DNA of 64,000 nucleotides from a virus (IMGVR_UViG_3300012020_000003:46556-110555); one strand, 5' to 3'; counted from the first letter of the stretch, positions 1-64,000 are shown. The notes: generated from the sequence alone by a model not told the origin. Translations and numbers: made by a program.

Positions 1-12
1 TATTTTATTTTT

Positions 13-40
13 AAGGCCCGTAGCAATACTGGCCTTTTTT
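13..40 (+). terminator. Rho-independent terminator of the upstream gene
   Basis: AAGGCC-C-GTA-GCAA-TAC-T-GGCCTT stem-loop with a GCAA tetraloop, followed by a T run. Confidence 0.75.
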
Positions 41-101
41 GTTAATGATTTGTTAATGGTGTCAAAAAAAGTGAATGGTATTTAAAATACCGTTATCTTT
101 G
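40..101 (+). promoter_or_regulatory. Bacteroidota-type promoter with upstream direct-repeat box
   Basis: TGTTAA at 40-45 and 51-56, 37-nt gap, TATCTTTG at 94-101; same layout recurs across the window. Confidence 0.75.
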
Positions 102-130
102 TTAGGTAATTAAAAATAAAATAAACGAAT

Positions 131-1303
131 ATGATTTACTTAATGACAGTTGCAAATGTTGACAGCCTTGAAGGAGCTGTGGTAACAAGATTAGATGGTA
201 CAGAAGTTCCATTCATAATCACCGATACCAAACATTGGGCGTATTTTATTGAAGTAGAAGGATCCGAATTTAAGGTTAGGCCTTATGCTATTGTTTCGGC
301 CTATCAGGGCGGCACCAAACTAAGACTTGATACCACTTCTACAAAAATACGCCAGATGACCAATGAAAAAATCGCCGAGATGACTTCCATTAAAACACGT
401 GATGTTGACAATAATGAAGAAGAATTGACTGAAATTGATTTGGATATCATACCAACATATCTTAAAGATATTACTTGGGATCCTAAAATGTTCGAGCCAA
501 ATCTTACCGGTACATTCTTAGATAAGTTTGTTTCAACAAAAGGTGGATGGCTGCCAGCTACTAATATTATGGTCACCGGAGATCCAGGTATTGGAAAGTC
601 TAGTAATATGATAGAGACACTTGTTAGAGTTAAAGCAACCAATCCTAATAAAACTGTTGCATATATTTCGGCTGAAATGGAAGCTGAAGATTTCGAAGAA
701 TTTAAACAATTTTATCCTGGGTTGGATGAGATTCCAATATTGTTTTTAGGTGAATATTTACACGAAGATAAATATCCGATTTGGCAGGTAGTTTCCAGTT
801 TTTTAAATACTGGTTATGATTTAGTGGTTTTGGATTCAATGATTGAAATTCAAATGATGATACAAGAAGAGTTGAGCTTACCGCAAAAGAAGGGTGAAGC
901 CCACATGTTAAAATTGATGAGAAGACATAATAAAGGTTTTAATAAAAGCAATTCATATACATGTTTCCTTTGTATTCAGCAAAAAAATAAATCAGGTCAG
1001 TATGTTGGATCTAAAAGGTTAGAGCATATGACAACTGCCTTTCTGCAATTTTTATGGGATCCAAAAGAAAAAGGTAAACGATATATGATTTTTGAAAAGA
1101 ACCGTAAAGGTTCAGTTAAAAATCGTTTATATTATTCTTTTGCCCCAACTGGAATTGAATATGATGAAAAACGGTATGCACAAGAGAAAGAACTGTTTGA
1201 ATTGACTGGTATAACTGGCAAGGACGCAGATGAAATTGCAGAATTAGGCCTAGCAGAATTTGAAGCCATGTTTAAGGCTCCAAAGAAAGACATAACTGAT
1301 TAA
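131..1303 (+). CDS. RecA-superfamily ATPase (RadA/Sms- or KaiC-like)
   Basis: Walker A GDPGIGKS, YISAEM, Walker B LVVLDS, GSKRLEHM and KNR arginine-finger motifs. Confidence 0.7.
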   Translation: MIYLMTVANVDSLEGAVVTRLDGTEVPFIITDTKHWAYFIEVEGSEFKVRPYAIVSAYQGGTKLRLDTTSTKIRQMTNEKIAEMTSIKTRDVDNNEEELTEIDLDIIPTYLKDITWDPKMFEPNLTGTFLDKFVSTKGGWLPATNIMVTGDPGIGKSSNMIETLVRVKATNPNKTVAYISAEMEAEDFEEFKQFYPGLDEIPILFLGEYLHEDKYPIWQVVSSFLNTGYDLVVLDSMIEIQMMIQEELSLPQKKGEAHMLKLMRRHNKGFNKSNSYTCFLCIQQKNKSGQYVGSKRLEHMTTAFLQFLWDPKEKGKRYMIFEKNRKGSVKNRLYYSFAPTGIEYDEKRYAQEKELFELTGITGKDADEIAELGLAEFEAMFKAPKKDITD

Positions 1304-1315
1304 TCGGAATTATTA

Positions 1316-1362
1316 GAATTAAAGTAGCACAGCATCGAGATATACTACTTTAATTCGTTTTT
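1316..1362 (+). terminator. Stem-loop terminator
   Basis: Perfect 12-bp stem GAATTAAAGTAG/CTACTTTAATTC followed by GTTTTT just after the ATPase stop. Confidence 0.6.
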
Positions 1363-1504
1363 AATACAAATACATTAATAAATTATTTAACACCATTAAA
1401 AACGAAATATGGACGCCGTAATTAATTTTTCAATAATGTTAGTTGTTACGATGATGACTTTGGTAACATTAGTTAACATTTTAATAAAAGAATAAAATTT
1501 ATTT

Positions 1505-1795
1505 ATGAATTCATATCCACATCCACACGATATAAAAGAAAACTACCGTGTCTTAGCATATATTACTTCGGCTCCAATAACAAGCTCAAGTCTTGCTCGA
1601 GTTCACAGAGTCAAACGTTTAAGTGACAATTTACGAATTGAGCGTGGCGAAATCGTATTGTTTGGTAATGAACGATGCCGAGTTATTAGATTCGTTGAAT
1701 TCCCTGATGATTTAGGGGTCGAACTTAAAGTATTGAATAAACTTAATACTATTATTGATGCACATTGCTCACAACTAACTGAATTCATACCATGA
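1505..1795 (+). CDS. Hypothetical protein
   Basis: ORF with A-rich leader; ATGA overlap with next ORF. Confidence 0.55.
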   Translation: MNSYPHPHDIKENYRVLAYITSAPITSSSLARVHRVKRLSDNLRIERGEIVLFGNERCRVIRFVEFPDDLGVELKVLNKLNTIIDAHCSQLTEFIP

Positions 1796-2064
1796 CGCCA
1801 TATTTAGAAATTACAGAGACGGAAATGTTAGATATCATTGATAAATGCAATGACAATGAAAATGCATATAAAGAATGCATCACTATATTATACGGATCGT
1901 TTTATCATCTAACATTATTTGGTTCTACTAATAAATTGATACTCGGTTCCATGATATATAATCGGATAATTTTGAATAATAACAGAAGATTTGAAATGGC
2001 CATAGCCAAACCAAGTTCATCTATATTATCCGATTTTAATAAAATACCATTATGCCGAATTTAA
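1792..2064 (+). CDS. Hypothetical protein
   Basis: ORF translationally coupled to the previous gene. Confidence 0.55.
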   Translation: MTPYLEITETEMLDIIDKCNDNENAYKECITILYGSFYHLTLFGSTNKLILGSMIYNRIILNNNRRFEMAIAKPSSSILSDFNKIPLCRI

Positions 2065-2085
2065 ATTAAACAATGCCCCTGTATT

Positions 2086-3426
2086 ATGATAAATGTAATA
2101 AGTGAGATTCTTCAGGAAATAAATCAAGAAAACGGATCAAATTGGAAGTTGTCCGTTCTTAAAAAATACAAAGACAATGATCTATTAAAGCGTGTCTTGA
2201 AAATGACTTATGATCGTGTAACCTTTACATATGGTATCAAGAAATTGTTAACACCTGATCAAGCTAATGGATTAGTTGACTTGACAACATTTTTAAATTT
2301 TATTGAACGAAATATTGTGTCACGGGAAGTTACCGGACACAGTGCGTTGAATTTACTTAAAACCCAAATGAATTTATTATCCAAATCCGATCAATTGATC
2401 GCTCGTGGAATTCTAAACCGTGACCTTAGACTAAACTTGGGTCGAACAACTATTAATAAGGTTTGGCCCGATTTAATTGTAAAGCCACCTTACATGAGAT
2501 GCGGAGTCTACTCAGAGAAGACAGCATCCAAAATAAACTTTCCGGCGATAATAGAACTTAAAGCAGATGGTACATTCCGCTATGTTATTAAAGAAGATGA
2601 TAAGATAACATTTATGACTAGGTCTGGAGAAGAATCAACTTATCCAATATTGGAAGCCGAATTTAAAAATGATATATTCTTAAATGGTGTATATGTCGGC
2701 GAAATGTTAATTGCTAACTGTGAAACCAGACAAAAATCTAACGGGTTGATTAATTCAGACAATCCTCCGCATGATGATATTATTTTACAATTATGGGATT
2801 TTATAGAACTTGAAGAATTTGCAGATGCAAAGCATCAAAGATCTATTTCCAGAACTCCGTACTCAACAAGATTTACCACATTATGCGGCATGCTGTATGA
2901 TTATTCCGGAGTTAATTTACAATCGCATGTTTCGGAAATTCCAAATAGAATTGTTAATAACATTCAAGAAGCATTAACGATTTGCTCACAATGGATGAAC
3001 GAAGGATTCGAAGGGGCTGTTCTGAAAGACATTAATAATGTATTCAAGGACCACACTTCCCCGACGCAATTGAAATTGAAATTGGAAATTGATGCCGATG
3101 TAAGAATAACTGGATTTTCTGAAGGAACTCCTGGAACAAAACGAGAGAAGACATTTGGTGCCATAATGTATGAAAACGATGAAGGTACAGTTAAAGGTCA
3201 ATGTTCAGGATTTACTGACCAGCAGTTGGAAGATTTCAATTCTAAAAGAGCTGAATTAATTGGCAAGGTTATGACTGTTCAGTTTAATGATCTAACAAGA
3301 GCTAGAAACTCTGAGACATACGCATTAAATCATCCAAGGTTTATTGAGCTTAGAAATGACAAAGACGAAACGGATAGTTTGGAAAGACTATTTGAATTGA
3401 AAAACATGGCAATGCAATTGATATGA
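2086..3426 (+). CDS. lig: ATP-dependent DNA ligase (T4 gp30-like)
   Basis: Motif I ELKADG, motif III GE, IIIa WDF, IV EGAVLK, V KLK and C-terminal OB-fold HPRF..LR.DK. Confidence 0.93.
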   Translation: MINVISEILQEINQENGSNWKLSVLKKYKDNDLLKRVLKMTYDRVTFTYGIKKLLTPDQANGLVDLTTFLNFIERNIVSREVTGHSALNLLKTQMNLLSKSDQLIARGILNRDLRLNLGRTTINKVWPDLIVKPPYMRCGVYSEKTASKINFPAIIELKADGTFRYVIKEDDKITFMTRSGEESTYPILEAEFKNDIFLNGVYVGEMLIANCETRQKSNGLINSDNPPHDDIILQLWDFIELEEFADAKHQRSISRTPYSTRFTTLCGMLYDYSGVNLQSHVSEIPNRIVNNIQEALTICSQWMNEGFEGAVLKDINNVFKDHTSPTQLKLKLEIDADVRITGFSEGTPGTKREKTFGAIMYENDEGTVKGQCSGFTDQQLEDFNSKRAELIGKVMTVQFNDLTRARNSETYALNHPRFIELRNDKDETDSLERLFELKNMAMQLI

Positions 3427-3582
3427 CAGATACATTTACAGAGTCTGAAGTAATTGTATTGATGACCAGGGCATTTAATTTAGGATTTAACAAATATGAA
3501 GTCGTAGATGCTGGTCTAGAAGGTCGTGAAACTGATACTGAAATTCGATGGATTTTAGAACTTTATAAACGTAAACGCACTA

Positions 3583-3996
3583 ATGAAAACCCATCATAAC
3601 GAATCACATAATCTAATAGAAGATTTAAAACAGTATTTCGAAACCACTCCAAGGGAAAAGGTTTTAGAAAATTGGGCAAAGTCTGAATCTTTTGATGAGA
3701 TTGGACCAACAATGGATGAGTTTCTCAACGTTACAAATTCTAACAATGTAAAGGATAGATGGGATGTGCAATTAATTTTAAACGAAGGTTATGATTTAAT
3801 TGGAGTTTCATTAATAATGGGATATGATACCTATGTATTTTCTAATCCTACAGATGCTCGAATCTGTTATGAAAAGTTAGAAATTGAAACAGAGAAGTTA
3901 TCCGGATGGTTTTATGATCTTCCTGGGTGGGCTGAAACTTGTAAGTGGTATAAGAATGAATTTAATACTGATCCAATGCCTTTAATATTAATATAA
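3583..3996 (+). CDS. Hypothetical protein
   Basis: ORF within operon. Confidence 0.6.
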   Translation: MKTHHNESHNLIEDLKQYFETTPREKVLENWAKSESFDEIGPTMDEFLNVTNSNNVKDRWDVQLILNEGYDLIGVSLIMGYDTYVFSNPTDARICYEKLEIETEKLSGWFYDLPGWAETCKWYKNEFNTDPMPLILI

Positions 3997-4328
3997 TGAC
4001 AAAGGAATTTATAATATGTGCCGCCAACTATTATAATGATGGCGAAAAATATGTACACCGACCTATTAATATTGAGTATGGATATATAATCTGTGGCAGG
4101 AGACATCATAATTGTATGGTCACCTTGACTCAGATAGTAGGATTTCCATATAATGAACGGGCTTTAGAAATAAAACAAACGGAAGTCCAAGGGTTCTTAA
4201 CCAATACAAATAGGTTTGTAGATAGAAAAGAAGCCTATAAGATAGCTTTTGATGCCAATCAAATAATTGGACCTAATAAAGGGATTCCAGAAAACGACAT
4301 TGGATTAACCAGTGAAGATTTATATTAA
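3996..4328 (+). CDS. Conserved phage hypothetical protein
   Basis: ICAA..., CGRRHHNC, QGFLTNTNRFVDRKEA and LTSEDLY motifs resemble a common small phage family. Confidence 0.65.
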   Translation: MTKEFIICAANYYNDGEKYVHRPINIEYGYIICGRRHHNCMVTLTQIVGFPYNERALEIKQTEVQGFLTNTNRFVDRKEAYKIAFDANQIIGPNKGIPENDIGLTSEDLY

Positions 4329-4380
4329 CAAAAATTTAACATTAATAATTTGAATATTTGATTTACATACCGTATCTTTG
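4325..4380 (+). promoter_or_regulatory. Promoter with reversed direct-repeat box
   Basis: TTAACA at 4325 and 4336, TATCTTTG at 4373-4380, upstream of ORF 4408. Confidence 0.6.
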
Positions 4381-4407
4381 TATTGTAAATAAAAATAAAT
4401 AAATAAT

Positions 4408-4656
4408 ATGTCACTTCAAGAACAAATCAACAAATTAGATGCTTTAATAGCAACTAGAACACAAGTCTTACAAGCGTATAAAGATGCTAAATTAATTGGC
4501 AACAAATCCATGATGGAAATATGCAAAAACCAACTTGTTCAAATTCAAGAAGCTCCAGCCGAAAAGGTAAAGTTACTAAATAAATTTGAACAACGAATCC
4601 AGCATGCTGGAGCTAGAATGGAATTTGGCGGATTTACAATTACAGAAACCTTTTAA
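4408..4656 (+). CDS. Hypothetical protein
   Basis: First ORF after the promoter; A-rich leader. Confidence 0.6.
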   Translation: MSLQEQINKLDALIATRTQVLQAYKDAKLIGNKSMMEICKNQLVQIQEAPAEKVKLLNKFEQRIQHAGARMEFGGFTITETF

Positions 4657-4666
4657 AAATAATATC

Positions 4667-4996
4667 ATGGGATTTATAAATAGATTAAGAGACAAACTTG
4701 GCAGATTCATAAGTTCAAACGAACTTGACATAACACCTATACCACCTATAGAACAGGCTGTCGCGGATGCTTCAAGCGCTCTAACTCCTGAATTAGTAAC
4801 ATCGATTCAGACTAAAATTTTCATCAATGATCAAGAAATTGATTTAACGAATTTAACGGAAGATGATGCTTTGGTATTATTACATTTTGGAATTTTACGT
4901 CCTGAACATTTCAGGGCGATTCAGCAAATGGAAGGATGGGATCAAAATTCTAATGGTGAATACGATGAGTATGACGAAGACGAAGACGACGATTAA
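4667..4996 (+). CDS. Hypothetical protein with acidic C-terminus
   Basis: Likely start MGFINRLRD; ends in EYDEYDEDEDDD. Confidence 0.6.
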   Translation: MGFINRLRDKLGRFISSNELDITPIPPIEQAVADASSALTPELVTSIQTKIFINDQEIDLTNLTEDDALVLLHFGILRPEHFRAIQQMEGWDQNSNGEYDEYDEDEDDD

Positions 4997-5021
4997 TAAG
5001 TAAACAATTAAATTTTTTATA

Positions 5022-5546
5022 ATGAGAACATTTATTTTCTTTATTGCATTTGCCTTTATGGCCATTACTTTACCTGCTCAAAATTGTGACCAAATTATTG
5101 AAGAAAATCTTCAACTGCGGCAAGTAAATTATGAACTGGTAAGTGATTATAACCACTTGGTGAGAACTGAATCAAAACAAAACGATTCGATGTTAGTTTT
5201 ACTGAACACCTTGAATGATAAGTTTAACCGAGAGCCGTCGGAATTCAACCTAGGTTTTGGTGTAGCATATCATCAAACTAATGTTATTGATTTTTCGGCT
5301 TCCATTTATATCAGTCAGAATTATTTGAATTTTGGATATATTACGGATAAACGTTTTAAATTCGGAATAGGCCAGGTATTCACAAACAGATGGGCAGCAG
5401 ATATAAATATAACATTGCCAGCATCAGACAGTGCTCCAGCAGCATTTCAAACTAATATACGATACCGGGTTGTTGATAATTTGCAAGTTTCCTTAGGTAC
5501 TGACACCAAGTCAGGATATACAGTTGGATTAAATTATAATATCTAA
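5022..5546 (+). CDS. Exported protein with coiled coil and putative outer-membrane beta-barrel
   Basis: Signal peptide (MRTFIFFIAFAFMAITLPAQ), heptad segment, alternating amphipathic beta strands ending GYTVGLNYNI. Confidence 0.55.
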   Translation: MRTFIFFIAFAFMAITLPAQNCDQIIEENLQLRQVNYELVSDYNHLVRTESKQNDSMLVLLNTLNDKFNREPSEFNLGFGVAYHQTNVIDFSASIYISQNYLNFGYITDKRFKFGIGQVFTNRWAADINITLPASDSAPAAFQTNIRYRVVDNLQVSLGTDTKSGYTVGLNYNI

Positions 5547-5550
5547 TTGT

Positions 5551-5715
5551 ATGAATAGGTTAGAAGAATTTCTTGAAGAGATAAAGGAGTTATCAGATAT
5601 CGACACGATAAACGATGCCCAAGAGATGCAAGATAGGTTAGAAGATATTCATGACCTAGTTGAAAATTTCATGGTTGACATTTTTGATATTGGTACAACT
5701 GATGAAGACGAGTAG
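5551..5715 (+). CDS. Small highly acidic protein (54 aa), absent from the ORF track
   Basis: Translated by hand: MNRLEEFLEEIKELSDIDTINDAQEMQDRLEDIHDLVENFMVDIFDIGTTDEDE; fills the gap between genes. Confidence 0.65.
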   Translation: MNRLEEFLEEIKELSDIDTINDAQEMQDRLEDIHDLVENFMVDIFDIGTTDEDE

Positions 5716-5888
5716 AGTCGTTTATATTCCTAGATTTACTGGAACTGAATGGGTGCCGTGGCAAACTGTCAGGCCAACCCCGGAACAATTTGACAAATGG
5801 AATTCACATCCAAGATTAGATTATAATAATATTTTTACGGATGTGAATTCCTGCCAAACTTTTATTGATACAACATATAATATTCCAA

Positions 5889-6719
5889 ATGGCAAAAATT
5901 AATACCAATAAACTTTTAATATCTGAGATTTTTTATTCAGTTCAATGCGAAGGACTTTCGACTGGTATTCCGTCAGTATTTATTCGGTTAACAAACTGCA
6001 ATTTATCTTGTGGGTTTTCACCTAAGTTTGTCAATGATTTTAAAAAATCCGAAACACAGACGGCTGCCGGAGATATTGTTGGTGATTTAATGTTGGGTGA
6101 TAAAGCCACTTGGTGCTGCGACACAATGCCAGTCTGGATCAAGGGTAAGGAATGGGATTTTCAAGAAGTAATTGATTGGTTTAAAGAGCAAGGAATTTAT
6201 GATGATATTCTCGGTGGATTAATTCATATTATTTGGACGGGTGGAGAACCAACAATACCGGCTCACCAAGAATCGATTGAAAATTTTACTAGATATTGGG
6301 CGTTAAACACCAATGAAAATCTTAGATCAGTTTTTTATGAAATTGAGACCAATGGGACTATTTCATTCGATGCTATATTTGAGCTTATTGATCAGGTTAA
6401 CTGTTCTCCAAAATTATCAAATTCTGGAATGCCACCCGTCCAACGTTTAAGACCTGAAGTCATAAATTCTATTATGACTCATCCCAATTATCAATTTAAG
6501 TTCGTAATATCAACCGAAGACGACATTTTCGAAATGTTCGACACATACATAAATCCATTAAATATACCACTTAATAGGGTGGTGTGTATGCCAGGATTAG
6601 ATTCACAAGAAAATTTCCATGAACGAACCAGATGGGTTTTAGAAATGGCGAAAAAATATAAATTTATCGGAATGTCTAGGTTGCATATCTCGGCTTGGGA
6701 TAAGACAACTGGAGTTTAA
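5889..6719 (+). CDS. queE: 7-carboxy-7-deazaguanine synthase (radical SAM)
   Basis: EIFYSVQCEG..G.PSVFIRL, CNLSC...CDT with a long insert, TGGEP, ETNG and SPKL motifs. Confidence 0.88.
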   Translation: MAKINTNKLLISEIFYSVQCEGLSTGIPSVFIRLTNCNLSCGFSPKFVNDFKKSETQTAAGDIVGDLMLGDKATWCCDTMPVWIKGKEWDFQEVIDWFKEQGIYDDILGGLIHIIWTGGEPTIPAHQESIENFTRYWALNTNENLRSVFYEIETNGTISFDAIFELIDQVNCSPKLSNSGMPPVQRLRPEVINSIMTHPNYQFKFVISTEDDIFEMFDTYINPLNIPLNRVVCMPGLDSQENFHERTRWVLEMAKKYKFIGMSRLHISAWDKTTGV

Positions 6720-6739
6720 TTACTGTTAAAAATAATATA

Positions 6740-6949
6740 ATGAACATACATATTTTTAATATTTTAATATTAATTTTTGGATATTTACTTATCCGTTTTG
6801 TAATCTGCAAGGATGATTTTAAAGAATCTAGTTCATCAATGTATGGACCCACGATAGATTTGGGAGGATGTCTTGGTTATACCGTAATGCTAATCTGGAC
6901 ATTTATATTTCTAATTGTGTTTTATGTATTTGATTTGAACTTATTATAA
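6740..6949 (+). CDS. Small membrane protein
   Basis: Two hydrophobic segments. Confidence 0.55.
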   Translation: MNIHIFNILILIFGYLLIRFVICKDDFKESSSSMYGPTIDLGGCLGYTVMLIWTFIFLIVFYVFDLNLL

Positions 6950-6985
6950 TTCTAATAAAATTAATAACAAAAACAATTTATTAAA

Positions 6986-7195
6986 ATGAATTCTGAAATT
7001 TTTTGGAAATATGTTGGTATTATCCTTATGGTTGTATGGATATCATATCAAATATTAATGCCAATTTTAAAATGGTTTGGAATCATCACTGTTTCCTGGT
7101 GGGTATGTTTTATACCATTGTTCATAGTAATCTTATTTTTTGCTTGGTTTGGGTTCTCATTCATCTCAGGCGGAGGAATACGTTATAATATGTAA
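6986..7195 (+). CDS. Small membrane protein
   Basis: Two hydrophobic segments, KWFGIITVSWWV motif. Confidence 0.6.
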   Translation: MNSEIFWKYVGIILMVVWISYQILMPILKWFGIITVSWWVCFIPLFIVILFFAWFGFSFISGGGIRYNM

Positions 7196-7198
7196 GCC

Positions 7199-8110
7199 AT
7201 GCACCATACAATAACGAAATATCCAGATGGGTTTGTTTATGCAGAGATACCTGATTCGATTACTAAGGAAACGGTATTTAGAATAAATAGTCCAGAAGAG
7301 CTATGGCATCTTAATCATTTTGTCGATGCGTATCAAGCAAAACATAAAACTCGTCCATCTAGACGAGCTCGTCCAACTATTATTATTCCAAATCTTCCCG
7401 ATGCTCAAGCTGATAGGAGATTTAAACCTAACCAATCGTATGGGTTGAAATTAGTTGGAAATTTTCTAAATAATATGAAAGCGAATTTCAAAATTTTTCA
7501 TCCACATAACCAAGAAGCTGTAACAGCCTTGATGAAAAATGTAGAAATTATTGATAACAGTGCTTTCATATCTAATGTTTTTGATTCCTTATATAATTGG
7601 GGATCTGTAAGAACAGGGTTTCCTAGAAGGTTTGGCAAAATAGATAGCATTAGTGATACAATAGTTGACGAATTAATTTTAATGTCTTCTGATGCTGGCG
7701 GATTCAAACCGTTAATGAAACTTTGTGACACACTTAGGTGGAACGGAGAAACATTTTCGGCTACGAAATCTAGAAGTTGGAATGAAGTAGATGGTACAAA
7801 ATTTGTTCAACAAATTGATCGAACTGATTTTGGTGGCAAGCATATCCTAATAATTGATGACATCTGTATATACGGTGGGACTTTCAAGGGATTATCTAAA
7901 ATGCTCAAAGAAAGAAATTGCGGCAAGTTATATTTGGCAGTTTCTCATATGACTGTGCAAAATTTGGGTGTAGATCCGGTGACCAACTATTTTGACAAAA
8001 TATTCACCACGAATAGTAAATATGACAAATATTTCTGTGATCAAGCAACTGACGGGTTTATAGGGAAAACCATACCAGAAAATTTAAAAATTATAAAAAT
8101 ATTCAAATGA
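7199..8110 (+). CDS. prs: Ribose-phosphate pyrophosphokinase-like protein (possible ADPR-PP synthetase)
   Basis: YPDG, AQADRRF, HPH, SDAGG and PRPP loop IIDDICIYGGT; adjacent to a NAMPT-like gene. Confidence 0.85.
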   Translation: MHHTITKYPDGFVYAEIPDSITKETVFRINSPEELWHLNHFVDAYQAKHKTRPSRRARPTIIIPNLPDAQADRRFKPNQSYGLKLVGNFLNNMKANFKIFHPHNQEAVTALMKNVEIIDNSAFISNVFDSLYNWGSVRTGFPRRFGKIDSISDTIVDELILMSSDAGGFKPLMKLCDTLRWNGETFSATKSRSWNEVDGTKFVQQIDRTDFGGKHILIIDDICIYGGTFKGLSKMLKERNCGKLYLAVSHMTVQNLGVDPVTNYFDKIFTTNSKYDKYFCDQATDGFIGKTIPENLKIIKIFK

Positions 8111-8340
8111 ATTTGCGTAAATTAAATAAAATGTTCAGGATTAATCCATTATATGAAGCTGATGGATATAAACCTGGGCATAAAGACATGTTAGCGCCTA
8201 ATACCACCAGACTTTACGGAACTTGGATTCCAAGAAGTCTAAAATACATGGATAAGAATATAACTAAAATTATGCCACAAGAGGTCATGAAAATTGAATG
8301 GACCAGAAACGAGCTGCAGGCAATTGTCTCTAGTAATTGA
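8107..8340 (+). pseudogene. Internally deleted nicotinamide phosphoribosyltransferase-like gene
   Basis: N-terminal NPL..ADGYK.GH...Y..W.PRS motif of NAMPT/NadV, but only 77 aa in total. Confidence 0.75.
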
Positions 8341-8350
8341 CAAGGTTGAA

Positions 8351-9409
8351 ATGAGTAAAGAACCTATATTTAATTCAACGATTGCCGCCGAATTATTAGA
8401 TAAAAAATTAGTTCGACGACAAACCCACCCAGAATTGCCATTAACAATTTGGAATTATACCCAACAAGCTCAGTTTGAGAAAGCTTGGGATGAATATCCG
8501 ATTCTATTACAGTTGCGTGGCCTAGTTACTGATAATGAATTCAATATAGTAGCCAGGCCATTCAAAAAGTTCTTCAATATTGAAGAAAACCGACATATAC
8601 CAACTAATGGATATGATGTCTATGCGAAAATGGATGGATCATTGGGTATCATATTCAATTATGCGGGAAAATGGCATTGTGCTACTCGTGGATCGTTCAC
8701 TTCTGACCAAGCAATTAAAGGATCCGAATTGATGCAGCCATATTTAATGGATTTTGATGATACCTGCACCTATTTATGTGAAATCATTTATAAAAACAAC
8801 CAGGTTGTTATTAGGTATCCGTTCGAAGACATTATTCTCCTTGGGGTGATTCATAAAACTGGACTTGAATTAGAGCCACATTCATGCATGCAGCATTCAC
8901 TGATTAGAAAATGTCCAAAACTCAGATCAAATAAAACTTATTATAACAGCAGCACACCATTAGAATCTTTAAAGAATCATATACCAGACGATGAAGAAGG
9001 ATATGTCGTTAAATTTAAAAATGGAGATCGTTGTAAAATTAAAGGGGCAAATTATCTACGGTTACATCGAATTTTAACTAATATCACGTCATATTCAATC
9101 TGGAATACTGTTAATGATCCTGAATCATTTAGCAGAATATTAGAAAATATCCCAGATGAAATGTTTGATCCGATATCTATATTTTATACGGCGTTAATAG
9201 AAGCATTTGAAGCCCGACGGTATTATTTTCATACACTTGCAGAAGACCTTCGTATGAAATATGGTAATGATATGAAAATTATGGCATCCGTAGTTAAAAC
9301 AACTTATAAAAATGAGTCAGCCATGGTTTTTGCTGCGCTAAATGGCATGGAAAGTCGGCTGAACGAGCTAATTCACCGAGAAATTAAGCCAAAATATTTT
9401 AAATTTTAG
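8351..9409 (+). CDS. RNA ligase 1 (T4 Rnl1-like)
   Basis: RGLV, ARPFKKFFN, motif I KMDGSL, TRGSF, EGYV and KIK motifs. Confidence 0.9.
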   Translation: MSKEPIFNSTIAAELLDKKLVRRQTHPELPLTIWNYTQQAQFEKAWDEYPILLQLRGLVTDNEFNIVARPFKKFFNIEENRHIPTNGYDVYAKMDGSLGIIFNYAGKWHCATRGSFTSDQAIKGSELMQPYLMDFDDTCTYLCEIIYKNNQVVIRYPFEDIILLGVIHKTGLELEPHSCMQHSLIRKCPKLRSNKTYYNSSTPLESLKNHIPDDEEGYVVKFKNGDRCKIKGANYLRLHRILTNITSYSIWNTVNDPESFSRILENIPDEMFDPISIFYTALIEAFEARRYYFHTLAEDLRMKYGNDMKIMASVVKTTYKNESAMVFAALNGMESRLNELIHREIKPKYFKF

Positions 9410-9469
9410 TTAATTCTTTGTTAAATTGCTCTATATATTTTTCATTTTACGATTTTTGTTGTATATTTG
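9408..9469 (+). promoter_or_regulatory. Promoter with direct-repeat box
   Basis: AGTTAA 9408, TGTTAA 9419, 37-nt gap, TATATTTG 9462-9469. Confidence 0.75.
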
Positions 9470-9482
9470 TTGAAATTAGTTT

Positions 9483-9953
9483 ATGAAACCAAAAATAGTC
9501 ATTAATATTGGCATACCAGCGTCTGGAAAATCGACCTGTTCTGCTGCCATGGTTGAAGACCCTACATGGGTTAAGACTGGTCGAGATGATTTTCGATACA
9601 TGTTAACAGATAAAGGAGTATGTTCTGGAAAAATCGAACAAATTATTACAAAAATTCAGAGAAATTTGGTTTCTGAGTGTGTTAATTCCGGATTAAATGT
9701 GATTATTGATAACTGCAACTGTAACTACAATCATATCATATCGTGGAAAGAATTGGTTGGTGAAACGGCTGACGTTTTTTATAGGCTCTTTCGGATGCCA
9801 GTAGAAGCTGCTATAATTATTGATAGCAGGCGAGTCAGATCGGTTGGGCCAGATGTTATTAAAAAATTTAATGGCATGCTTGCAGCACTAGATTTCGATA
9901 AAATTCATAAATTTGGAATTAAAAATTTTGATCAATATGATGAACATCACTGA
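9483..9953 (+). CDS. Polynucleotide kinase (PseT kinase domain only)
   Basis: GIPASGKST P-loop, RDDFR and IIDN motifs; adjacent to RNA ligase. Confidence 0.8.
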   Translation: MKPKIVINIGIPASGKSTCSAAMVEDPTWVKTGRDDFRYMLTDKGVCSGKIEQIITKIQRNLVSECVNSGLNVIIDNCNCNYNHIISWKELVGETADVFYRLFRMPVEAAIIIDSRRVRSVGPDVIKKFNGMLAALDFDKIHKFGIKNFDQYDEHH

Positions 9954-10292
9954 CATACTAATAACTTATATGGGCAAAGAATTATCAATTGCCGATTTCG
10001 TGAATTATTATAAAAATCCATCGAAATTTGACAAGATTGAATTAATTGGAGCATTGGTGTACATAGTCTCAGGAATAAACCGAATAGACTTGCTAAATGA
10101 AGATTATGACAGTATCGATGATTTGATGCAAGTAGCCCAAACCAATCCAGAATTGGTGAATTTTATGGTCTTAAATTTAATTTATATGCGTGATCTAACG
10201 ATGGTTCCGGAGTCAATCGTAACTCTATTCGAAACTGATGACGAAGACGAAAAATATGATTCACTGTATGAATTTTTAAGATTAATACAATA

Positions 10293-10793
10293 ATGCACGA
10301 CCAGCCCGATTACATTTTAATTAAAACCAAACATGGTTATTTACTGTCTGGATCTGGGTCATTTAATAACCGTGGATTATTTTATTGTGCTAGAAGAGAT
10401 ATACTCTTCCGAAGCGATCGCTGCGATGTGAATTGTTGTTTTGGCGATTTCCATATTATAGCAATGGAAAAACAATTGGATTTCTCTAAGTTGTCAAATA
10501 TCGAACACGCTAGAATATCTTATTTTAAGCCGGATGAATGGGCCAAACGAGATTTTCCGTTGCCAAGGAAATATACAACCCGTGGAATCCAACCATATCG
10601 AGAGCGTCGGCAACCGTATAAAGGATTTAAAAAATTTAATGATGCGTATATTAAAGGATTCACCCGGGCATTACAAATATGCGGATTAAATATTTCCAAT
10701 ATGCATGGTTATTGGCCTGTAAAAATTATTACTAATGACCAGTCGTTACCGGTTATTAAAGATGGCAAAATTCAAATTTTACAAATATTATGA
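10293..10793 (+). CDS. Hypothetical protein
   Basis: ORF within operon (TAATG coupling). Confidence 0.55.
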   Translation: MHDQPDYILIKTKHGYLLSGSGSFNNRGLFYCARRDILFRSDRCDVNCCFGDFHIIAMEKQLDFSKLSNIEHARISYFKPDEWAKRDFPLPRKYTTRGIQPYRERRQPYKGFKKFNDAYIKGFTRALQICGLNISNMHGYWPVKIITNDQSLPVIKDGKIQILQIL

Positions 10794-10988
10794 ATTATCT
10801 CGAAGCCAGAATGAAAGCGTTGACAGTTCCATGGAAAACAGTGCCATGTGGTACACCAAATTGCTGGTGCTTAATGATCTATCCCGACAGTTCGATATTT
10901 TTTGATGATGAAGAAGAGTATTACATCATTGGATCGGGTGGGGTACATTCTGAAATTGCCAACCATATTGTAGCATGTCATAATAATA

Positions 10989-11050
10989 TGTTAAATAAAA
11001 GTTAAACTGCATTAAATTATTTATTTTTTGAATTATTTACTTTATTTTTG
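10989..11050 (+). promoter_or_regulatory. Promoter with direct-repeat box
   Basis: TGTTAA 10989, AGTTAA 11000, 37-nt gap, TATTTTTG 11043-11050. Confidence 0.7.
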
Positions 11051-11072
11051 TAAGGTAATTAAAAATAAAAAA

Positions 11073-11588
11073 ATGAATAAGGTTAGTAAACTTTTTAACA
11101 TAATGAGGCCTATCCAGGTAAATCTAGATATCGATTTTGGAGGCACCATTAACGCAGGCGGATGCGCAGTGTTTGCTTATTTATTGGCACAAAAATTAGA
11201 ACAAAATAAAATACCATTTAAATGGGTAATATATTATTCCGGATGGCAATCCAAAATACAATCGTTTTCAGACTTATACCATCTGTTGCAAACGAATAGT
11301 TCAAATCCATCTAACGTGGAGGATTGTATAGCTGTTCATGTTGCTATTAAAGTTGGAAACTTTGTAATAGATGGTAAAGAAACTTTATCAGAACGTTCAA
11401 GCTTTAATAAATGGAAAACGGCGTGGCGTGCTGTAAAATACGAATTCGTTGCACCAACAGAATTATTTACCGCTACGGTGTTCAATTCCAATTGGAATAC
11501 TATATACTACGATTATACCGAACGACGCAACGTACTTAAAATTCAACGTACACTTGATCAATATTTTAAATATTTTATAACGCTTTAA
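11073..11588 (+). CDS. Hypothetical protein, possible papain-like Cys-His fold
   Basis: NAGGCAVFA helix and later HV..K....ID; start moved downstream of the promoter. Confidence 0.45.
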   Translation: MNKVSKLFNIMRPIQVNLDIDFGGTINAGGCAVFAYLLAQKLEQNKIPFKWVIYYSGWQSKIQSFSDLYHLLQTNSSNPSNVEDCIAVHVAIKVGNFVIDGKETLSERSSFNKWKTAWRAVKYEFVAPTELFTATVFNSNWNTIYYDYTERRNVLKIQRTLDQYFKYFITL

Positions 11589-11598
11589 ATTTATATAA

Positions 11599-11934
11599 AT
11601 GGCAACTACATTTTTAATTATGTTCTATCTTTTTATTTTTGTAATGTTAGGAATACATACATACGAAAAGATTAAATATCGAACGTGGAAGATTTCCGAA
11701 AGATTACCTAAAGAAGATATGGTAGTATTGTGGTTTCCAGAAGATGCTTCCGAACCACTTGAGGGATGGCATGCTGGCGGAACTGGTGATGTTTTAATTA
11801 TGCAAGATGTAGGATATCCCACAAATGTCAAATATGAATTGAGTCATTTTTCACACTGGCGTAGATTCCCAGCATCAGACCATGTCACCGAAGTTGGGCG
11901 GAAGATTAGATCTACTAATCCAGAATTGTTTTAA
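11599..11934 (+). CDS. Membrane-anchored DUF551-like protein
   Basis: N-terminal TM segment, WKISERLP...VVLW and SHWRRFP motifs. Confidence 0.5.
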   Translation: MATTFLIMFYLFIFVMLGIHTYEKIKYRTWKISERLPKEDMVVLWFPEDASEPLEGWHAGGTGDVLIMQDVGYPTNVKYELSHFSHWRRFPASDHVTEVGRKIRSTNPELF

Positions 11935-12373
11935 GGTGATAATCCATAATGATGTTGAGTTAGCTGATGCTAAATTAGCAATACAACAATACGAAGGTAC
12001 TAAGAGATTAGAATCATGGTCAAGGATGCATGCACAATCGAAACGTATGCAGGAAGCATGTACTACTATCATTGGACATATATGGAAGCCAGCAACCACC
12101 AATAAATATAGTAATCCTGGCGAGAAGTATTGTATTGTATGTTTGCTTAGTGTCGGATCCGAAGAAACTGGTTAAAAGTTCATCACTATTAATAAACAGT
12201 ATAATGAAATTAATGGAATTATTATTAGGAAAATACAAAACACCTAAATGTGATCATCCCGACATTATAGTTGAGATTAGGCGAATTCCTATTAAAAAGG
12301 GTCCTGGACATATACCATACCGAGAAACGGTGGTCACTAAACGTTGCAAAATTTGCAAACAAATAATTGAGTA

Positions 12374-12826
12374 ATGAAAAGTATTATAGCAACATCTAAA
12401 TATCTTTTTGACCGAGTCTTCGACAAATATAGTATCGAAGAAGCTGATGATAGGTGTTTCATATCAATTTTAGATGAAGATGAAGAGTCCGCAATTGATA
12501 CTGACTCAGATAATTTTCTACAAGTCAGAATGTGGGATATCGAACGTGACGTGAAGAATCTTGATGGTATAAAATATAGAAAACCGCCGGATGATGCCTT
12601 AAAGTCTATAATTGATTTCGTCTATAAACATCGCGATACACAAACCTTTATTGTGCATTGTAGCTTAGGAGTATCGAGATCCGGAGCGGTAGCTGAATAT
12701 ATTAGAGATAAATACTATGATGATGTCAATCAACAGAAATTTAACGAAGACAATAAATTTATTTTACCAAATAAATATATCAAAACCAGACTTGCAGAAT
12801 TAGATAACCAATTAAATAAACAGTGA
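12374..12826 (+). CDS. Dual-specificity/tyrosine protein phosphatase
   Basis: VHCSLGVSRS CX5R signature and downstream PN motif. Confidence 0.85.
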   Translation: MKSIIATSKYLFDRVFDKYSIEEADDRCFISILDEDEESAIDTDSDNFLQVRMWDIERDVKNLDGIKYRKPPDDALKSIIDFVYKHRDTQTFIVHCSLGVSRSGAVAEYIRDKYYDDVNQQKFNEDNKFILPNKYIKTRLAELDNQLNKQ

Positions 12827-13154
12827 TATGTCGTTTGAAAAAGGAGATAAGGTTTGTTATTGCCCGCCGTTTAAAGACTCACATGACTATAGAAATGGTA
12901 TAGTAAAATCCCGATATGATACCACTGACAAATATTTTGTGGCATTTTACACCGAAAATGCAGAAACGCCAGTACCACAAATAGTCAGCGGGAAGCATTT
13001 GAAAATGGGATGGCAAATTAGTATAAGCTCAGAATGAACGGAGAAATAAATGATTTGGAATATCGGAAGTTGGTGTCTAAGATGAAGCTTGGAAAAGTTC
13101 ACGTAAAGACAATATATACAAATTTCTAGATCTTTTTAATTTCTAAACAATAGA

Positions 13155-13216
13155 TGTTAATGTTTTGTTAATGCTGATAAAAATGCCATTATAATGAATA
13201 TAATATATTACCTTTG
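13155..13216 (+). promoter_or_regulatory. Promoter with direct-repeat box
   Basis: TGTTAA 13155 and 13166, 37-nt gap, TACCTTTG 13209-13216. Confidence 0.75.
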
Positions 13217-13239
13217 TAAGGTAAATAAAAATAAATATT

Positions 13240-13632
13240 ATGATACATTTAACTGTAGATGGCAAATTTCAAACTGAAGCGGAAGCTGTGGCTAATGTAA
13301 TGTCACAGCAAATTTCAAAACTCATTCCATATAATGGCCGCTTTCCGGTTTGCGTTAAAATGCAGTTGAGAAAGAATAAGATGTCATATGGTGTACAATT
13401 TTGGACTCGTGATCAGATATCATTTGGTACAATTACGAATTCAGATGGATCCAAAGCAATTTTATGTAAACGCCCAACAAAAGACATTGTCGATGAAACT
13501 TACAATGTACATACTGAGTTGGTTGCATTATTAAAGGAATGCAGGGATTTGTTAGTATTGTGTACTTTACTGGACAAATCAGGACAATGCCACAATCTAG
13601 TTAATAAAATTGATATAAGATTTAATTGGTGA
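13240..13632 (+). CDS. Hypothetical protein
   Basis: First ORF after the promoter. Confidence 0.6.
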   Translation: MIHLTVDGKFQTEAEAVANVMSQQISKLIPYNGRFPVCVKMQLRKNKMSYGVQFWTRDQISFGTITNSDGSKAILCKRPTKDIVDETYNVHTELVALLKECRDLLVLCTLLDKSGQCHNLVNKIDIRFNW

Positions 13633-13637
13633 TATAA

Positions 13638-13928
13638 ATGGATAACATACCAAATGGTAATTTAAGGAATTTATGGTACCGTCCAGAAACAATGCGACCA
13701 AATCTAGGTGAAAAGGTTTTAGTTGAAAGACAGGTAGGTGGCGAAATAGATTATGATGTTGCGATTTATGCAATTTCGGAAAATGATAAGCGGAAACATG
13801 GGTTTTTTATAAATTCAAATTCGTATTTAAAACTTCCTGAATATGTCATGTCTCGACAAGCTTTACAATTTTATAATATTACTGCTTGGACTCCAATAAT
13901 ACCGAGTAAATTTAAAACAAAGGTGTAA
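13638..13928 (+). CDS. DUF551-like hypothetical protein
   Basis: W..PE..RP..GEKVLV ... ITAWTPI pattern. Confidence 0.5.
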   Translation: MDNIPNGNLRNLWYRPETMRPNLGEKVLVERQVGGEIDYDVAIYAISENDKRKHGFFINSNSYLKLPEYVMSRQALQFYNITAWTPIIPSKFKTKV

Positions 13929-14309
13929 TATGCAAATAGGCGATTTTAATATTAGGTACAATGAACTCCATCCTGATGTATGTTATGCATATGAACTTTT
14001 GATGATTCCAACACCGAGAAATATTCAATGTTTACAATGGATGGCGGAGAAACATTTTTAACATCGGTAACTGATATAAATGGTGAAATGAAATCAATAA
14101 AAATCAAATTCGTTGATACATTCCATTCAACTGAAGAAGGTATTACAGCGATATCACTAATACCGATGGTCATGGTGTGTTCAAACAATATGATATAACC
14201 GAATGCCAAGCTTGGATCGACTATTAACGGTCTATCCTAAAATGGCCAGGTTAAAACTTATAGCAAATACAATGAAAGGTAAACCACTAAAGGGTAATTC
14301 AGAGCAGGG

Positions 14310-14337
14310 GTATTCCAGCAAAAGTATTCCAGCAAAA
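14310..14337 (+). repeat. Tandem repeat GTATTCCAGCAAAA x2 in the strand-convergence gap
   Basis: Two adjacent 14-bp copies read directly. Confidence 0.8.
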
Positions 14338-14503
14338 AGAGTTTAACAGCAATTTGAAAAATTGACTTGCGTAAAAAATACACAATGTGGCCCCAAAACA
14401 ATGATATTATATATAAGTACATACAGTATATTAGGGGTGTACTGCTAGTATTATACATTTACTGTATATGTACATACATGTACCCGTGACTTCTTTTTAA
14501 CCT

Positions 14504-14932
14504 TTAATTATTAAGCCTTGTTGTAGGTTGCTCCTTCATAAAGTCCAGGACTGAATCAATATAATTATCATTAGACACCATGCAATGTTGTATGAAAGCA
14601 GGTAATAAGTTGTTCCAAAGCTTAAAGCTGCGTCTTACTAATTCAAGATCCGTAGTACGGTGATGTAATATTTCTAAGTCATGGTAACCATCCTTGATCC
14701 GTAGATCTATATAACCTTCTTCAGATGTTGTTGGGATATAGAATAATAAAGTCAGTGTTTGATAATTTATTACAGACCTATTAACAAGATCAGTACTGAA
14801 TGATCTTGTTATAACAAGATCAGTACTGAATGATCTAATGTGTAACAGATCTAGTCTATCTGCTTTGATAATCCTTTCTATTAAATCAATTGCTCGACTT
14901 ATATATTGTTCAGGTGTTTGTTTATTATTCAT
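14504..14932 (-). CDS. Hypothetical protein with an internal 10-codon-period duplication
   Basis: RSFSTDLV occurs twice; 25-bp DNA repeat with period 30 at 14782-14836. Confidence 0.55.
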   Translation of the reverse strand: MNNKQTPEQYISRAIDLIERIIKADRLDLLHIRSFSTDLVITRSFSTDLVNRSVINYQTLTLLFYIPTTSEEGYIDLRIKDGYHDLEILHHRTTDLELVRRSFKLWNNLLPAFIQHCMVSNDNYIDSVLDFMKEQPTTRLNN

Positions 14933-14972
14933 TTTAACATTGTTTTCCTTAACGCTGTTGCATTTTATTATA

Positions 14973-15025
14973 TAAGTTAATAAAATATACAGTTTAATAA
15001 AAATAACTCATTAGAATCGAGATAT
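14973..15025 (+). repeat. 53-bp element, inverted copy of 42736-42788
   Basis: TAAGTTAATAAAATATACAGTTTAATAAAAATAACTCATTAgAATCgAGATAT; 51/53 identical to the reverse complement of 42736-42788. Confidence 0.9.
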
Positions 15026-15030
15026 ATTAA

Positions 15031-15360
15031 TCATTGGAATTTATTTATACACCAGTTAATAAAATCTAGTCTAACTTGTCTATTGATTTGACGATCATCA
15101 TAAGGAGATCTTACAACTTGTAAGGTGATCCTGACAAACAAAGCCCCAAATTGATCTTTTGCATCTGCCGATATAGTATGGGATTTATTGCCAGACTCAG
15201 CTAAGAACAGCTTAGCAAACAGTTGACATTTTTTTCTAAAATAAGGTTTATCCCACCATTCAGCGAATATGTTTGACCCATTGCATAAATATGATTCTCC
15301 TATAGCCTGTTCAAATTCAGACTTAATCTGCAACCAGAATTCTTTTTGTGTAAAATCCAT
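15031..15360 (-). CDS. Paralog family protein (FW..K.EF / C / R..RLDFINWCI)
   Basis: Shares motifs with ORFs 15360-15755 and 25698-26018. Confidence 0.7.
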   Translation of the reverse strand: MDFTQKEFWLQIKSEFEQAIGESYLCNGSNIFAEWWDKPYFRKKCQLFAKLFLAESGNKSHTISADAKDQFGALFVRITLQVVRSPYDDRQINRQVRLDFINWCINKFQ

Positions 15361-15755
15361 TATTTAGTTTCTAATTTATTTATACACCAGTTAATAAAAT
15401 CTAATCTAACTTGTCTATTGTATTCGTCACGTTCGTTTGCCTTGTCAAGGGATGTTTTATATTCAACGGATTTATATATTTTATCCATTAATGCCACGCT
15501 GCAGCTAAATAAAATTCCCCCAGCATCTTTACTATAATCTGGTGCAGTATAAAAATCATTACCTGTTTCCTGTAAGAACTGGTTAGCTAACGAGCAACAT
15601 TGTGCTCTAAACCGTGAGCCCGAATGACTGAAAATGCACCATTCGGATTTGAAGGTCTCTGAAGCATAACATATATATATTTCTTTTGTAGACTGTTCAA
15701 ATTCAGCTTTAACTTTTTGCCAGAATTCTAGACTATTTGCTGGATTGTTGATCAT
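15360..15755 (-). CDS. Paralog family protein
   Basis: C-terminal NRQVRLDFINWCINK identical to that of its neighbour. Confidence 0.7.
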   Translation of the reverse strand: MINNPANSLEFWQKVKAEFEQSTKEIYICYASETFKSEWCIFSHSGSRFRAQCCSLANQFLQETGNDFYTAPDYSKDAGGILFSCSVALMDKIYKSVEYKTSLDKANERDEYNRQVRLDFINWCINKLETK

Positions 15756-15995
15756 TGATAAATTTAGTTATATGTGATTTAACATCTTCTAATATTTCTA
15801 GTCTAGTTTCAAGTATTAATAAATTCTTTTCATCTGTGTAATAATATGATGGTGGCGATAACCAATAACCATCTATCGTGGCATTCAGTAATTCCTTGTT
15901 GATATAACGCAATGGTTTCATCTATTGCTTTAAAGACTGCTAATTGTTGCTTTTCAATTCTTGTTGACATTTTATTTATATTTTTAATTACCCAA

Positions 15996-16057
15996 CAAAG
16001 TTATGGTATTTAATAATATGAAAATGAATAATGATCATTATTAACAAATCATTAACA
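15996..16057 (-). promoter_or_regulatory. Promoter with direct-repeat box
   Basis: On + strand: CAAAGTTA 15996-16003, 37-nt gap, TTAACA 16041 and 16052. Confidence 0.75.
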
Positions 16058-16085
16058 TATTGCGAAAATTTCCACAATGTGGTAT

Positions 16086-16667
16086 TTATTTATTAGTAAA
16101 CGTCTGAAATATTTGCATTGATATCATTAATGGTTTATGGCCTTTAAATACGTTTGGATTGATCATGATTTTATTATCTCCCAATAGACATACAATGCCC
16201 AACCGATAGAGTTTGTCAATAAATGGTTTGAACGTAATATACTCCTGCTGCAGACTTTGACTTAATTGCAATGCATTAAACATGTTGTATATTTCTCTTC
16301 TTGGATATATTGCTTCAATAATTAACTCCAATAGATCTAATTCGTCTGGCGATAGTCTAAGCTTTAATTTTCTATTTAACTTATCCTTGTATGAATCATG
16401 ACAAAATGTTTCAGCATTCTCTTCAATCCAATCTAGATCTTCCTGAGTTAATTTAAACCATTCTCCGTTAAGTCTTTGCTCTTTAAATTTTAAATGTAAA
16501 GATTTCTCAGATAGATTCATATTATGAACTTCGTATATCTTTTGGTAATCATTCTTTTGATTACTACTTCCGTTGATATTTTTGACTCGTTGTTCTGGAT
16601 TTGATGATAGACCTATTTTGAAAATATTGGTTTCTGTTGATCCAGTGATGTAGATGAATTGTTTCAT
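16086..16667 (-). CDS. GIY-YIG-like T5orf172 domain fused to a RepL-like winged helix
   Basis: FIYI..., FKIGLS.NPEQRV, E..LH..F...R..GEWF; C-terminal L...G.....IMINP.VFKG. Confidence 0.75.
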   Translation of the reverse strand: MKQFIYITGSTETNIFKIGLSSNPEQRVKNINGSSNQKNDYQKIYEVHNMNLSEKSLHLKFKEQRLNGEWFKLTQEDLDWIEENAETFCHDSYKDKLNRKLKLRLSPDELDLLELIIEAIYPRREIYNMFNALQLSQSLQQEYITFKPFIDKLYRLGIVCLLGDNKIMINPNVFKGHKPLMISMQIFQTFTNK

Positions 16668-16743
16668 TATCGCTTTCCTATATAGATTTGTATAACTTTT
16701 ATAACAAATTTTGTTATGTTTCTTATATTATAATATAAACTTA

Positions 16744-17166
16744 TTAGACCATTTCGTATTTCAATGTCAAATTAAGGACTTTTTCTCTGCCTATGTCCGA
16801 ACCATAAAAGAATAGTCTGGGATTTAAATATAATATATTGTCAATTTTAACTATAATGTTCTTCGCAATCAGTCTACCTAAATTAACATTGAAAGTTGAG
16901 TCTTTGATATTAGCTGTAGCAGCAATAATCTTGCGTCGACCAGTATTAATCATCAATTCATTTGTTTCGTAATCAACGAATTGTAATGAAGCTAATATTA
17001 TAGATTGTTCGGCGCCAGTACATTTTGCCAATTTGCATATATCAGCAACATAGGTTCTCATGAACTTTTCCTGAGTAACTGTCTTTTTAATTATGCGCTG
17101 AGACTCTTGGATTTCTCCAGTTTCGAAATTCATTTTAACACTTTCGTAAATTGTTTTCTTATTCAT
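16744..17166 (-). CDS. RepL-like winged-helix DNA-binding/replication protein
   Basis: ETGEI N-terminal motif, HTH, L...NII....LYLNPRLFFYG wing typical of RepL-like proteins. Confidence 0.6.
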   Translation of the reverse strand: MNKKTIYESVKMNFETGEIQESQRIIKKTVTQEKFMRTYVADICKLAKCTGAEQSIILASLQFVDYETNELMINTGRRKIIAATANIKDSTFNVNLGRLIAKNIIVKIDNILYLNPRLFFYGSDIGREKVLNLTLKYEMV

Positions 17167-17480
17167 TTAATACTCCTTTTATAATAATATATAGTTTTAT
17201 TAAATGAATTTATATAAGAATCGTTTAGTATAAATTAAGGTTCTTTGATTATAAGTTAAGTAACATATATTTTGACAAAATACAACCTATTGACAATCAA
17301 TGAGTTAAATAAAATCGCTATATTATATATCTTAGTATCAGACAATATTTATTTCACAAACTCTTTATCAATGGTTTTCTTTATAGGTACCTAGACTTCG
17401 TCCAGTTACGGGGTAGAAATATAAAATTTCCACCCATTTCCTAATATTATTGTACTTTCAAGTCTGAGAGAAATAACAAA

Positions 17481-17915
17481 TTAAAATCTAATAGCTTTCC
17501 TTAACATCTTTTTTACTTCTATTAAGTGTTTACGATTGTCATAAATACCCATTAGTTCGTAAGTTGCAGAATTACCATTTCTAGTTACTGTCTTTGTTAT
17601 GACATTATCTTCAAAAAATCTGCTTTGACAATCACATAACCAATTAATATTATCCGATTTCATTGACGAAGACAGTAATGCCATAGTATGATATCGTTTC
17701 GTAACTTGTATTACTAAACCAGGATGCTGTAAACCACTTACAAATATAACATCTCCAATCCTTAATTTATCTGTAGCTATTTCAGGTTTAATCTGAACTT
17801 TAGAGATCAAAGCTTTAATTTCAGCATTGGTCCAACTATCCTTAATATCAATTATATCTTTGATAATTTTATTTTTTTGGGTCATTGGAAGTACGTGGAT
17901 GTCTTGAAGTGTCAT
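17481..17915 (-). CDS. Hypothetical protein
   Basis: ORF coupled to the upstream gene. Confidence 0.6.
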   Translation of the reverse strand: MTLQDIHVLPMTQKNKIIKDIIDIKDSWTNAEIKALISKVQIKPEIATDKLRIGDVIFVSGLQHPGLVIQVTKRYHTMALLSSSMKSDNINWLCDCQSRFFEDNVITKTVTRNGNSATYELMGIYDNRKHLIEVKKMLRKAIRF

Positions 17916-18229
17916 ACTGGCTTATATTTTTCAATTAATTCATTGATATATTCTAGTCTAGGCTTGAATTCATAGGGTTTGAAATAATATGCTGTATTGG
18001 AAGATTGAACATATAATGAAACCCATACTAGGTCAAGATCACTAAGATAACGACGTCTATTCATCTTTAAGACATATTCAAGAATATCATGTTCAGTTAA
18101 GGTGAAAATACAATAAAGACGATTAATTAATGCACATAACCCAGGCGCTTGCATACTTTGGAAATGTTCAATAAATACATCCTTAAATTTAATTAAGGTA
18201 TCATATATTTCTTGGTCTGAATATTGCAT
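17912..18229 (-). CDS. Hypothetical protein (distant member of the paralog family)
   Basis: GLC motif and C-terminal PRLEYINELIEK. Confidence 0.55.
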   Translation of the reverse strand: MQYSDQEIYDTLIKFKDVFIEHFQSMQAPGLCALINRLYCIFTLTEHDILEYVLKMNRRRYLSDLDLVWVSLYVQSSNTAYYFKPYEFKPRLEYINELIEKYKPV

Positions 18230-18232
18230 AAT

Positions 18233-18354
18233 TTATAATGTTGTTATAACCCAATTAACAAAATCAATCCTTACCTGACGATGTAATACGTCAAATTCAG
18301 GCTTTTTGCAACAAATAATATATTAAAGCCTTTGTTCCTGCTATCCATAACCAT
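18233..18354 (-). pseudogene. Frameshifted remnant of the RQVRLDFINWCI family
   Basis: Minus strand encodes KPEFDVLHRQVRIDFVNWVITTL* out of frame with the upstream ATG. Confidence 0.6.
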
Positions 18355-18585
18355 ATTAATTTACTACATGATATGAATAAAGCCATCCACAGTCATCATC
18401 TTCATATAGATTTCTCATGACTGTAATACCGCGTTCTTTTAAAGGCATTGTATTAACAGATTCCCAATAATCAAAGCGTATTGTACGCTGGTCTTCATTA
18501 AAGGTTACCTGACGTTTTGGATACAATTCTGTAACTATTTTAACTATCTCTTCCCAATTCATTTATCTTTATTTTTAATACAATA

Positions 18586-18647
18586 CAAAGATACTACAAT
18601 ATTACGAAATTAATGTGAAAATAAGGGATTTTAACACAATTTTAACT
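18586..18647 (-). promoter_or_regulatory. Promoter with direct-repeat box
   Basis: CAAAGATA 18586-18593, 37-nt gap, TTAACA 18631, TTAACT 18642. Confidence 0.75.
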
Positions 18648-19029
18648 TCAGGAAAGACCAGTCTTTTTAAATAGGTAGTAAAAAAGTGCCAAAAACGCTT
18701 GACTTTTACTGGGGAGATTTGAAAATATTTTCACTAGGCTAAGCATAACCAAATAAAATTTGTTGCTATATATTGTCTACTGCATATAAGACTACTGAAT
18801 AATCACTATAATACAAAACTTAATTTGGTTTTATAATGTTCTTTGGCTTCAATAAGTCTATCTAAGCGTAATTTAAAGGTTTCTTTAAATATTTCCCTAT
18901 GACATAGTAAATGTCCTTCTTCAGGAAAATTTTCCAATTGATTTAATATCATTTCAGATACTTTTAGGTTGTTGTACCAAGTCTTACCGAACTTAAGTTG
19001 TGCTATTGGATTCATCTGTTATTTGTTGC

Positions 19030-19371
19030 AACATATATAGTTATGTATATATGTATATATGTTAATATGATAATCAATTAAGACAAGGACATATTATAAA
19101 AATAATTATATTATTATGAACCTGTTTAATACTCAACAAAGGTACTGAATAATACTGATATAACCTATTAATTATCAGTACTTTAACATAATTTTAACGT
19201 TTCAGAAATTGGTTAAAAGGAATCCAAATTCGTTAAAAAAATCCACATTGTGGCCCTGGTTTTCCCCTAAAATCCCCTGTAATCTCAACTCAGGAAATAT
19301 TGATTTTTCTATTTTCCCCACACAATAGATGAACATATATAGTTATGTATATATGTATATACGTTAATATG
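19030..19371. repeat. ~40-bp direct repeat AACATATATAGTTATGTATATATGTATATAyGTTAATATG, two copies ~300 bp apart
   Basis: Copies at ~19030-19069 and ~19332-19371. Confidence 0.85.
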
Positions 19372-19613
19372 CTGTGTTTATTCAATATCAATTACAGAAG
19401 ACTATCAAGTCCTGGGCAAGCTGCTTAGTTTGTTGCTATTATGTAACAGATATCTATTATAGAAACTATTAAAATAGATATAAGAATTGATCCAACACAA
19501 AGAGATTCTACGGGCATATCATTTGGTATATAATAACGATGTGTTACCTTTTTACCTTCTTGCATTGCTTGAATGGCCTCGACTTTGGTAAGATCTGTTT
19601 GTATGCCCATCTT

Positions 19614-19841
19614 TTATTTAATAGTATCTCCTATATTATATAAATGCGTTGTATAAAATGAAAAATATCTTGGTCCAGCGAATATCGATGGTTTATAATC
19701 AATGCTTTTTACCGTTATCCTATATCCATCGGGTCTTGTGTGTTCTTGGATTTCCGATACCTGACATGGACATAAGACATTAGTGGAATTCGTTGTACAA
19801 CTGGAGATAAAGAATATTATTAATATTAAAATGTATTTCAT
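19614..19841 (-). CDS. Putative lipoprotein
   Basis: MKYILILIIFFISSC lipobox. Confidence 0.55.
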   Translation of the reverse strand: MKYILILIIFFISSCTTNSTNVLCPCQVSEIQEHTRPDGYRITVKSIDYKPSIFAGPRYFSFYTTHLYNIGDTIK

Positions 19842-19993
19842 ATTATTGATTTATTTTTAAAAATATTAAATATCTGAATTGATAATAATACTTATCTACA
19901 CCACTATGATCTTTGCCGCATTGTTTTGCTCTGTATTCATAGTTACCTATTCTTACTACTTTCATTATATGTTGTTTTGTTGCTGTGAAAAAT

Positions 19994-20380
19994 TTACAAT
20001 AAGCCCAATGCGTATATCAAACCTGCTTCTAATGCAGTTTCATACTTATCAAAATATTGCCCATTGGCATCTTTGCTAATGAATTCCCATTCTCCCCTAT
20101 CAGGGCATTGTATCTCAACTTCCCAAGCTATGAAATCTGTCGTTGGAGTTATTACTATTGGCGTAGGTAATTCCCGTAACCATTTTTGTAATAAACCTTG
20201 TGTTGGTGCAGAATAATTATCCCACTCATTGTGATTATATTTATCATTATCTCCATCTTCACCACTACTAAATTGTATTGTACTATCTGGCAAAAAGCAA
20301 TAAAATGTTTTGTAATCAAAACCTTTTTCTTTTGCTAGCATTGCTGCCTTGAAACTTATTAATTGTTCGTCTTGTCGCAT
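19994..20380 (-). CDS. Conserved phage protein (A..LKEKGF...APT...WLRE family)
   Basis: Paralog of the adjacent ORF 20359-20763. Confidence 0.6.
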   Translation of the reverse strand: MRQDEQLISFKAAMLAKEKGFDYKTFYCFLPDSTIQFSSGEDGDNDKYNHNEWDNYSAPTQGLLQKWLRELPTPIVITPTTDFIAWEVEIQCPDRGEWEFISKDANGQYFDKYETALEAGLIYALGLL

Positions 20381-20736
20381 ATTTTTATTAATTTTTTAAG
20401 ACATTCTAATTCTGCTTCTTCGTAGATTTTATAATTACCTATTATTGAAATACTGTGTTTTTCTTGGTGTATTCTACTTTCATATAAATCCGAATATCCC
20501 TGCTCACATACTAATGGAATAATGCAACATTTTAACTTATACTTCTCTCTAAACCATCTAAATGCTTGTTGATAAAGTGGTGCTGCTACAGAATTTCCAA
20601 TATGAATTTTTTCTTTATTTCCGTGATTATAAAATAATTCTTTAGTATCATCAAAAAAATCTAAGCAAGGCTCATTAAAACCTAATTTCTTTAAAGCTAA
20701 TGCTTGTTCGTATGGTATGAATTCTTGTTTTATCAT
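20359..20736 (-). CDS. Conserved phage protein (same family)
   Basis: EQALALKKLGF...APLYQQAFRWFREK...YEEAE. Confidence 0.6.
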   Translation of the reverse strand: MIKQEFIPYEQALALKKLGFNEPCLDFFDDTKELFYNHGNKEKIHIGNSVAAPLYQQAFRWFREKYKLKCCIIPLVCEQGYSDLYESRIHQEKHSISIIGNYKIYEEAELECLKKLIKICDKTNN

Positions 20737-21187
20737 GACATTAATTTCCAATGACTGATTCAAAGTGTTTAATTAGATTATAGGTTTCGTGGTTGATGGC
20801 TCGCAATATATTGATTTCTTCCCATAGAAGGTCGGTTAAACAACTGGCATTCTCCATTTTAGGTTCAGTTTGTCCTGGACCATTGGCGAATGGCTTTATA
20901 ACATTTGCTATCGATTTTAATCTAATTACATTCTCTTGGGCATTAGCATTTTCATTGGAGATACTTTCTATAATTCTTATGAATTCAGGTCTATCATCCG
21001 TACATGGGCTTCCCGTCAGTGTTGTCATCTTTTGTGCTTCTTCTGTGTACATTTTATTTGATTTATTATAAGGTGTTTAAATATCGTTTTGACTCTATCC
21101 AAAAGAGTTCTATACCTTGCGCTACTCGACTATCTGGAATATCCCCTACTTTAATATTTTCGACAATTATGTTGCCGTTAGTTGTTG

Positions 21188-22354
21188 TCATTTCTTGATA
21201 TTATTTTTAACTATTTCTGTTAATTCATTTGCTAACTTAGTTAATGCCAGCGCAGAATTATCTTGAATATACTTACCAAAAACGGGCAACATTTCATTGA
21301 CGCTTAAGCAAGGTTTATTTAGTAATATGTATGATTCTGCGCTTTCTTTGGTTGAAAAAGTTTTGCACGTTCTGGGATTTGTATAAGATCCCCAGCTGGT
21401 CTCTGTCGGGCAAACAAATGGCCCTTTATATACCAAATCACCTATTATCACTGAGTGATAAGTATCACCTGCGAAAACTAATACTCCATCGTATGTTGTG
21501 AACATTGGAGTTACTTTGTTTAAGTGTTCTAAGTTTATCCATTTTCCCAAGCCTGGATGGTCATGGACAAATGTCAATTTGCCCGTGCCTTTATCTGCAG
21601 GGGCACATTCAAATTCAATTTCCTTTAATGTGAATGAACCTGAGTTTAGATTTGTAGTATCAATCAGTTTATCACCAATGGTAAAAACTTCAGAATCCGA
21701 CAAACGTTTAACAGAGTGAATACTCCATATACCTTTACTAAGTTGATTTAAAGCATGATCTGCAGACCATCCACCATACATACCATTATGTTGTAGATTG
21801 GCGAACCAATGATCATTCCCAGGAATCTTAAAACTCAATATTTCATAACTTTTAGACTTAACTACATCACGAAGCAACTCTACGATTTGGTTTTCACGGC
21901 TTCTTACCAAAATCGTATCAACCGATGAAATGAATAAATTATCAATTGAAAAAGGAGAATAATGGCATTCACCATTATATTTTACAATATCACCAATGGT
22001 AAAAATCTCGCCATCGGACATGCGTTTAACGGAATGTATAATAATTTTGTGGTCTGGCCACTCAAGTTCAAGTTCATCGATAGTTCGATATTTTGGCAGA
22101 CCGTCACCAGACCACAAATATTTGCCATCTTTATATGAATCCGATGGCTTACCATCTTTTCCTACTCTAACCGATACTATCTCATACCTATTATCTATGA
22201 TCAGCTGCCAAAATTTTGGATTAGACTCAACATATTCCTTGGAATAAAATGCTTTATTGTCTACGCAATACATGCCAGTTTCTCGATAAAAACTGGCAAT
22301 CTTTCCTAAATCAGGAGATCCCGGATAGGTTTCAATTAATTTATATTGTTTCAT
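21188..22354 (-). CDS. Hypothetical protein with an internal domain repeat
   Basis: YEI.S...IHSVKR.SD.E.FTIGD occurs twice. Confidence 0.7.
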   Translation of the reverse strand: MKQYKLIETYPGSPDLGKIASFYRETGMYCVDNKAFYSKEYVESNPKFWQLIIDNRYEIVSVRVGKDGKPSDSYKDGKYLWSGDGLPKYRTIDELELEWPDHKIIIHSVKRMSDGEIFTIGDIVKYNGECHYSPFSIDNLFISSVDTILVRSRENQIVELLRDVVKSKSYEILSFKIPGNDHWFANLQHNGMYGGWSADHALNQLSKGIWSIHSVKRLSDSEVFTIGDKLIDTTNLNSGSFTLKEIEFECAPADKGTGKLTFVHDHPGLGKWINLEHLNKVTPMFTTYDGVLVFAGDTYHSVIIGDLVYKGPFVCPTETSWGSYTNPRTCKTFSTKESAESYILLNKPCLSVNEMLPVFGKYIQDNSALALTKLANELTEIVKNNIKK

Positions 22355-23083
22355 TTTATTGAATTTCTGTTAAAGGTTTTTCTTTGATTAATCGTAAGTT
22401 ATCTATTCGCACCGATTCAGTATTATCGAAAGAATGCTTGCCATTTAAAAGTCGTTCGATTAATTTTAAATTAAGAAAAAACGTTTTCTTTATCTTTTGT
22501 ATGGGCAAAAGCAATTCTAAATAAATTTAAAATCCCGTGTGTTTGTGTTTTATGGAGTCCGTCAATTTCCAACTGCTTCAATTCTATGGCTCTCTTAGAA
22601 TTATTCTCAATTAATGCGTTCGATGCTTCAAGATCCACCACTCGGGCTTGTAATTGAGTAAGACGAATCTGATCTTTATTCCAATCATCATATTTTATAG
22701 TGACGGTTTCGGGCTTACTCATTTATTTACGAATGTTTTTAATTTAGTGATAAGACCATATACATCCTCGGTATTTGGCATATTTAATGTCCTGGCCATA
22801 TAATCCATTTTACTTAACATGTCATCATTTACTCTAGAGAGTATGTCATCAAATTCTTCAACTATTCTAGCATTGGCAAACTCAGGATGTATTTTGTATT
22901 TTATATGGGCAAGATGCATAATTTCCAGGAAGTTTGGATCAGCATCTTCTGGTCCAGGCGTATAGCATATTCTTATTGGTGCTCCTTGTTTATACGCACC
23001 AAAGCCATTGGTGTTTTTCATAGATTGATAAAACTGGTACCAGGTTTTAAATTGTGGTGGCAATTCATTTAATTTCATAAGCA

Positions 23084-23944
23084 TTATTTTATTGAGTTCT
23101 TTTTAAATTGTTCAACCCATTTTTCAACATCATTTTGCATTATTTGTGCTGATATATTATCGCCATATTGATTTAAAAATTCTTTTATAATACTTGGTAT
23201 TCTTTCGGATTGCCATTTAGCACCATCTTCAAAACCATGCTTATATGTAGTCTTGTGTGGTGTAGTAAAAGTTCCTGCTTGCGATTCAGAATGTTTTTCA
23301 GCAGCTTCTTCAAGAGTTTCTTGTTTAAGTTCTACTAAATGTCTTACTCTATTTTGACAACCATTTTCATCACAATAATTCATTGTACATTTTTCATCTG
23401 GTGTTTCACAGAATGAATGTGGTTCAGGTTCTTCTTTTTTTGGGGTAATGATCTCTTTTGGATTTATTCTATAACCATCACAATAAATAATAATTTCTTC
23501 AGTTATGCTATCAGGATAAGCTATTAAATAAATTGGTTTATCGTTATAACCTCTACAATTTCCATTATCACAAAACTGTTGCTCACAATTTTCACATAAT
23601 CTTATTAAAGGTGTTGGTATATACTTACAATTTGGGTTCTTGCAAAACCATTCTAAAAATTCATCATCGATAGCTTGAACACCATCTTTGATTAAGCCAG
23701 GGTCGGTAGTTAAGATGATTTTTTTAGACTCGGTGAATTTCGAACAAAGTTTATGATAACTTTCTTTATAAAGAACCGTATTACCATGAATGCACCAGTT
23801 TCCGTCCTTAATTTTTTCAGTAGAAGTGATATATAAATGGTGGGGTACGCCCAGTAAAGGGTTGGCATGTAATCTACCATCAGGTGTAATACTTAAAGTA
23901 CCAATATATTGATTACCTGATGGTAATATGTGTATATTATTCAT
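23084..23944 (-). CDS. Conserved phage hypothetical protein with Cys-rich modules
   Basis: KKIILTTD..LIKDGVQAIDDEFLEWF and ETLEEAAE motifs; two Cys4 clusters. Confidence 0.65.
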   Translation of the reverse strand: MNNIHILPSGNQYIGTLSITPDGRLHANPLLGVPHHLYITSTEKIKDGNWCIHGNTVLYKESYHKLCSKFTESKKIILTTDPGLIKDGVQAIDDEFLEWFCKNPNCKYIPTPLIRLCENCEQQFCDNGNCRGYNDKPIYLIAYPDSITEEIIIYCDGYRINPKEIITPKKEEPEPHSFCETPDEKCTMNYCDENGCQNRVRHLVELKQETLEEAAEKHSESQAGTFTTPHKTTYKHGFEDGAKWQSERIPSIIKEFLNQYGDNISAQIMQNDVEKWVEQFKKNSIK

Positions 23945-24499
23945 GTCAATACAATATTTTGTTATCGGATCCTATACAGAATATACCTTCACTTGACGAA
24001 TTCCTTGAAATTTTAGGATCAACCCGTTTGACATCAATTTCCGTTCCTTCAAAACCTAAACCGGTCTTAGGATCTCTGTATTCTTTAAGGAATTTATCTA
24101 TTATTTCAGTGATGTGACCTTCATTATAATTAATAAAAGGGCTGACTGTTTTAATTTTAATCTTATATAAGGTCGCCATAATTATCAGGGATAAATTTGA
24201 TACATTATAAATGGAATTTTCGATTGCAGATCCATTGCATTGTAAATATCAGTCTTACCAACATAAGTGCACATGCAATCAATGTCGCCGTAATCATCAA
24301 TTTCTTTTGGTGCCACCTGTATTACATGTCTGTAAACTTCCCAATATTTATCTTGTTTTGCCAATAATTTCCAAAGTGGGTCAATATCTTCTTCCTTTTC
24401 AACAAGAATAATTCCGTGGAGTTTAGGCTGCCAACTTGTGCACCCTATAAATTTCTGCGGTTTAATAATTATGTCGAACATATTTACAATTTTATACCA

Positions 24500-24561
24500 C
24501 AAAGTTAAATGATTTTTTGTTACGAAGTTAAACTATTCACGACTTTAACAAATCATTAACA
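24500..24561 (-). promoter_or_regulatory. Promoter with direct-repeat box
   Basis: CAAAGTTA 24500-24507, 37-nt gap, TTAACA 24545 and 24556. Confidence 0.75.
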
Positions 24562-25697
24562 CTTTAAATGAACCAGATCTTTGCCTTGCCACCTAAATAA
24601 GTTTTATTGACATATTTAGCAGCTACAATTGCATCTTGTTTGTATTGAAATAACAAATGGTTACATTGGGCAGGTTCTATAGGATGTCTAAAATGGAACG
24701 ATATATCATCGAAGTTAATTTCTGCAAACTTCGCAGGTTTATAATATTCATACGAATCTGAAATTTCAGCTCTCCATGCTTTAGATGGGGAATCATCTCT
24801 GTAGATTATGATAGGAAGCTGAGTTAATAATGAATCATTCATTCAATTTAACATTTAGCCAATCACGTAATATTATGGTTTCTTCAGTTGATAAATGGTA
24901 TTTAGCTCCTTCAACTTTATTAGATATTTGTAGATAATACCCATGTTCCGTTTTTAACACACGCAATTCATTTGATAGTTCATCAAATTTTTCAAAAGAT
25001 ATTAGATGAGAATTTTGTGAAAAATCAAAGAAATCAGAAATAAATGCAACGCCAGGAATTTCTTCAAGACTTATAAGTGTTAAAAATCTTTCATACTCTA
25101 TGTTGCTGATTGTGTATAAGGTACCAACGGTAAGATATCTTTGTGCATTAATACTACCATGTACATAACATGGTATTTTAATTATTTTACATTTGATTTT
25201 GTCTCCTGGAGAATATTGCATATTACCACAATTTATAAATAATTACCAACTGATTTTATTTAATGGAGAGTCATCAATACTTTGAACTTTGTAATCAAAC
25301 TCAAGCAACGTCTGTAATACTTCTGTATGTAAATTATTAAACCAAATATACCTTCCACCTCGGCTCGCTTCGGCTAATATTAAGTCCATAATTATGCCCC
25401 ATTGTTTGTCAGCATTATCATACTGTTCGCTTAGATTTCTTGCTTCCTGTGCTGTCATGACAGTATTATTATTGGAATATCACCATCGTTTAGCTCCCAA
25501 GATTTAAATTTATATGGATATCCGTCAAATGCATCTCTGGTTGTAACTGAAGTTTGTCTTCCTGTATTATACTGAGTAACTCCAGATAATGAAACTAATT
25601 TCCCATTATGTTCAAAATTCGATGATCGTATTACTATCTCAGCATCGCCATTTAACAATTCAAGTTGTTTGATTAATTCATCTTTTGTCATGGTAAT

Positions 25698-26018
25698 TTA
25701 TTTAAATTTCGCAATGCACCAGTCAATGAATTGCATTCTTATTGAATAACGTTCATCTCTGGTGGTAGATACGAATGTAGTGAACAATATATAGTTAAAC
25801 ATATATGGTTTCTCCGGAAGTTCAAATATCGTTTTAGTTACAGTAAGAAATTCTCTAGCCAATTCAATTATTATAGATTTACCCGGAATCTCGGCATTCC
25901 ATACTTTATTGAATAAAATTGAATTATCACAAATGAATGGAGTTCCTGGATAAATAGGATAGGTTGTTATCATTTGTTCTTTGACAGTTTGCCAAAATTT
26001 GCTGGTGGATACTTCCAT
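25698..26018 (-). CDS. Paralog family protein
   Basis: FWQTVKE, FICDNS and RMQFIDWCIAKFK motifs. Confidence 0.65.
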   Translation of the reverse strand: MEVSTSKFWQTVKEQMITTYPIYPGTPFICDNSILFNKVWNAEIPGKSIIIELAREFLTVTKTIFELPEKPYMFNYILFTTFVSTTRDERYSIRMQFIDWCIAKFK

Positions 26019-26050
26019 AATTTACTCTTAATACTCGTTATTCTTATTTG

Positions 26051-26126
26051 CGCGGTGTATAGGAATCGAACCTATTAACAGCGGACCCAATGTCCGTATG
26101 CACGACCATCATACATCAAACACCGC
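26051..26126 (-). tRNA. tRNA-like gene with ambiguous anticodon (Gln TTG or Pro TGG), possibly pseudo
   Basis: Acceptor GCGGTGT/ACACCGC, T arm ATAGG-TTCGATT-CCTAT, anticodon arm CGGAC-ATTGG-GTCCG with a non-canonical loop. Confidence 0.65.
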
Positions 26127-26219
26127 AATCAAGAAGACCAGTCAGAAATTAGTGTCGACAAATTCCTTAGGCTATGTGATCCATCATCTTGTTAGGATCG
26201 GGTGATCATTCCGATCTTT

Positions 26220-26292
26220 GCTGGTTAATAGGGAATCCAACCCTAATCCTGAGCTCCAGTAACGGCCTCTGTGCAACGTACACCATAACCAA
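26220..26292 (-). tRNA. Degenerate tRNA-like element
   Basis: TGGTTA/TAACCA acceptor, GTG/CAC D stem, TAGGG-TTGGATT-CCCTA T arm; irregular anticodon arm. Confidence 0.45.
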
Positions 26293-26340
26293 TCGGCGTT
26301 TTCGAACACGCCATTTCCGGATTAATTACTTCCGTTTTTG

Positions 26341-26441
26341 TAGTCAGGACAGGATTCGAACCTGTATGAGTTGACGGTATTAACCTTCCTTTTCAACTCT
26401 ATCTACCAACCGTTAGCGTCTATCAATTCCGCCACCTGACT
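26341..26441 (-). ncRNA. Leu-type tRNA-like RNA with no canonical anticodon arm
   Basis: Acceptor AGTCAGG/CCTGACT plus A discriminator, D arm GGCGGAATTGATAGACGC, T arm ACAGG-TTCGAAT-CCTGT, long GAGTTGA/TCAACTC arm. Confidence 0.7.
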
Positions 26442-26697
26442 ATATAATAAAATATTGACCTACCAATCATAACCTATATACGCTTGAGTTACAATCCCAT
26501 TTTCCACGGCGAAACATTCGTATCTATTTTCACCATCCTTATTGCCTACTTCTTTTTCGGCTCCTCGATCAACGTATCGGTTGGAATGGTACAAGATTCG
26601 CCCGTAATTCGAATATTAAATTAGCCTTACCTAACGGAACGTACCCCGCATTATTAAGCTTCATTAATGCCATTCCTATTACCTTTGTAACATACAA

Positions 26698-26759
26698 CAA
26701 ATATACAATGTTTATATGAATAAACCAAGAATATGTTGAGTATTAACAATAAATTAACT
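26698..26759 (-). promoter_or_regulatory. Promoter with direct-repeat box, upstream of the RNA cluster
   Basis: CAAATATA 26698-26705, 37-nt gap, TTAACA 26743, TTAACT 26754. Confidence 0.75.
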
Positions 26760-26797
26760 TCAAGTTAAGCTTACTGGTCTTTCATTTTTTAAATATT

Positions 26798-27406
26798 TTA
26801 TGCTAGCATTTTCGTTTGATACCATCTCACTCCATTTGCGAAATCTAAAATGCTGCATTCATGTGGGCTAATCTGGTCCGGATCAATGTTATTTATTTTG
26901 ACCCAAGCAGAAGCATAAGATCTGGCAGCGGCTTGCGTCGATAATCCAATCGTATTTTCCATCCATGTATTAATAAAAGGTTTATTACCTTTATTACCAT
27001 TAAAAGATGCGGCAAAATCAGAAATTGCACAGAACACTGCTTCAGTTTGATCTAATCGTGTCACTTCTATGACTTTTGTTTTATGGGCATCGTCCCAAAT
27101 TGTTACCCATGTATCCTTGTTAAATCCATCAACTGGTTTATGCATCAGCCGACGACCAAAATCTACTTGATACCCATTCGACTCTATGAAAAGTTTAGCA
27201 TCCATTAATTTGTTCCAATCTTCATGAAATTTCAAATGGGAATTAAATCCTTTCCAATTTATATTATCTAATGCATCATTATCTTCTCGATAAGTCCCTT
27301 TAACCCACCAACCATAATTTTGATATGAATCAGCTGAATGGAGTTCGCTGATATATTCCCAACCTAGCATAATTGCTATTTGTGCGTTGCGTTCATTTGT
27401 ATCCAT
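26798..27406 (-). CDS. Phage ABA-sandwich-like hypothetical protein
   Basis: N..IA..LGW and F..DWN.LM motifs. Confidence 0.5.
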   Translation of the reverse strand: MDTNERNAQIAIMLGWEYISELHSADSYQNYGWWVKGTYREDNDALDNINWKGFNSHLKFHEDWNKLMDAKLFIESNGYQVDFGRRLMHKPVDGFNKDTWVTIWDDAHKTKVIEVTRLDQTEAVFCAISDFAASFNGNKGNKPFINTWMENTIGLSTQAAARSYASAWVKINNIDPDQISPHECSILDFANGVRWYQTKMLA

Positions 27407-27739
27407 GTGTAACCAAATTATATAGGTGTTTTATATATTCATTAGCAAAATCTACTTCTTCATCTGGAATAACCACCATTGTTTGAATCTTGCCTTCAAG
27501 CAATTTTAAAATTTTTGGTTTTAACTTTTTAATTTGTATAAATATCAGAAACAAATTTGGATAGTCGATAATTATTTTGGTCACCTTAATATTATGGTTA
27601 CTACAAAAATCTATAAAGTGTTGCAAAGATGTGCCATCTTTGAAATTTATATAAATGGTTTGCATAATTCTGCTTTATATCTCCAACCAATAAGAATTTT
27701 GTTGGAACATTTACAATTTCGATTTTCATAATAACCAGT

Positions 27740-28423
27740 TTAAAATATTTTAGGTATAAATCCACCTTGGACACATCCCGGAATAGGTAACATACAATCA
27801 CCTGCTACATCAGATCCTAAGGCAGCAATTCCACGATACCAATACTTTTTATATGGCTCTTGAATTTTTGCAACTTGAATTAATGCATGTAGTCCACCTC
27901 GAGTTTCAATGAATACTATCGCATCTTCATTAATCAATTCGCATATCTCATTCTTCAATTTACTGATCGTGGATTTATCTTTCAAATCAAAGTCAAAATC
28001 AACATAATACTTACTTCCAGGAGATTTTTGAATTGCACTTAGTGCTTCTTGCTGGACATTGTATCCATGAGCATTGTCAGCTATAAGGTCGGCAAGCTTT
28101 TTAAGTAATACCTTGGCTGCTTTAGTTTGTGATCGCGGGTTTGGATGAATATAAACAACTAATGATTCTTGTGGCACTTCTCTATCGCCAAGAGAATAAT
28201 TACCAACTTTTATTTCTAATTGTCTTAATTTTGAAATCAAATTACTCTTGTTACAAGTCAAACGTTTCAATTGTGTTTTGTCGTTAGACCATATCAGTTC
28301 AGGACAATATTTTTTTCTCGCAAATAACGAAACATAGAAGCATTCGTCTTGTTTTAGATTTGGTAAGACAGTGTCCATGAAATAAATAAGCATTTGCTCA
28401 TCTTCTATTATTTTATAATTCAT
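27740..28423 (-). CDS. AEP/PrimPol-fold-like protein
   Basis: VDFDFD acidic motif and ETRGGLH His motif. Confidence 0.45.
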   Translation of the reverse strand: MNYKIIEDEQMLIYFMDTVLPNLKQDECFYVSLFARKKYCPELIWSNDKTQLKRLTCNKSNLISKLRQLEIKVGNYSLGDREVPQESLVVYIHPNPRSQTKAAKVLLKKLADLIADNAHGYNVQQEALSAIQKSPGSKYYVDFDFDLKDKSTISKLKNEICELINEDAIVFIETRGGLHALIQVAKIQEPYKKYWYRGIAALGSDVAGDCMLPIPGCVQGGFIPKIF

Positions 28424-28852
28424 ATTAGGTTAATGTTCAATGTATGAAACTTCAATCTTATAAATATAAGCATATTCCAATTCATATATCCCAGCTACGT
28501 CGAGTGCTTCGTCAATTGAATCAAATATTTTTAATTTTTACCGGCGTTATCCTTCCAAAAATCCATCGGCTGGATTGTTTGGAATTACGATAACAAATTT
28601 TTCCTGTATTATAGTCAAGCATCTAAATCGGATATATCGTATGCAAATTTGTGCATGTTATATTAGATTGTGATTGAAATTAATTGCGCTTCTCTTCCAA
28701 GAAACTCGTTTTCCCAAATCTTTTTGGTTGTAGCAATGGCTGTTTCAGGCGAATTTGCCCAAATATTCAAAACATCAGATATTTCTATTCCGAAATCGGT
28801 ATATTTTAATTTGCATTCAAAATGTACTATCATATCTTTAATTTTATTACCA

Positions 28853-28914
28853 CAAAGTTATAAAATTATTTAATATAAAATGTAATTCAATGATAGTTTA
28901 ACAAAAATTTAACA
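28853..28914 (-). promoter_or_regulatory. Promoter with direct-repeat box
   Basis: CAAAGTTA 28853-28860, 37-nt gap, TTAACA 28898 and 28909. Confidence 0.75.
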
Positions 28915-29297
28915 TTATCCAATCAATAATTCGTTTGACAGCTGGCTTCTTCTGAATTGGAGGGTTACAACCAGAATCAATTAATTTTTGTCGTGCTAAC
29001 TTTAAAATATTTATTCTTAATATCGTTTCATTGGCGCTTTTTTTATAAAATGGATTACGCAATTTACCAGGCAATTCGTGCTCACACCCTATCTCATTGG
29101 CAGCATCTAAAATTAGTAATTCTTCAAAAATCATCCATATATCACTAGCCCGAATTTCCTTTGGCCAAACTGGCTGGCAGCATAAATATACAGAATCATG
29201 TGAAGATTTCTTACGGACAGACGACAATAATTTATCAACCTGTTCAATTTTATTATAAGACTTCCCATTATATGTAAAATTATCCATATATTTATTT

Positions 29298-29888
29298 TTA
29301 TATGTTACAAATTTCACTACACCATTTAATATATGCACTTCCAGGCATCCATTTCCAATGATCCAATGAAAATACATCATTGTTCATAATGATTGGATAT
29401 GAATGGGTAGCAATAATATATTGAACTTGGGTGGTCGTTTTTATTTTTTTGTTGAACCTGATTTGGTTTGATATTGATAATCCAGCTTCGGGTTCATCCA
29501 GTATTAATACGGCGGGTTCGTCAACTATTATATCAATGACCAGCTCTTCCAATACTTCACCATGTGATTTAAACCGAGCAGCGACAGCATTTGCAAATCC
29601 ATAACCAATGCTATAACCATTGACATCAGAATATGTTTGTGGATCTGTTATCCTTGGATTATCCAATTCAGAATTGAAATAGAAAGTATCTATATTACGG
29701 CACCTATCAGTCAGTTCTACTGATATTCCGGGATCGTTTTTTCTTAACATCGAAAGAAGAGTCGATTTTCCTGTTCCCTGGCCGCCTACGATTACGGTTA
29801 ACGGCTTTAATTTAATTGCCTGTGTTCTTAGTACATGTGATCCAGGATAACTTCTTGTGTCTAATATTTTAATTACATCGGCGTACAT
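29298..29888 (-). CDS. Stand-alone ABC-type ATPase
   Basis: GGQGTGKST, SHGE signature, ILDEPEAGLS, IIATHS. Confidence 0.85.
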   Translation of the reverse strand: MYADVIKILDTRSYPGSHVLRTQAIKLKPLTVIVGGQGTGKSTLLSMLRKNDPGISVELTDRCRNIDTFYFNSELDNPRITDPQTYSDVNGYSIGYGFANAVAARFKSHGEVLEELVIDIIVDEPAVLILDEPEAGLSISNQIRFNKKIKTTTQVQYIIATHSYPIIMNNDVFSLDHWKWMPGSAYIKWCSEICNI

Positions 29889-30334
29889 TTTATTCTATTT
29901 TCATTTTTACATTTTGATTCCATGCTGTCAGATGGGTGTGTATCCGCTCAGCTAAATCGTATATATATTTAGATGTATCTCGTTTTTTAAAAAACATGTT
30001 ATCTGATAAAAAATTAATAGAATCAATCATTCGTTGATATATGGGAATTACTAAGTCATCGCATTTAAGACCATATTTTATAATTTGGTCTTCCAATGGT
30101 TTTTTTAACTTAATTTTTATTTTTTTATCTTTCATTGTTTAAACCCAATTTTAGTTTTTGAACCAGTAACACTAAATTCAAATTCACTGACCCAAGCAGT
30201 TTCATATTTTCCTTCGTAAAAATATCCAATTTGATACTGAACATATTCAGTTGATTGAATTGATGCCTGTACGATTTTTGCTCGAATGTTAGATATAGCG
30301 GTGTGTACAATTGTACCCGGTAGGTAAACTTCTA

Positions 30335-31039
30335 TCATTTTTTAAGGCGTGTTTTGGATTGAAAATATTCTTTGGTTTCTACATTCATTATCGTCAGTTT
30401 GCCATAATCTTCTCCAGCTCCGGTATCTATGTTCCATATTAAATTTCCAGCAAACATAGGCTTTGTGGTTTTCCAACATATTGTCGCAGTATGCCCAATA
30501 AATATTTCTGAAAAATTATCTGCAGTTTTTAGTCTGTCATGTTTTGATACACATAATGCTTTTTCAAAAAGACTACGATTCCACCAATATTCAGCACGGT
30601 TCTGCGTACTAATTGGTATGCGCCGATCAAACCCACCATGTATGAACAATCGATTTTGGTCATCTACATATTTTGCATGCATTGATCTAAAGAAATCAAC
30701 ATGAGTTTGTGGAATATCAAAGGGATTAATTACATCCTTTCCAGCATGTTTGATATAGGATTCCATTGTAGATATTCCACCCTGTGCCCATTTCGTCGGG
30801 TGGCTTCCAGTATTTAACCAAGTAATAAACCAATCATCGTGGTTACCGCGAATTTGAATTAAATTTTTAACTTTAAGCAACAATTCTACACATTCATAGA
30901 TGTAGGGCTGGTTACCGTCACAAATATCTCCCAACTGTATCAATGTATCGCGTTCGAAATCAAATTTTGATAATTCAAAACATTCTAACATTTGGTGATA
31001 TGCTCCATGTATATCCCCCATACAAAAAATTCTTGGCAT
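30335..31039 (-). CDS. Calcineurin-like metallophosphoesterase (Ser/Thr phosphatase)
   Basis: GDIHG, LGDICD, RGNHD, FIHGG, GHT and IDTGA motifs. Confidence 0.9.
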   Translation of the reverse strand: MPRIFCMGDIHGAYHQMLECFELSKFDFERDTLIQLGDICDGNQPYIYECVELLLKVKNLIQIRGNHDDWFITWLNTGSHPTKWAQGGISTMESYIKHAGKDVINPFDIPQTHVDFFRSMHAKYVDDQNRLFIHGGFDRRIPISTQNRAEYWWNRSLFEKALCVSKHDRLKTADNFSEIFIGHTATICWKTTKPMFAGNLIWNIDTGAGEDYGKLTIMNVETKEYFQSKTRLKK

Positions 31040-31213
31040 AATTATGGTTTAAACATTATTTTATCTGTAAATTTAATCTCTTTTAAATTAAAATTGCGTA
31101 TTACATCACGTGCATCATTAGCGTCAATATTAATTGTCAACGACTTGTTGGCCCAATTACTAATAACCATATGGTATTTATTAGTCCTGGGTTGTTGTTC
31201 AATTCGTATAATA

Positions 31214-31720
31214 TTAAGGCTCATCATATTCAACAATTGTTACTTCTGAATTTGTCAATTCGGTGGTAATTATTTTTAAAATTCTATCCCAATCTCCCCT
31301 AGCACGGTCAGCCCCTATCTTAGGAAGGCCAATACGTTTGCCCGTGAATAAACGATTTATTTTCCGCAAGCAAAGGGTCAGCGCTTCATAATCTAATGGT
31401 ATAGACATGGATGCCGGCATGTTTCTAGAATTCCAATATTGAGTATATGCATTAACAATAATTAATGGGGCTCCTGACCATTTAGATGAGACCCGATATT
31501 CGATATTTCCAAGTTTTCCAATGAATCCTGCACTTGATGGATTTTCTCCTGGGTAATAAACCGGATTCGCGGTGTCGAAATGTTTAGCCATTTGTGGGGC
31601 TAGTCCCGATCGTTGGGTGCAAAAACAATTACACCCATGCACAATCAAATCGAAATGGCCATCAATTGCTAATTTAATCAGGTCGCCTTTAACGAATTTT
31701 ATTTTGCCAGGTTGAATCAT
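31214..31720 (-). CDS. Macrodomain ADP-ribose hydrolase
   Basis: KGDL, IVHGCNCF, SGLA, VNAYTQ and PKIGA..A.GDW motifs. Confidence 0.85.
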   Translation of the reverse strand: MIQPGKIKFVKGDLIKLAIDGHFDLIVHGCNCFCTQRSGLAPQMAKHFDTANPVYYPGENPSSAGFIGKLGNIEYRVSSKWSGAPLIIVNAYTQYWNSRNMPASMSIPLDYEALTLCLRKINRLFTGKRIGLPKIGADRARGDWDRILKIITTELTNSEVTIVEYDEP

Positions 31721-31955
31721 ATTTTTGTATTTTTAAAATGTTTTGTTCAAGATCATACGTCAATTTTTTAATTCGGATGTCACAATCCGATGTATTAATA
31801 TATTTGACACGTTCGACATATACCGTATCGACTTGTGGGACTGGTTGTATAAGTTCAATCTGCTTTGGAATTGAACGTGATTTACGATAATCATTATACA
31901 AATAGGCTGTAACAATTATATAAGCTATCCCTGCTAAAATTATATATTTCATAAA

Positions 31956-32411
31956 TTAAAAATTAGCATTGATATAATTCTTAAGCATATTCAAATTCGT
32001 GGTTCTAAATCCAGTATGGGCAGGATGACTAAACCCATATTCTGTGATCCGATTAGGTTTAGCACCGCTTCCAGACATGCTTATATTTCCACCAGTAGGT
32101 CGGATTTTTTTGCATAAAACTTGGTATAAAGCCCAAGGATCAGTGTCTTGGGTTGCTTCCCAAATTTCGTTATTTCTAATTCGAGTTAATGCATTATGAT
32201 ATTTTATGCTATGATTAGATTCTAAAAAATCGGCACATTGCAATACCATATCATCGAAATTGTTTAAGTCGGAATAGACTCCTGCTGTGAAATACGTTAC
32301 AAAATCTCGGGTTTTGCCACCTAATTTAAGTGTCAGTGTATCATTATTAAATGTTACATTCGAATTGATGAACATTTCATCTACAATTGCGTTTAATTGT
32401 TCTAAATTCAT
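31956..32411 (-). CDS. Hypothetical protein
   Basis: Start reassigned to MNLEQL because the longer ORF overlaps a tRNA-like gene. Confidence 0.55.
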   Translation of the reverse strand: MNLEQLNAIVDEMFINSNVTFNNDTLTLKLGGKTRDFVTYFTAGVYSDLNNFDDMVLQCADFLESNHSIKYHNALTRIRNNEIWEATQDTDPWALYQVLCKKIRPTGGNISMSGSGAKPNRITEYGFSHPAHTGFRTTNLNMLKNYINANF

Positions 32412-32426
32412 TTTTATTTTATTTAG

Positions 32427-32500
32427 TAGGTGCAATGGGATTCGAACCCATTTCACTATCCAGCCCATGCCGGATCGCTTAACCCTAAAGCTCTACACCT
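32427..32500 (-). tRNA. tRNA-like gene with aberrant (8-nt or closed) anticodon loop containing TGGG
   Basis: Acceptor AGGTGTA/TGCACCT, D stem GCTT/AAGC, ATCCG-GCATGGGC-TGGAT, T arm ATGGG-TTCGAAT-CCCAT. Confidence 0.65.
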
Positions 32501-32946
32501 ATTTTTTGAATTTTACCATAAAACAGACCAACCGTGTCGTATGATAATACATCAATTTGTAACCGTGACCGTTTTGATAATTTATCATTGATGACATACT
32601 CTCCTTGATACGGACAATTACATAATACTTGAATTGAATCTCCCATTTTAAATCTATCTAGCAAATCTCTTGATATAGCCACGGACTTCATCAATCGTTT
32701 CGGGTCAATAATTGTGCCATCAGCAGTCTCCAAGTGATTTCCATGGGTTTGCTCTGGAACTGGATTATACACGGTTATTTTAACATATTCATCGACAATA
32801 TTAAAGTCAACACATTGGTCTGGATGTGATGTAGGGTTCGTATATGTTTCAAAGCAATAAATCGAACTTAATAGAAGTATTGCCGCAAAAATAAAATATC
32901 GAACACTGAAAATTTCACTTTTAATATTTTGTATTAATGTCATATA
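32485..32946 (-). CDS. Membrane-anchored 3D-domain (lytic transglycosylase-like) protein
   Basis: TM segment, T.YNP, TADG, VAISRDL, IND and IDVL aspartate motifs. Confidence 0.75.
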   Translation of the reverse strand, partial: YMTLIQNIKSEIFSVRYFIFAAILLLSSIYCFETYTNPTSHPDQCVDFNIVDEYVKITVYNPVPEQTHGNHLETADGTIIDPKRLMKSVAISRDLLDRFKMGDSIQVLCNCPYQGEYVINDKLSKRSRLQIDVLSYDTVGLFYGKIQKIGVEL

Positions 32947-34154
32947 TTTGTTAGATTCATTTTTGGATTGTCGGACACCCAAAACGCTGCCTTTTTTATC
33001 TCAGGCACATTTAACTGATTGATTAAATGTTCTTTAAATTGAGTTGGGGTAAGGCCAAGTTCATGCACCACACCATCTTCGCGAGATACACATTCGATAT
33101 TTTCCGTCATCAATTGGTCATAACATGTAAATATTATATGGTCAGTTGTATATGTATATTTGGTTAGTTCATGCTCCAAAAAATTAACTCTTAATGCATA
33201 TTCTAATAATTGTAAATCTAATTTAGAAACTTTAAAATCGTGTTGATACAAATTAAATCTATTCACTTCCATTTCCGTGTTCCGTAACAGTATAGGAAAT
33301 TGTTCAAACGGCCCTGCACCATGTCTGGTATGATAACAACGGCTTACTGCATACCGATATATACACATACGCTTATAAGCAGTTAAATATTTATTAACAT
33401 AATCATAGGCAGGTGCTGATGTCGTCGTACTTCTAGTGACATGTGGAAACATGCCATATTTCTGATCTAACAGAATGCCTTGGTTTGGTTCGAAAATAAT
33501 GTCCGAATATAAATCGTGATCTGGAAGTTCTAAGATATTAACTATTTTAGTCACATCTAAATAGGCTTGTAATTCGTCATCTAAATCAATTACATCCAGG
33601 ACTGAACTTGGTACGCCCCAATCACGATAATACTCTTTAATCGATTGTAATTTAAGTTTCAGAATATATGGGTTAGAATTAACCATCATACCAACCGTAA
33701 ATTGGCATTTTTTATTACGTTCAATCGTCGCATTGAAGCCCATACCAACTGATCCATGACGATTAACGCCTTTGCTATCTTCAGACCATCTGTTAAAAGC
33801 GATGTCGTATGATGTTGTAACCATGACATCAGGATGATAATAGTTAACTGGTTCGAAATTTCTAAAGCTTAGCTGTTCGTATTCAATTGCCAATCCAAGT
33901 GGGAACATGGTTGTCTCCGGGCCATACCAGGTTGGAACATCTTGAAATACCCCCGACCCAAAATTTCTAAATTCATGTAGAATCGAAGGTTTCCCAGGCT
34001 CTTTAAATTTAACAGTATGACCAACTTGATGTCCGCCTTGCAATCGGATGACTAAAAACCTTGCAGTTGGAAGACCAGCTCGTATTATATAGTCAACAGT
34101 TGAACCCTTTCCGGAATCGCCGTAACCAAGATCAGTGATAATATGTGCGTTCAT
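32940..34154 (-). CDS. Adenylosuccinate synthetase-like ligase (divergent PurA)
   Basis: DLGYGDSGKG, GGHQVGHT, FEPNQGILLD...FPHVTRS and YHTRHGAGPF motifs. Confidence 0.85.
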   Translation of the reverse strand: MNAHIITDLGYGDSGKGSTVDYIIRAGLPTARFLVIRLQGGHQVGHTVKFKEPGKPSILHEFRNFGSGVFQDVPTWYGPETTMFPLGLAIEYEQLSFRNFEPVNYYHPDVMVTTSYDIAFNRWSEDSKGVNRHGSVGMGFNATIERNKKCQFTVGMMVNSNPYILKLKLQSIKEYYRDWGVPSSVLDVIDLDDELQAYLDVTKIVNILELPDHDLYSDIIFEPNQGILLDQKYGMFPHVTRSTTTSAPAYDYVNKYLTAYKRMCIYRYAVSRCYHTRHGAGPFEQFPILLRNTEMEVNRFNLYQHDFKVSKLDLQLLEYALRVNFLEHELTKYTYTTDHIIFTCYDQLMTENIECVSREDGVVHELGLTPTQFKEHLINQLNVPEIKKAAFWVSDNPKMNLTNI

Positions 34155-34157
34155 GCG

Positions 34158-35036
34158 TTATAAAGTGATTTTAAAAGTGTCTGATGTATCCACTGGAATA
34201 GGGTCAACGATTGCTTGAGCTGGTTGTGAGTTATCGATGGTATCTTTATTCAATTCAAGAATTTTTGCCGAAATAATATCAGGAATCTGATGATAATCAG
34301 TGACCACAATTAAATTGTCTCCAAACAGTTGTCTCCAAGACGGAGAAGTTCTTGTTCCGTGTTCAATTGAGATATGAAATAAATCCCAATTCTTTTTGGC
34401 CTTTTCATACAACGTAATGTCAGTTTCGTCAATATTTTGGCCACCAAATAATGCGTTTAAAACGCCACGCGGATAAGATCTTAGGTTTGGTTCATCACCA
34501 ATTGAAAACAATATTCCTTTTTTGCCCCGTTTTTCAATGTGGTCACATGCTGTATGATCGGCAGCAAATTTCCAGGCTAAAGCATACGATTCGCCATCGT
34601 TGCCGCCACCACCACGTTCTAACCAGACGGATTGCAGCCACTTATCCATTAATTCATCGGATGACTCAAACTGCCCTACTTGAAATGGAGCTCTATCACA
34701 TTCATGATCACCAATTGCCGAGAAACATATCTGTGGATGTTCAATTCCAGCATTAATTATTTTCGAAACAATATCAGGTAACCCGTCAGCGATAAACATC
34801 CTAGGGATCGTGCTCATGGATCCGGTCACATCAAGCGATATAATTATGGGAATTGAATATGGATGTTCTGCAGAATCTCGAGACTCACGAATTTTTCCAT
34901 ATATTACCATATCAGGATGAATCTGCTGCTCCCGGTTCTGTTTAAAAATATCATCATTGGATACGGTGCTGTCTTTATATCCAGATGCATCCGCCCTTGA
35001 CGTTCTGCAACTAAAATTGTATGATCCGTCACCCAT
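34158..35036 (-). CDS. von Willebrand factor A domain protein
   Basis: MIDAS DVTGSM, GGGGNDGESY and IGDE motifs. Confidence 0.85.
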   Translation of the reverse strand: MGDGSYNFSCRTSRADASGYKDSTVSNDDIFKQNREQQIHPDMVIYGKIRESRDSAEHPYSIPIIISLDVTGSMSTIPRMFIADGLPDIVSKIINAGIEHPQICFSAIGDHECDRAPFQVGQFESSDELMDKWLQSVWLERGGGGNDGESYALAWKFAADHTACDHIEKRGKKGILFSIGDEPNLRSYPRGVLNALFGGQNIDETDITLYEKAKKNWDLFHISIEHGTRTSPSWRQLFGDNLIVVTDYHQIPDIISAKILELNKDTIDNSQPAQAIVDPIPVDTSDTFKITL

Positions 35037-35377
35037 TATTCTTCAATTTTTTCCTTTGATACACCAAATAATTCTTCGTAACCGCGTCTAGCAACTTCTA
35101 GTTTAATAGTTGTTTCTCTGATGGAGATGCCTAATGCAATATGGGATTTAATGAATTCAGCAGAATCGAAATCCGATGGGTTAATAATTGTCTGGGTATT
35201 ACCTGGATTGACATCCAATAATTGTGCCCTGTCATTGTTTAACTGTTCTAACTTGTCGTTTAAATCTTCTACTTCACGACGATACATTTTTTCGGCCGAT
35301 TTTACGATTTGTTTACCTCTATCGTCTCTAAGCTCTTTGTTATTTCGCAATAACATTTTTTCAAAAATTCCTGACAT
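35036..35377 (-). CDS. Coiled-coil hypothetical protein
   Basis: Heptad-rich; coupled to the vWA gene. Confidence 0.65.
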   Translation of the reverse strand: MSGIFEKMLLRNNKELRDDRGKQIVKSAEKMYRREVEDLNDKLEQLNNDRAQLLDVNPGNTQTIINPSDFDSAEFIKSHIALGISIRETTIKLEVARRGYEELFGVSKEKIEE

Positions 35378-35398
35378 TTTATTAAATTTAAATTATTA

Positions 35399-35986
35399 CT
35401 AATTAAGTCCTAACTCATTCCATAATAAAGATATGATAAATGAGAACATTTCCTTTTGCATGTCCGACATTCTGTCTACGAAACTCGGAAATTCATTTTG
35501 ATATTTATTATACATGCTCGAATGTGTCATCTTTGAAAATTGAACATTTGCCAGTATGTCACATAATTTAACATATACCGCCAGGTCGTTTGACATTAAG
35601 AGTGAATAATATTCTTCTGAGTGTCTTTCCTTTCTATTTCTACCACGACACTCAGTACAAGCAAATATTGCTTCAGCAATCATGATCGCGAAATCGCGAC
35701 GATAATAAAAAGTGGCTTCGGCTATAATATCATTATACGTCAATCTAGCATCTTCAATTAAATCATGACCTTGAGCCACAAATTTTGCCATCCATATATC
35801 GAATCTAGGGTTACTAACCCAGTCTTTACCTGACCACTCTATATATTCATATAATCTGCCTGCATGTCCCGAGACTATGTCCAAATGAAACGAGTATGGC
35901 AATGCATCGTTATATTTTTGATTGCATACAACATCGTGTCGGGTTTGGCAAAATGCTTGCCAAGATTTAAATGTGTTAATATTCAT
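35399..35986 (-). CDS. RelA/SpoT-type HD hydrolase (Mesh1/SAH-like)
   Basis: H..Q.Y..LPY.FHL, HDLIED and VKLCD...N motifs. Confidence 0.8.
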   Translation of the reverse strand: MNINTFKSWQAFCQTRHDVVCNQKYNDALPYSFHLDIVSGHAGRLYEYIEWSGKDWVSNPRFDIWMAKFVAQGHDLIEDARLTYNDIIAEATFYYRRDFAIMIAEAIFACTECRGRNRKERHSEEYYSLLMSNDLAVYVKLCDILANVQFSKMTHSSMYNKYQNEFPSFVDRMSDMQKEMFSFIISLLWNELGLN

Positions 35987-36355
35987 TCTGGTTTATATTT
36001 ATAAGTTGCGTAAACTGCTGATTGACTACGATTAAACATCTCTTGAGTCCAGGTTGGATGCAAGACCTGTCTAATTGAATCTTGCTTTAATGAATCTAGT
36101 GTTAAATATTCCTTATAGATTTCTTCAACAGAAGGTTCTGAACAATGTTCAGGTCTTCTATCTGTTACAGCATCTATCACTGCTCCGATAGTTATTGCTG
36201 GCATTGCAGGTATTTGGTTAACTACCGGTATTTTGTGTTTATAACGATTGAACCAATATATTGGATGTCCGTAATTACCTGATCTCGTTTGTGCGTCAAC
36301 TTTAACAGTTAAACACATAAAAATGGTTAATAATGTTATTAATGTTTTCATACAA

Positions 36356-36417
36356 CAAAAATACAACGTTTTTATAATATAAACAAACTTTATTAAACTA
36401 TTAACATTTAATTAACA
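36356..36417 (-). promoter_or_regulatory. Promoter with direct-repeat box
   Basis: CAAAAATA 36356-36363, 37-nt gap, TTAACA 36401 and 36412. Confidence 0.7.
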
Positions 36418-36571
36418 TTAGGCTTCACCTACGGTTTGTATTTTTGGAACTGGTGGATACATAATATATAAATTATATGTACCAATTATTGGATTTGCCC
36501 TAATTAATTCCTTAACGATTACCATAATTTGATTAATGCTAATTGGAGACATAACCCAAATTTCATGTGTT

Positions 36572-37000
36572 TCATGCTTCACTAGGTACTGCATCGTCAG
36601 TTGTTTTTGCTTCTAAAGTTTTGATGTTTTCCGCTTTTATGGCGGATAACAATTCTATACTTGATGCCTCTCCTCTTACCAGTGCCTGGTTTAATAATAA
36701 ATACCAAATATTTGGCGGAAATGAATTAGGCATTGTTGGAAATCTCTCTTTAATTTCAGTTTGGTATGCCTTGAATTTTTCTAATAACTCTGTGAAAGTC
36801 AACCGCTTTTTCTCTAAGGCTATCTTTCCAGAAATATACTTTGATGCCGCTGCATATCCTTGGTTCTTTAACAGTTTCTGCATGACGGTCATGGTTGTCC
36901 GTTTTTCTAGCTTATCATCTGTTTGACCAGGATTATCAATTTTGTGCAGCGTGACATATTGATTTACCTTTTCTACTAATATTACTGGGACTCGTTTCAT
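36572..37000 (-). CDS. Hypothetical protein
   Basis: ORF coupled to the upstream gene. Confidence 0.55.
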   Translation of the reverse strand: MKRVPVILVEKVNQYVTLHKIDNPGQTDDKLEKRTTMTVMQKLLKNQGYAAASKYISGKIALEKKRLTFTELLEKFKAYQTEIKERFPTMPNSFPPNIWYLLLNQALVRGEASSIELLSAIKAENIKTLEAKTTDDAVPSEA

Positions 37001-37581
37001 ATAACTTCAATTAATTTAGAGTGATCTAATCTATAACTATCAACAATTGAGACAATATCTGAAATTTTTGATCTAACCTTGTATCGTTTTCCTTGAGTTG
37101 GACGAACAACCATTACTTCTGGCAATGGTTTGATTCCAGCAAATATTTCGAACCGGTTATATAATTCAATGGTATTCATGACTTTAAATTCATGATCCAT
37201 AAATACAAATTCCTTTGGCATATCTTCGAATGAATAATAATCATACCGTAACGATTGCATAAAATCTTCAATTATACCAATATTCATTCGGTAAAAGCTT
37301 GCCAAAGTTTTATAAACCTCTTGCAGGTTAGTTACTTTTTGGGCCATAATGGTATTAATGTCAGGCCGAATGTCAGTGATTGTAACTATTCCCGATCGAG
37401 CCATAGTAAATACAAATTCAACAAATTCGTCGTTGCCGAATCCAGGAATGTCTACTTGATATTCGCGAAACAATGAATTAGGATCTGTATTTGTTGGGGT
37501 CAATTTTCCAAATCTATCAAATATTGCTCGCATTTGATTTGGATCTTGCATCGTCGATGTAGCTATTTTAAATTTTGCCAT
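36997..37581 (-). CDS. Hypothetical protein next to the IS right end
   Basis: Likely current start MAKFKIA. Confidence 0.6.
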   Translation of the reverse strand: MAKFKIATSTMQDPNQMRAIFDRFGKLTPTNTDPNSLFREYQVDIPGFGNDEFVEFVFTMARSGIVTITDIRPDINTIMAQKVTNLQEVYKTLASFYRMNIGIIEDFMQSLRYDYYSFEDMPKEFVFMDHEFKVMNTIELYNRFEIFAGIKPLPEVMVVRPTQGKRYKVRSKISDIVSIVDSYRLDHSKLIEVI

Positions 37582-37618
37582 AATTAATTTGTGTTTTTGT
37601 GTGAATAATATTAGTGAA

Positions 37619-38818
37619 CTACCCACCCACGCCAAAGGCGATGGGTTGGGCTTCGGGTTTCGCAGAGTGTGCGTTATTACTAACGTCTGATTTCCTCTCC
37701 ACCTTTGTAATCGACAGTCCCTGCCGATGTATTTTTAAACCTTCTTTTAGAATATTGACACTTGCATTTACATCTCTGTCGTGTACAACACCACAAGAGT
37801 TACAAGTCCATTCTCTATCTGAAAGTTTTAATTCTTGATTTATCCAACCACAATCTCCGCAAGTCTTTGATGATGGATAGAAACGATTAACTTTAACCAA
37901 TTCCTTTCCATACCAATCACACTTATATCGAAGAAGTGTAACAAAATTACCCCAACTTGCATCAGCAATATGTTTGGATAATTTGTGGTTTTTAATCATA
38001 CCTTTCACGTTCAAGTCTTCGCATACAATTAGGTCGTTTTCATTAACTAATTGATGCGAAACCTTGTGTAAGGTATCTAACCTACAACTTGCAATTTTCT
38101 CGTGAATTTTAGCGACTTTGAGCTTTTGTTTCTCAAACCCATTACTACCCTTTTGTTTACGAGATAAGTGCTGTTGTGCTTTCTTTAATTGTTTTGCATA
38201 TTTCTTTGTATATCTGTTATTTTTAAATTTCTTGTTATCAGACGTAATCACAAAATCTTTTAGCCCCAAGTCTATTCCAACTTGTTTGTTAGTTTTTGGT
38301 AAATCCTCAATTCGTTGTTCGGTGAAAATGGAAACATAATATTTTCCAGTAGTTGTTTTGGTAATACACATTTTACCAATTTCACCTTTAACTTCTCTAT
38401 GCAATTTTACTTTAATTCCACCTTTAAACTTAGGTAGTATTATCTTACCATCTTCAAGTTTTCCGAATTGTGGTACAGTAAAAGTATTTTTATGTTTCCT
38501 TGATTTAAACTTTGGGAATTGTGCGTTACCTCTAAAAAAGTTTACATAAGCAGTATCTAAAGAACGTAAAGCAAATTGCAGAGTTTGGCTATTTACCTCT
38601 TTTAACCAAATTGTATCTTCTTGCTTTTTTAAATCAGTTAATGTTTTTGCTTGTGCGTAATAGTTATCTGATTTTTTATTCTTCTGATACTGTTCTTTAC
38701 GTTCATTTAAAAAGTAATTATAGACAAAACGGGAACAACCAAAGTGTTTATTTAGTAACACTTCTTGCTCTTTATCAGGGCAAATCCTAAACCGATATGT
38801 TTTATTAATTACTCGCAT
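37619..38818 (-). CDS. tnpB: RNA-guided endonuclease TnpB
   Basis: N-terminal HTH, RuvC GIDLG / EDL / DRDVNA, zinc finger CGDC..CNSC; all three catalytic acidic residues present. Confidence 0.95.
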   Translation of the reverse strand: MRVINKTYRFRICPDKEQEVLLNKHFGCSRFVYNYFLNERKEQYQKNKKSDNYYAQAKTLTDLKKQEDTIWLKEVNSQTLQFALRSLDTAYVNFFRGNAQFPKFKSRKHKNTFTVPQFGKLEDGKIILPKFKGGIKVKLHREVKGEIGKMCITKTTTGKYYVSIFTEQRIEDLPKTNKQVGIDLGLKDFVITSDNKKFKNNRYTKKYAKQLKKAQQHLSRKQKGSNGFEKQKLKVAKIHEKIASCRLDTLHKVSHQLVNENDLIVCEDLNVKGMIKNHKLSKHIADASWGNFVTLLRYKCDWYGKELVKVNRFYPSSKTCGDCGWINQELKLSDREWTCNSCGVVHDRDVNASVNILKEGLKIHRQGLSITKVERKSDVSNNAHSAKPEAQPIAFGVGG

Positions 38819-38933
38819 CTATTATTAAATAGTCTAAACTTTTGTAAAAGTACAATTTTTTTACAATATCCGCAAATATTTTGTAAAACATTCCGTGTTC
38901 GGGTAAAAATGTTTCACAAAATATTCGCTACGT

Positions 38934-39344
38934 ATGTCTAAAAAATCACAGTACACTTCAACAAATCGTTCAAAACATTATTTAAAATGTCATTTAATTC
39001 TTGTTACTAAGTATCGTAGAAATATCTTAATAGGTCAGTTAAATGATGATTTAAAGTCTATATTTCAAACCATAGCTGATAATTCAGATTTTGAAATAGA
39101 AGTAATGGAGTCTGATATTAACCACATTCATTTTTTAATTCGTTACATACCTCGTCTTTCAATATCACAATTAGTTCGTAGATTAAAACAAGAATCCACT
39201 CGTCAGTTATGGTTACTACATCCTACTACACTTCGTCAATATTATTGGTATCGTAAGTTACTTTGGTCAGATGGTTTCTTTGTTTGTTCTATTGGTGAAG
39301 CATCACCAGAAACTATACGTCAATATATTTTAACACAAGGCTAA
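38934..39344 (+). CDS. tnpA: Y1 HUH transposase
   Basis: HLILVTKYR, HIH HUH motif, LWSDGFF, YILTQ catalytic Tyr. Confidence 0.95.
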   Translation: MSKKSQYTSTNRSKHYLKCHLILVTKYRRNILIGQLNDDLKSIFQTIADNSDFEIEVMESDINHIHFLIRYIPRLSISQLVRRLKQESTRQLWLLHPTTLRQYYWYRKLLWSDGFFVCSIGEASPETIRQYILTQG

Positions 39345-40079
39345 TGGTCGCTTACATCCCACCCACATTCTGATGGGTGGGTTTTACGCTCCGTCATATA
39401 AATCGATTATTTCAAATAAAATATCTGTTAATTTAATTGGCATGCCCCATTTTATTATTTTAAATGTAAATATAATAATTTTATTTCAGAAAACCAAATT
39501 ATTTCTGATATTTTTTTAATCGTTTTTCTTGGTAGTCAATAAATTTGTTAAAGCCATCTCTTGCTTTACTGTCAGTTGTTTTTAGAAATTCGTTCACGGC
39601 AGTTAAAATTTTACGGTTGTTTAAATATTCATTCATTGAATGAATTTCCATAAGTGTCTGCATGTGCCCTAATGTAAAGGACCATTTTTTTATTTCTTTA
39701 CGAACCCGTTTACCAACGAGCTTATGTTTATCAATTGTTTGTTGGATTGAATCCGAATGAATCTTCATACACTAAAATTTTTATTTTACATTTCAACACG
39801 GTCAATTCGTCAATGACCCATTGTGTTTCAATACATCCTGGGTGATGAAATAATACGGCACCATCTACCGAATGTTTTAATTCGTCGAATCCGTTATAAT
39901 ATGCTGATTTAGCATTATGTTCGGCAACAAACCGTTCACAACAATGATCAATATGAGCTATCGAATTGCTATATAACATAAATGTAGATGCACAGATTAA
40001 ACTTTCAGGCACAATTGTTTCGATAATAGTCTTGAATTTATTGTAATTCTTGAACTGATATGGACCATTAATAAATAAA

Positions 40080-41306
40080 TTATACGCCATTAAGTTCGGT
40101 TAAAAATGATTCGATAGTTAAATGCCTTAATAACATTTGTTCTACAGTCGACATCGTTGTCTGTGGTTTAAAATTTAAATCCTGTGTTATTTGGATACCG
40201 TAATAAGTCTCCACGAATTCCTTAATATCAGATTTCGATGGATAATCAACTAATAAACGGAAATTAATCCTTCCATCTCGATACAACGCTGGGTCGAAAT
40301 CTTCAATATGATTTGTTGTAAACATGAAAATCACATTGTCGGGAGATACTACACCATCCAATATTTGTAACAGTGTCGAAAACGATATGTTGCTTTTCTT
40401 GTTTAAATTGGATCTGGTTTTTGTTGATGTATAATCATCTATGTCTTCGAATAATAACACTGACGATGACTGCAATCCCTGTATATAATTAATTAATTCA
40501 GAATCTGATTTAAATGATCCTAAAGATATCAGATTCAGTTCCATTTTATATCGATGTGCAATAGCTTTAGCGATTGAAGTCTTGCCAGTACCGGGCGGAC
40601 CATATAACGATATTCCAGTTTTATGGTTGATACCCATTTGATCAGATTTCCATTTATTATTTCTCCAGCCATCCAAATATTCAAGTAATTTATCTTTGCC
40701 CGGAAAATATATCTGATCAAATGTTTTGAATTTATATATGGTATTAAACACTGACTGTCCATATCCTGGATTATAGGTTCTAAATGGAATTCCAGATGAT
40801 CCTATCAATGATGTCTGGTGACTCTCAACTACAGAATTGAAAAGATTAAGAATTGCATTGGCTGCAAATAATCCTGATATATGATATTCATCCGTATATG
40901 CATCGTGGCTGTTCGAAGCATGTTCTAGTTTTGCCCTGATTTTTTCAATCCTGATAAATCTACGATGATACCATATATAGTTTACATCTGAGTCTTGCCG
41001 ATATATCGGTTTAACTAGTCGCGGACCGCCTTCAGTTGGGGAAATTACTACAATTTGACCTATAGCACGCCGATATTTATTTGGATATCGTTGATTATAC
41101 CAGTCCGAAAATATTGCATAAGTATCATCATCGCGATTTAAATATATACTGATTTCGTAATATATTAATTTCTTCAATTGACGGTAAATCGAGCCAGGGA
41201 TTGGTTTCAATGTGTACAAAATGCTGCTCAGTAACGCTATCACCAGACCGCCTTGTGCAAATTGGTTGCTTTCGACGATAGACTTAATAAATTCTATGTT
41301 AATCAT
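40080..41306 (-). CDS. BCS1-like membrane-anchored AAA+ ATPase
   Basis: N-terminal TM segment, GPPGTGKTS, LFEDID, FTTNH...DPAL.RDGR. Confidence 0.85.
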   Translation of the reverse strand: MINIEFIKSIVESNQFAQGGLVIALLSSILYTLKPIPGSIYRQLKKLIYYEISIYLNRDDDTYAIFSDWYNQRYPNKYRRAIGQIVVISPTEGGPRLVKPIYRQDSDVNYIWYHRRFIRIEKIRAKLEHASNSHDAYTDEYHISGLFAANAILNLFNSVVESHQTSLIGSSGIPFRTYNPGYGQSVFNTIYKFKTFDQIYFPGKDKLLEYLDGWRNNKWKSDQMGINHKTGISLYGPPGTGKTSIAKAIAHRYKMELNLISLGSFKSDSELINYIQGLQSSSVLLFEDIDDYTSTKTRSNLNKKSNISFSTLLQILDGVVSPDNVIFMFTTNHIEDFDPALYRDGRINFRLLVDYPSKSDIKEFVETYYGIQITQDLNFKPQTTMSTVEQMLLRHLTIESFLTELNGV

Positions 41307-41522
41307 ACTCTAGGTATTCTGTGTTCTCGTTCTTCAGTTAGATATGCGGCTATTTCCCATAGTTTCCGAGCCTTTGTTGATGCAAATTCTGCAAAATAAT
41401 CTGGGTCGGAATTTGCAATGCCATTGACAATAGCAATAACAACATTTTCTTGAAATGCAAATTTATCTTTTGCTCTTCTTACCGATAAGTCGATATACTT
41501 AGGGGTGCCAACATCTGGAAAA

Positions 41523-42026
41523 TTATAAACCATACGATTTGAAAATTTTTATTAATTTGTTCGTAAACTCTGTAAGAGTTGTATTATTTGTGATGATAAT
41601 GTCCGCATCTTCTTTGGTTATATCAAATGAATCGGATGATTCCAATGGAAGCCGTTCACTTGCGTCTATCCATATTATCAAGTCGAACAATTTTTGTTTT
41701 TTACATTCTTCAATTTCAGCATGTGATCTCATTCCCACATACATGTCAGCCTTAGATAATACTTCTTTTGCAAGTCGTATTTTATCAACGGAATTATACA
41801 AGCATATTTCATCATACCATGCTTTCCTGTTATTCATACGGTCGGCAAAGCACTCGCCTATAGATTTGTATGATTTACCATATTTCGTATTCATTATGTC
41901 AAATAAGAAATTTTCTGCAGCACATTCTGACGACGATTTAAATGTCAATCCAAAATGCTGATTTAAAATTTCAGCAGCGGTATCCTTTCCATGCCTTGCA
42001 TGGCCAATAATTAGTAGTTTTTTCAT
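41523..42026 (-). CDS. Deoxynucleoside monophosphate kinase
   Basis: IIGHARHGKDT P-loop, G.R...E and I.NN.TL motifs. Confidence 0.75.
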   Translation of the reverse strand: MKKLLIIGHARHGKDTAAEILNQHFGLTFKSSSECAAENFLFDIMNTKYGKSYKSIGECFADRMNNRKAWYDEICLYNSVDKIRLAKEVLSKADMYVGMRSHAEIEECKKQKLFDLIIWIDASERLPLESSDSFDITKEDADIIITNNTTLTEFTNKLIKIFKSYGL

Positions 42027-42254
42027 ATAAAAATTTGTTTTATAGTTTACATTTTACGGTTAATACATGATGTTTGGTATCTGGTAATTGATCATCAAGA
42101 TCTACAACGAACCCATCAACGAATGTTTTATCGGCAAAAATTCTTGCCTTTGTAAAATCAGGGTCGTAAACGCACGAAATTACGTCGTCGACTATATCAA
42201 TACTAACAAAAAATCCCTTCTTTAAAGGTGCATAAATGACATATATGGATCGGT

Positions 42255-42737
42255 TCATTTTAATAATATATTTAAGATGTTAAAGTCATGAAAATCAAAT
42301 TCTGTGGGAGTTTCTTTCATATAATACGGAATATATTTTAGACATTTGATTCCGTTTGAATTCAATTGTTTGACGGTTTCGTCTCGGTCGTCAACATGTA
42401 AATCAATCTTTAATCGTTTGCAAGTATCTAATTTATCAGATGCAACATATAATGGACGGTCCGGGTAACCATTTTTACTAAGCCATCTACGTCTAGCATT
42501 TGCCATTGCCAATGGCACTGCTGAAATATAACATGCAAAATCGAATTTAATCCGTTCTGGACCATTTAACATTGGCATCGTTTCCCAAAATTCTTCATCG
42601 TTTTCAGTGAAGTGAAACAATAAATTCAGTCGTTCAACTTCCCATTGATTGTAATATTCAAATGGTAGATTAAATTTTACGCGCATTGCAGCATCGAAAT
42701 CAGCTAATAGTCCATCTATATCTAAAGAAACACGCAT
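42255..42737 (-). CDS. HAD-family 5'(3')-deoxyribonucleotidase
   Basis: LDIDGLLADF, FW..MP, K and VDD motifs. Confidence 0.8.
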   Translation of the reverse strand: MRVSLDIDGLLADFDAAMRVKFNLPFEYYNQWEVERLNLLFHFTENDEEFWETMPMLNGPERIKFDFACYISAVPLAMANARRRWLSKNGYPDRPLYVASDKLDTCKRLKIDLHVDDRDETVKQLNSNGIKCLKYIPYYMKETPTEFDFHDFNILNILLK

Positions 42738-42788
42738 ATCTTGATTTTAATGAGTTATTTTTATTAAACTGTATATTTTATTAACTTA
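42736..42788 (-). repeat. 53-bp element, inverted copy of 14973-15025
   Basis: Direct base-by-base comparison; 2 mismatches. Confidence 0.9.
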
Positions 42789-42823
42789 ACCAATAAAGTT
42801 CAACAGAATTGATATAAACTATG

Positions 42824-43000
42824 TTATTCGTAACGGCTCTTAATAGTGTACAATGCGCCATCAGCATTAATGAAATGTACAACGTCTGCTTGGTGTAAAC
42901 AAAGTTGAATATGCTGTTTGAAATGTTTAGATCTAAGATCTCGACCTTGTATGGATGAATAATCAGCAATTAAATCCTTTCTGGTTAATGTTATTATCAT
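42824..43000 (-). CDS. Small hypothetical protein (58 aa), absent from the ORF track
   Basis: MIITLTRKDLIADYSSIQGRDLRSKHFKQHIQLCLHQADVVHFINADGALYTIKSRYE; TAATG coupling to the upstream gene. Confidence 0.55.
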   Translation of the reverse strand: MIITLTRKDLIADYSSIQGRDLRSKHFKQHIQLCLHQADVVHFINADGALYTIKSRYE

Positions 43001-43674
43001 TATTTATTAATTTGATAATTATTGAATCTATCCATAACAGTCTGATCATCCTTAAACAACTCATATAGTCGAGCGAAACTGTTTAAATCATCCACAGTAC
43101 AACCTAATATAGAAGCAATGTAACTTGGAGAATCAGACACAAAATCTTCTTTAATTATTCTAGGCTTAGTTAATTTGGTTCCAGATGTACCTAAATCTGT
43201 TTTATGGACTAACCAAACTCCAGATGGTACCCTTATATTTAATTGTAACCATTCATTTGACGTCTCAGAAAACAATTGTTCTTTCGTTTTAGATATAAGC
43301 GCTGCCATCATCAATTGATTACGTTTAGTTCCGGCTGACATTATAAACTCTCCCCATCTCATATCCTGAATGCAGAATATATCTAATTGAAATGGATTAT
43401 GATCATAGTCAACAAATTCCATTGGCATTGTTATTAAATGAAATCCAGAAGATATTTTTACATGATCGGTATAAAGCCAAGGGAATTTCTTAAAGAATTC
43501 TGGTATTGTGCAATTCACGATAACATCAACATCTCCAGATATGGGAACTTTGCCAAGTGATCCAACTATTTTGTGTGTCAATCCAGCTCCTGCTAACAAA
43601 TTTGTAACCTTTTCTGCTATAAAAGCCGAATCTTCTAAGTTAATTGGTCGACAATAGAAAATAGATTTACTCAT
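43000..43674 (-). CDS. Pol-beta-superfamily nucleotidyltransferase
   Basis: VGSLGK...SGDVDV and QLDIF motifs (GS..DxD..D). Confidence 0.7.
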   Translation of the reverse strand: MSKSIFYCRPINLEDSAFIAEKVTNLLAGAGLTHKIVGSLGKVPISGDVDVIVNCTIPEFFKKFPWLYTDHVKISSGFHLITMPMEFVDYDHNPFQLDIFCIQDMRWGEFIMSAGTKRNQLMMAALISKTKEQLFSETSNEWLQLNIRVPSGVWLVHKTDLGTSGTKLTKPRIIKEDFVSDSPSYIASILGCTVDDLNSFARLYELFKDDQTVMDRFNNYQINK

Positions 43675-44007
43675 ATGCTTTAACTTTATGGTCATATACT
43701 TCTGTTCCGTATAAATTACGAACTGCTGGGACAATTTGAGTCCATTCGATTTTTATTTTAAATTCAGCTATTAACTGATTAATCATATAATCAATTTTTT
43801 GCATGAAAATTTCTAATGGATATTTAGTCATCGAAGCACCAACCTGTTCCATTGGGACCGTTTTACCAGTTTTATGATAAACATAATTCCTGATAAATAT
43901 AACATCTTGTTGATCGAATTGATTATACTTGCGGTCATCTGCTAATTTTAACCGATATCTCAGATAATCTAAAACTTCTTCTCGTTTCATATTAAATAAT
44001 TATACCA

Positions 44008-44069
44008 CAAATATACATGAATATTCGTTATAATGTATAATATTTCAATATTTTAACATTTATTTAACA
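44008..44069 (-). promoter_or_regulatory. Promoter with direct-repeat box
   Basis: CAAATATA 44008-44015, 37-nt gap, TTAACA 44053 and 44064. Confidence 0.75.
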
Positions 44070-44689
44070 GATGTGTATTTATTGAATAGATCCATTATGT
44101 TGTCAATGGTCTCAACAATATTTTCCTTTGATACATTACAAACCAATTGATCTATTTGTTCTCTGACGTTTAAATGCCTGCAAACATCATCGAAAGTTGG
44201 CACTTCGAATTGTTTAAATCTTCCAACCAATTCCTGTGTGTCCTTTTCAAAGGCAATGGTTACATTCTGTACAGAATAATATGCAGAAGGTGGAATGAGA
44301 AAATAATGATATTTATCGGTGTTTGGATTATAGCACACGACTCGCAATGTTCCTATTTTCTTATAAGCGTTTTTTACTACGGCCTGGAATCTAGGTATTT
44401 TAACTTTTTTGTTAAGTTTACCCTTAACAGTGGGGTGGAAATATTTCTCCTGGACTGTCACAGTTTTAACGTCGGTGTCGTCAATTAAATCTCGATGCTC
44501 TCCAATTGGACACATACCAATTCCGGATTTCCTTGATATAGCCAATTCAGCTAATTGAGTGCCGTTAATAATATTGTCTTTTATCAAAGATTTAATCGTA
44601 ACTTCAAGCCCCATTTCATGATAAGCTTTGTCCATAAAAAATTCGATCAACCTATCATTATGATGTTGATTTTTTGCAAGCGTGTGCAT
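44060..44689 (-). CDS. Putative PD-(D/E)XK nuclease-like protein
   Basis: AELAI helix Glu, RD...DVKT pattern, YFLIP. Confidence 0.4.
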   Translation of the reverse strand: MHTLAKNQHHNDRLIEFFMDKAYHEMGLEVTIKSLIKDNIINGTQLAELAISRKSGIGMCPIGEHRDLIDDTDVKTVTVQEKYFHPTVKGKLNKKVKIPRFQAVVKNAYKKIGTLRVVCYNPNTDKYHYFLIPPSAYYSVQNVTIAFEKDTQELVGRFKQFEVPTFDDVCRHLNVREQIDQLVCNVSKENIVETIDNIMDLFNKYTSVK

Positions 44690-44981
44690 CCTTTTAGTTT
44701 AATGTAGTTAAATAATTTTTTGTTTCTGGATAATTCTCATTGATATATTTATCAATGTCGATATCCAATATCGTAAAACGTATATGATTCATTCTGTCTA
44801 AATATTCGAAAACCTGACTTATTGGTGTTTCAATTAATGAAGATTCAATAATTAAGGTCTCAGAAATTTCAGTCATGAATGAAATGAAATTTTCAAATGT
44901 TTCATTTGCTGTGTTTAGTTGATATATTTTTGGCGATATCACGCCATTTGGATTAAGTGTATTTATAGAGAAAACCATCTT

Positions 44982-45632
44982 TTAAAATTTATCATCTAAA
45001 CAAAATTCATAATCAAATGGACGAGTTGGTGCCAAATAATTTCTATAAATTTGCGTAAAATGTGTTCCATTCCACTGCGATACTTGCCACATGTGCATAT
45101 CTGCGTTGACACCGATCATTGGTAAAGCTATTGGCGTATATGCCTTCAATTGTGTATATTGAATTTTATAAGTATATCCAGTATGAAATAAATCAGTCAA
45201 AGGACTTGGATATACCATATATTCATCAACATATTTGTATTCGGATAAATGATTGAATAATGTGTCGGTTGTATGATCTTTCTTATAAAATACAATATCA
45301 TTATTACACATCACATCCTTATCGGCATTGGTATATGACACTAATGCATAACTAGGCGAAGTTTTCTTTATTTTAATGGAGTCAACATAAAGATAATTGT
45401 AGGCAATATAGACTTTTTTAAGCGGCGCTGCTACTTTTACATTACTAACGGTTCCAGATTTGGGAAAGAATATGTTTGCTAGCGTAATCCCATACCTAGT
45501 ACCAACTTGTTTGTCGACATAATTAATTGGGTTAACCGCAGCGGATGCACCGTTGGTTGGCATTTCTTCATCCTTTAGACAACCAGAAATACACATGGTT
45601 ATGATCAAAAACATGATATAAATTTTGTTCAT
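44982..45632 (-). CDS. Putative lipoprotein
   Basis: ISGC lipobox followed by acidic KDEE, resembling a Bacteroidota surface-export signal. Confidence 0.6.
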   Translation of the reverse strand: MNKIYIMFLIITMCISGCLKDEEMPTNGASAAVNPINYVDKQVGTRYGITLANIFFPKSGTVSNVKVAAPLKKVYIAYNYLYVDSIKIKKTSPSYALVSYTNADKDVMCNNDIVFYKKDHTTDTLFNHLSEYKYVDEYMVYPSPLTDLFHTGYTYKIQYTQLKAYTPIALPMIGVNADMHMWQVSQWNGTHFTQIYRNYLAPTRPFDYEFCLDDKF

Positions 45633-45654
45633 TTTAAACTCCTGTTTAAATTAT

Positions 45655-47358
45655 TTATGGATAATAGACATATATTTCTATAGTCGATTTGTTATAATCG
45701 TTTTCATCGGACAGCACATTGTCCGATAATACATTACTATTATTATACGAGTTAATTACAATTGATTGGTCTTCGTACGAATAATAAGCAGTACTTTTCT
45801 CCGACATTGTTGTTGGGTTTCGTACGAAATTTACAAACGTTTGGCCACGTGGAAATGCATCAGCAGCACTAATTATGTAGATTCCTGTGGAATCACGGTA
45901 TAAATCTAAGTTTATTCCAAATGTATTTTCTAGAACTGTCGCTTGGGGCGCACTGGTTCCGGTCTGACTTAAGAAGGCTCTATATACCCTTGTGCCATTT
46001 GTAGTTTTGGTTAGGCCATCGGGTAAACTATATCCAACGAATTGTTTATACTGGAAAATATTATTTTTGACATTAAGTCCAACTGACGTACAATTTATAA
46101 AATCACTGTATAATATATTAGTTTGGAAATTTCCCGGTATGATGTTGCCGCTGAATTGTCCGAATATTCGATTTCGGAAAAATCCATAACTAACAGCGTT
46201 GCTGAAAAAACTTCCAGTAATTGTATTTTGGTTAAAGTCACTGCTTATAACATTTTCAACGAATAACACAGAATTTTTAGTTATTTCGTTGGATCTAAAC
46301 GTGGTACCAATAATATTATATACAAAATTACCACACATTACAGAATTACTATCAAAATTGCTGCCTATACTATTGAAACTAAAGCTATTTCCAGAAATAT
46401 TACAATTGTATATTGGTCCACAACTATTTTTACGAAACTCGCCCCGTATTACAGTTTTATATAAAGAATATAATGTGTTATCTTTAAAATATCCATGAAT
46501 TTCAGTTTCATTTAGTTGGGTAACAGTGGTATTATATAGCATATCACCAGCAATATAATTATTTTGAATGTCGATGGCGTTTGCAGTACATAACAATCTG
46601 TCTTCATACTCAGCAGTTGTGTTAATATTACATGCCGTATAAGATTCATCTTCATCATTAATTACCCACCACCCATTAGGTGTCATTCCTGAATAAGTGT
46701 TATTATTAAATTCAAACCGTTTCCACCACATAGTATCAGTTACTGGATGATTAATGTTATCATCTTTAAGTGAAACATAAATCCACGTTTGCTGTGTAGC
46801 AGTTCCAGATGAACGTTTAACCGCTTCAAATTTCGAATAAAGAGTTGCTGCATCCCAATTGGCTTGGGAAATTTTATAACGCCGATATTTACATACTCTC
46901 CAATCAGAACCAATATTATTATTATTAATAGTGTCAATTCTACGTTTAATATATCCAGTGGTTGCACCTGGAAAATTAGTCTCATCTGTATCTATACTAT
47001 AATAAATGATATCACCCGGCCATATAGTCGATGATGCTATAGGAGATAGTCTATGTTCGTTTACTGGAGTTACTATTAATGGTTCAATATCTCCCACATT
47101 TATATCTACTGTACCTGGAATTATATGAGTTGTTCTATAATCAGTAATAATGTAATTCACTCCTACCACTAATTGACTCGTCTCCACTAAATTAATCAAT
47201 TCAGCATAAGACACATTAATTGATGGTTTAGGAAATTTATGTATATTGTTTAGATGGTCTTTAAGTGATAATTGACCATAATCATCAGTATATAATGTTA
47301 ATTTCCCGGTTGGTGGAGCTGGGATCGTAGCGTCTGAAATTTTATTAAATATTCTCAT
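45655..47358 (-). CDS. Tail fibre/spike-like structural protein with beta-helix repeats
   Basis: Repeated N.IG..F..N units; C-terminal YRAFLSQTGTSAP..TVLENT module. Confidence 0.55.
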   Translation of the reverse strand: MRIFNKISDATIPAPPTGKLTLYTDDYGQLSLKDHLNNIHKFPKPSINVSYAELINLVETSQLVVGVNYIITDYRTTHIIPGTVDINVGDIEPLIVTPVNEHRLSPIASSTIWPGDIIYYSIDTDETNFPGATTGYIKRRIDTINNNNIGSDWRVCKYRRYKISQANWDAATLYSKFEAVKRSSGTATQQTWIYVSLKDDNINHPVTDTMWWKRFEFNNNTYSGMTPNGWWVINDEDESYTACNINTTAEYEDRLLCTANAIDIQNNYIAGDMLYNTTVTQLNETEIHGYFKDNTLYSLYKTVIRGEFRKNSCGPIYNCNISGNSFSFNSIGSNFDSNSVMCGNFVYNIIGTTFRSNEITKNSVLFVENVISSDFNQNTITGSFFSNAVSYGFFRNRIFGQFSGNIIPGNFQTNILYSDFINCTSVGLNVKNNIFQYKQFVGYSLPDGLTKTTNGTRVYRAFLSQTGTSAPQATVLENTFGINLDLYRDSTGIYIISAADAFPRGQTFVNFVRNPTTMSEKSTAYYSYEDQSIVINSYNNSNVLSDNVLSDENDYNKSTIEIYVYYP

Positions 47359-47373
47359 AGTTTATATAAATAG

Positions 47374-49077
47374 TTATCCTTCACACGAAGTACATGTTAA
47401 TAAATTTCTTCTAAATTCCTGTGAGCCAGAAGCTGAATGTTGGTAATACAAGGTCTTTATACCTATTTCATGTGCCTTTAACAATAAATTAGATATATCT
47501 TTCGGCGGAGTGTTTTTATGAATTCGTAAATTTAATGATTGACTTTGATCAATATATGGTTGTCTATCTGCTGCCATCTGTATAATATCCAATTGTGATA
47601 TTTCTTCAAAAGTTCTAAACAGTGCACGTTCATCATCAGATAAAAAATCTAAATGTTGGACAGATCCATTATTTACCAAAATAGATTTCCAAATTTTAGG
47701 AGTATTCTTTTCTTTAGATTCTAATAATTCAATTAAATATGGGTTTTTAACTACCTGTTTACTATTAGCAATATCTTTAAGATAATAGTTTGAAAATATA
47801 GGTTCGCATTGTTGTGATACCTGACCTAAAATATAAGATGATGTCGTATTTGGCGCCAAAGTAACTTTCATACCATTCCTTCTACCAAATCCCTTCAGCA
47901 TTTTAGGTTCCCCAAATAATGCTGCTAATTTTTCACTGGCTCTATCAACTTGATGTCCAAGAGTTAAAAACATTTGCTTATTGATTATGCGCGACGGAAG
48001 TTCTCCATAAATCAATTTACGACTTTGTAAATAAGAATGAAATCCAGTTGCTCCTACTCCTATATCTCTAAAATCGACCGAAGAACGATATGACTTTTCC
48101 AAAAATTTAAATTTCAAGTTATCTTCTATATTCTTGCTGTCTCGCCATGATTCCAATTGATTCTGAAATATAGTGTGTAATGCATCTAACGCGAAAGTTA
48201 ATACTTCAACTGCATCTGTGTCTTTCCATTCATCGTAGTATAATAAATTCATGGCAGCCAAGTCACAAATAAATGAATATGTATCATTTGACACTTCAGT
48301 TATCTCAGAGCATAAATTAGATGCATTGACAGTTAAATCATATGCTGCATATACATCCGATGCATATTTTTTTGTTTTGTTGTTAAATGGAATATGGTTA
48401 ACATTATCAGTGAAGAATATGTACGGCATACCAGTTTCAATTCTGGATTCTATAAGTTTAGCCCAGACTTTACGATTTTTTGTATTGCCTGCCTTTAAAT
48501 CATCGATCCATTTATCTGTAATGCAGACGCCATAATTCATACGTTGAATCAAATCATTATCACGGCCTATCTCCAGCACATCCATAATATCAGAGTGATC
48601 AATTGGCCAGTATCCTGCAAAATATCCACGTCGAAAGCCCTGACTTATCGAATTTGTTATATTTTCAAAGTCTTTAGCAAATGCTTTAGATCCTTGGCTT
48701 TTATATTTGTCTTGAATTGATGATCCTTTTCCCCTAACGTCACCAAAATATCCAGATGTTCCGCCGCCAACTTTTGTTTGCATTCCTACTTCAGCTAAAG
48801 CAAACAATATCGAGCCCATGTCATCAGATATGTGTGAATTAAAGCAAGAAAATGGAAGTGCATTTTTTCTCCCAATGTTGCTCCAAAAAGGAGAACTTAA
48901 AGCATAATATCCACGTTCAAGATATTCTTTAAATTTCCCTGCAAATCCATTAATACCATTGGCATTTTCTAATTCTGCGCATATAATGTCAATACGTTCT
49001 TCTACCGTTTCACCAGGAAGTAAGTAACCGTCTTCATTATTTAATATCTCTCTTGATAAATCATTAAGCCATCTCAT
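47374..49077 (-). CDS. nrdA: Class I ribonucleotide reductase alpha subunit
   Basis: SCF, GGGTS, SNLCSEI, APNTTSS, DQSQSLN, KTLYY and C-terminal CTSCEG. Confidence 0.95.
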   Translation of the reverse strand: MRWLNDLSREILNNEDGYLLPGETVEERIDIICAELENANGINGFAGKFKEYLERGYYALSSPFWSNIGRKNALPFSCFNSHISDDMGSILFALAEVGMQTKVGGGTSGYFGDVRGKGSSIQDKYKSQGSKAFAKDFENITNSISQGFRRGYFAGYWPIDHSDIMDVLEIGRDNDLIQRMNYGVCITDKWIDDLKAGNTKNRKVWAKLIESRIETGMPYIFFTDNVNHIPFNNKTKKYASDVYAAYDLTVNASNLCSEITEVSNDTYSFICDLAAMNLLYYDEWKDTDAVEVLTFALDALHTIFQNQLESWRDSKNIEDNLKFKFLEKSYRSSVDFRDIGVGATGFHSYLQSRKLIYGELPSRIINKQMFLTLGHQVDRASEKLAALFGEPKMLKGFGRRNGMKVTLAPNTTSSYILGQVSQQCEPIFSNYYLKDIANSKQVVKNPYLIELLESKEKNTPKIWKSILVNNGSVQHLDFLSDDERALFRTFEEISQLDIIQMAADRQPYIDQSQSLNLRIHKNTPPKDISNLLLKAHEIGIKTLYYQHSASGSQEFRRNLLTCTSCEG

Positions 49078-50041
49078 CAAACAGTTCATTTGGGTCAATT
49101 GAAAATTTATTTTTCGAATAATTCGGGGATTTTTTATGGAAGAAATCTACATGGATAGTAGCTAAATCTTCAACATTAAACCATTCAGGCAATTTTGTAT
49201 CATCTACTTCAAACTCTGCGTCTAAATCAATTAAAGCTAACGATTGGTTAAACCGATCTTTGATAAAGTTATCAACCAAGTCATAACTTAAAAAATCTAA
49301 TTTGGAATCTTGTAATATCCATTTAACGATATCCATTTCGGCAACATACGCTTTCTTGCATGCACGTATAATTTTTTCTTTAAATTCATCATCTATTAAT
49401 TCAGGATATTCATTGCGTATTATCTGGAATAAATATGCACCCAAAGCAGCATGTATATTTTCTTCCTTGGCGGTTTCCATAATCACGTTGTCAATGTCCT
49501 TTAGCACTTTTTTATGCTTGTTAAAAGATTTCACTATAAAAAATTGACTAAATAGGGACACGTTCTCAATAAATAACGAAAATAGTGTCAACGTCAATAT
49601 ATACTTTTCCTTAATATTCGATCCGGCGTTGGATAAATATTTTTGTAAATAATCAACTCTACCTCTAATCTCAGGAACATCCAATATATTCTTATATTCA
49701 TCATTCATTTTTAATAAATCGATGATCATGGAATATGCACGTTCATGCCTAACTTCAGATTCAGCAAAGGTAGCACCTACTGAATTAATTTCAGGTTTCG
49801 GAAAATGTTGGTGTAAATTACCCCAAAAAGTTTTCACAGCAACTTCGATTTGAGCGATTGCGAGTAGGGAACGTTTAACGATTTCTCTCTCTGAGTCAGA
49901 AAGTTTATTTTGGAAATCCTGCACGTCGGTTTTGAAGTCCCACTTAGTGTGGAACCACATTGTACTATTTATTGCATCAACGAAATCAAGAAGCTCTGGA
50001 TACTCATAGGGCTTAAGCTCTACTCGTTTATCAAAGATCAT
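49064..50041 (-). CDS. nrdB: Class I ribonucleotide reductase beta subunit
   Basis: PYEYP, EVRHERAYS, ENVSLFSQF, EENIH and DFF motifs. Confidence 0.95.
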   Translation of the reverse strand: MIFDKRVELKPYEYPELLDFVDAINSTMWFHTKWDFKTDVQDFQNKLSDSEREIVKRSLLAIAQIEVAVKTFWGNLHQHFPKPEINSVGATFAESEVRHERAYSMIIDLLKMNDEYKNILDVPEIRGRVDYLQKYLSNAGSNIKEKYILTLTLFSLFIENVSLFSQFFIVKSFNKHKKVLKDIDNVIMETAKEENIHAALGAYLFQIIRNEYPELIDDEFKEKIIRACKKAYVAEMDIVKWILQDSKLDFLSYDLVDNFIKDRFNQSLALIDLDAEFEVDDTKLPEWFNVEDLATIHVDFFHKKSPNYSKNKFSIDPNELFDEMA

Positions 50042-50043
50042 AT

Positions 50044-50412
50044 TTATTTTTTAGATTTCGATGCTTTTTTGGTATCTGCTATTGCTGGAGCTGGTTCAGA
50101 GATTAATTCGTCTTCTGGAACTTCAACTTCTTCCTTTAACATTTCAACTTCAGGACGAACAATTTTTTCCTTTGGTGGCTCGACCATAACTTTGTCTGCC
50201 TTTGATTCATCAGGTAAAGTGTTCCAGAAATCATTCCAAGATGCTTTAGTACCAAAACTTTTAAATATTTTGGTTGTCACACTCTTAGTTCCATCTTCTA
50301 ATTGTAATTGTGTAAATTTATTTGCCGGATCTGTTGAGAAATCAGGACCAATATGCTTAGTAAAATATTCTTGATCAGATACTATGTCTGTCGTCTGTAA
50401 GATGTTGAACAT
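50044..50412 (-). CDS. Hypothetical protein with low-complexity tail
   Basis: ORF within operon. Confidence 0.55.
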   Translation of the reverse strand: MFNILQTTDIVSDQEYFTKHIGPDFSTDPANKFTQLQLEDGTKSVTTKIFKSFGTKASWNDFWNTLPDESKADKVMVEPPKEKIVRPEVEMLKEEVEVPEDELISEPAPAIADTKKASKSKK

Positions 50413-50418
50413 AAATTA

Positions 50419-50787
50419 TTACTTTTTTGTTGTTTTATTAATAGTTGTCGTTGGTTGGGATGGAGTTATTTCCACGTCAATTTGTGTTTCTTCCTTTACC
50501 GGTTCAATAACTGGAATAGATTTTGCTGTTTTAGTTTTAGCAATTTCTGGCAAACGTTTAAATGTTGGGAATCGTTTCTGCAATATTGCTACTTCAGTTT
50601 TCGCTGTGATATCTGGTACTCCAGATCTTAAAATTTCTACGTTCACATTCATAGTAATATGATTATGACTTTTTGATAAATAGGTATCCGAAAATAACTC
50701 ACTTGGATCAGTTCGGTAATCACTATCTTCTACGGCGGCAAAATAAAATTCGCCGGTTTTAAAATTTGTACATTTTATGACTTTCAT
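50419..50787 (-). CDS. Hypothetical protein
   Basis: ORF within operon. Confidence 0.55.
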   Translation of the reverse strand: MKVIKCTNFKTGEFYFAAVEDSDYRTDPSELFSDTYLSKSHNHITMNVNVEILRSGVPDITAKTEVAILQKRFPTFKRLPEIAKTKTAKSIPVIEPVKEETQIDVEITPSQPTTTINKTTKK

Positions 50788-50821
50788 ATATTCTTCTTTT
50801 AAAATAATTAGTTTAATGCTT

Positions 50822-52195
50822 TTAAAAATCCACTTTACCTGACAACGATTTATACTTATTTGCTAATTTTAGTCGTTCGTAATCTTTACTGGTGGTCATG
50901 GTATTCTGTACTTCCTTTCCTTCCTTGGTTGATTCATTATACATTTCTATAATTCCTCTATATGTATCGATTGAAACTGGCAAGGTTAACCCATCTGGTC
51001 CAAACCGGTTTTTAATAATATGTGATCTAGCTGTATTGGATGCTTTATCCTGAACTTTTCTAGATATTGACATTGCAAAGTCTGCTGTAAATATTTTTCC
51101 GAATGCTCCGGCTACTTTATCGGCCTCAAGTATATCTGAATTGTATGATTCCCGTGAACCTTGTGATGCCGACCAAATAGGAAGTTTTTCTTCTCCTGCT
51201 AATCCCCTAGCGTCTTCATAATGTGCAGTTAATGCCAGGTGGTTTTCAGAATTTACTGGCAACTTCATGATATCTAAATAATCAATTATAACCAGGTCTG
51301 GATTTCCAAATTCTGATAATCTCACTTTATTGATATAACCTTTCAACCCTGCCATCGAAAGTGACTTAGTGGGAAACCATTTAATTTTTAGTTTACCCGG
51401 CAAATTATCCATTTTTTTCTTAACAACATCAGCAGTTAAATTTATAGATGCAGTGCTTGTAAAAATTGAATCATACCGCAATCCAGTGTACAATTCATCT
51501 AATTCTAAGGTAACATGTAAAACCTTAAATCCTTGTTTAACAGCAGAAGCACCGATGTGCATCAATAACCAAGACTTTCCAGATCCAGTAGCCCCAACCA
51601 CAACGCCCAATTCACCAGCACCCAAGCCGCCTTTCATCAATTCATTAACCACTGTCCAGCCTGTAGGAATTGTATTTCTAATATTTTCAGAATACCTTCT
51701 ATTAATGGCGTCTTCCGATGTATAATCTTCTCCTAAATCGGATGATTGCCCAACCATCAATGCGTCGTCTATACACTTCTTAATCAGATGTGTTTTTCCT
51801 GCCTTTATATAATCAACAGAATCTAGTATTGCTTGTTTTAAAGCTTGGTTTGCACAAAATTGAATTGTGGTATTTTGAATAAACTCTAAATCTGTAGAAT
51901 CTGAAGATCTAGCAGAATCTCTTAGTATTGATTTAATCTCAGATTTAAGTGTATCATCCTTAGTAGTAAATTCAGATAGCTTAACCTTAAATACATCTAA
52001 GTTAGGTGGCGAATGATATTGCTTGTAATATTCTAGAATATTTTGTATCGTCCATTTAAACCCTTCTGATTCAAAATAGTCTGATTTTATAATATCGTAT
52101 GAAGTTGCAATAAAATTATTGCTAACTAATAATGATGCGATTAATTTACATTGAAAATCGTATCCATAATTACTGATTAAGTCTGTTTGCTGCAT
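50822..52195 (-). CDS. Replicative DnaB/gp41-like helicase
   Basis: IPTGW, GATGSGKS, TLEL, IIDYLD, SASQ and KNRFG motifs. Confidence 0.92.
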   Translation of the reverse strand: MQQTDLISNYGYDFQCKLIASLLVSNNFIATSYDIIKSDYFESEGFKWTIQNILEYYKQYHSPPNLDVFKVKLSEFTTKDDTLKSEIKSILRDSARSSDSTDLEFIQNTTIQFCANQALKQAILDSVDYIKAGKTHLIKKCIDDALMVGQSSDLGEDYTSEDAINRRYSENIRNTIPTGWTVVNELMKGGLGAGELGVVVGATGSGKSWLLMHIGASAVKQGFKVLHVTLELDELYTGLRYDSIFTSTASINLTADVVKKKMDNLPGKLKIKWFPTKSLSMAGLKGYINKVRLSEFGNPDLVIIDYLDIMKLPVNSENHLALTAHYEDARGLAGEEKLPIWSASQGSRESYNSDILEADKVAGAFGKIFTADFAMSISRKVQDKASNTARSHIIKNRFGPDGLTLPVSIDTYRGIIEMYNESTKEGKEVQNTMTTSKDYERLKLANKYKSLSGKVDF

Positions 52196-53228
52196 GGATT
52201 TCGATTTTTGTGAAGGCTGTATTTAGCCATTGATCCGGATCCTTAATTTGTAGGTGGAGTCTGTCTTCTACCAACATTTTTCTAAATTTTAATCGATTTA
52301 ATCGGGTCACACCGCCTTCTAATGAATCGTGTATTTTTAATTTGGCTTCACCGCTTATATCAACATCGTCTAATTGCATTAATCTAAAATTCAAATTAAT
52401 TTTATCTTCTGAATCTACGATTGTTTTGAAAATTTTCTTTTTTGATTTGTTGTCAACTTCAATTTTAGATTTTAGTAATAAATCATCGACAGTAAATTCA
52501 GTATTAACCAATTCCGGGAAAGTCTTAATAAGTGTTGCTAGACCTACTCCTTTAACTCCAGGTATATCGTCTGATGTATCTCCATCTAGTGTCCTATAGG
52601 TTATCATGTTTTCAGGAATTATTCCAAACCGTTCTTTTATTCCATTGACATCATATAGTTTTTTTTGAACTGGATTATATACATTTACATGCTCTGTAAT
52701 TAATTGAAAGAAATCCTTATCAGATGATACGATCACCGATTTGTGACTGGCGCACTTATTTTTAATTATCCAAGCAATGGTATCATCGGCCTCAACACCC
52801 GAAATCGAAAGAACATAAATCGGCAGAATATTTAGATATTCAATTATTCGTCGAAACTGTTTAATCATCGATTGTTGTTCATCTTCTAAATTTTTAAATT
52901 CGTCGAATCGGTTAAACGTTTTAATTTTTGTAGAACGGCCTGCTTTATATCCCGGAAATAATTTCTTTCTACGAGCCGAACCGCCTTTTTCGTCAAATAT
53001 AATAATTGCTCGTGTTGGCTGGAATTGACTTATAAGAAACCGAAGTGATCTAAGAAACCCTAGCAATCCACCCACATGTTCACCGTTATCATTTAACGCT
53101 GGAACGGCTGTGAACACCCGTATAAACATATTGGTACCATCGATCAGGAGAGTTTTTTCACCCCCCTGATCTGATACTCTGTCGTTGACTATGGTGTTAT
53201 AAAGATCCTTAAGATTAGTCTTGGTCAT
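52170..53228 (-). CDS. 5'-3' exonuclease / flap endonuclease (T4 RNase H-like)
   Basis: LIDG.N, YKAGR, EADD, SSDKDF and GD.SD.IPGVKGVG motifs. Confidence 0.92.
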   Translation of the reverse strand: MTKTNLKDLYNTIVNDRVSDQGGEKTLLIDGTNMFIRVFTAVPALNDNGEHVGGLLGFLRSLRFLISQFQPTRAIIIFDEKGGSARRKKLFPGYKAGRSTKIKTFNRFDEFKNLEDEQQSMIKQFRRIIEYLNILPIYVLSISGVEADDTIAWIIKNKCASHKSVIVSSDKDFFQLITEHVNVYNPVQKKLYDVNGIKERFGIIPENMITYRTLDGDTSDDIPGVKGVGLATLIKTFPELVNTEFTVDDLLLKSKIEVDNKSKKKIFKTIVDSEDKINLNFRLMQLDDVDISGEAKLKIHDSLEGGVTRLNRLKFRKMLVEDRLHLQIKDPDQWLNTAFTKIEIHAANRLNQ

Positions 53229-54519
53229 CTTCGTCTATTTCAATATCGTCAATGCCATAATCATCACCATTTTTGTATGTCATTATATACTGATCGCAGA
53301 CTTGATTATATATATGATCTTTCAGTTCTGGATTACGCATCATGATGCCTTTAAATTCCCTAGATTGAAATTTTAATTCATTAAGTTTAGCTATAGCTCC
53401 TTCAGAATCCACAATGTCCATTTCTGGAAAATTAAGTGTGTAATATGCGCCTGCCTGTCTAATTAATGAAAATTCTTTAAGGGTCGTTAACCAAGACCCA
53501 TAATTATCTACACCAGATTCATAGAATATATCAAACTTAACTTGTTTCAACGGTGGACCTAAACGGTTCTTAAAGACCTTTGCTGATGTCTTTATTCCCA
53601 CCACATTATCTACCCCATTAACTTTCTTTTTGATCTTTCCTTCGCTGGTTAATCTAATTCTAATGGTGGCGTGAAATCCTATGGCTTTACCACCTGACGT
53701 TACCCATTTTTCGGCCCCAAATCCCATTGCTCCAACATTTGCTCGTAACTGATTAGTAAATATTAAGAGAATATTTCTAGAACCTAACATCCTAGTAATT
53801 TTTCTCATGCCTTTACTCAGTATCAAGGCTTTCTGTGTAGCATATCCGTCTTTATCATATCCGGCTGCCGCTTCTATTTTTGTGGTGGTTGCCATTACGG
53901 AATCGACTACAATTGTAACCGGGATTGTTTTATCCGCGGTCCTCACTTGAACTATTATCTTTTCAATTGCCTCAAACACATCTTCGATATGATTTAATGG
54001 CACGTACATTAATTTAGAATTGTCAATCCCAATTGCCTGCATATACTCAACCGATACTGCATTCTCAGTGTCTATAAAGACAGCAATTCCACCTTGTTTT
54101 TGTGTATCCTTTAGAGCATATGCTGCTAGCAAAGATTTGCCCGTGTTGTGATTCATGAAACCATTTCCATAATAACAATGTTCGGGATGATCGACAGTTA
54201 CATCTACAATTTCTCCGAATCCAATATAATTTATAGATTTAATTTTTGAATATCCCAATTCAGTTAAAAGTAGATGTTTAGATATAATTAAATCTTGTGT
54301 CATCACCCAGCCTGAATTAGACAAAAATTTATGTTCTGCTGATACTATGATTTTAAATCCATTCTCAGTTTCAACTTCATAACTCTTTAAATTTCCCTTT
54401 TTGACATAGTCGGTGATTTGTGCATAGTTTTCATCTAACGTTTTAACTTCTACCCTTTTACCTTCGGAAAGTAAACGTTCAACTTCCGAAATTGGTATTT
54501 CCTTTTCTATGTATTTCAT
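53215..54519 (-). CDS. recA: RecA/UvsX C-terminal part fused to a 125-aa C-intein
   Basis: Hint blocks SAEH (B), VDVTV (F) and HN|T (G), then TGKS, FIDTE, VVDSV, NQLR and GGKA of RecA. Confidence 0.93.
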   Translation of the reverse strand: MKYIEKEIPISEVERLLSEGKRVEVKTLDENYAQITDYVKKGNLKSYEVETENGFKIIVSAEHKFLSNSGWVMTQDLIISKHLLLTELGYSKIKSINYIGFGEIVDVTVDHPEHCYYGNGFMNHNTGKSLLAAYALKDTQKQGGIAVFIDTENAVSVEYMQAIGIDNSKLMYVPLNHIEDVFEAIEKIIVQVRTADKTIPVTIVVDSVMATTTKIEAAAGYDKDGYATQKALILSKGMRKITRMLGSRNILLIFTNQLRANVGAMGFGAEKWVTSGGKAIGFHATIRIRLTSEGKIKKKVNGVDNVVGIKTSAKVFKNRLGPPLKQVKFDIFYESGVDNYGSWLTTLKEFSLIRQAGAYYTLNFPEMDIVDSEGAIAKLNELKFQSREFKGIMMRNPELKDHIYNQVCDQYIMTYKNGDDYGIDDIEIDEDDQD

Positions 54520-55817
54520 TTAATGTTTTTTGATAATCTGTTAATTTGTGTATCGTTCATAATGATATTACCGTTTTTTATTTCATTTAAAATGTATTCT
54601 AACTTAATCTCCGATAAATCGTATGTTTCATATGTAATATATGCAGCATTAAGATTAATTTTTTTAGCGTAATCTGTTAGAGCATTAAATTTAAGTTGGT
54701 TTATAGGTTGTTTAATTAAAGCACTTGGTTTAATTTCATAAATACATTCACCAATTACAATGTCCGGATGATAATTTTTCAGTTTTTCATCCTTAAAATA
54801 TTGAATTTTATGTTTTGATAAACAAAAAATGATGTTATTTTTAACCAAATACAAATAAACTCTTAACTCCAATGAACTTCGAAAATGTACCATTTCACCA
54901 AATGCATGTAAATGCCCCTTTATTCCAATACCTGCGTTTTTTGACGGTTCTTTACCAAACATTTTATTAAATTCTCCAGGTAAAAATCTTGATGGATTTT
55001 TTCTAAGTACACCGTAGCTGCCTTGTAATGCAGCCCAAGTATTGGGTCCGACAGTGCCAAATTTTTTGAAAAAATCTGACCTTGCTTCTGAATCTACAAT
55101 GTCCGTTCTGACGTATTTATAATATGCATTTTTCATCTTGCGAGTTAACGGATGTCTAATAATTGTTGTACCGCGAACTTTATTCGCGCCTGCAATTGAT
55201 GCGTTAATTCGATTTATTCGTTGTTTTTCCTTTGAATTGGCATCTACAATTGCTGTTAAATCTAATCTTTTTATGATGTCATGCAAATTATACAATGTTA
55301 TTCCATATTTAGAACATAATTCACCGTATATCATTCCAGATTTAACATCTAAACACAATTCATCTTTATAAGTGTATTCAAAATCATTTAAATATTGGAT
55401 TCGCTTAAGATAGAATGCATTGCGTATGTTTTGTTTTTTAAATTCTTGATTAGCAGCTTTCAATTTTCGTGTTAACCCCAAACCATCAACTATTTTATTA
55501 ACCTGACGTCTAGTTATGTCCAAAATCTTAGATATTCGTAAAGAACCACATGCCTTATTATTAAGTAACAATGTTACATTAGTGCCATAATTAAGTATAT
55601 CTTTTCTTCGAGTTTTTAAAAATTGAAGATTCAAAAGTTTAAGATTTTTGTTTGTATGAGCTATGGTGTTAGCTATAATCAAATCTCTTAAATTTGAATC
55701 TTCAATTTTATGTTTTAATGAACCTTTTCTTAATTTTAGAACGTTTTCTATATAAGATGTCCATTTCCCTTCAATTGCTAATTGTTTAACAATTGATATT
55801 TCACAATCAGTAAGCAT
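54516..55817 (-). CDS. Free-standing putative homing endonuclease (HTH/NUMOD3-like region plus TnsA-like PD-(D/E)XK domain)
   Basis: NKMFGK, FRSSLE, YHPD and EIKP motifs; very basic; sits between the split recA halves. Confidence 0.75.
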   Translation of the reverse strand: MLTDCEISIVKQLAIEGKWTSYIENVLKLRKGSLKHKIEDSNLRDLIIANTIAHTNKNLKLLNLQFLKTRRKDILNYGTNVTLLLNNKACGSLRISKILDITRRQVNKIVDGLGLTRKLKAANQEFKKQNIRNAFYLKRIQYLNDFEYTYKDELCLDVKSGMIYGELCSKYGITLYNLHDIIKRLDLTAIVDANSKEKQRINRINASIAGANKVRGTTIIRHPLTRKMKNAYYKYVRTDIVDSEARSDFFKKFGTVGPNTWAALQGSYGVLRKNPSRFLPGEFNKMFGKEPSKNAGIGIKGHLHAFGEMVHFRSSLELRVYLYLVKNNIIFCLSKHKIQYFKDEKLKNYHPDIVIGECIYEIKPSALIKQPINQLKFNALTDYAKKINLNAAYITYETYDLSEIKLEYILNEIKNGNIIMNDTQINRLSKNIK

Positions 55818-55823
55818 GCTTTT

Positions 55824-55853
55824 CCCGTCTATTTTTTAATAAATAGTTACGGG
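55824..55853 (-). promoter_or_regulatory. Hairpin over the endonuclease leader containing a putative late-promoter motif
   Basis: CCCGT-AA-CTATTT-ATTAAA-AAATAG-ACGGG ends 6 nt before the ATG; TAACTATTTAT also lies upstream of ORF 47358. Confidence 0.55.
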
Positions 55854-55859
55854 CTACAT

Positions 55860-56168
55860 TTAATCGTATATCCTAACCTTAATTAAAGTATTCGGATGGA
55901 CACATCCTTCAAGACCGGTGATTTCTACGATTCTACCAACCGGATATCCACCGCCTTTTTTATTGGCCATCGCAATATCTAATATATCAAGTCCTGACGA
56001 AACATAATCGGTTACCTTAGCAAATAACGTTGGGTCATCCAAAAAGTAGGATGCGCTTTCGCCACCGAGTTCTTTAGCAAAAGACTTGTTCAAGTCAGTT
56101 ATTAAGGAACCGATAATGTTATGCACGTCAGGGCTTTCGATTTTTGTAATCGTTTTTCCCTTAGCCAT
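55860..56168 (-). CDS. recA: RecA/UvsX N-terminal part fused to a 14-aa N-intein
   Basis: SSG..ILDIA..GGYPVGRIVEITGLEG followed by intein block A CVHPNTLIKVRIYD and a stop. Confidence 0.92.
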   Translation of the reverse strand: MAKGKTITKIESPDVHNIIGSLITDLNKSFAKELGGESASYFLDDPTLFAKVTDYVSSGLDILDIAMANKKGGGYPVGRIVEITGLEGCVHPNTLIKVRIYD

Positions 56169-56180
56169 TTAATTTAATTT

Positions 56181-56978
56181 TTATTTAAACATGTTTGCAA
56201 ATTCATCGTCTAAATCAGTTAAATTTGTTGATTTAGGAGCTGATGTTGCTGTTTTAGTAACCTGCGAAGCTGTAGATGTTGTTGTAGTTTGGTCGGTATC
56301 ATCTTCTTCTAAGACTGTATCAGTTGAACTTTCTTTTGGACCTTCTAAGAATATCTGTAATTTCCTGTCGAGTTCTTCGTAAGTCATAGTCTTAAATAAC
56401 GTTTTGACATCTGGCATTTCTTTGATCATTTCCAGCACTTCTTTAGAGTCAGTGACTTTAGATGTCGCCATTTTTGGCCGCAACGTAATTGTTGGATAAG
56501 CATCTGCACCAGCGGCTGGAGTATAATCTACACTGAAGTCTCTACCTGATTTTAAATCTGTGAAGTCTCCGAAATCTTCTTCGTTAGCAAATTTTAACAA
56601 TGCTTCATAAATAGTCTTTGAAAATCCCCAGAATTTAACGCCTTCGGTTTCTTCGCCTCTAACTAGGATTGGCGCGAACCATCTTGTAGTTGAATGAATC
56701 TTTCGGCTTGCTAAGAAGTCTTCTCTGTCGCCAGTCGATTTAAGTTTGTCTGCAAATTCGTTAATTGGGTCAGGCTTTCCAAAACTATTTGGAGATAATA
56801 CAGAACCATTAGTAATGTCATAATGGAATTGTAATTCTGTGATTGGCCATTCTGGATCGTATGCGTACGGTAAAAAACGAATGACTTGTGTGTTCTTTTT
56901 TGGTCTCCAGATGCTGTTTGAGCCCTGACTACCACCTTTAAGAGAATCTAACTTCTCTTGAATTAGTTTTAAATTCAT
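56181..56978 (-). CDS. Single-stranded DNA-binding protein (gp32-like)
   Basis: IRFLP, DPI.E, GVKFWGF, D...GRD motifs; acidic C-terminus DLDDEFANMFK. Confidence 0.85.
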   Translation of the reverse strand: MNLKLIQEKLDSLKGGSQGSNSIWRPKKNTQVIRFLPYAYDPEWPITELQFHYDITNGSVLSPNSFGKPDPINEFADKLKSTGDREDFLASRKIHSTTRWFAPILVRGEETEGVKFWGFSKTIYEALLKFANEEDFGDFTDLKSGRDFSVDYTPAAGADAYPTITLRPKMATSKVTDSKEVLEMIKEMPDVKTLFKTMTYEELDRKLQIFLEGPKESSTDTVLEEDDTDQTTTTSTASQVTKTATSAPKSTNLTDLDDEFANMFK

Positions 56979-57074
56979 AAGTGTTAAAATGTGTTTTAAG
57001 TAATAAAAATGTTTATGTGTGTAATTGTTATGTAATATACAAAAAATTATTCAATTATCCAAATTATTTGTCAA

Positions 57075-57851
57075 TTATTTTAAATTAAATATTAAATTAT
57101 TTATTTGATCTTGCCTCTTGTCAGCTCTGTTTAAATATGATTTGATTTTATTTCCAAAATTTTGCAAAGTAGTAAATATTCTATCGAAAATTCCTTCGTT
57201 TAACGTCAATGATTCTCCAACATTAACGGAGAGTCGCCTTTTAGCCCCAGCCTTTACTACGTCAGCTGATGCAATTACCGATGCTTCTTTAATTAATCCA
57301 TCAATTGTAGTTTTTAAATCAGCATTTTGTGCCAATAATAATTCCACGACCTTCTGATAATCAGTAGAAATTATATCTCCAGCTTTTGTAATTACTTTGT
57401 CTTGGTTTGTCTCAGTTAATTTACTTAATGTAAAGGAACTATTAAGACATTCGACAGTTAAAGTCATTGCCTTTTCACCATCATCAAATATATCAACTAC
57501 TTTTTCACGAATTTTATTATGTAATTCTTCTTCTTGGGCAGCGACTTGATTTTTCAGCTCGTTTAATTCGCGTTTCTTTTCTTCAAATAGTGATACTGAT
57601 TTATCCAATGCTTGCCAAGACTTGGCCAATGATGTAAAGGCAGCTGCCTTTTGGGCAGAAACTGTTGCAATAACTTTATCCTTTTTAACTTCATATGAAG
57701 CATAAGTATTATCTCTGGCTTCAACTATATAATCATTTACATTTTCAGTTTTTAATGTATGATTAATTGTTGCAATTATTTTATTATAATCTGGAGATTG
57801 TCCTGGATATAATAAATGTATATTCTCTGCTATTTTATCTATTAATTTCAT
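57075..57851 (-). CDS. Coiled-coil hypothetical protein, possibly virion-associated
   Basis: Long heptad runs; LNEGIFD motif. Confidence 0.55.
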   Translation of the reverse strand: MKLIDKIAENIHLLYPGQSPDYNKIIATINHTLKTENVNDYIVEARDNTYASYEVKKDKVIATVSAQKAAAFTSLAKSWQALDKSVSLFEEKKRELNELKNQVAAQEEELHNKIREKVVDIFDDGEKAMTLTVECLNSSFTLSKLTETNQDKVITKAGDIISTDYQKVVELLLAQNADLKTTIDGLIKEASVIASADVVKAGAKRRLSVNVGESLTLNEGIFDRIFTTLQNFGNKIKSYLNRADKRQDQINNLIFNLK

Positions 57852-57856
57852 AATTT

Positions 57857-59122
57857 TTAAGTTGTGTAATATGGAATCATCTGTCCATATGATTTGCCGT
57901 AATTGATAGTACCAACAAATTTGTCTCGATAAATAATATTTGAAATTCCTTTAATTGTTTCTGGACCATCATCTTTATTAATGTTCAGTAAAAAGGAATC
58001 ATAAGTATATAAGATTATCTTACTTTTCTTATTTAATAAATAGTTTAAAAGTTGTTTAATTGTTAATGAATTGAACTCAGTTTCGAAATTTTGTAATAAA
58101 TAATTGAACAATTTGTGTTCAGGCAAGTTTTTACCCAATCCGATGGGTCTTTGGAAAATTACAGATCTAATAAATCCGTTGAATTTATATTCATTATACA
58201 GTTTTTCCCTGTATTTTGACACTTCTTTATAAAATGGAATTTTTAAGTGCGCTTCGTCAATTGTTCCATAAACTGCCCTAAATGATATCGCTTTGGCTTC
58301 ATCATATTGTGCTTGGTTTAAAAATGCAGTTCCAAAATACTGTGATCCAAAATATTCATGTAAATTTCCTTCTGGCAACTCATAATTAATTAATTTAGAG
58401 ATCAACCTAATATGGAAAGCTGAATAGTCCCATTCCATTAATATTGAGTCGTCGTCTGGAATAATAATATTCCTGGTTCCATCACTTTTATTTAATGCAG
58501 CAAGATTAAATCCATGATCTGTATTAGATGGTCGCCCAGTTGTTGTATATAATTTATAATTTGACCATAATCGATTGGTTTTAATATGTGTTTTAACTTT
58601 AATGTGAGTTCGATCAATATTACAACCTGGCATTTCTATGGCCTTAAATACATTAAATACATTATTGTTATATTGAACAAACAAATCCTTATCAAAATTT
58701 AAATCTTTGAATTTACCGATAAATTTAAGTTTTATTTCTCTGGCATAATCCAATAATATTGTAAATGGAATAAACCGATAATCTAGTTTTCCTAGAATTT
58801 TTTTATAGAAATTAAATTTAATGGCATCAAAATTTGGAAGTTGTTCTTCGGTCAGCCACCAATAACATAATTCTAAATCGTAATTATTAGACAATTTCAT
58901 TAAATCCTGACGATACACATAACAATCACTTATTTCTGGTGTTATTTCGGTTTTTGGAAAGTCATTATGCTTGAAATTAATTATATGTTCTTTTTCAGTT
59001 AATAAATTATACGAATAATATGCTACTAGGCTTGTTTTCGTACGATCTGTTGAACTTTCATTAATGAAGGGTATAATTACATTGCCTATAGGATTAAAGT
59101 CTGTTAGATCTAAAATTTGCAT
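57857..59122 (-). CDS. Family A DNA polymerase, polymerase domain with degenerate N-terminus
   Basis: TTGRPS, motif A DYSAFHIRL, motif B K...F..VYG, NYLLQ, motif C YTYDS. Confidence 0.85.
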   Translation of the reverse strand: MQILDLTDFNPIGNVIIPFINESSTDRTKTSLVAYYSYNLLTEKEHIINFKHNDFPKTEITPEISDCYVYRQDLMKLSNNYDLELCYWWLTEEQLPNFDAIKFNFYKKILGKLDYRFIPFTILLDYAREIKLKFIGKFKDLNFDKDLFVQYNNNVFNVFKAIEMPGCNIDRTHIKVKTHIKTNRLWSNYKLYTTTGRPSNTDHGFNLAALNKSDGTRNIIIPDDDSILMEWDYSAFHIRLISKLINYELPEGNLHEYFGSQYFGTAFLNQAQYDEAKAISFRAVYGTIDEAHLKIPFYKEVSKYREKLYNEYKFNGFIRSVIFQRPIGLGKNLPEHKLFNYLLQNFETEFNSLTIKQLLNYLLNKKSKIILYTYDSFLLNINKDDGPETIKGISNIIYRDKFVGTINYGKSYGQMIPYYTT

Positions 59123-59349
59123 TAGTGTTTTTTAGACCAAAATCTTAATTCAGGATGACTGTAAAAATATTCAGCTTTAAATCTGTCAAGTTCATATTCG
59201 GCTACATACTTCATAATGACGTCGAAATCACCATTGATCTCAGATCTACATATTGCCACTAAATATTTTGTGTCTCTACAGACGGACCCGTATAAAGTCG
59301 GGGATGGTGTGATGGTGGTTGATGGAAGCTCAAAATTTGGTGTATTCAT
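59122..59349 (-). CDS. Hypothetical protein, paralog 1
   Basis: MNTPNFE...AE..DRFK.EY...EL..W. Confidence 0.65.
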   Translation of the reverse strand: MNTPNFELPSTTITPSPTLYGSVCRDTKYLVAICRSEINGDFDVIMKYVAEYELDRFKAEYFYSHPELRFWSKKH

Positions 59350-59736
59350 ATTTATTTATGTTGTTCAACAATATACAAAAAATATTTCACATTTCCAAAT
59401 TTTTATCTGGTAAATTCAAAAATATTTTGCAGATATAAATTATACGAATAATATGCTACTAGGCTTATTTTGGTAGACTCTGTCGTACTTTTATTGATAA
59501 AAGGTAAATTATGTTACCTGTTTCATTTAAGTCCGTTAGATCTAAAATTTGAAGCATGTTAGATAAGATGAATTTCGAATATGGTTCTACATCCCGTATG
59601 AGTTTTTACTATGTTGCTTATTATTTCCGGGTGCGATGCTGCCCATATTTCTATGTCACACCCAGAACTAAAATCATCTAATAGGTTTGTAAGATTTCTC
59701 TGAAATTGATAGTCTTTAATTAAATTGCAGACAAAA

Positions 59737-59976
59737 TTATATATCATTTTTCTTCCATAATTTAAGTTCGTTATTAATATAGGTATATTCATGTTTAAAT
59801 CGATCTATGTCAACTTCTGCTAAGAATTTAAAATCTATATCAAATGTTTCAGGGTCAGGGTTTTCCCTGTCAATTAAAACAGTGTAAAATCTTTCACCTG
59901 TTGTTATTTTACGATATAGCGTATCAATTTCCTTGTTGGCTGTACCATTAGACATTTCAAAATTTGGTGTATTCAT
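59737..59976 (-). CDS. Hypothetical protein, paralog 2
   Basis: Same motifs as the ORF at 59122. Confidence 0.65.
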   Translation of the reverse strand: MNTPNFEMSNGTANKEIDTLYRKITTGERFYTVLIDRENPDPETFDIDFKFLAEVDIDRFKHEYTYINNELKLWKKNDI

Positions 59977-60033
59977 ATTCTTCTTTGTTATTTTTCAACA
60001 ATATACAAAATTTATTTCACATTTCCAAACTTT

Positions 60034-60594
60034 TTATGAAGTAAATTCAAAAATATTTTGCAGATATAAATTCAATCCTGGAATCTTTTTATTCAGTTTA
60101 TCAATTTCTTTTTGGTTTTTGATTGATGCAACTGTTTTATTTAAATACCATATAAGAAATCCTCCTGCATATCTAGTTGCATCAATACCTTCTACGTTTG
60201 TATAATTTAATGATAAATATTGACCTAAATCAATTTCGATGATCCTAAGATCATTAGGATTAGTTGACTTTAAGAAATAACGTTCAATAAAACCAGCCTC
60301 AATATCATATTTGCTGATGATTGGATAATATGGAATTGGTTCGATATAATTTGATATTTTTTTAACCAATGACTTCTTGAATAACTGCGTTAATTTATTA
60401 TCAGGAACTATTTTATTTTTTCTAAACAGTTGCCTAGATGTTATTCCAGGATTAAACTCAGACCAAAAGGTATCATTTGGATATCGGTGATATGGACCAA
60501 TATAATCTTTGCCGGCATTATCGGTCAGTTCGTTGCCTGCTGTATATAACCCAGTTAAAATTTGGTTATCATTATAATAAATTGGGTTTGACAT
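60034..60594 (-). CDS. Conserved phage protein in the tail/baseplate module
   Basis: YTAGNE...YIGPYH and GFIERYF motifs; gene context. Confidence 0.5.
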   Translation of the reverse strand: MSNPIYYNDNQILTGLYTAGNELTDNAGKDYIGPYHRYPNDTFWSEFNPGITSRQLFRKNKIVPDNKLTQLFKKSLVKKISNYIEPIPYYPIISKYDIEAGFIERYFLKSTNPNDLRIIEIDLGQYLSLNYTNVEGIDATRYAGGFLIWYLNKTVASIKNQKEIDKLNKKIPGLNLYLQNIFEFTS

Positions 60595-62604
60595 CTATAA
60601 ACGTTTGTATTGAATGTTATCAAAAAATGTTAATATGCCAGATAATTGAGTTACCCAATCCGAATCAGCGGTGAATGTATGTGTAACCGATCTGACCATA
60701 AAATATGACTTTGTGTCAAAATAGTTTTCAGTCAATTGATTTGTGGAAATGGCATTGCCTATCCTAAATCCATAACAGCCATCTAATGTAACATCTAATT
60801 CTAAACCTGGATAGGTTGGTAGATCATGTTGCTTTGAATGTGATGATGGTTTTGAAATTGTTAAGGCGTTAACCGCAGACTGCAATGATGCTTCTTTTTC
60901 TGGGTTGAATCTGGTTTCAATTAATTCCCCTGGAACTTTAATAAGTTTTAAGACATCCGATTGCGCCTTATTAAATGCAATTGTTCTTTTCACGTCTATC
61001 TTAGCTAGTTTATCAGGTGTGATATTGTGGACCGGGTCGCCTTGTGAAGTTTGACCTGCCATCATTGCCGATGCCATTTCAGGCGACCCGGCATTAGATC
61101 TAAGATTAATTGATCTAGATGATCCATCTCCATCTATTCCGTTAAATACAATGCAATCTAATTTCTTAGCATACCCATTTCGTTGATCAACAATGACCAA
61201 ATAATCTGTTTTTTCAGGATGTTGTGTTAATGTTAAATTTATAGATCCACCGGATGCTTCTTTAATCGTTGTGAAAATTTTTGAAAGAAAAACCATAACA
61301 TTTATTGATTCGCCAGTTTTTGTTTTATCATTGATTTTGTCTGAGTTGGATTCTTCTTTTTTGGCTGCTTCATCTAAAGCATCTAATATAACAGAGCGTT
61401 CTAATATAATTTTTTTAAAATCAATAATATTTGACGGACCAGATGATCCTTCGACAGCCTTTATTGGCTCCAGACCGGCTCCGCCTACTTTTTCAAAATT
61501 GATTCCGAGTTCATCTCCTACTGAATATGTTCCAGCATAATTTCCTTTGTTATTTCCTGCGAATACGCATTGCGTAGGTAATCCAGAAATAATTGCTTTA
61601 CTGATATAAGATTTAGAAAGAACTGGATCAAAGACAATGGCTGTTGGTGAAAATTGTGCTGCCAATATAACATCATCTTTATATTTCATATGAGTATGGC
61701 CCATAATTAATCGGTTGACAATGTATTCTAATGTGTAATAGACAATATTTACCGATGAAGTAGTTGACGATGCACCTAAATAACCTTCTTGTATAGATTG
61801 CCAAGCTTTACCGACTCTACCGCCGAAATGTATTTTGTGTGATGCCTTGTAAACTATAACAGCACCCGGTTTAGAACTAAATCCCTTTTCTGACAATGTA
61901 TATGTATGATTTCTATCGGGAATGAAAGACACTCCATCATTACCAGACAAATTTATATCGTCGATTGCTTTTTGCCCATTTTGTTGGGCGTCGAAGGTCA
62001 TTAATTCTAATAACCCTTGAACATTTAGGGTTTCTCCGCCTGACAAATATGACAATCCATTAAATTTACCACCAACCAATGTCTCTAATTTCTTTAAAGC
62101 TTCTGTTGCTCTAACTGCAGAACCCTTAACAATGTAACATCCTTGGTCATCTGTGTTAAATTCAAATGTAACCAACAAGAATTTTTCAACCTTAATGTAT
62201 TGTTGATCTACTATCCAATGCTTAGGATAACCAAACTCAGCTGAAATCTCAGTTCCATATCGACAAAAGACTTTCTCTATTTCCTTGAATGTTTCCCGAT
62301 CAAAACATTTAATTGACCACGACAATCCTTCTTTAAACCCATATTCAGTGGGAGAATATGTAATTGTTGCTTCTTCAAGTGATGGATAAGGTTTAAATTT
62401 ATTGTATTGAGATTCTGGGAATGAATCAGATAATCTTACTCCTGGAACCGTTGCACTTCCACCTTCACCCTTTCCAGTTAATTTAAAGTAAGCTGGGTTT
62501 CTTGTTGCGGCTTTATAGTGTGGACCGTTTTTATAAAGGTCTCGGCGTTTTTGTAAGACTCCTAACGCACCATGAGTTGGATTATTTCTATAAACGTTTT
62601 CCAT
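60595..62604 (-). CDS. Putative baseplate hub / tail-associated protein
   Basis: C-terminal LDVTLDG..GFRIGN...F.V.SVTH....W.T.L typical of gp27/GpD-like hubs. Confidence 0.55.
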   Translation of the reverse strand: MENVYRNNPTHGALGVLQKRRDLYKNGPHYKAATRNPAYFKLTGKGEGGSATVPGVRLSDSFPESQYNKFKPYPSLEEATITYSPTEYGFKEGLSWSIKCFDRETFKEIEKVFCRYGTEISAEFGYPKHWIVDQQYIKVEKFLLVTFEFNTDDQGCYIVKGSAVRATEALKKLETLVGGKFNGLSYLSGGETLNVQGLLELMTFDAQQNGQKAIDDINLSGNDGVSFIPDRNHTYTLSEKGFSSKPGAVIVYKASHKIHFGGRVGKAWQSIQEGYLGASSTTSSVNIVYYTLEYIVNRLIMGHTHMKYKDDVILAAQFSPTAIVFDPVLSKSYISKAIISGLPTQCVFAGNNKGNYAGTYSVGDELGINFEKVGGAGLEPIKAVEGSSGPSNIIDFKKIILERSVILDALDEAAKKEESNSDKINDKTKTGESINVMVFLSKIFTTIKEASGGSINLTLTQHPEKTDYLVIVDQRNGYAKKLDCIVFNGIDGDGSSRSINLRSNAGSPEMASAMMAGQTSQGDPVHNITPDKLAKIDVKRTIAFNKAQSDVLKLIKVPGELIETRFNPEKEASLQSAVNALTISKPSSHSKQHDLPTYPGLELDVTLDGCYGFRIGNAISTNQLTENYFDTKSYFMVRSVTHTFTADSDWVTQLSGILTFFDNIQYKRL

Positions 62605-63077
62605 TATAATGTATTATAATAGTGTTCAAGTTCATGATCAGTTTTAAAATATTTTACATTGGTTGGCGGTGAATAATTTACCATTTCCCTCCCCTTGATA
62701 ACAAGTCCATCATAACCCAAATCTTTCATTTCATTTGCAATGGTCGTGTTATCTGAAAAATAGTAATTACTTCTAGGCACATTGTGTTTTTTACAGTAAT
62801 CTGTGACTATTTTTTGTAAAAACATTTCGGCATCGTTAACACTATATGTTATTTTAGGTCGTGTTGGAATAGCGTTGACCACATAATGTACATCTCCATA
62901 CTGCCTGGCCATTTCATTATTGCTTAAAAATGCTGTATATAAACCTTGTCCATATTTTGCCATTCCACCATTTTCACCGTCAGTTGAATGTGAGATACCA
63001 CGAAGAGTAACATTCTTTCGTTTCCATTTTAAAAAACTGGCGTGATCTTCGAACAATATATTTTTAAATTTTATCAT
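62604..63077 (-). CDS. Putative ADP-ribosyltransferase-fold protein
   Basis: LRG..., YGQGLYT, A.QYG and GYDG....E motifs. Confidence 0.5.
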   Translation of the reverse strand: MIKFKNILFEDHASFLKWKRKNVTLRGISHSTDGENGGMAKYGQGLYTAFLSNNEMARQYGDVHYVVNAIPTRPKITYSVNDAEMFLQKIVTDYCKKHNVPRSNYYFSDNTTIANEMKDLGYDGLVIKGREMVNYSPPTNVKYFKTDHELEHYYNTL

Positions 63078-63078
63078 A

Positions 63079-63393
63079 TCATGTTTTGAAATTTGCTTCT
63101 ACCATTTCATTTTCTATTCTGTCAAACATTGGATTGCCTGGATCTGGTATCCTTAAATACACCCCGGGACCTGGAATAAGATGACCATTAATTAAATTAT
63201 TAACCACTGCAATGACCCACCATAGAGTTTGGTCGCCATAATATTTAAATGCTAAATTATCAAAACGATCCGATGATTTGGACATAATATAAATGTCTTT
63301 ATCACTTATTGGAAATTCAGGTAGATATTGACTCGAATAAATCCGTTCACCTTCTTCTGTTTTTAATATTTCTGAATTAATGTATCTTCTCAT
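63079..63393 (-). CDS. Baseplate wedge / LysM-like (gp53 or tail X-like) protein
   Basis: DRFDNLAFKYYGD..LWWVIA..N...LRIP. Confidence 0.75.
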   Translation of the reverse strand: MRRYINSEILKTEEGERIYSSQYLPEFPISDKDIYIMSKSSDRFDNLAFKYYGDQTLWWVIAVVNNLINGHLIPGPGVYLRIPDPGNPMFDRIENEMVEANFKT

Positions 63394-63418
63394 TTAATAA
63401 TCAATCTTCGGCATGAAT

Positions 63419-63970
63419 TTATTTACCTGGGGTCATTTTACCGTCTGATTGATATTTGCCGGTATAATAATCACCTTTATTTTTATAATCTGGTTTTTTT
63501 GCTCCAACGACTTGTAATGTAGCCGAGCAGTTAATATATATTGGCAACTTATCTATCCACGGTGTATCATTATTAATATCAATGGTAAATGATGTTAATA
63601 TACCGTATTCATCGAGCAGCTTTCCAATTTTCATTTTAGTAAAAATTCCGTTAAATCCTCGCCCAGGTTTATAAATTGGTCTAGTTTGACGGACTACATT
63701 ATTTAATGCTTCCAAATAAAATGTATGCTCTCCATTATATAATGCTGCAGTAATGAAATTAACTGAAATTGTACGTTGGTATGAGTCATATTTCATTTTC
63801 GGATCTGCTCTACCTATATCCATATTCGATGACCATGATGGACTATGATTATCAGAAATACTGTTTATAAACGCAGGAAATTTGATAATAGGTCCCGGTC
63901 CTTCAGATGGTATGAATGCCTGAAAGGAAAATTCCGTTGGTATAGCTTCTGTCCGTAAGGTTGCCGCCAT
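63419..63970 (-). CDS. Tail tube/baseplate-related protein
   Basis: F.AFI.SISDN.SPSW....GR......Y....RTI.. motif; tail module context. Confidence 0.55.
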   Translation of the reverse strand: MAATLRTEAIPTEFSFQAFIPSEGPGPIIKFPAFINSISDNHSPSWSSNMDIGRADPKMKYDSYQRTISVNFITAALYNGEHTFYLEALNNVVRQTRPIYKPGRGFNGIFTKMKIGKLLDEYGILTSFTIDINNDTPWIDKLPIYINCSATLQVVGAKKPDYKNKGDYYTGKYQSDGKMTPGK

Positions 63971-64000
63971 TAAATATTTTTATAAATTAATTTAAATTTT

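Follow-up and report, generated by a model that had tools for sequence, protein, structure and literature searches.

The recA gene of a phage, lying in a window of 64,000 nt (the whole stretch of DNA that was analysed, IMGVR_UViG_3300012020_000003:46556-110555), is fractured within its Walker A codons by a 1,760-nt cassette that consists of the two pieces of a mini-intein and a free-standing endonuclease gene. We infer, with a probability of roughly 0.8, that this is a functional trans-splicing cassette in a fractured phage recA and that it spreads by homing, with splicing and cleavage both part of that reading. The present analysis established the anatomy of the locus, its conservation, the purifying selection on it, an empty-site polymorphism, the fold assignments and a predicted interface.

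Anatomy of the fractured recA locus

The locus consists of three ORFs, all on the minus strand, which agree base for base with those described in an earlier note on this DNA (Table 1). The first (55860-56168, 102 aa) encodes the N-terminal part of RecA, which ends in GRIVEITGLEG and is followed by CVHPNTLIKVRIYD and a stop codon. The nuclease gene (54516-55817, 433 aa) starts 42 nt past that stop, and the ATG of the third ORF (53215-54519, 434 aa) overlaps the nuclease TGA as ATGA. This last ORF opens with 125 intein residues (SAEH in block B, VDVTV in block F and a terminal HN) before it continues with TGKSLLA. The claims of the earlier note that RecA is fractured in Walker A, with GLEG closing the first ORF and TGKS following the intein part of the third, and that the intein is atypically split into an N-part of 14 aa (IntN) and a C-part of 125 aa (IntC), can thus be read directly from the ORFs. 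Such a set of features far exceeds what chance would produce.

Table 1. Features of the fractured recA locus, in window coordinates
Feature	Position	Strand	Evidence or remark
N-extein, RecA residues 1-88, ending in GRIVEITGLEG, the first half of Walker A	55905..56168	-	Pfam RecA, PHROG UvsX-like recombinase
IntN, 14 codons CVHPNTLIKVRIYD and stop	55860..55904	-	Cys1 codon 55902-55904; stop codon 55860-55862
42-nt spacer from IntN stop to nuclease start, with hairpin	55818..55859	-	Inner stem about 55824-55853
Free-standing endonuclease gene, 433 aa	54516..55817	-	Phage_endo_I E 1.7e-4; phrog_15427 endonuclease
IntC, 125 codons, MKYIEKEIPISEVE... to ...GNGFMNHN	54145..54519	-	Start codon overlaps nuclease stop (ATGA)
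C-extein: Thr+1, Walker A GKS, RecA core and C-terminal domain, 309 aa and stop	53215..54144	-	Pfam RecA
Recoded 27-nt tract, first 9 C-extein codons (TGKSLLAAY)	54118..54144	-	Comparison with empty-site allele

The outer stem of the spacer hairpin extends to the nuclease AUG (MFE -12.5 kcal/mol, z -2.23), and 4 of 200 shuffles folded equally well. In L016, L017, L021 and L027, the same place is occupied by a hairpin with an energy between -10 and -20 kcal/mol; in the other loci it is weak or absent. Of the 17 nuclease-bearing loci, only 10 have the ATGA overlap. An Rfam scan of 53000-56400 (E<=1) returned no intron family; its sole match was a frameshift element with 18.4 bits, where the gathering score is 70. 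Between the halves there is a free-standing nuclease gene and, with a 42-nt spacer and a 4-nt overlap, neither room nor signal for an intron; the earlier note, too, had seen no room for a self-splicing one.

RecA exteins and the P-loop

Pfam RecA (positions 28-63) matched the first ORF weakly (E 0.0047), and positions 61-261 matched the third ORF with E 3.3e-37. The N-extein can be aligned to the N-termini of two intein-free relatives, P0007 and P0008. When the PDB was searched with a contiguous relative (P0002), bacterial RecA scored about 1e-32 and phage UvsX 1.7e-12, and RecA is thus the closer of the two. Uninterrupted relatives carry GLEGSGKS or GLEGTGKS at the exact point of intein insertion. 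Joining the two exteins restores Walker A as GLEGTGKS on a RecA core domain, as in a RecA/UvsX recombinase. This is the uninterrupted P-loop of 13 of 39 relatives and of the empty-site allele of near-identical phages, in agreement with the proposal that splicing would rebuild a natural P-loop.

A class-1 mini-intein with an atypical split

In the window, Cys1 directly follows GLEG, and it is found in all 20 IntN sequences of the family. SAEH corresponds to IntC residues 60-63, of which H63 (block B) is invariant in the 20 loci, as are D106 of block F and H124 and N125 of block G. The threonine nucleophile that the earlier note had singled out is present as Thr+1, but it is ordinary in this intein family, where 9 of the 20 loci have T at the +1 position and 11 have S. 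Among solved inteins (PDB), the window IntC matched gp41-1 (1e-6) and VidaL (1.1e-6), the contiguous relative matched VidaL (7.9e-9), and the family profile matched Spl DnaX (1.7e-14), gp41-1 (1.3e-12) and VidaL (6.3e-11). Pfam Intein_splicing on residues 19-84 of the third ORF gave E 2.3e-7 and 31.2 bits, which is under its cut-off of 35.8. All features of a class-1 intein (HINT domain) are therefore present, namely Cys1, the histidine of block B, the aspartate of block F, His-Asn at the end followed by Ser or Thr, and a significant match to solved inteins.

The 14-aa IntN on its own ORF and the 125-aa IntC with blocks B, F and G constitute an atypical S1 split. The split point is that of VidaL, after beta-strand 2, with IntN residues 8-14 aligning with VidaL 8-14 and IntC residue 5 with residue 23 of the chain, on the assumption that the crystallised chain of 6vgv is IntN and IntC fused directly. 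Purifying selection acts on IntC, with dN/dS of 0.02-0.42 in 22 pairs of at least 60% identity, ratios that are rough because dS is saturated (>1) in most pairs; for the L019/L021 pair, dN is 0.003 and dS 0.22.

A complex prediction for IntN and IntC gave an ipSAE of 0.83 (0.83, 0.81 and 0.83 in the individual runs), in comparison to 0.12 for the best control; the ipSAE mark was attained by 51 of 78 solved complexes and by 2 of 108 mismatched pairs. Because similar inteins have been solved, the high score may stem from likeness to known structures. Contact agreement was at least 82%, with a partner pLDDT of 56-57. Residues 86-102 of the first ORF form the entire contact side towards IntC in the predicted interface, where they face IntC residues 1-11, 21-26, 57-64, 102-106 and 116-125.

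The nuclease between the halves

In the nuclease, helix-turn-helix repeats make up the N-terminal part (about residues 1-270), and the C-terminal part (about 278-420) is a PD-(D/E)XK domain with the catalytic residues E317, D352, E361 and K363. Its relatives comprise 254 representatives at E<=1e-3; in 45 relatives, D352 and K363 are invariant and E317, P351 and E361 are conserved at 90% or more. The AF2 model has a pLDDT of 93.1, and a fold search with residues 278-420 placed TnsA on top with Z 9.2 and 9.1 (rmsd 3.5 Å over 135 aligned residues for Z 9.2), followed by a next best of 5.5. The family profile matched T7 endonuclease I with E 1.6e-6, and the RSsLE...Y.PD motifs align. Pfam (E<=0.01) assigned Phage_endo_I to 36 and Tn7_TnsA-like_N to 24 of the 45 relatives. 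The window nuclease itself has no Pfam match above cut-off (Phage_endo_I, 21.7 bits vs 29.1, E 1.7e-4), and Tn7_TnsA-like_N is not among its matches at E<=0.1. The description of this protein as TnsA-like therefore holds for its fold and for the Pfam assignments of its relatives, but the window protein stays below the Pfam cut-off. We conclude that the nuclease shares the TnsA/endonuclease I fold and do not file it as an orthologue of TnsA or endonuclease I. Its dN/dS is 0.14-0.35 in four pairs, with a fifth pair being saturated.

An empty site in near-identical phages

Contigs from all three of the DNA runs compared (X2, X3 and X6, from three studies) lack exactly the cassette, which spans 54145-55904 between Gly88 and Thr+1, and read GLEG-TGKS. 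These contigs skip 54118-55904, and their flanks are at least 99% identical to the window (in X2, they differ at a single base over 1,318 nt and at none over 696 nt), with the identity continuing up to base 55905. Their own 27-nt tract, translated by hand on the gene strand, has 10 base differences, all of them synonymous, and still encodes TGKSLLAAY, a pattern compatible with co-conversion or target immunity; across the family, no systematic codon difference was found between cassette-bearing and empty P-loop sites. The locus thus displays the presence/absence polymorphism at one precise site in near-identical genomes that characterizes a homing endonuclease.

Only one DNA run, the probable source of the window, contains the cassette in full (share 1.00); in 14 others, 20-35% of its words were present. 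In this phage population, the allele with the cassette may thus be uncommon or young, and the gene could have been broken not long ago. In the RNA contigs of X18, the exteins are covered in part, and the junction lies outside their coverage.

Family of split recA loci

The split at the same RecA site was identified in 20 distinct loci, i.e., the window and 19 other public loci. IntN has 13 aa in 13 of them, 14 aa in 6 (window included) and 15 aa in one. The fractured-gene layout, with two host ORFs, intein halves and an endonuclease between them on one strand, is shared by the 17 nuclease-bearing loci, and split alleles without a nuclease are represented by L006, L008/L010 and L067. Contiguous alleles, for which the earlier note had advised a search, were found in public data: P0002 (531 aa) encodes a contiguous mini-intein within exteins 98% identical to those of P0008, and L005 is a further example. 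The intein-free alleles P0007 and P0008 have GLEGSGKS. P0017 carries the same 14 IntN residues as the window next to an N-extein that is only 53% identical, and 169 of 190 pairs show higher conservation of IntC than of the C-extein (53% vs 43% on average). Both comparisons indicate that the intein travels.

Proposed mechanism and alternative explanations

In our model, the mobile cassette would be a class-1 mini-intein that a free-standing gene for a homing endonuclease divides behind the second beta-strand. Because the intein coding sequence is interrupted by the nuclease gene, two polypeptides would be made, RecA(1-88)-IntN and IntC-RecA(89-397). The short IntN would dock into IntC as a beta-hairpin and complete the HINT fold, and Cys1, block B His, block F Asp, the terminal His-Asn and Thr+1 would then perform protein trans-splicing, with intact RecA bearing the P-loop GLEGTGKS as the product. 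The nuclease most likely cleaves cassette-free recA near the P-loop codons, its putative target, and repair of such a cut would copy the whole cassette in. The cassette also provides the stop of the first half and, via the ATGA overlap, the start of the second, and we infer translational coupling of the second half to the nuclease.

The recA gene might instead be recently invaded and non-functional, the nuclease insertion having killed both intein and recombinase. The near-identical phage with an empty site in the three other DNA runs and the single DNA run with the complete stretch would fit such a history, and some members of the family may indeed be decaying, because the C-extein of L018 is broken into two ORFs and L027-L029 have TAKS, not TGKS. 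However, the three ORFs of the window are intact with all catalytic residues present, the same split has been kept under purifying selection in 20 diverged loci, and 3 loci lost the nuclease yet retain both halves, so that a dead gene appears unlikely. It is less probable still that the halves associate via the intein pieces into a two-chain RecA without splicing, or that the intein halves act as a dimerisation module only. Cys1, block B His, block F Asp, His-Asn and Ser/Thr+1 are invariant or nearly so in the 20 loci, a 139-aa HINT domain in the P-loop would be expected from general knowledge of RecA structure to block ATP binding, and the related VidaL is reported to splice in the available text of PMC13014065. 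Nevertheless, the predicted interface would suit association as much as splicing, a relative of the window nuclease splits nrdD in L035 and L036 with no intein there, and a nuclease-split phage ribonucleotide reductase is described, in the accessible part of PMC3045599, as assembled non-spliced by interaction domains.

Joining of the halves at the RNA level, by intron splicing or ribosomal bypass, would make the intein signals irrelevant. Bacillus phage recA is known to harbour group I introns that contain endonuclease genes, according to the portions available of PMC2677866 and PMC3239194. In the window, however, the interval is full of coding sequence, Rfam gave no intron match at E<=1 in 53000-56400, and matched intein halves under selection lie on both flanks, which makes this explanation highly improbable.

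The trans-splicing and homing model can be extended to one joint reading, to which we give somewhat less than even odds: TnsA/T7-endonuclease-I-like homing endonucleases would have created and spread the S1 split of an ATGA-coupled intein lineage with the shortest functional IntN. Their point of insertion would lie behind beta-strand 2 in a contiguous P-loop mini-intein, not at the canonical endonuclease site, and the stop, hairpin and ATGA restart of the cassette would lead to translation of the second RecA half in step with the nuclease. No description of a free-standing TnsA/T7-endonuclease-I-like homing endonuclease family was found in the literature searched. If this reading is true, no natural functional IntN known is shorter than those of the lineage (13-14 aa), and its diverged, possibly orthogonal members are a ready-made collection of ultra-short split inteins.

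Comparison with known systems

By its sequence, the window intein is a member of a widespread family related to VidaL and not a new type; a VidaL intein has presumably been named after UvsX. Both the window intein and VidaL (PDB 6vgv/6vgw) are class-1 mini-inteins whose split follows the second beta-strand. The similarity spans the whole IntC and includes a common HP.H.YYG.G block, and the crystallised VidaL chain continues after its terminal residue with SGK, the P-loop C-extein of the window family. It is nonetheless modest, as Spl DnaX and gp41-1 outscore VidaL over the core with the family profile, and Thr+1 of the window is unlike VidaL.

In the available text of PMC13014065, VidaL has an IntN of 16 aa and splices with a t1/2 of about 1 min; by alignment, the window IntN is that of VidaL minus the last two residues. 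PolB16 OarG, as far as the accessible part of PMC10189870 describes it, is likewise a metagenomic intein with a natural S1 split and a very short IntN of 15 aa, named there as the shortest characterized. It is cysteine-less (Ser1), resides in a PolB host and has a dispensable block B His, in contrast to the window intein with its conserved block B His and predicted dependence on Cys1. The claim that the 14-aa IntN is among the shortest natural N-inteins therefore stands, for a predicted IntN, against these published lengths of 15 and 16 aa, but the predicted IntN of 13 aa in relatives are shorter.

The fractured genes in the available portion of Dassa et al. 2009 (gp41-1, NrdJ-1, IMPDH-1 and others; PMC2677866) resemble the window in having two same-strand host ORFs with intein halves, a free-standing homing-endonuclease gene between them, hairpins upstream of that gene, overlapping coding frames, a phage DNA-metabolism context and a counterpart of the same locus that lacks the nuclease. 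They are divided at the canonical site of the endonuclease domain, with a long IntN and a short IntC, whereas the split of the window is S1, and their endonucleases are GIY-YIG or Vsr-like, whereas that of the window is TnsA/T7-endonuclease-I-like. RecA/UvsX is absent from the eight fractured hosts given in that portion, where UvsX appears only as a neighbour.

The window nuclease shares the PD-(D/E)XK fold and the E...D...ExK residues with TnsA of Tn7 and T7 endonuclease I. It differs from both in the N-terminal 270 aa of helix-turn-helix repeats, and from TnsA in that neither TnsB/TnsC partners nor transposon ends were seen. Its position inside an intein gene and its presence/absence polymorphism are those of a homing endonuclease, and by context it does not qualify as a transposase subunit or as a junction resolvase. 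I-Bth0305I and Vsr-like enzymes (EDxHD), in the available parts of PMC3239194 and PMC2677866, are also modular proteins with a C-terminal restriction-endonuclease-fold domain and target phage recA, the probable target of the window nuclease. The structural resemblance is weak (Z 5.0, far below that of TnsA), and the E/D/ExK motifs of the window nuclease contrast with the Vsr-type His of these enzymes. A Vsr-like nuclease (Pfam DUF559) occurs in the same recA family at a second site, in L024.

Architecture of the split recA locus

The window carries a genuine, intact split intein of the VidaL type, divided at S1 (after the second beta-strand of the intein) and seated in a fractured phage recA gene together with a probable homing endonuclease of TnsA fold, and this locus is one of at least 20 of its kind. 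What the earlier note had described at 53215..56168 was borne out base for base: three minus-strand ORFs, a 42-nt gap, an ATGA overlap and the intein blocks. The third ORF opens with 125 residues that contain SAEH, VDVTV and a terminal HN, followed by TGKSLLA and the RecA core. The N-terminal (IntN) and C-terminal (IntC) intein halves, of 14 and 125 residues, together hold Cys1, the block B His, the block F Asp, the terminal His-Asn and a Thr at +1, the first residue of the C-extein. The observation is confirmed, and its interpretation as an atypically split intein within Walker A is supported.

Open reading frames of the split recA locus
Feature	Position	Strand	Description
RecA N-part + IntN	55860-56168	-	102 aa; ends ...GRIVEITGLEG, then CVHPNTLIKVRIYD and stop
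Nuclease	54516-55817	-	433 aa; starts 42 nt past the stop of the first ORF
IntC + RecA core	53215-54519	-	434 aa; its ATG overlaps the nuclease TGA as ATGA

Pfam placed RecA positions 28-63 on the first ORF and 61-261 on the third (E 3.3e-37), with Intein_splicing on residues 19-84 of the third ORF at 31.2 bits, below the 35.8 cut-off, while PHROGs labeled both recA halves as UvsX-like recombinase. The neighbors encode a gp32-like SSB, a 5'-3' exonuclease and a DnaB-like helicase, and together they constitute a phage replication and recombination module. No intron was detected in 53000-56400 with Rfam at E<=1, and a blastn 'distant' comparison of the locus with GenBank phages gave zero matches. 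The IMG/VR virus record holding the window is 110,555 bp long and estimated to be 59% complete.

Compared with solved structures, the recombinase itself (53215-54144) resembles bacterial RecA (about 1e-32) more closely than it does phage UvsX (1.7e-12), even though its neighbors are of T4 type (gp32-like SSB, RNase H-like exonuclease, gp41-like helicase). The G+C content is 29.0% for 54145-55904, which spans both intein halves and the nuclease gene, 37.7% for the exteins (53215-54144 and 55905-56168) and 32.8% for the whole window.

Insertion site and empty-site allele

The break aligns between the two serines of GPES|SGKT in E. coli RecA, inside Walker A. The close homologues P0007 and P0008 (395 aa) have an uninterrupted recA, with the site sequence GRIVEITGLEGSGKSLLAAY. 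A metagenome scan with P0007, the closest intein-free allele, using extein patterns that are blind to the intein, returned only relatives of 27-48% identity, at 39 loci. An uninterrupted G-x4-GK[ST] was present in 33 of the 39, and 13 of those 33 read exactly GLEGTGKS; the others comprised one variant (SSQESAGKS), one split site (the metagenome locus L067) and four loci in which the site was uncovered. Since 13 uninterrupted loci read GLEGTGKS, the sequence that splicing is predicted to give in the window, GLEG-TGKS, is a natural P-loop. Across the family, no codon signature separated cassette-bearing from empty P-loop sites.

Sequencing runs supplied the allele without the intein. All sampled words were found in one run, the probable source, and 20-35% of them in 14 DNA runs. 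We compared contigs with 52800-56600 for three of these DNA runs (X2, X3 and X6, from three studies of 2020, 2021 and 2024) and one RNA run (X18). Each DNA run gave one contig whose flanks were at least 99% identical to the window; for X2 the two flanks span 1,318 nt, with 1 difference, and 696 nt, with none. All three contigs lack 54118-55904 and have the identical 27 other letters in its place. Identity on the N-side extends up to base 55905, the last N-extein codon, with the Cys1 codon at 55902-55904. Translated manually along the gene strand, these 27 letters give T-G-K-S-L-L-A-A-Y, identical to the first nine residues of the C-extein in the window; 10 of the 27 bases differ from the window, all synonymously. 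The net difference between the alleles is 1,760 nt, exactly IntN, spacer, nuclease gene and IntC. These contigs show that the cassette is a discrete insertion and that near-identical phages carry an uninterrupted GLEG-TGKS recA, and in the three DNA runs the empty-site allele explains the partial share of words. Contigs of the RNA run cover only 53351-53593, 55968-56141 and 56271-56600, which are extein pieces, the junction lying outside them. The 14 partially matching DNA runs (52800-56600) are wastewater, freshwater, bioreactor, sludge and sediment metagenomes.

The recoded 27-nt tract is found on one side of the insertion only. Co-conversion from a diverged donor would leave such a one-sided tract, as would selection for a target that the nuclease is unable to cut. 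Judging from this tract, the nuclease would probably cut downstream of the insertion point, no more than about 27 nt away.

A family of split loci

A protein search returned a contiguous-intein allele, P0002 (531 aa), reading ...GLEG CVHPDTLVKVKLSEIEKEIPIS...NHN SGKS, as well as four IntC-first proteins (P0003-P0006) and intein-free forms. P0017, another N-fragment, carries the identical 14-aa IntN on an N-extein that is just 53% identical. An IMG/VR scan using a single C-fragment protein found zero relatives; alignment-based scans with IntC and with the nuclease found 35 loci. Once repeated contigs, identical or nearly so to others (L010, L020, L023, L025, L028, L029, L032 and L033), had been removed, 20 distinct split loci were counted, including the window and L067. 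The IntN is 13 aa long in 13 of them, 14 aa in six (the window, L002, L004, L006, L018 and L026) and 15 aa in one (L034). The +1 residue is Ser in 11 and Thr in nine, and H63, D106, H124 and N125 are invariant in all 20 IntC sequences. A nuclease gene lies between the halves in 17 of the 20; the nuclease-free loci L006, L008 and L067 have spacers of 138, 21 and 97 nt, respectively, and L010, the near-identical repeat of L008 left out of the 20, is also split without a nuclease. In L005 the intein at the Walker A site is contiguous.

The nuclease-free split alleles are at L006:1163-1302, L008:3976-3998 and L067:4273-4371, and by eye the L006 spacer holds, before its IntC half, a promoter that matches TTGACA-17 nt-TATAAT perfectly. 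In L027, L028 and L029 (4335-4346), TAKS replaces TGKS past the intein, so that the Walker A Gly is substituted, and in L018 (3777-5068) the C-extein is broken into two ORFs near residue 163. These loci are possibly decaying members of the family.

Predicted intein assembly and relation to VidaL

The IntC of the window matched the solved inteins gp41-1 (1e-6) and VidaL (PDB 6vgv; 1.1e-6), a known laboratory split intein, and the contiguous relative P0002 matched VidaL at 7.9e-9 over the whole domain. With the family profile, Spl DnaX (1.7e-14) and gp41-1 (1.3e-12) both scored above VidaL (6.3e-11) over the core; VidaL was the sole match aligned from the first IntC residues into the extein. Residues 8-14 of the VidaL intein align with residues 8-14 of the window IntN, and the VidaL junction falls at most one or two residues from the start of the window IntC. 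The window intein is therefore split at the same S1 position. The crystallized VidaL chain ends ...SHA and then SGK, a P-loop C-extein resembling that of the window. Sequence similarity between the two inteins is modest, and the window IntN is two residues shorter than the 16 aa of VidaL. The name of the VidaL inteins is presumably drawn from a T4-like helicase and UvsX.

Complex prediction with IntC residues 1-140 and N-fragment residues 60-102 gave an ipSAE of 0.83 (0.83, 0.81 and 0.83 in separate runs), with 0.12 for the best control; the ipSAE mark applied is passed by 51 of 78 solved complexes and two of 108 mismatched pairs. Contact agreement was at least 82%, and partner pLDDT was 56-57. 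The predicted interface involves N-fragment residues 86-102, which are the whole IntN and three extein residues, and IntC residues 1-11, 21-26, 57-64 (block B), 102-106 (block F) and 116-125 (block G). The recA-intein halves are thus predicted to fit as an intein does; this fit alone does not establish splicing, and the pass may mirror likeness to solved inteins, since these, VidaL included, are similar.

The nuclease and possible intein mobility

Exhaustive HMMER searches recovered 254 representative relatives of the nuclease at E<=1e-3, 22 of them reaching 1e-30. The window protein was aligned with 44 of the 150 matches listed, picked because their length was full or nearly so. Neither D352 nor K363 varies in this alignment, and E317, P351 and E361 are conserved at 90% or more, which constitutes an E...PD...ExK site. 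Among these 45 proteins Pfam found Phage_endo_I in 36, Tn7_TnsA-like_N in 24, NUMOD3 in three and assorted HTH families; the window nuclease by itself matched Phage_endo_I only, at 21.7 bits, below the cut-off. A PDB sequence search with this protein alone gave nothing at E<=10; the family profile matched T7 endonuclease I at 1.6e-6. In the AF2 model (pLDDT 93.1, pTM 0.47), long helices bearing helix-turn-helix modules precede an alpha/beta domain. TnsA was the best Foldseek match of the model (E 3.8e-3), and VIA-align gave Z scores of 9.2 (rmsd 3.5 A, 135 aligned, model residues 278-419) and 9.1 for TnsA against 5.5 for the next row, with I-Bth0305I at 5.0 and Vsr at 4.3. The 'TnsA-like' description of the earlier note holds for the fold, but this nuclease is no TnsA orthologue.

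The nuclease motif occurs in 21 viral loci, in 19 of them between recA halves and in two (L035 and L036) elsewhere. The L036 relative (in the stretch 788-4004; 310 aa, Tn7_TnsA-like_N at 32.2 bits, above the cut-off) sits, without an intein, between ORFs matching NrdD profile positions 14-414 and 415-562. As read from sequence, an anaerobic ribonucleotide reductase gene is split at L035 and L036 by the same nuclease family and no intein, and this placement in nrdD is behavior expected of a homing endonuclease. By eye, the L036 ORF after the split NrdD looks NrdG-like.

In 22 pairs of at least 60% identity, IntC dN/dS was 0.02-0.42, most dS values exceeding 1 so that these ratios are rough; the clean pair L019/L021 had dN 0.003 and dS 0.22. 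Nuclease dN/dS was 0.14-0.35 in four pairs, a fifth being saturated. In 169 of 190 pairs, conservation was higher in IntC than in the C-extein (mean 53% versus 43%). This difference, together with the identical IntN of P0017 on a diverged extein, suggests that the intein moves between diverged recA genes, although part of the difference could come from tighter constraint on the intein.

Expression signals

The 42-nt spacer can form a hairpin of -12.5 kcal/mol (z -2.23), whose outer stem extends to the nuclease AUG; hairpins of -10 to -20 kcal/mol are in the same place in L016, L017, L021 and L027 and not in most others. The 4-nt ATGA overlap of nuclease stop and IntC start occurs in 10 of the 17 nuclease-bearing loci, the others having a 10-40 nt overlap or a 9-nt gap. 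Translational coupling of the nuclease and IntC-RecA would be plausible. Sigma-70 promoters and terminators in 53000-57200 showed no excess over shuffles (19 promoter-like hits against 19.8 expected).

By eye, a TATTTAT heptamer is located upstream of the nuclease start in the spacer (window 55818-55859 and relatives) of about nine of 16 loci and in that of the nuclease-free L067. It may be a matter of chance in A+T-rich DNA or could be a promoter element that travels along with the nuclease gene.

Comparison with known systems

In 2009, eight enzyme types were reported to have fractured genes that combine split inteins with free-standing endonucleases; the endonucleases are GIY-YIG or Vsr-like, in contrast to the TnsA fold found here, and RecA/UvsX is not among the hosts (PMC2677866). 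In these genes Dassa et al. also pointed out hairpins and reading frames that overlap (PMC2677866). A full-text literature search, the scope of which lay outside the primary VidaL and TerL papers and their supplements, found no description of a split intein in a RecA/UvsX P-loop or of a TnsA-like homing endonuclease in an intein; an earlier account may exist in those primary papers. Beyond the known kind, the loci provide a natural allele series, a base-exact empty site and a nuclease family for which this search found no description.

According to PMC13014065, natural atypically split inteins have an IntN of 15-37 aa, with S1 splits in VidaL (16 aa) and PolB16 OarG (15 aa) and S2 splits in AceL TerL (25 aa) and GOS TerL. 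PMC10189870 calls a 15-aa IntN 'the shortest characterized to date', and both sources express a wish for a shorter or better IntN, with a natural minimum of 15-16 aa (PMC10189870, PMC13014065). The 14 aa of the window are fewer than in any characterized IntN that we found, and the earlier note had placed it among the shortest natural N-inteins; within its own family, however, 13 aa is the norm. A short IntN is accessible by peptide synthesis, and the window and its 19 relatives (IntC 40-56% identical to that of the window) offer natural pairs of 13-15-aa IntN and roughly 121-125-aa IntC as candidate semisynthesis tools.

The series at this one site is complete: empty, contiguous intein, nuclease-split intein, and split intein after nuclease loss. 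With this series and the base-exact empty-site allele, it can be tested directly how atypical split sites arose and what the nuclease family targets. Recombinase supply in this phage would hinge on two polypeptides meeting and splicing.

A second intein site

Some recA genes of the family have a second intein with a very short IntN, just before a T(S/T)GGKA motif. In L024 (4860-6789) and L005 (4800-6834), the C-extein ORF runs to ...FGDK(Y/W) and then into a 15-aa tail that starts CVDPFTT and is closed by a stop; the next ORF encodes 355-389 aa and is followed by one that opens with about 125 aa leading to NHN|T. The intervening ORF of L024 matches Pfam DUF559, which is Vsr-like, at E 1.4e-6. 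In L016 (4269-6017) the intein at this second site is contiguous.
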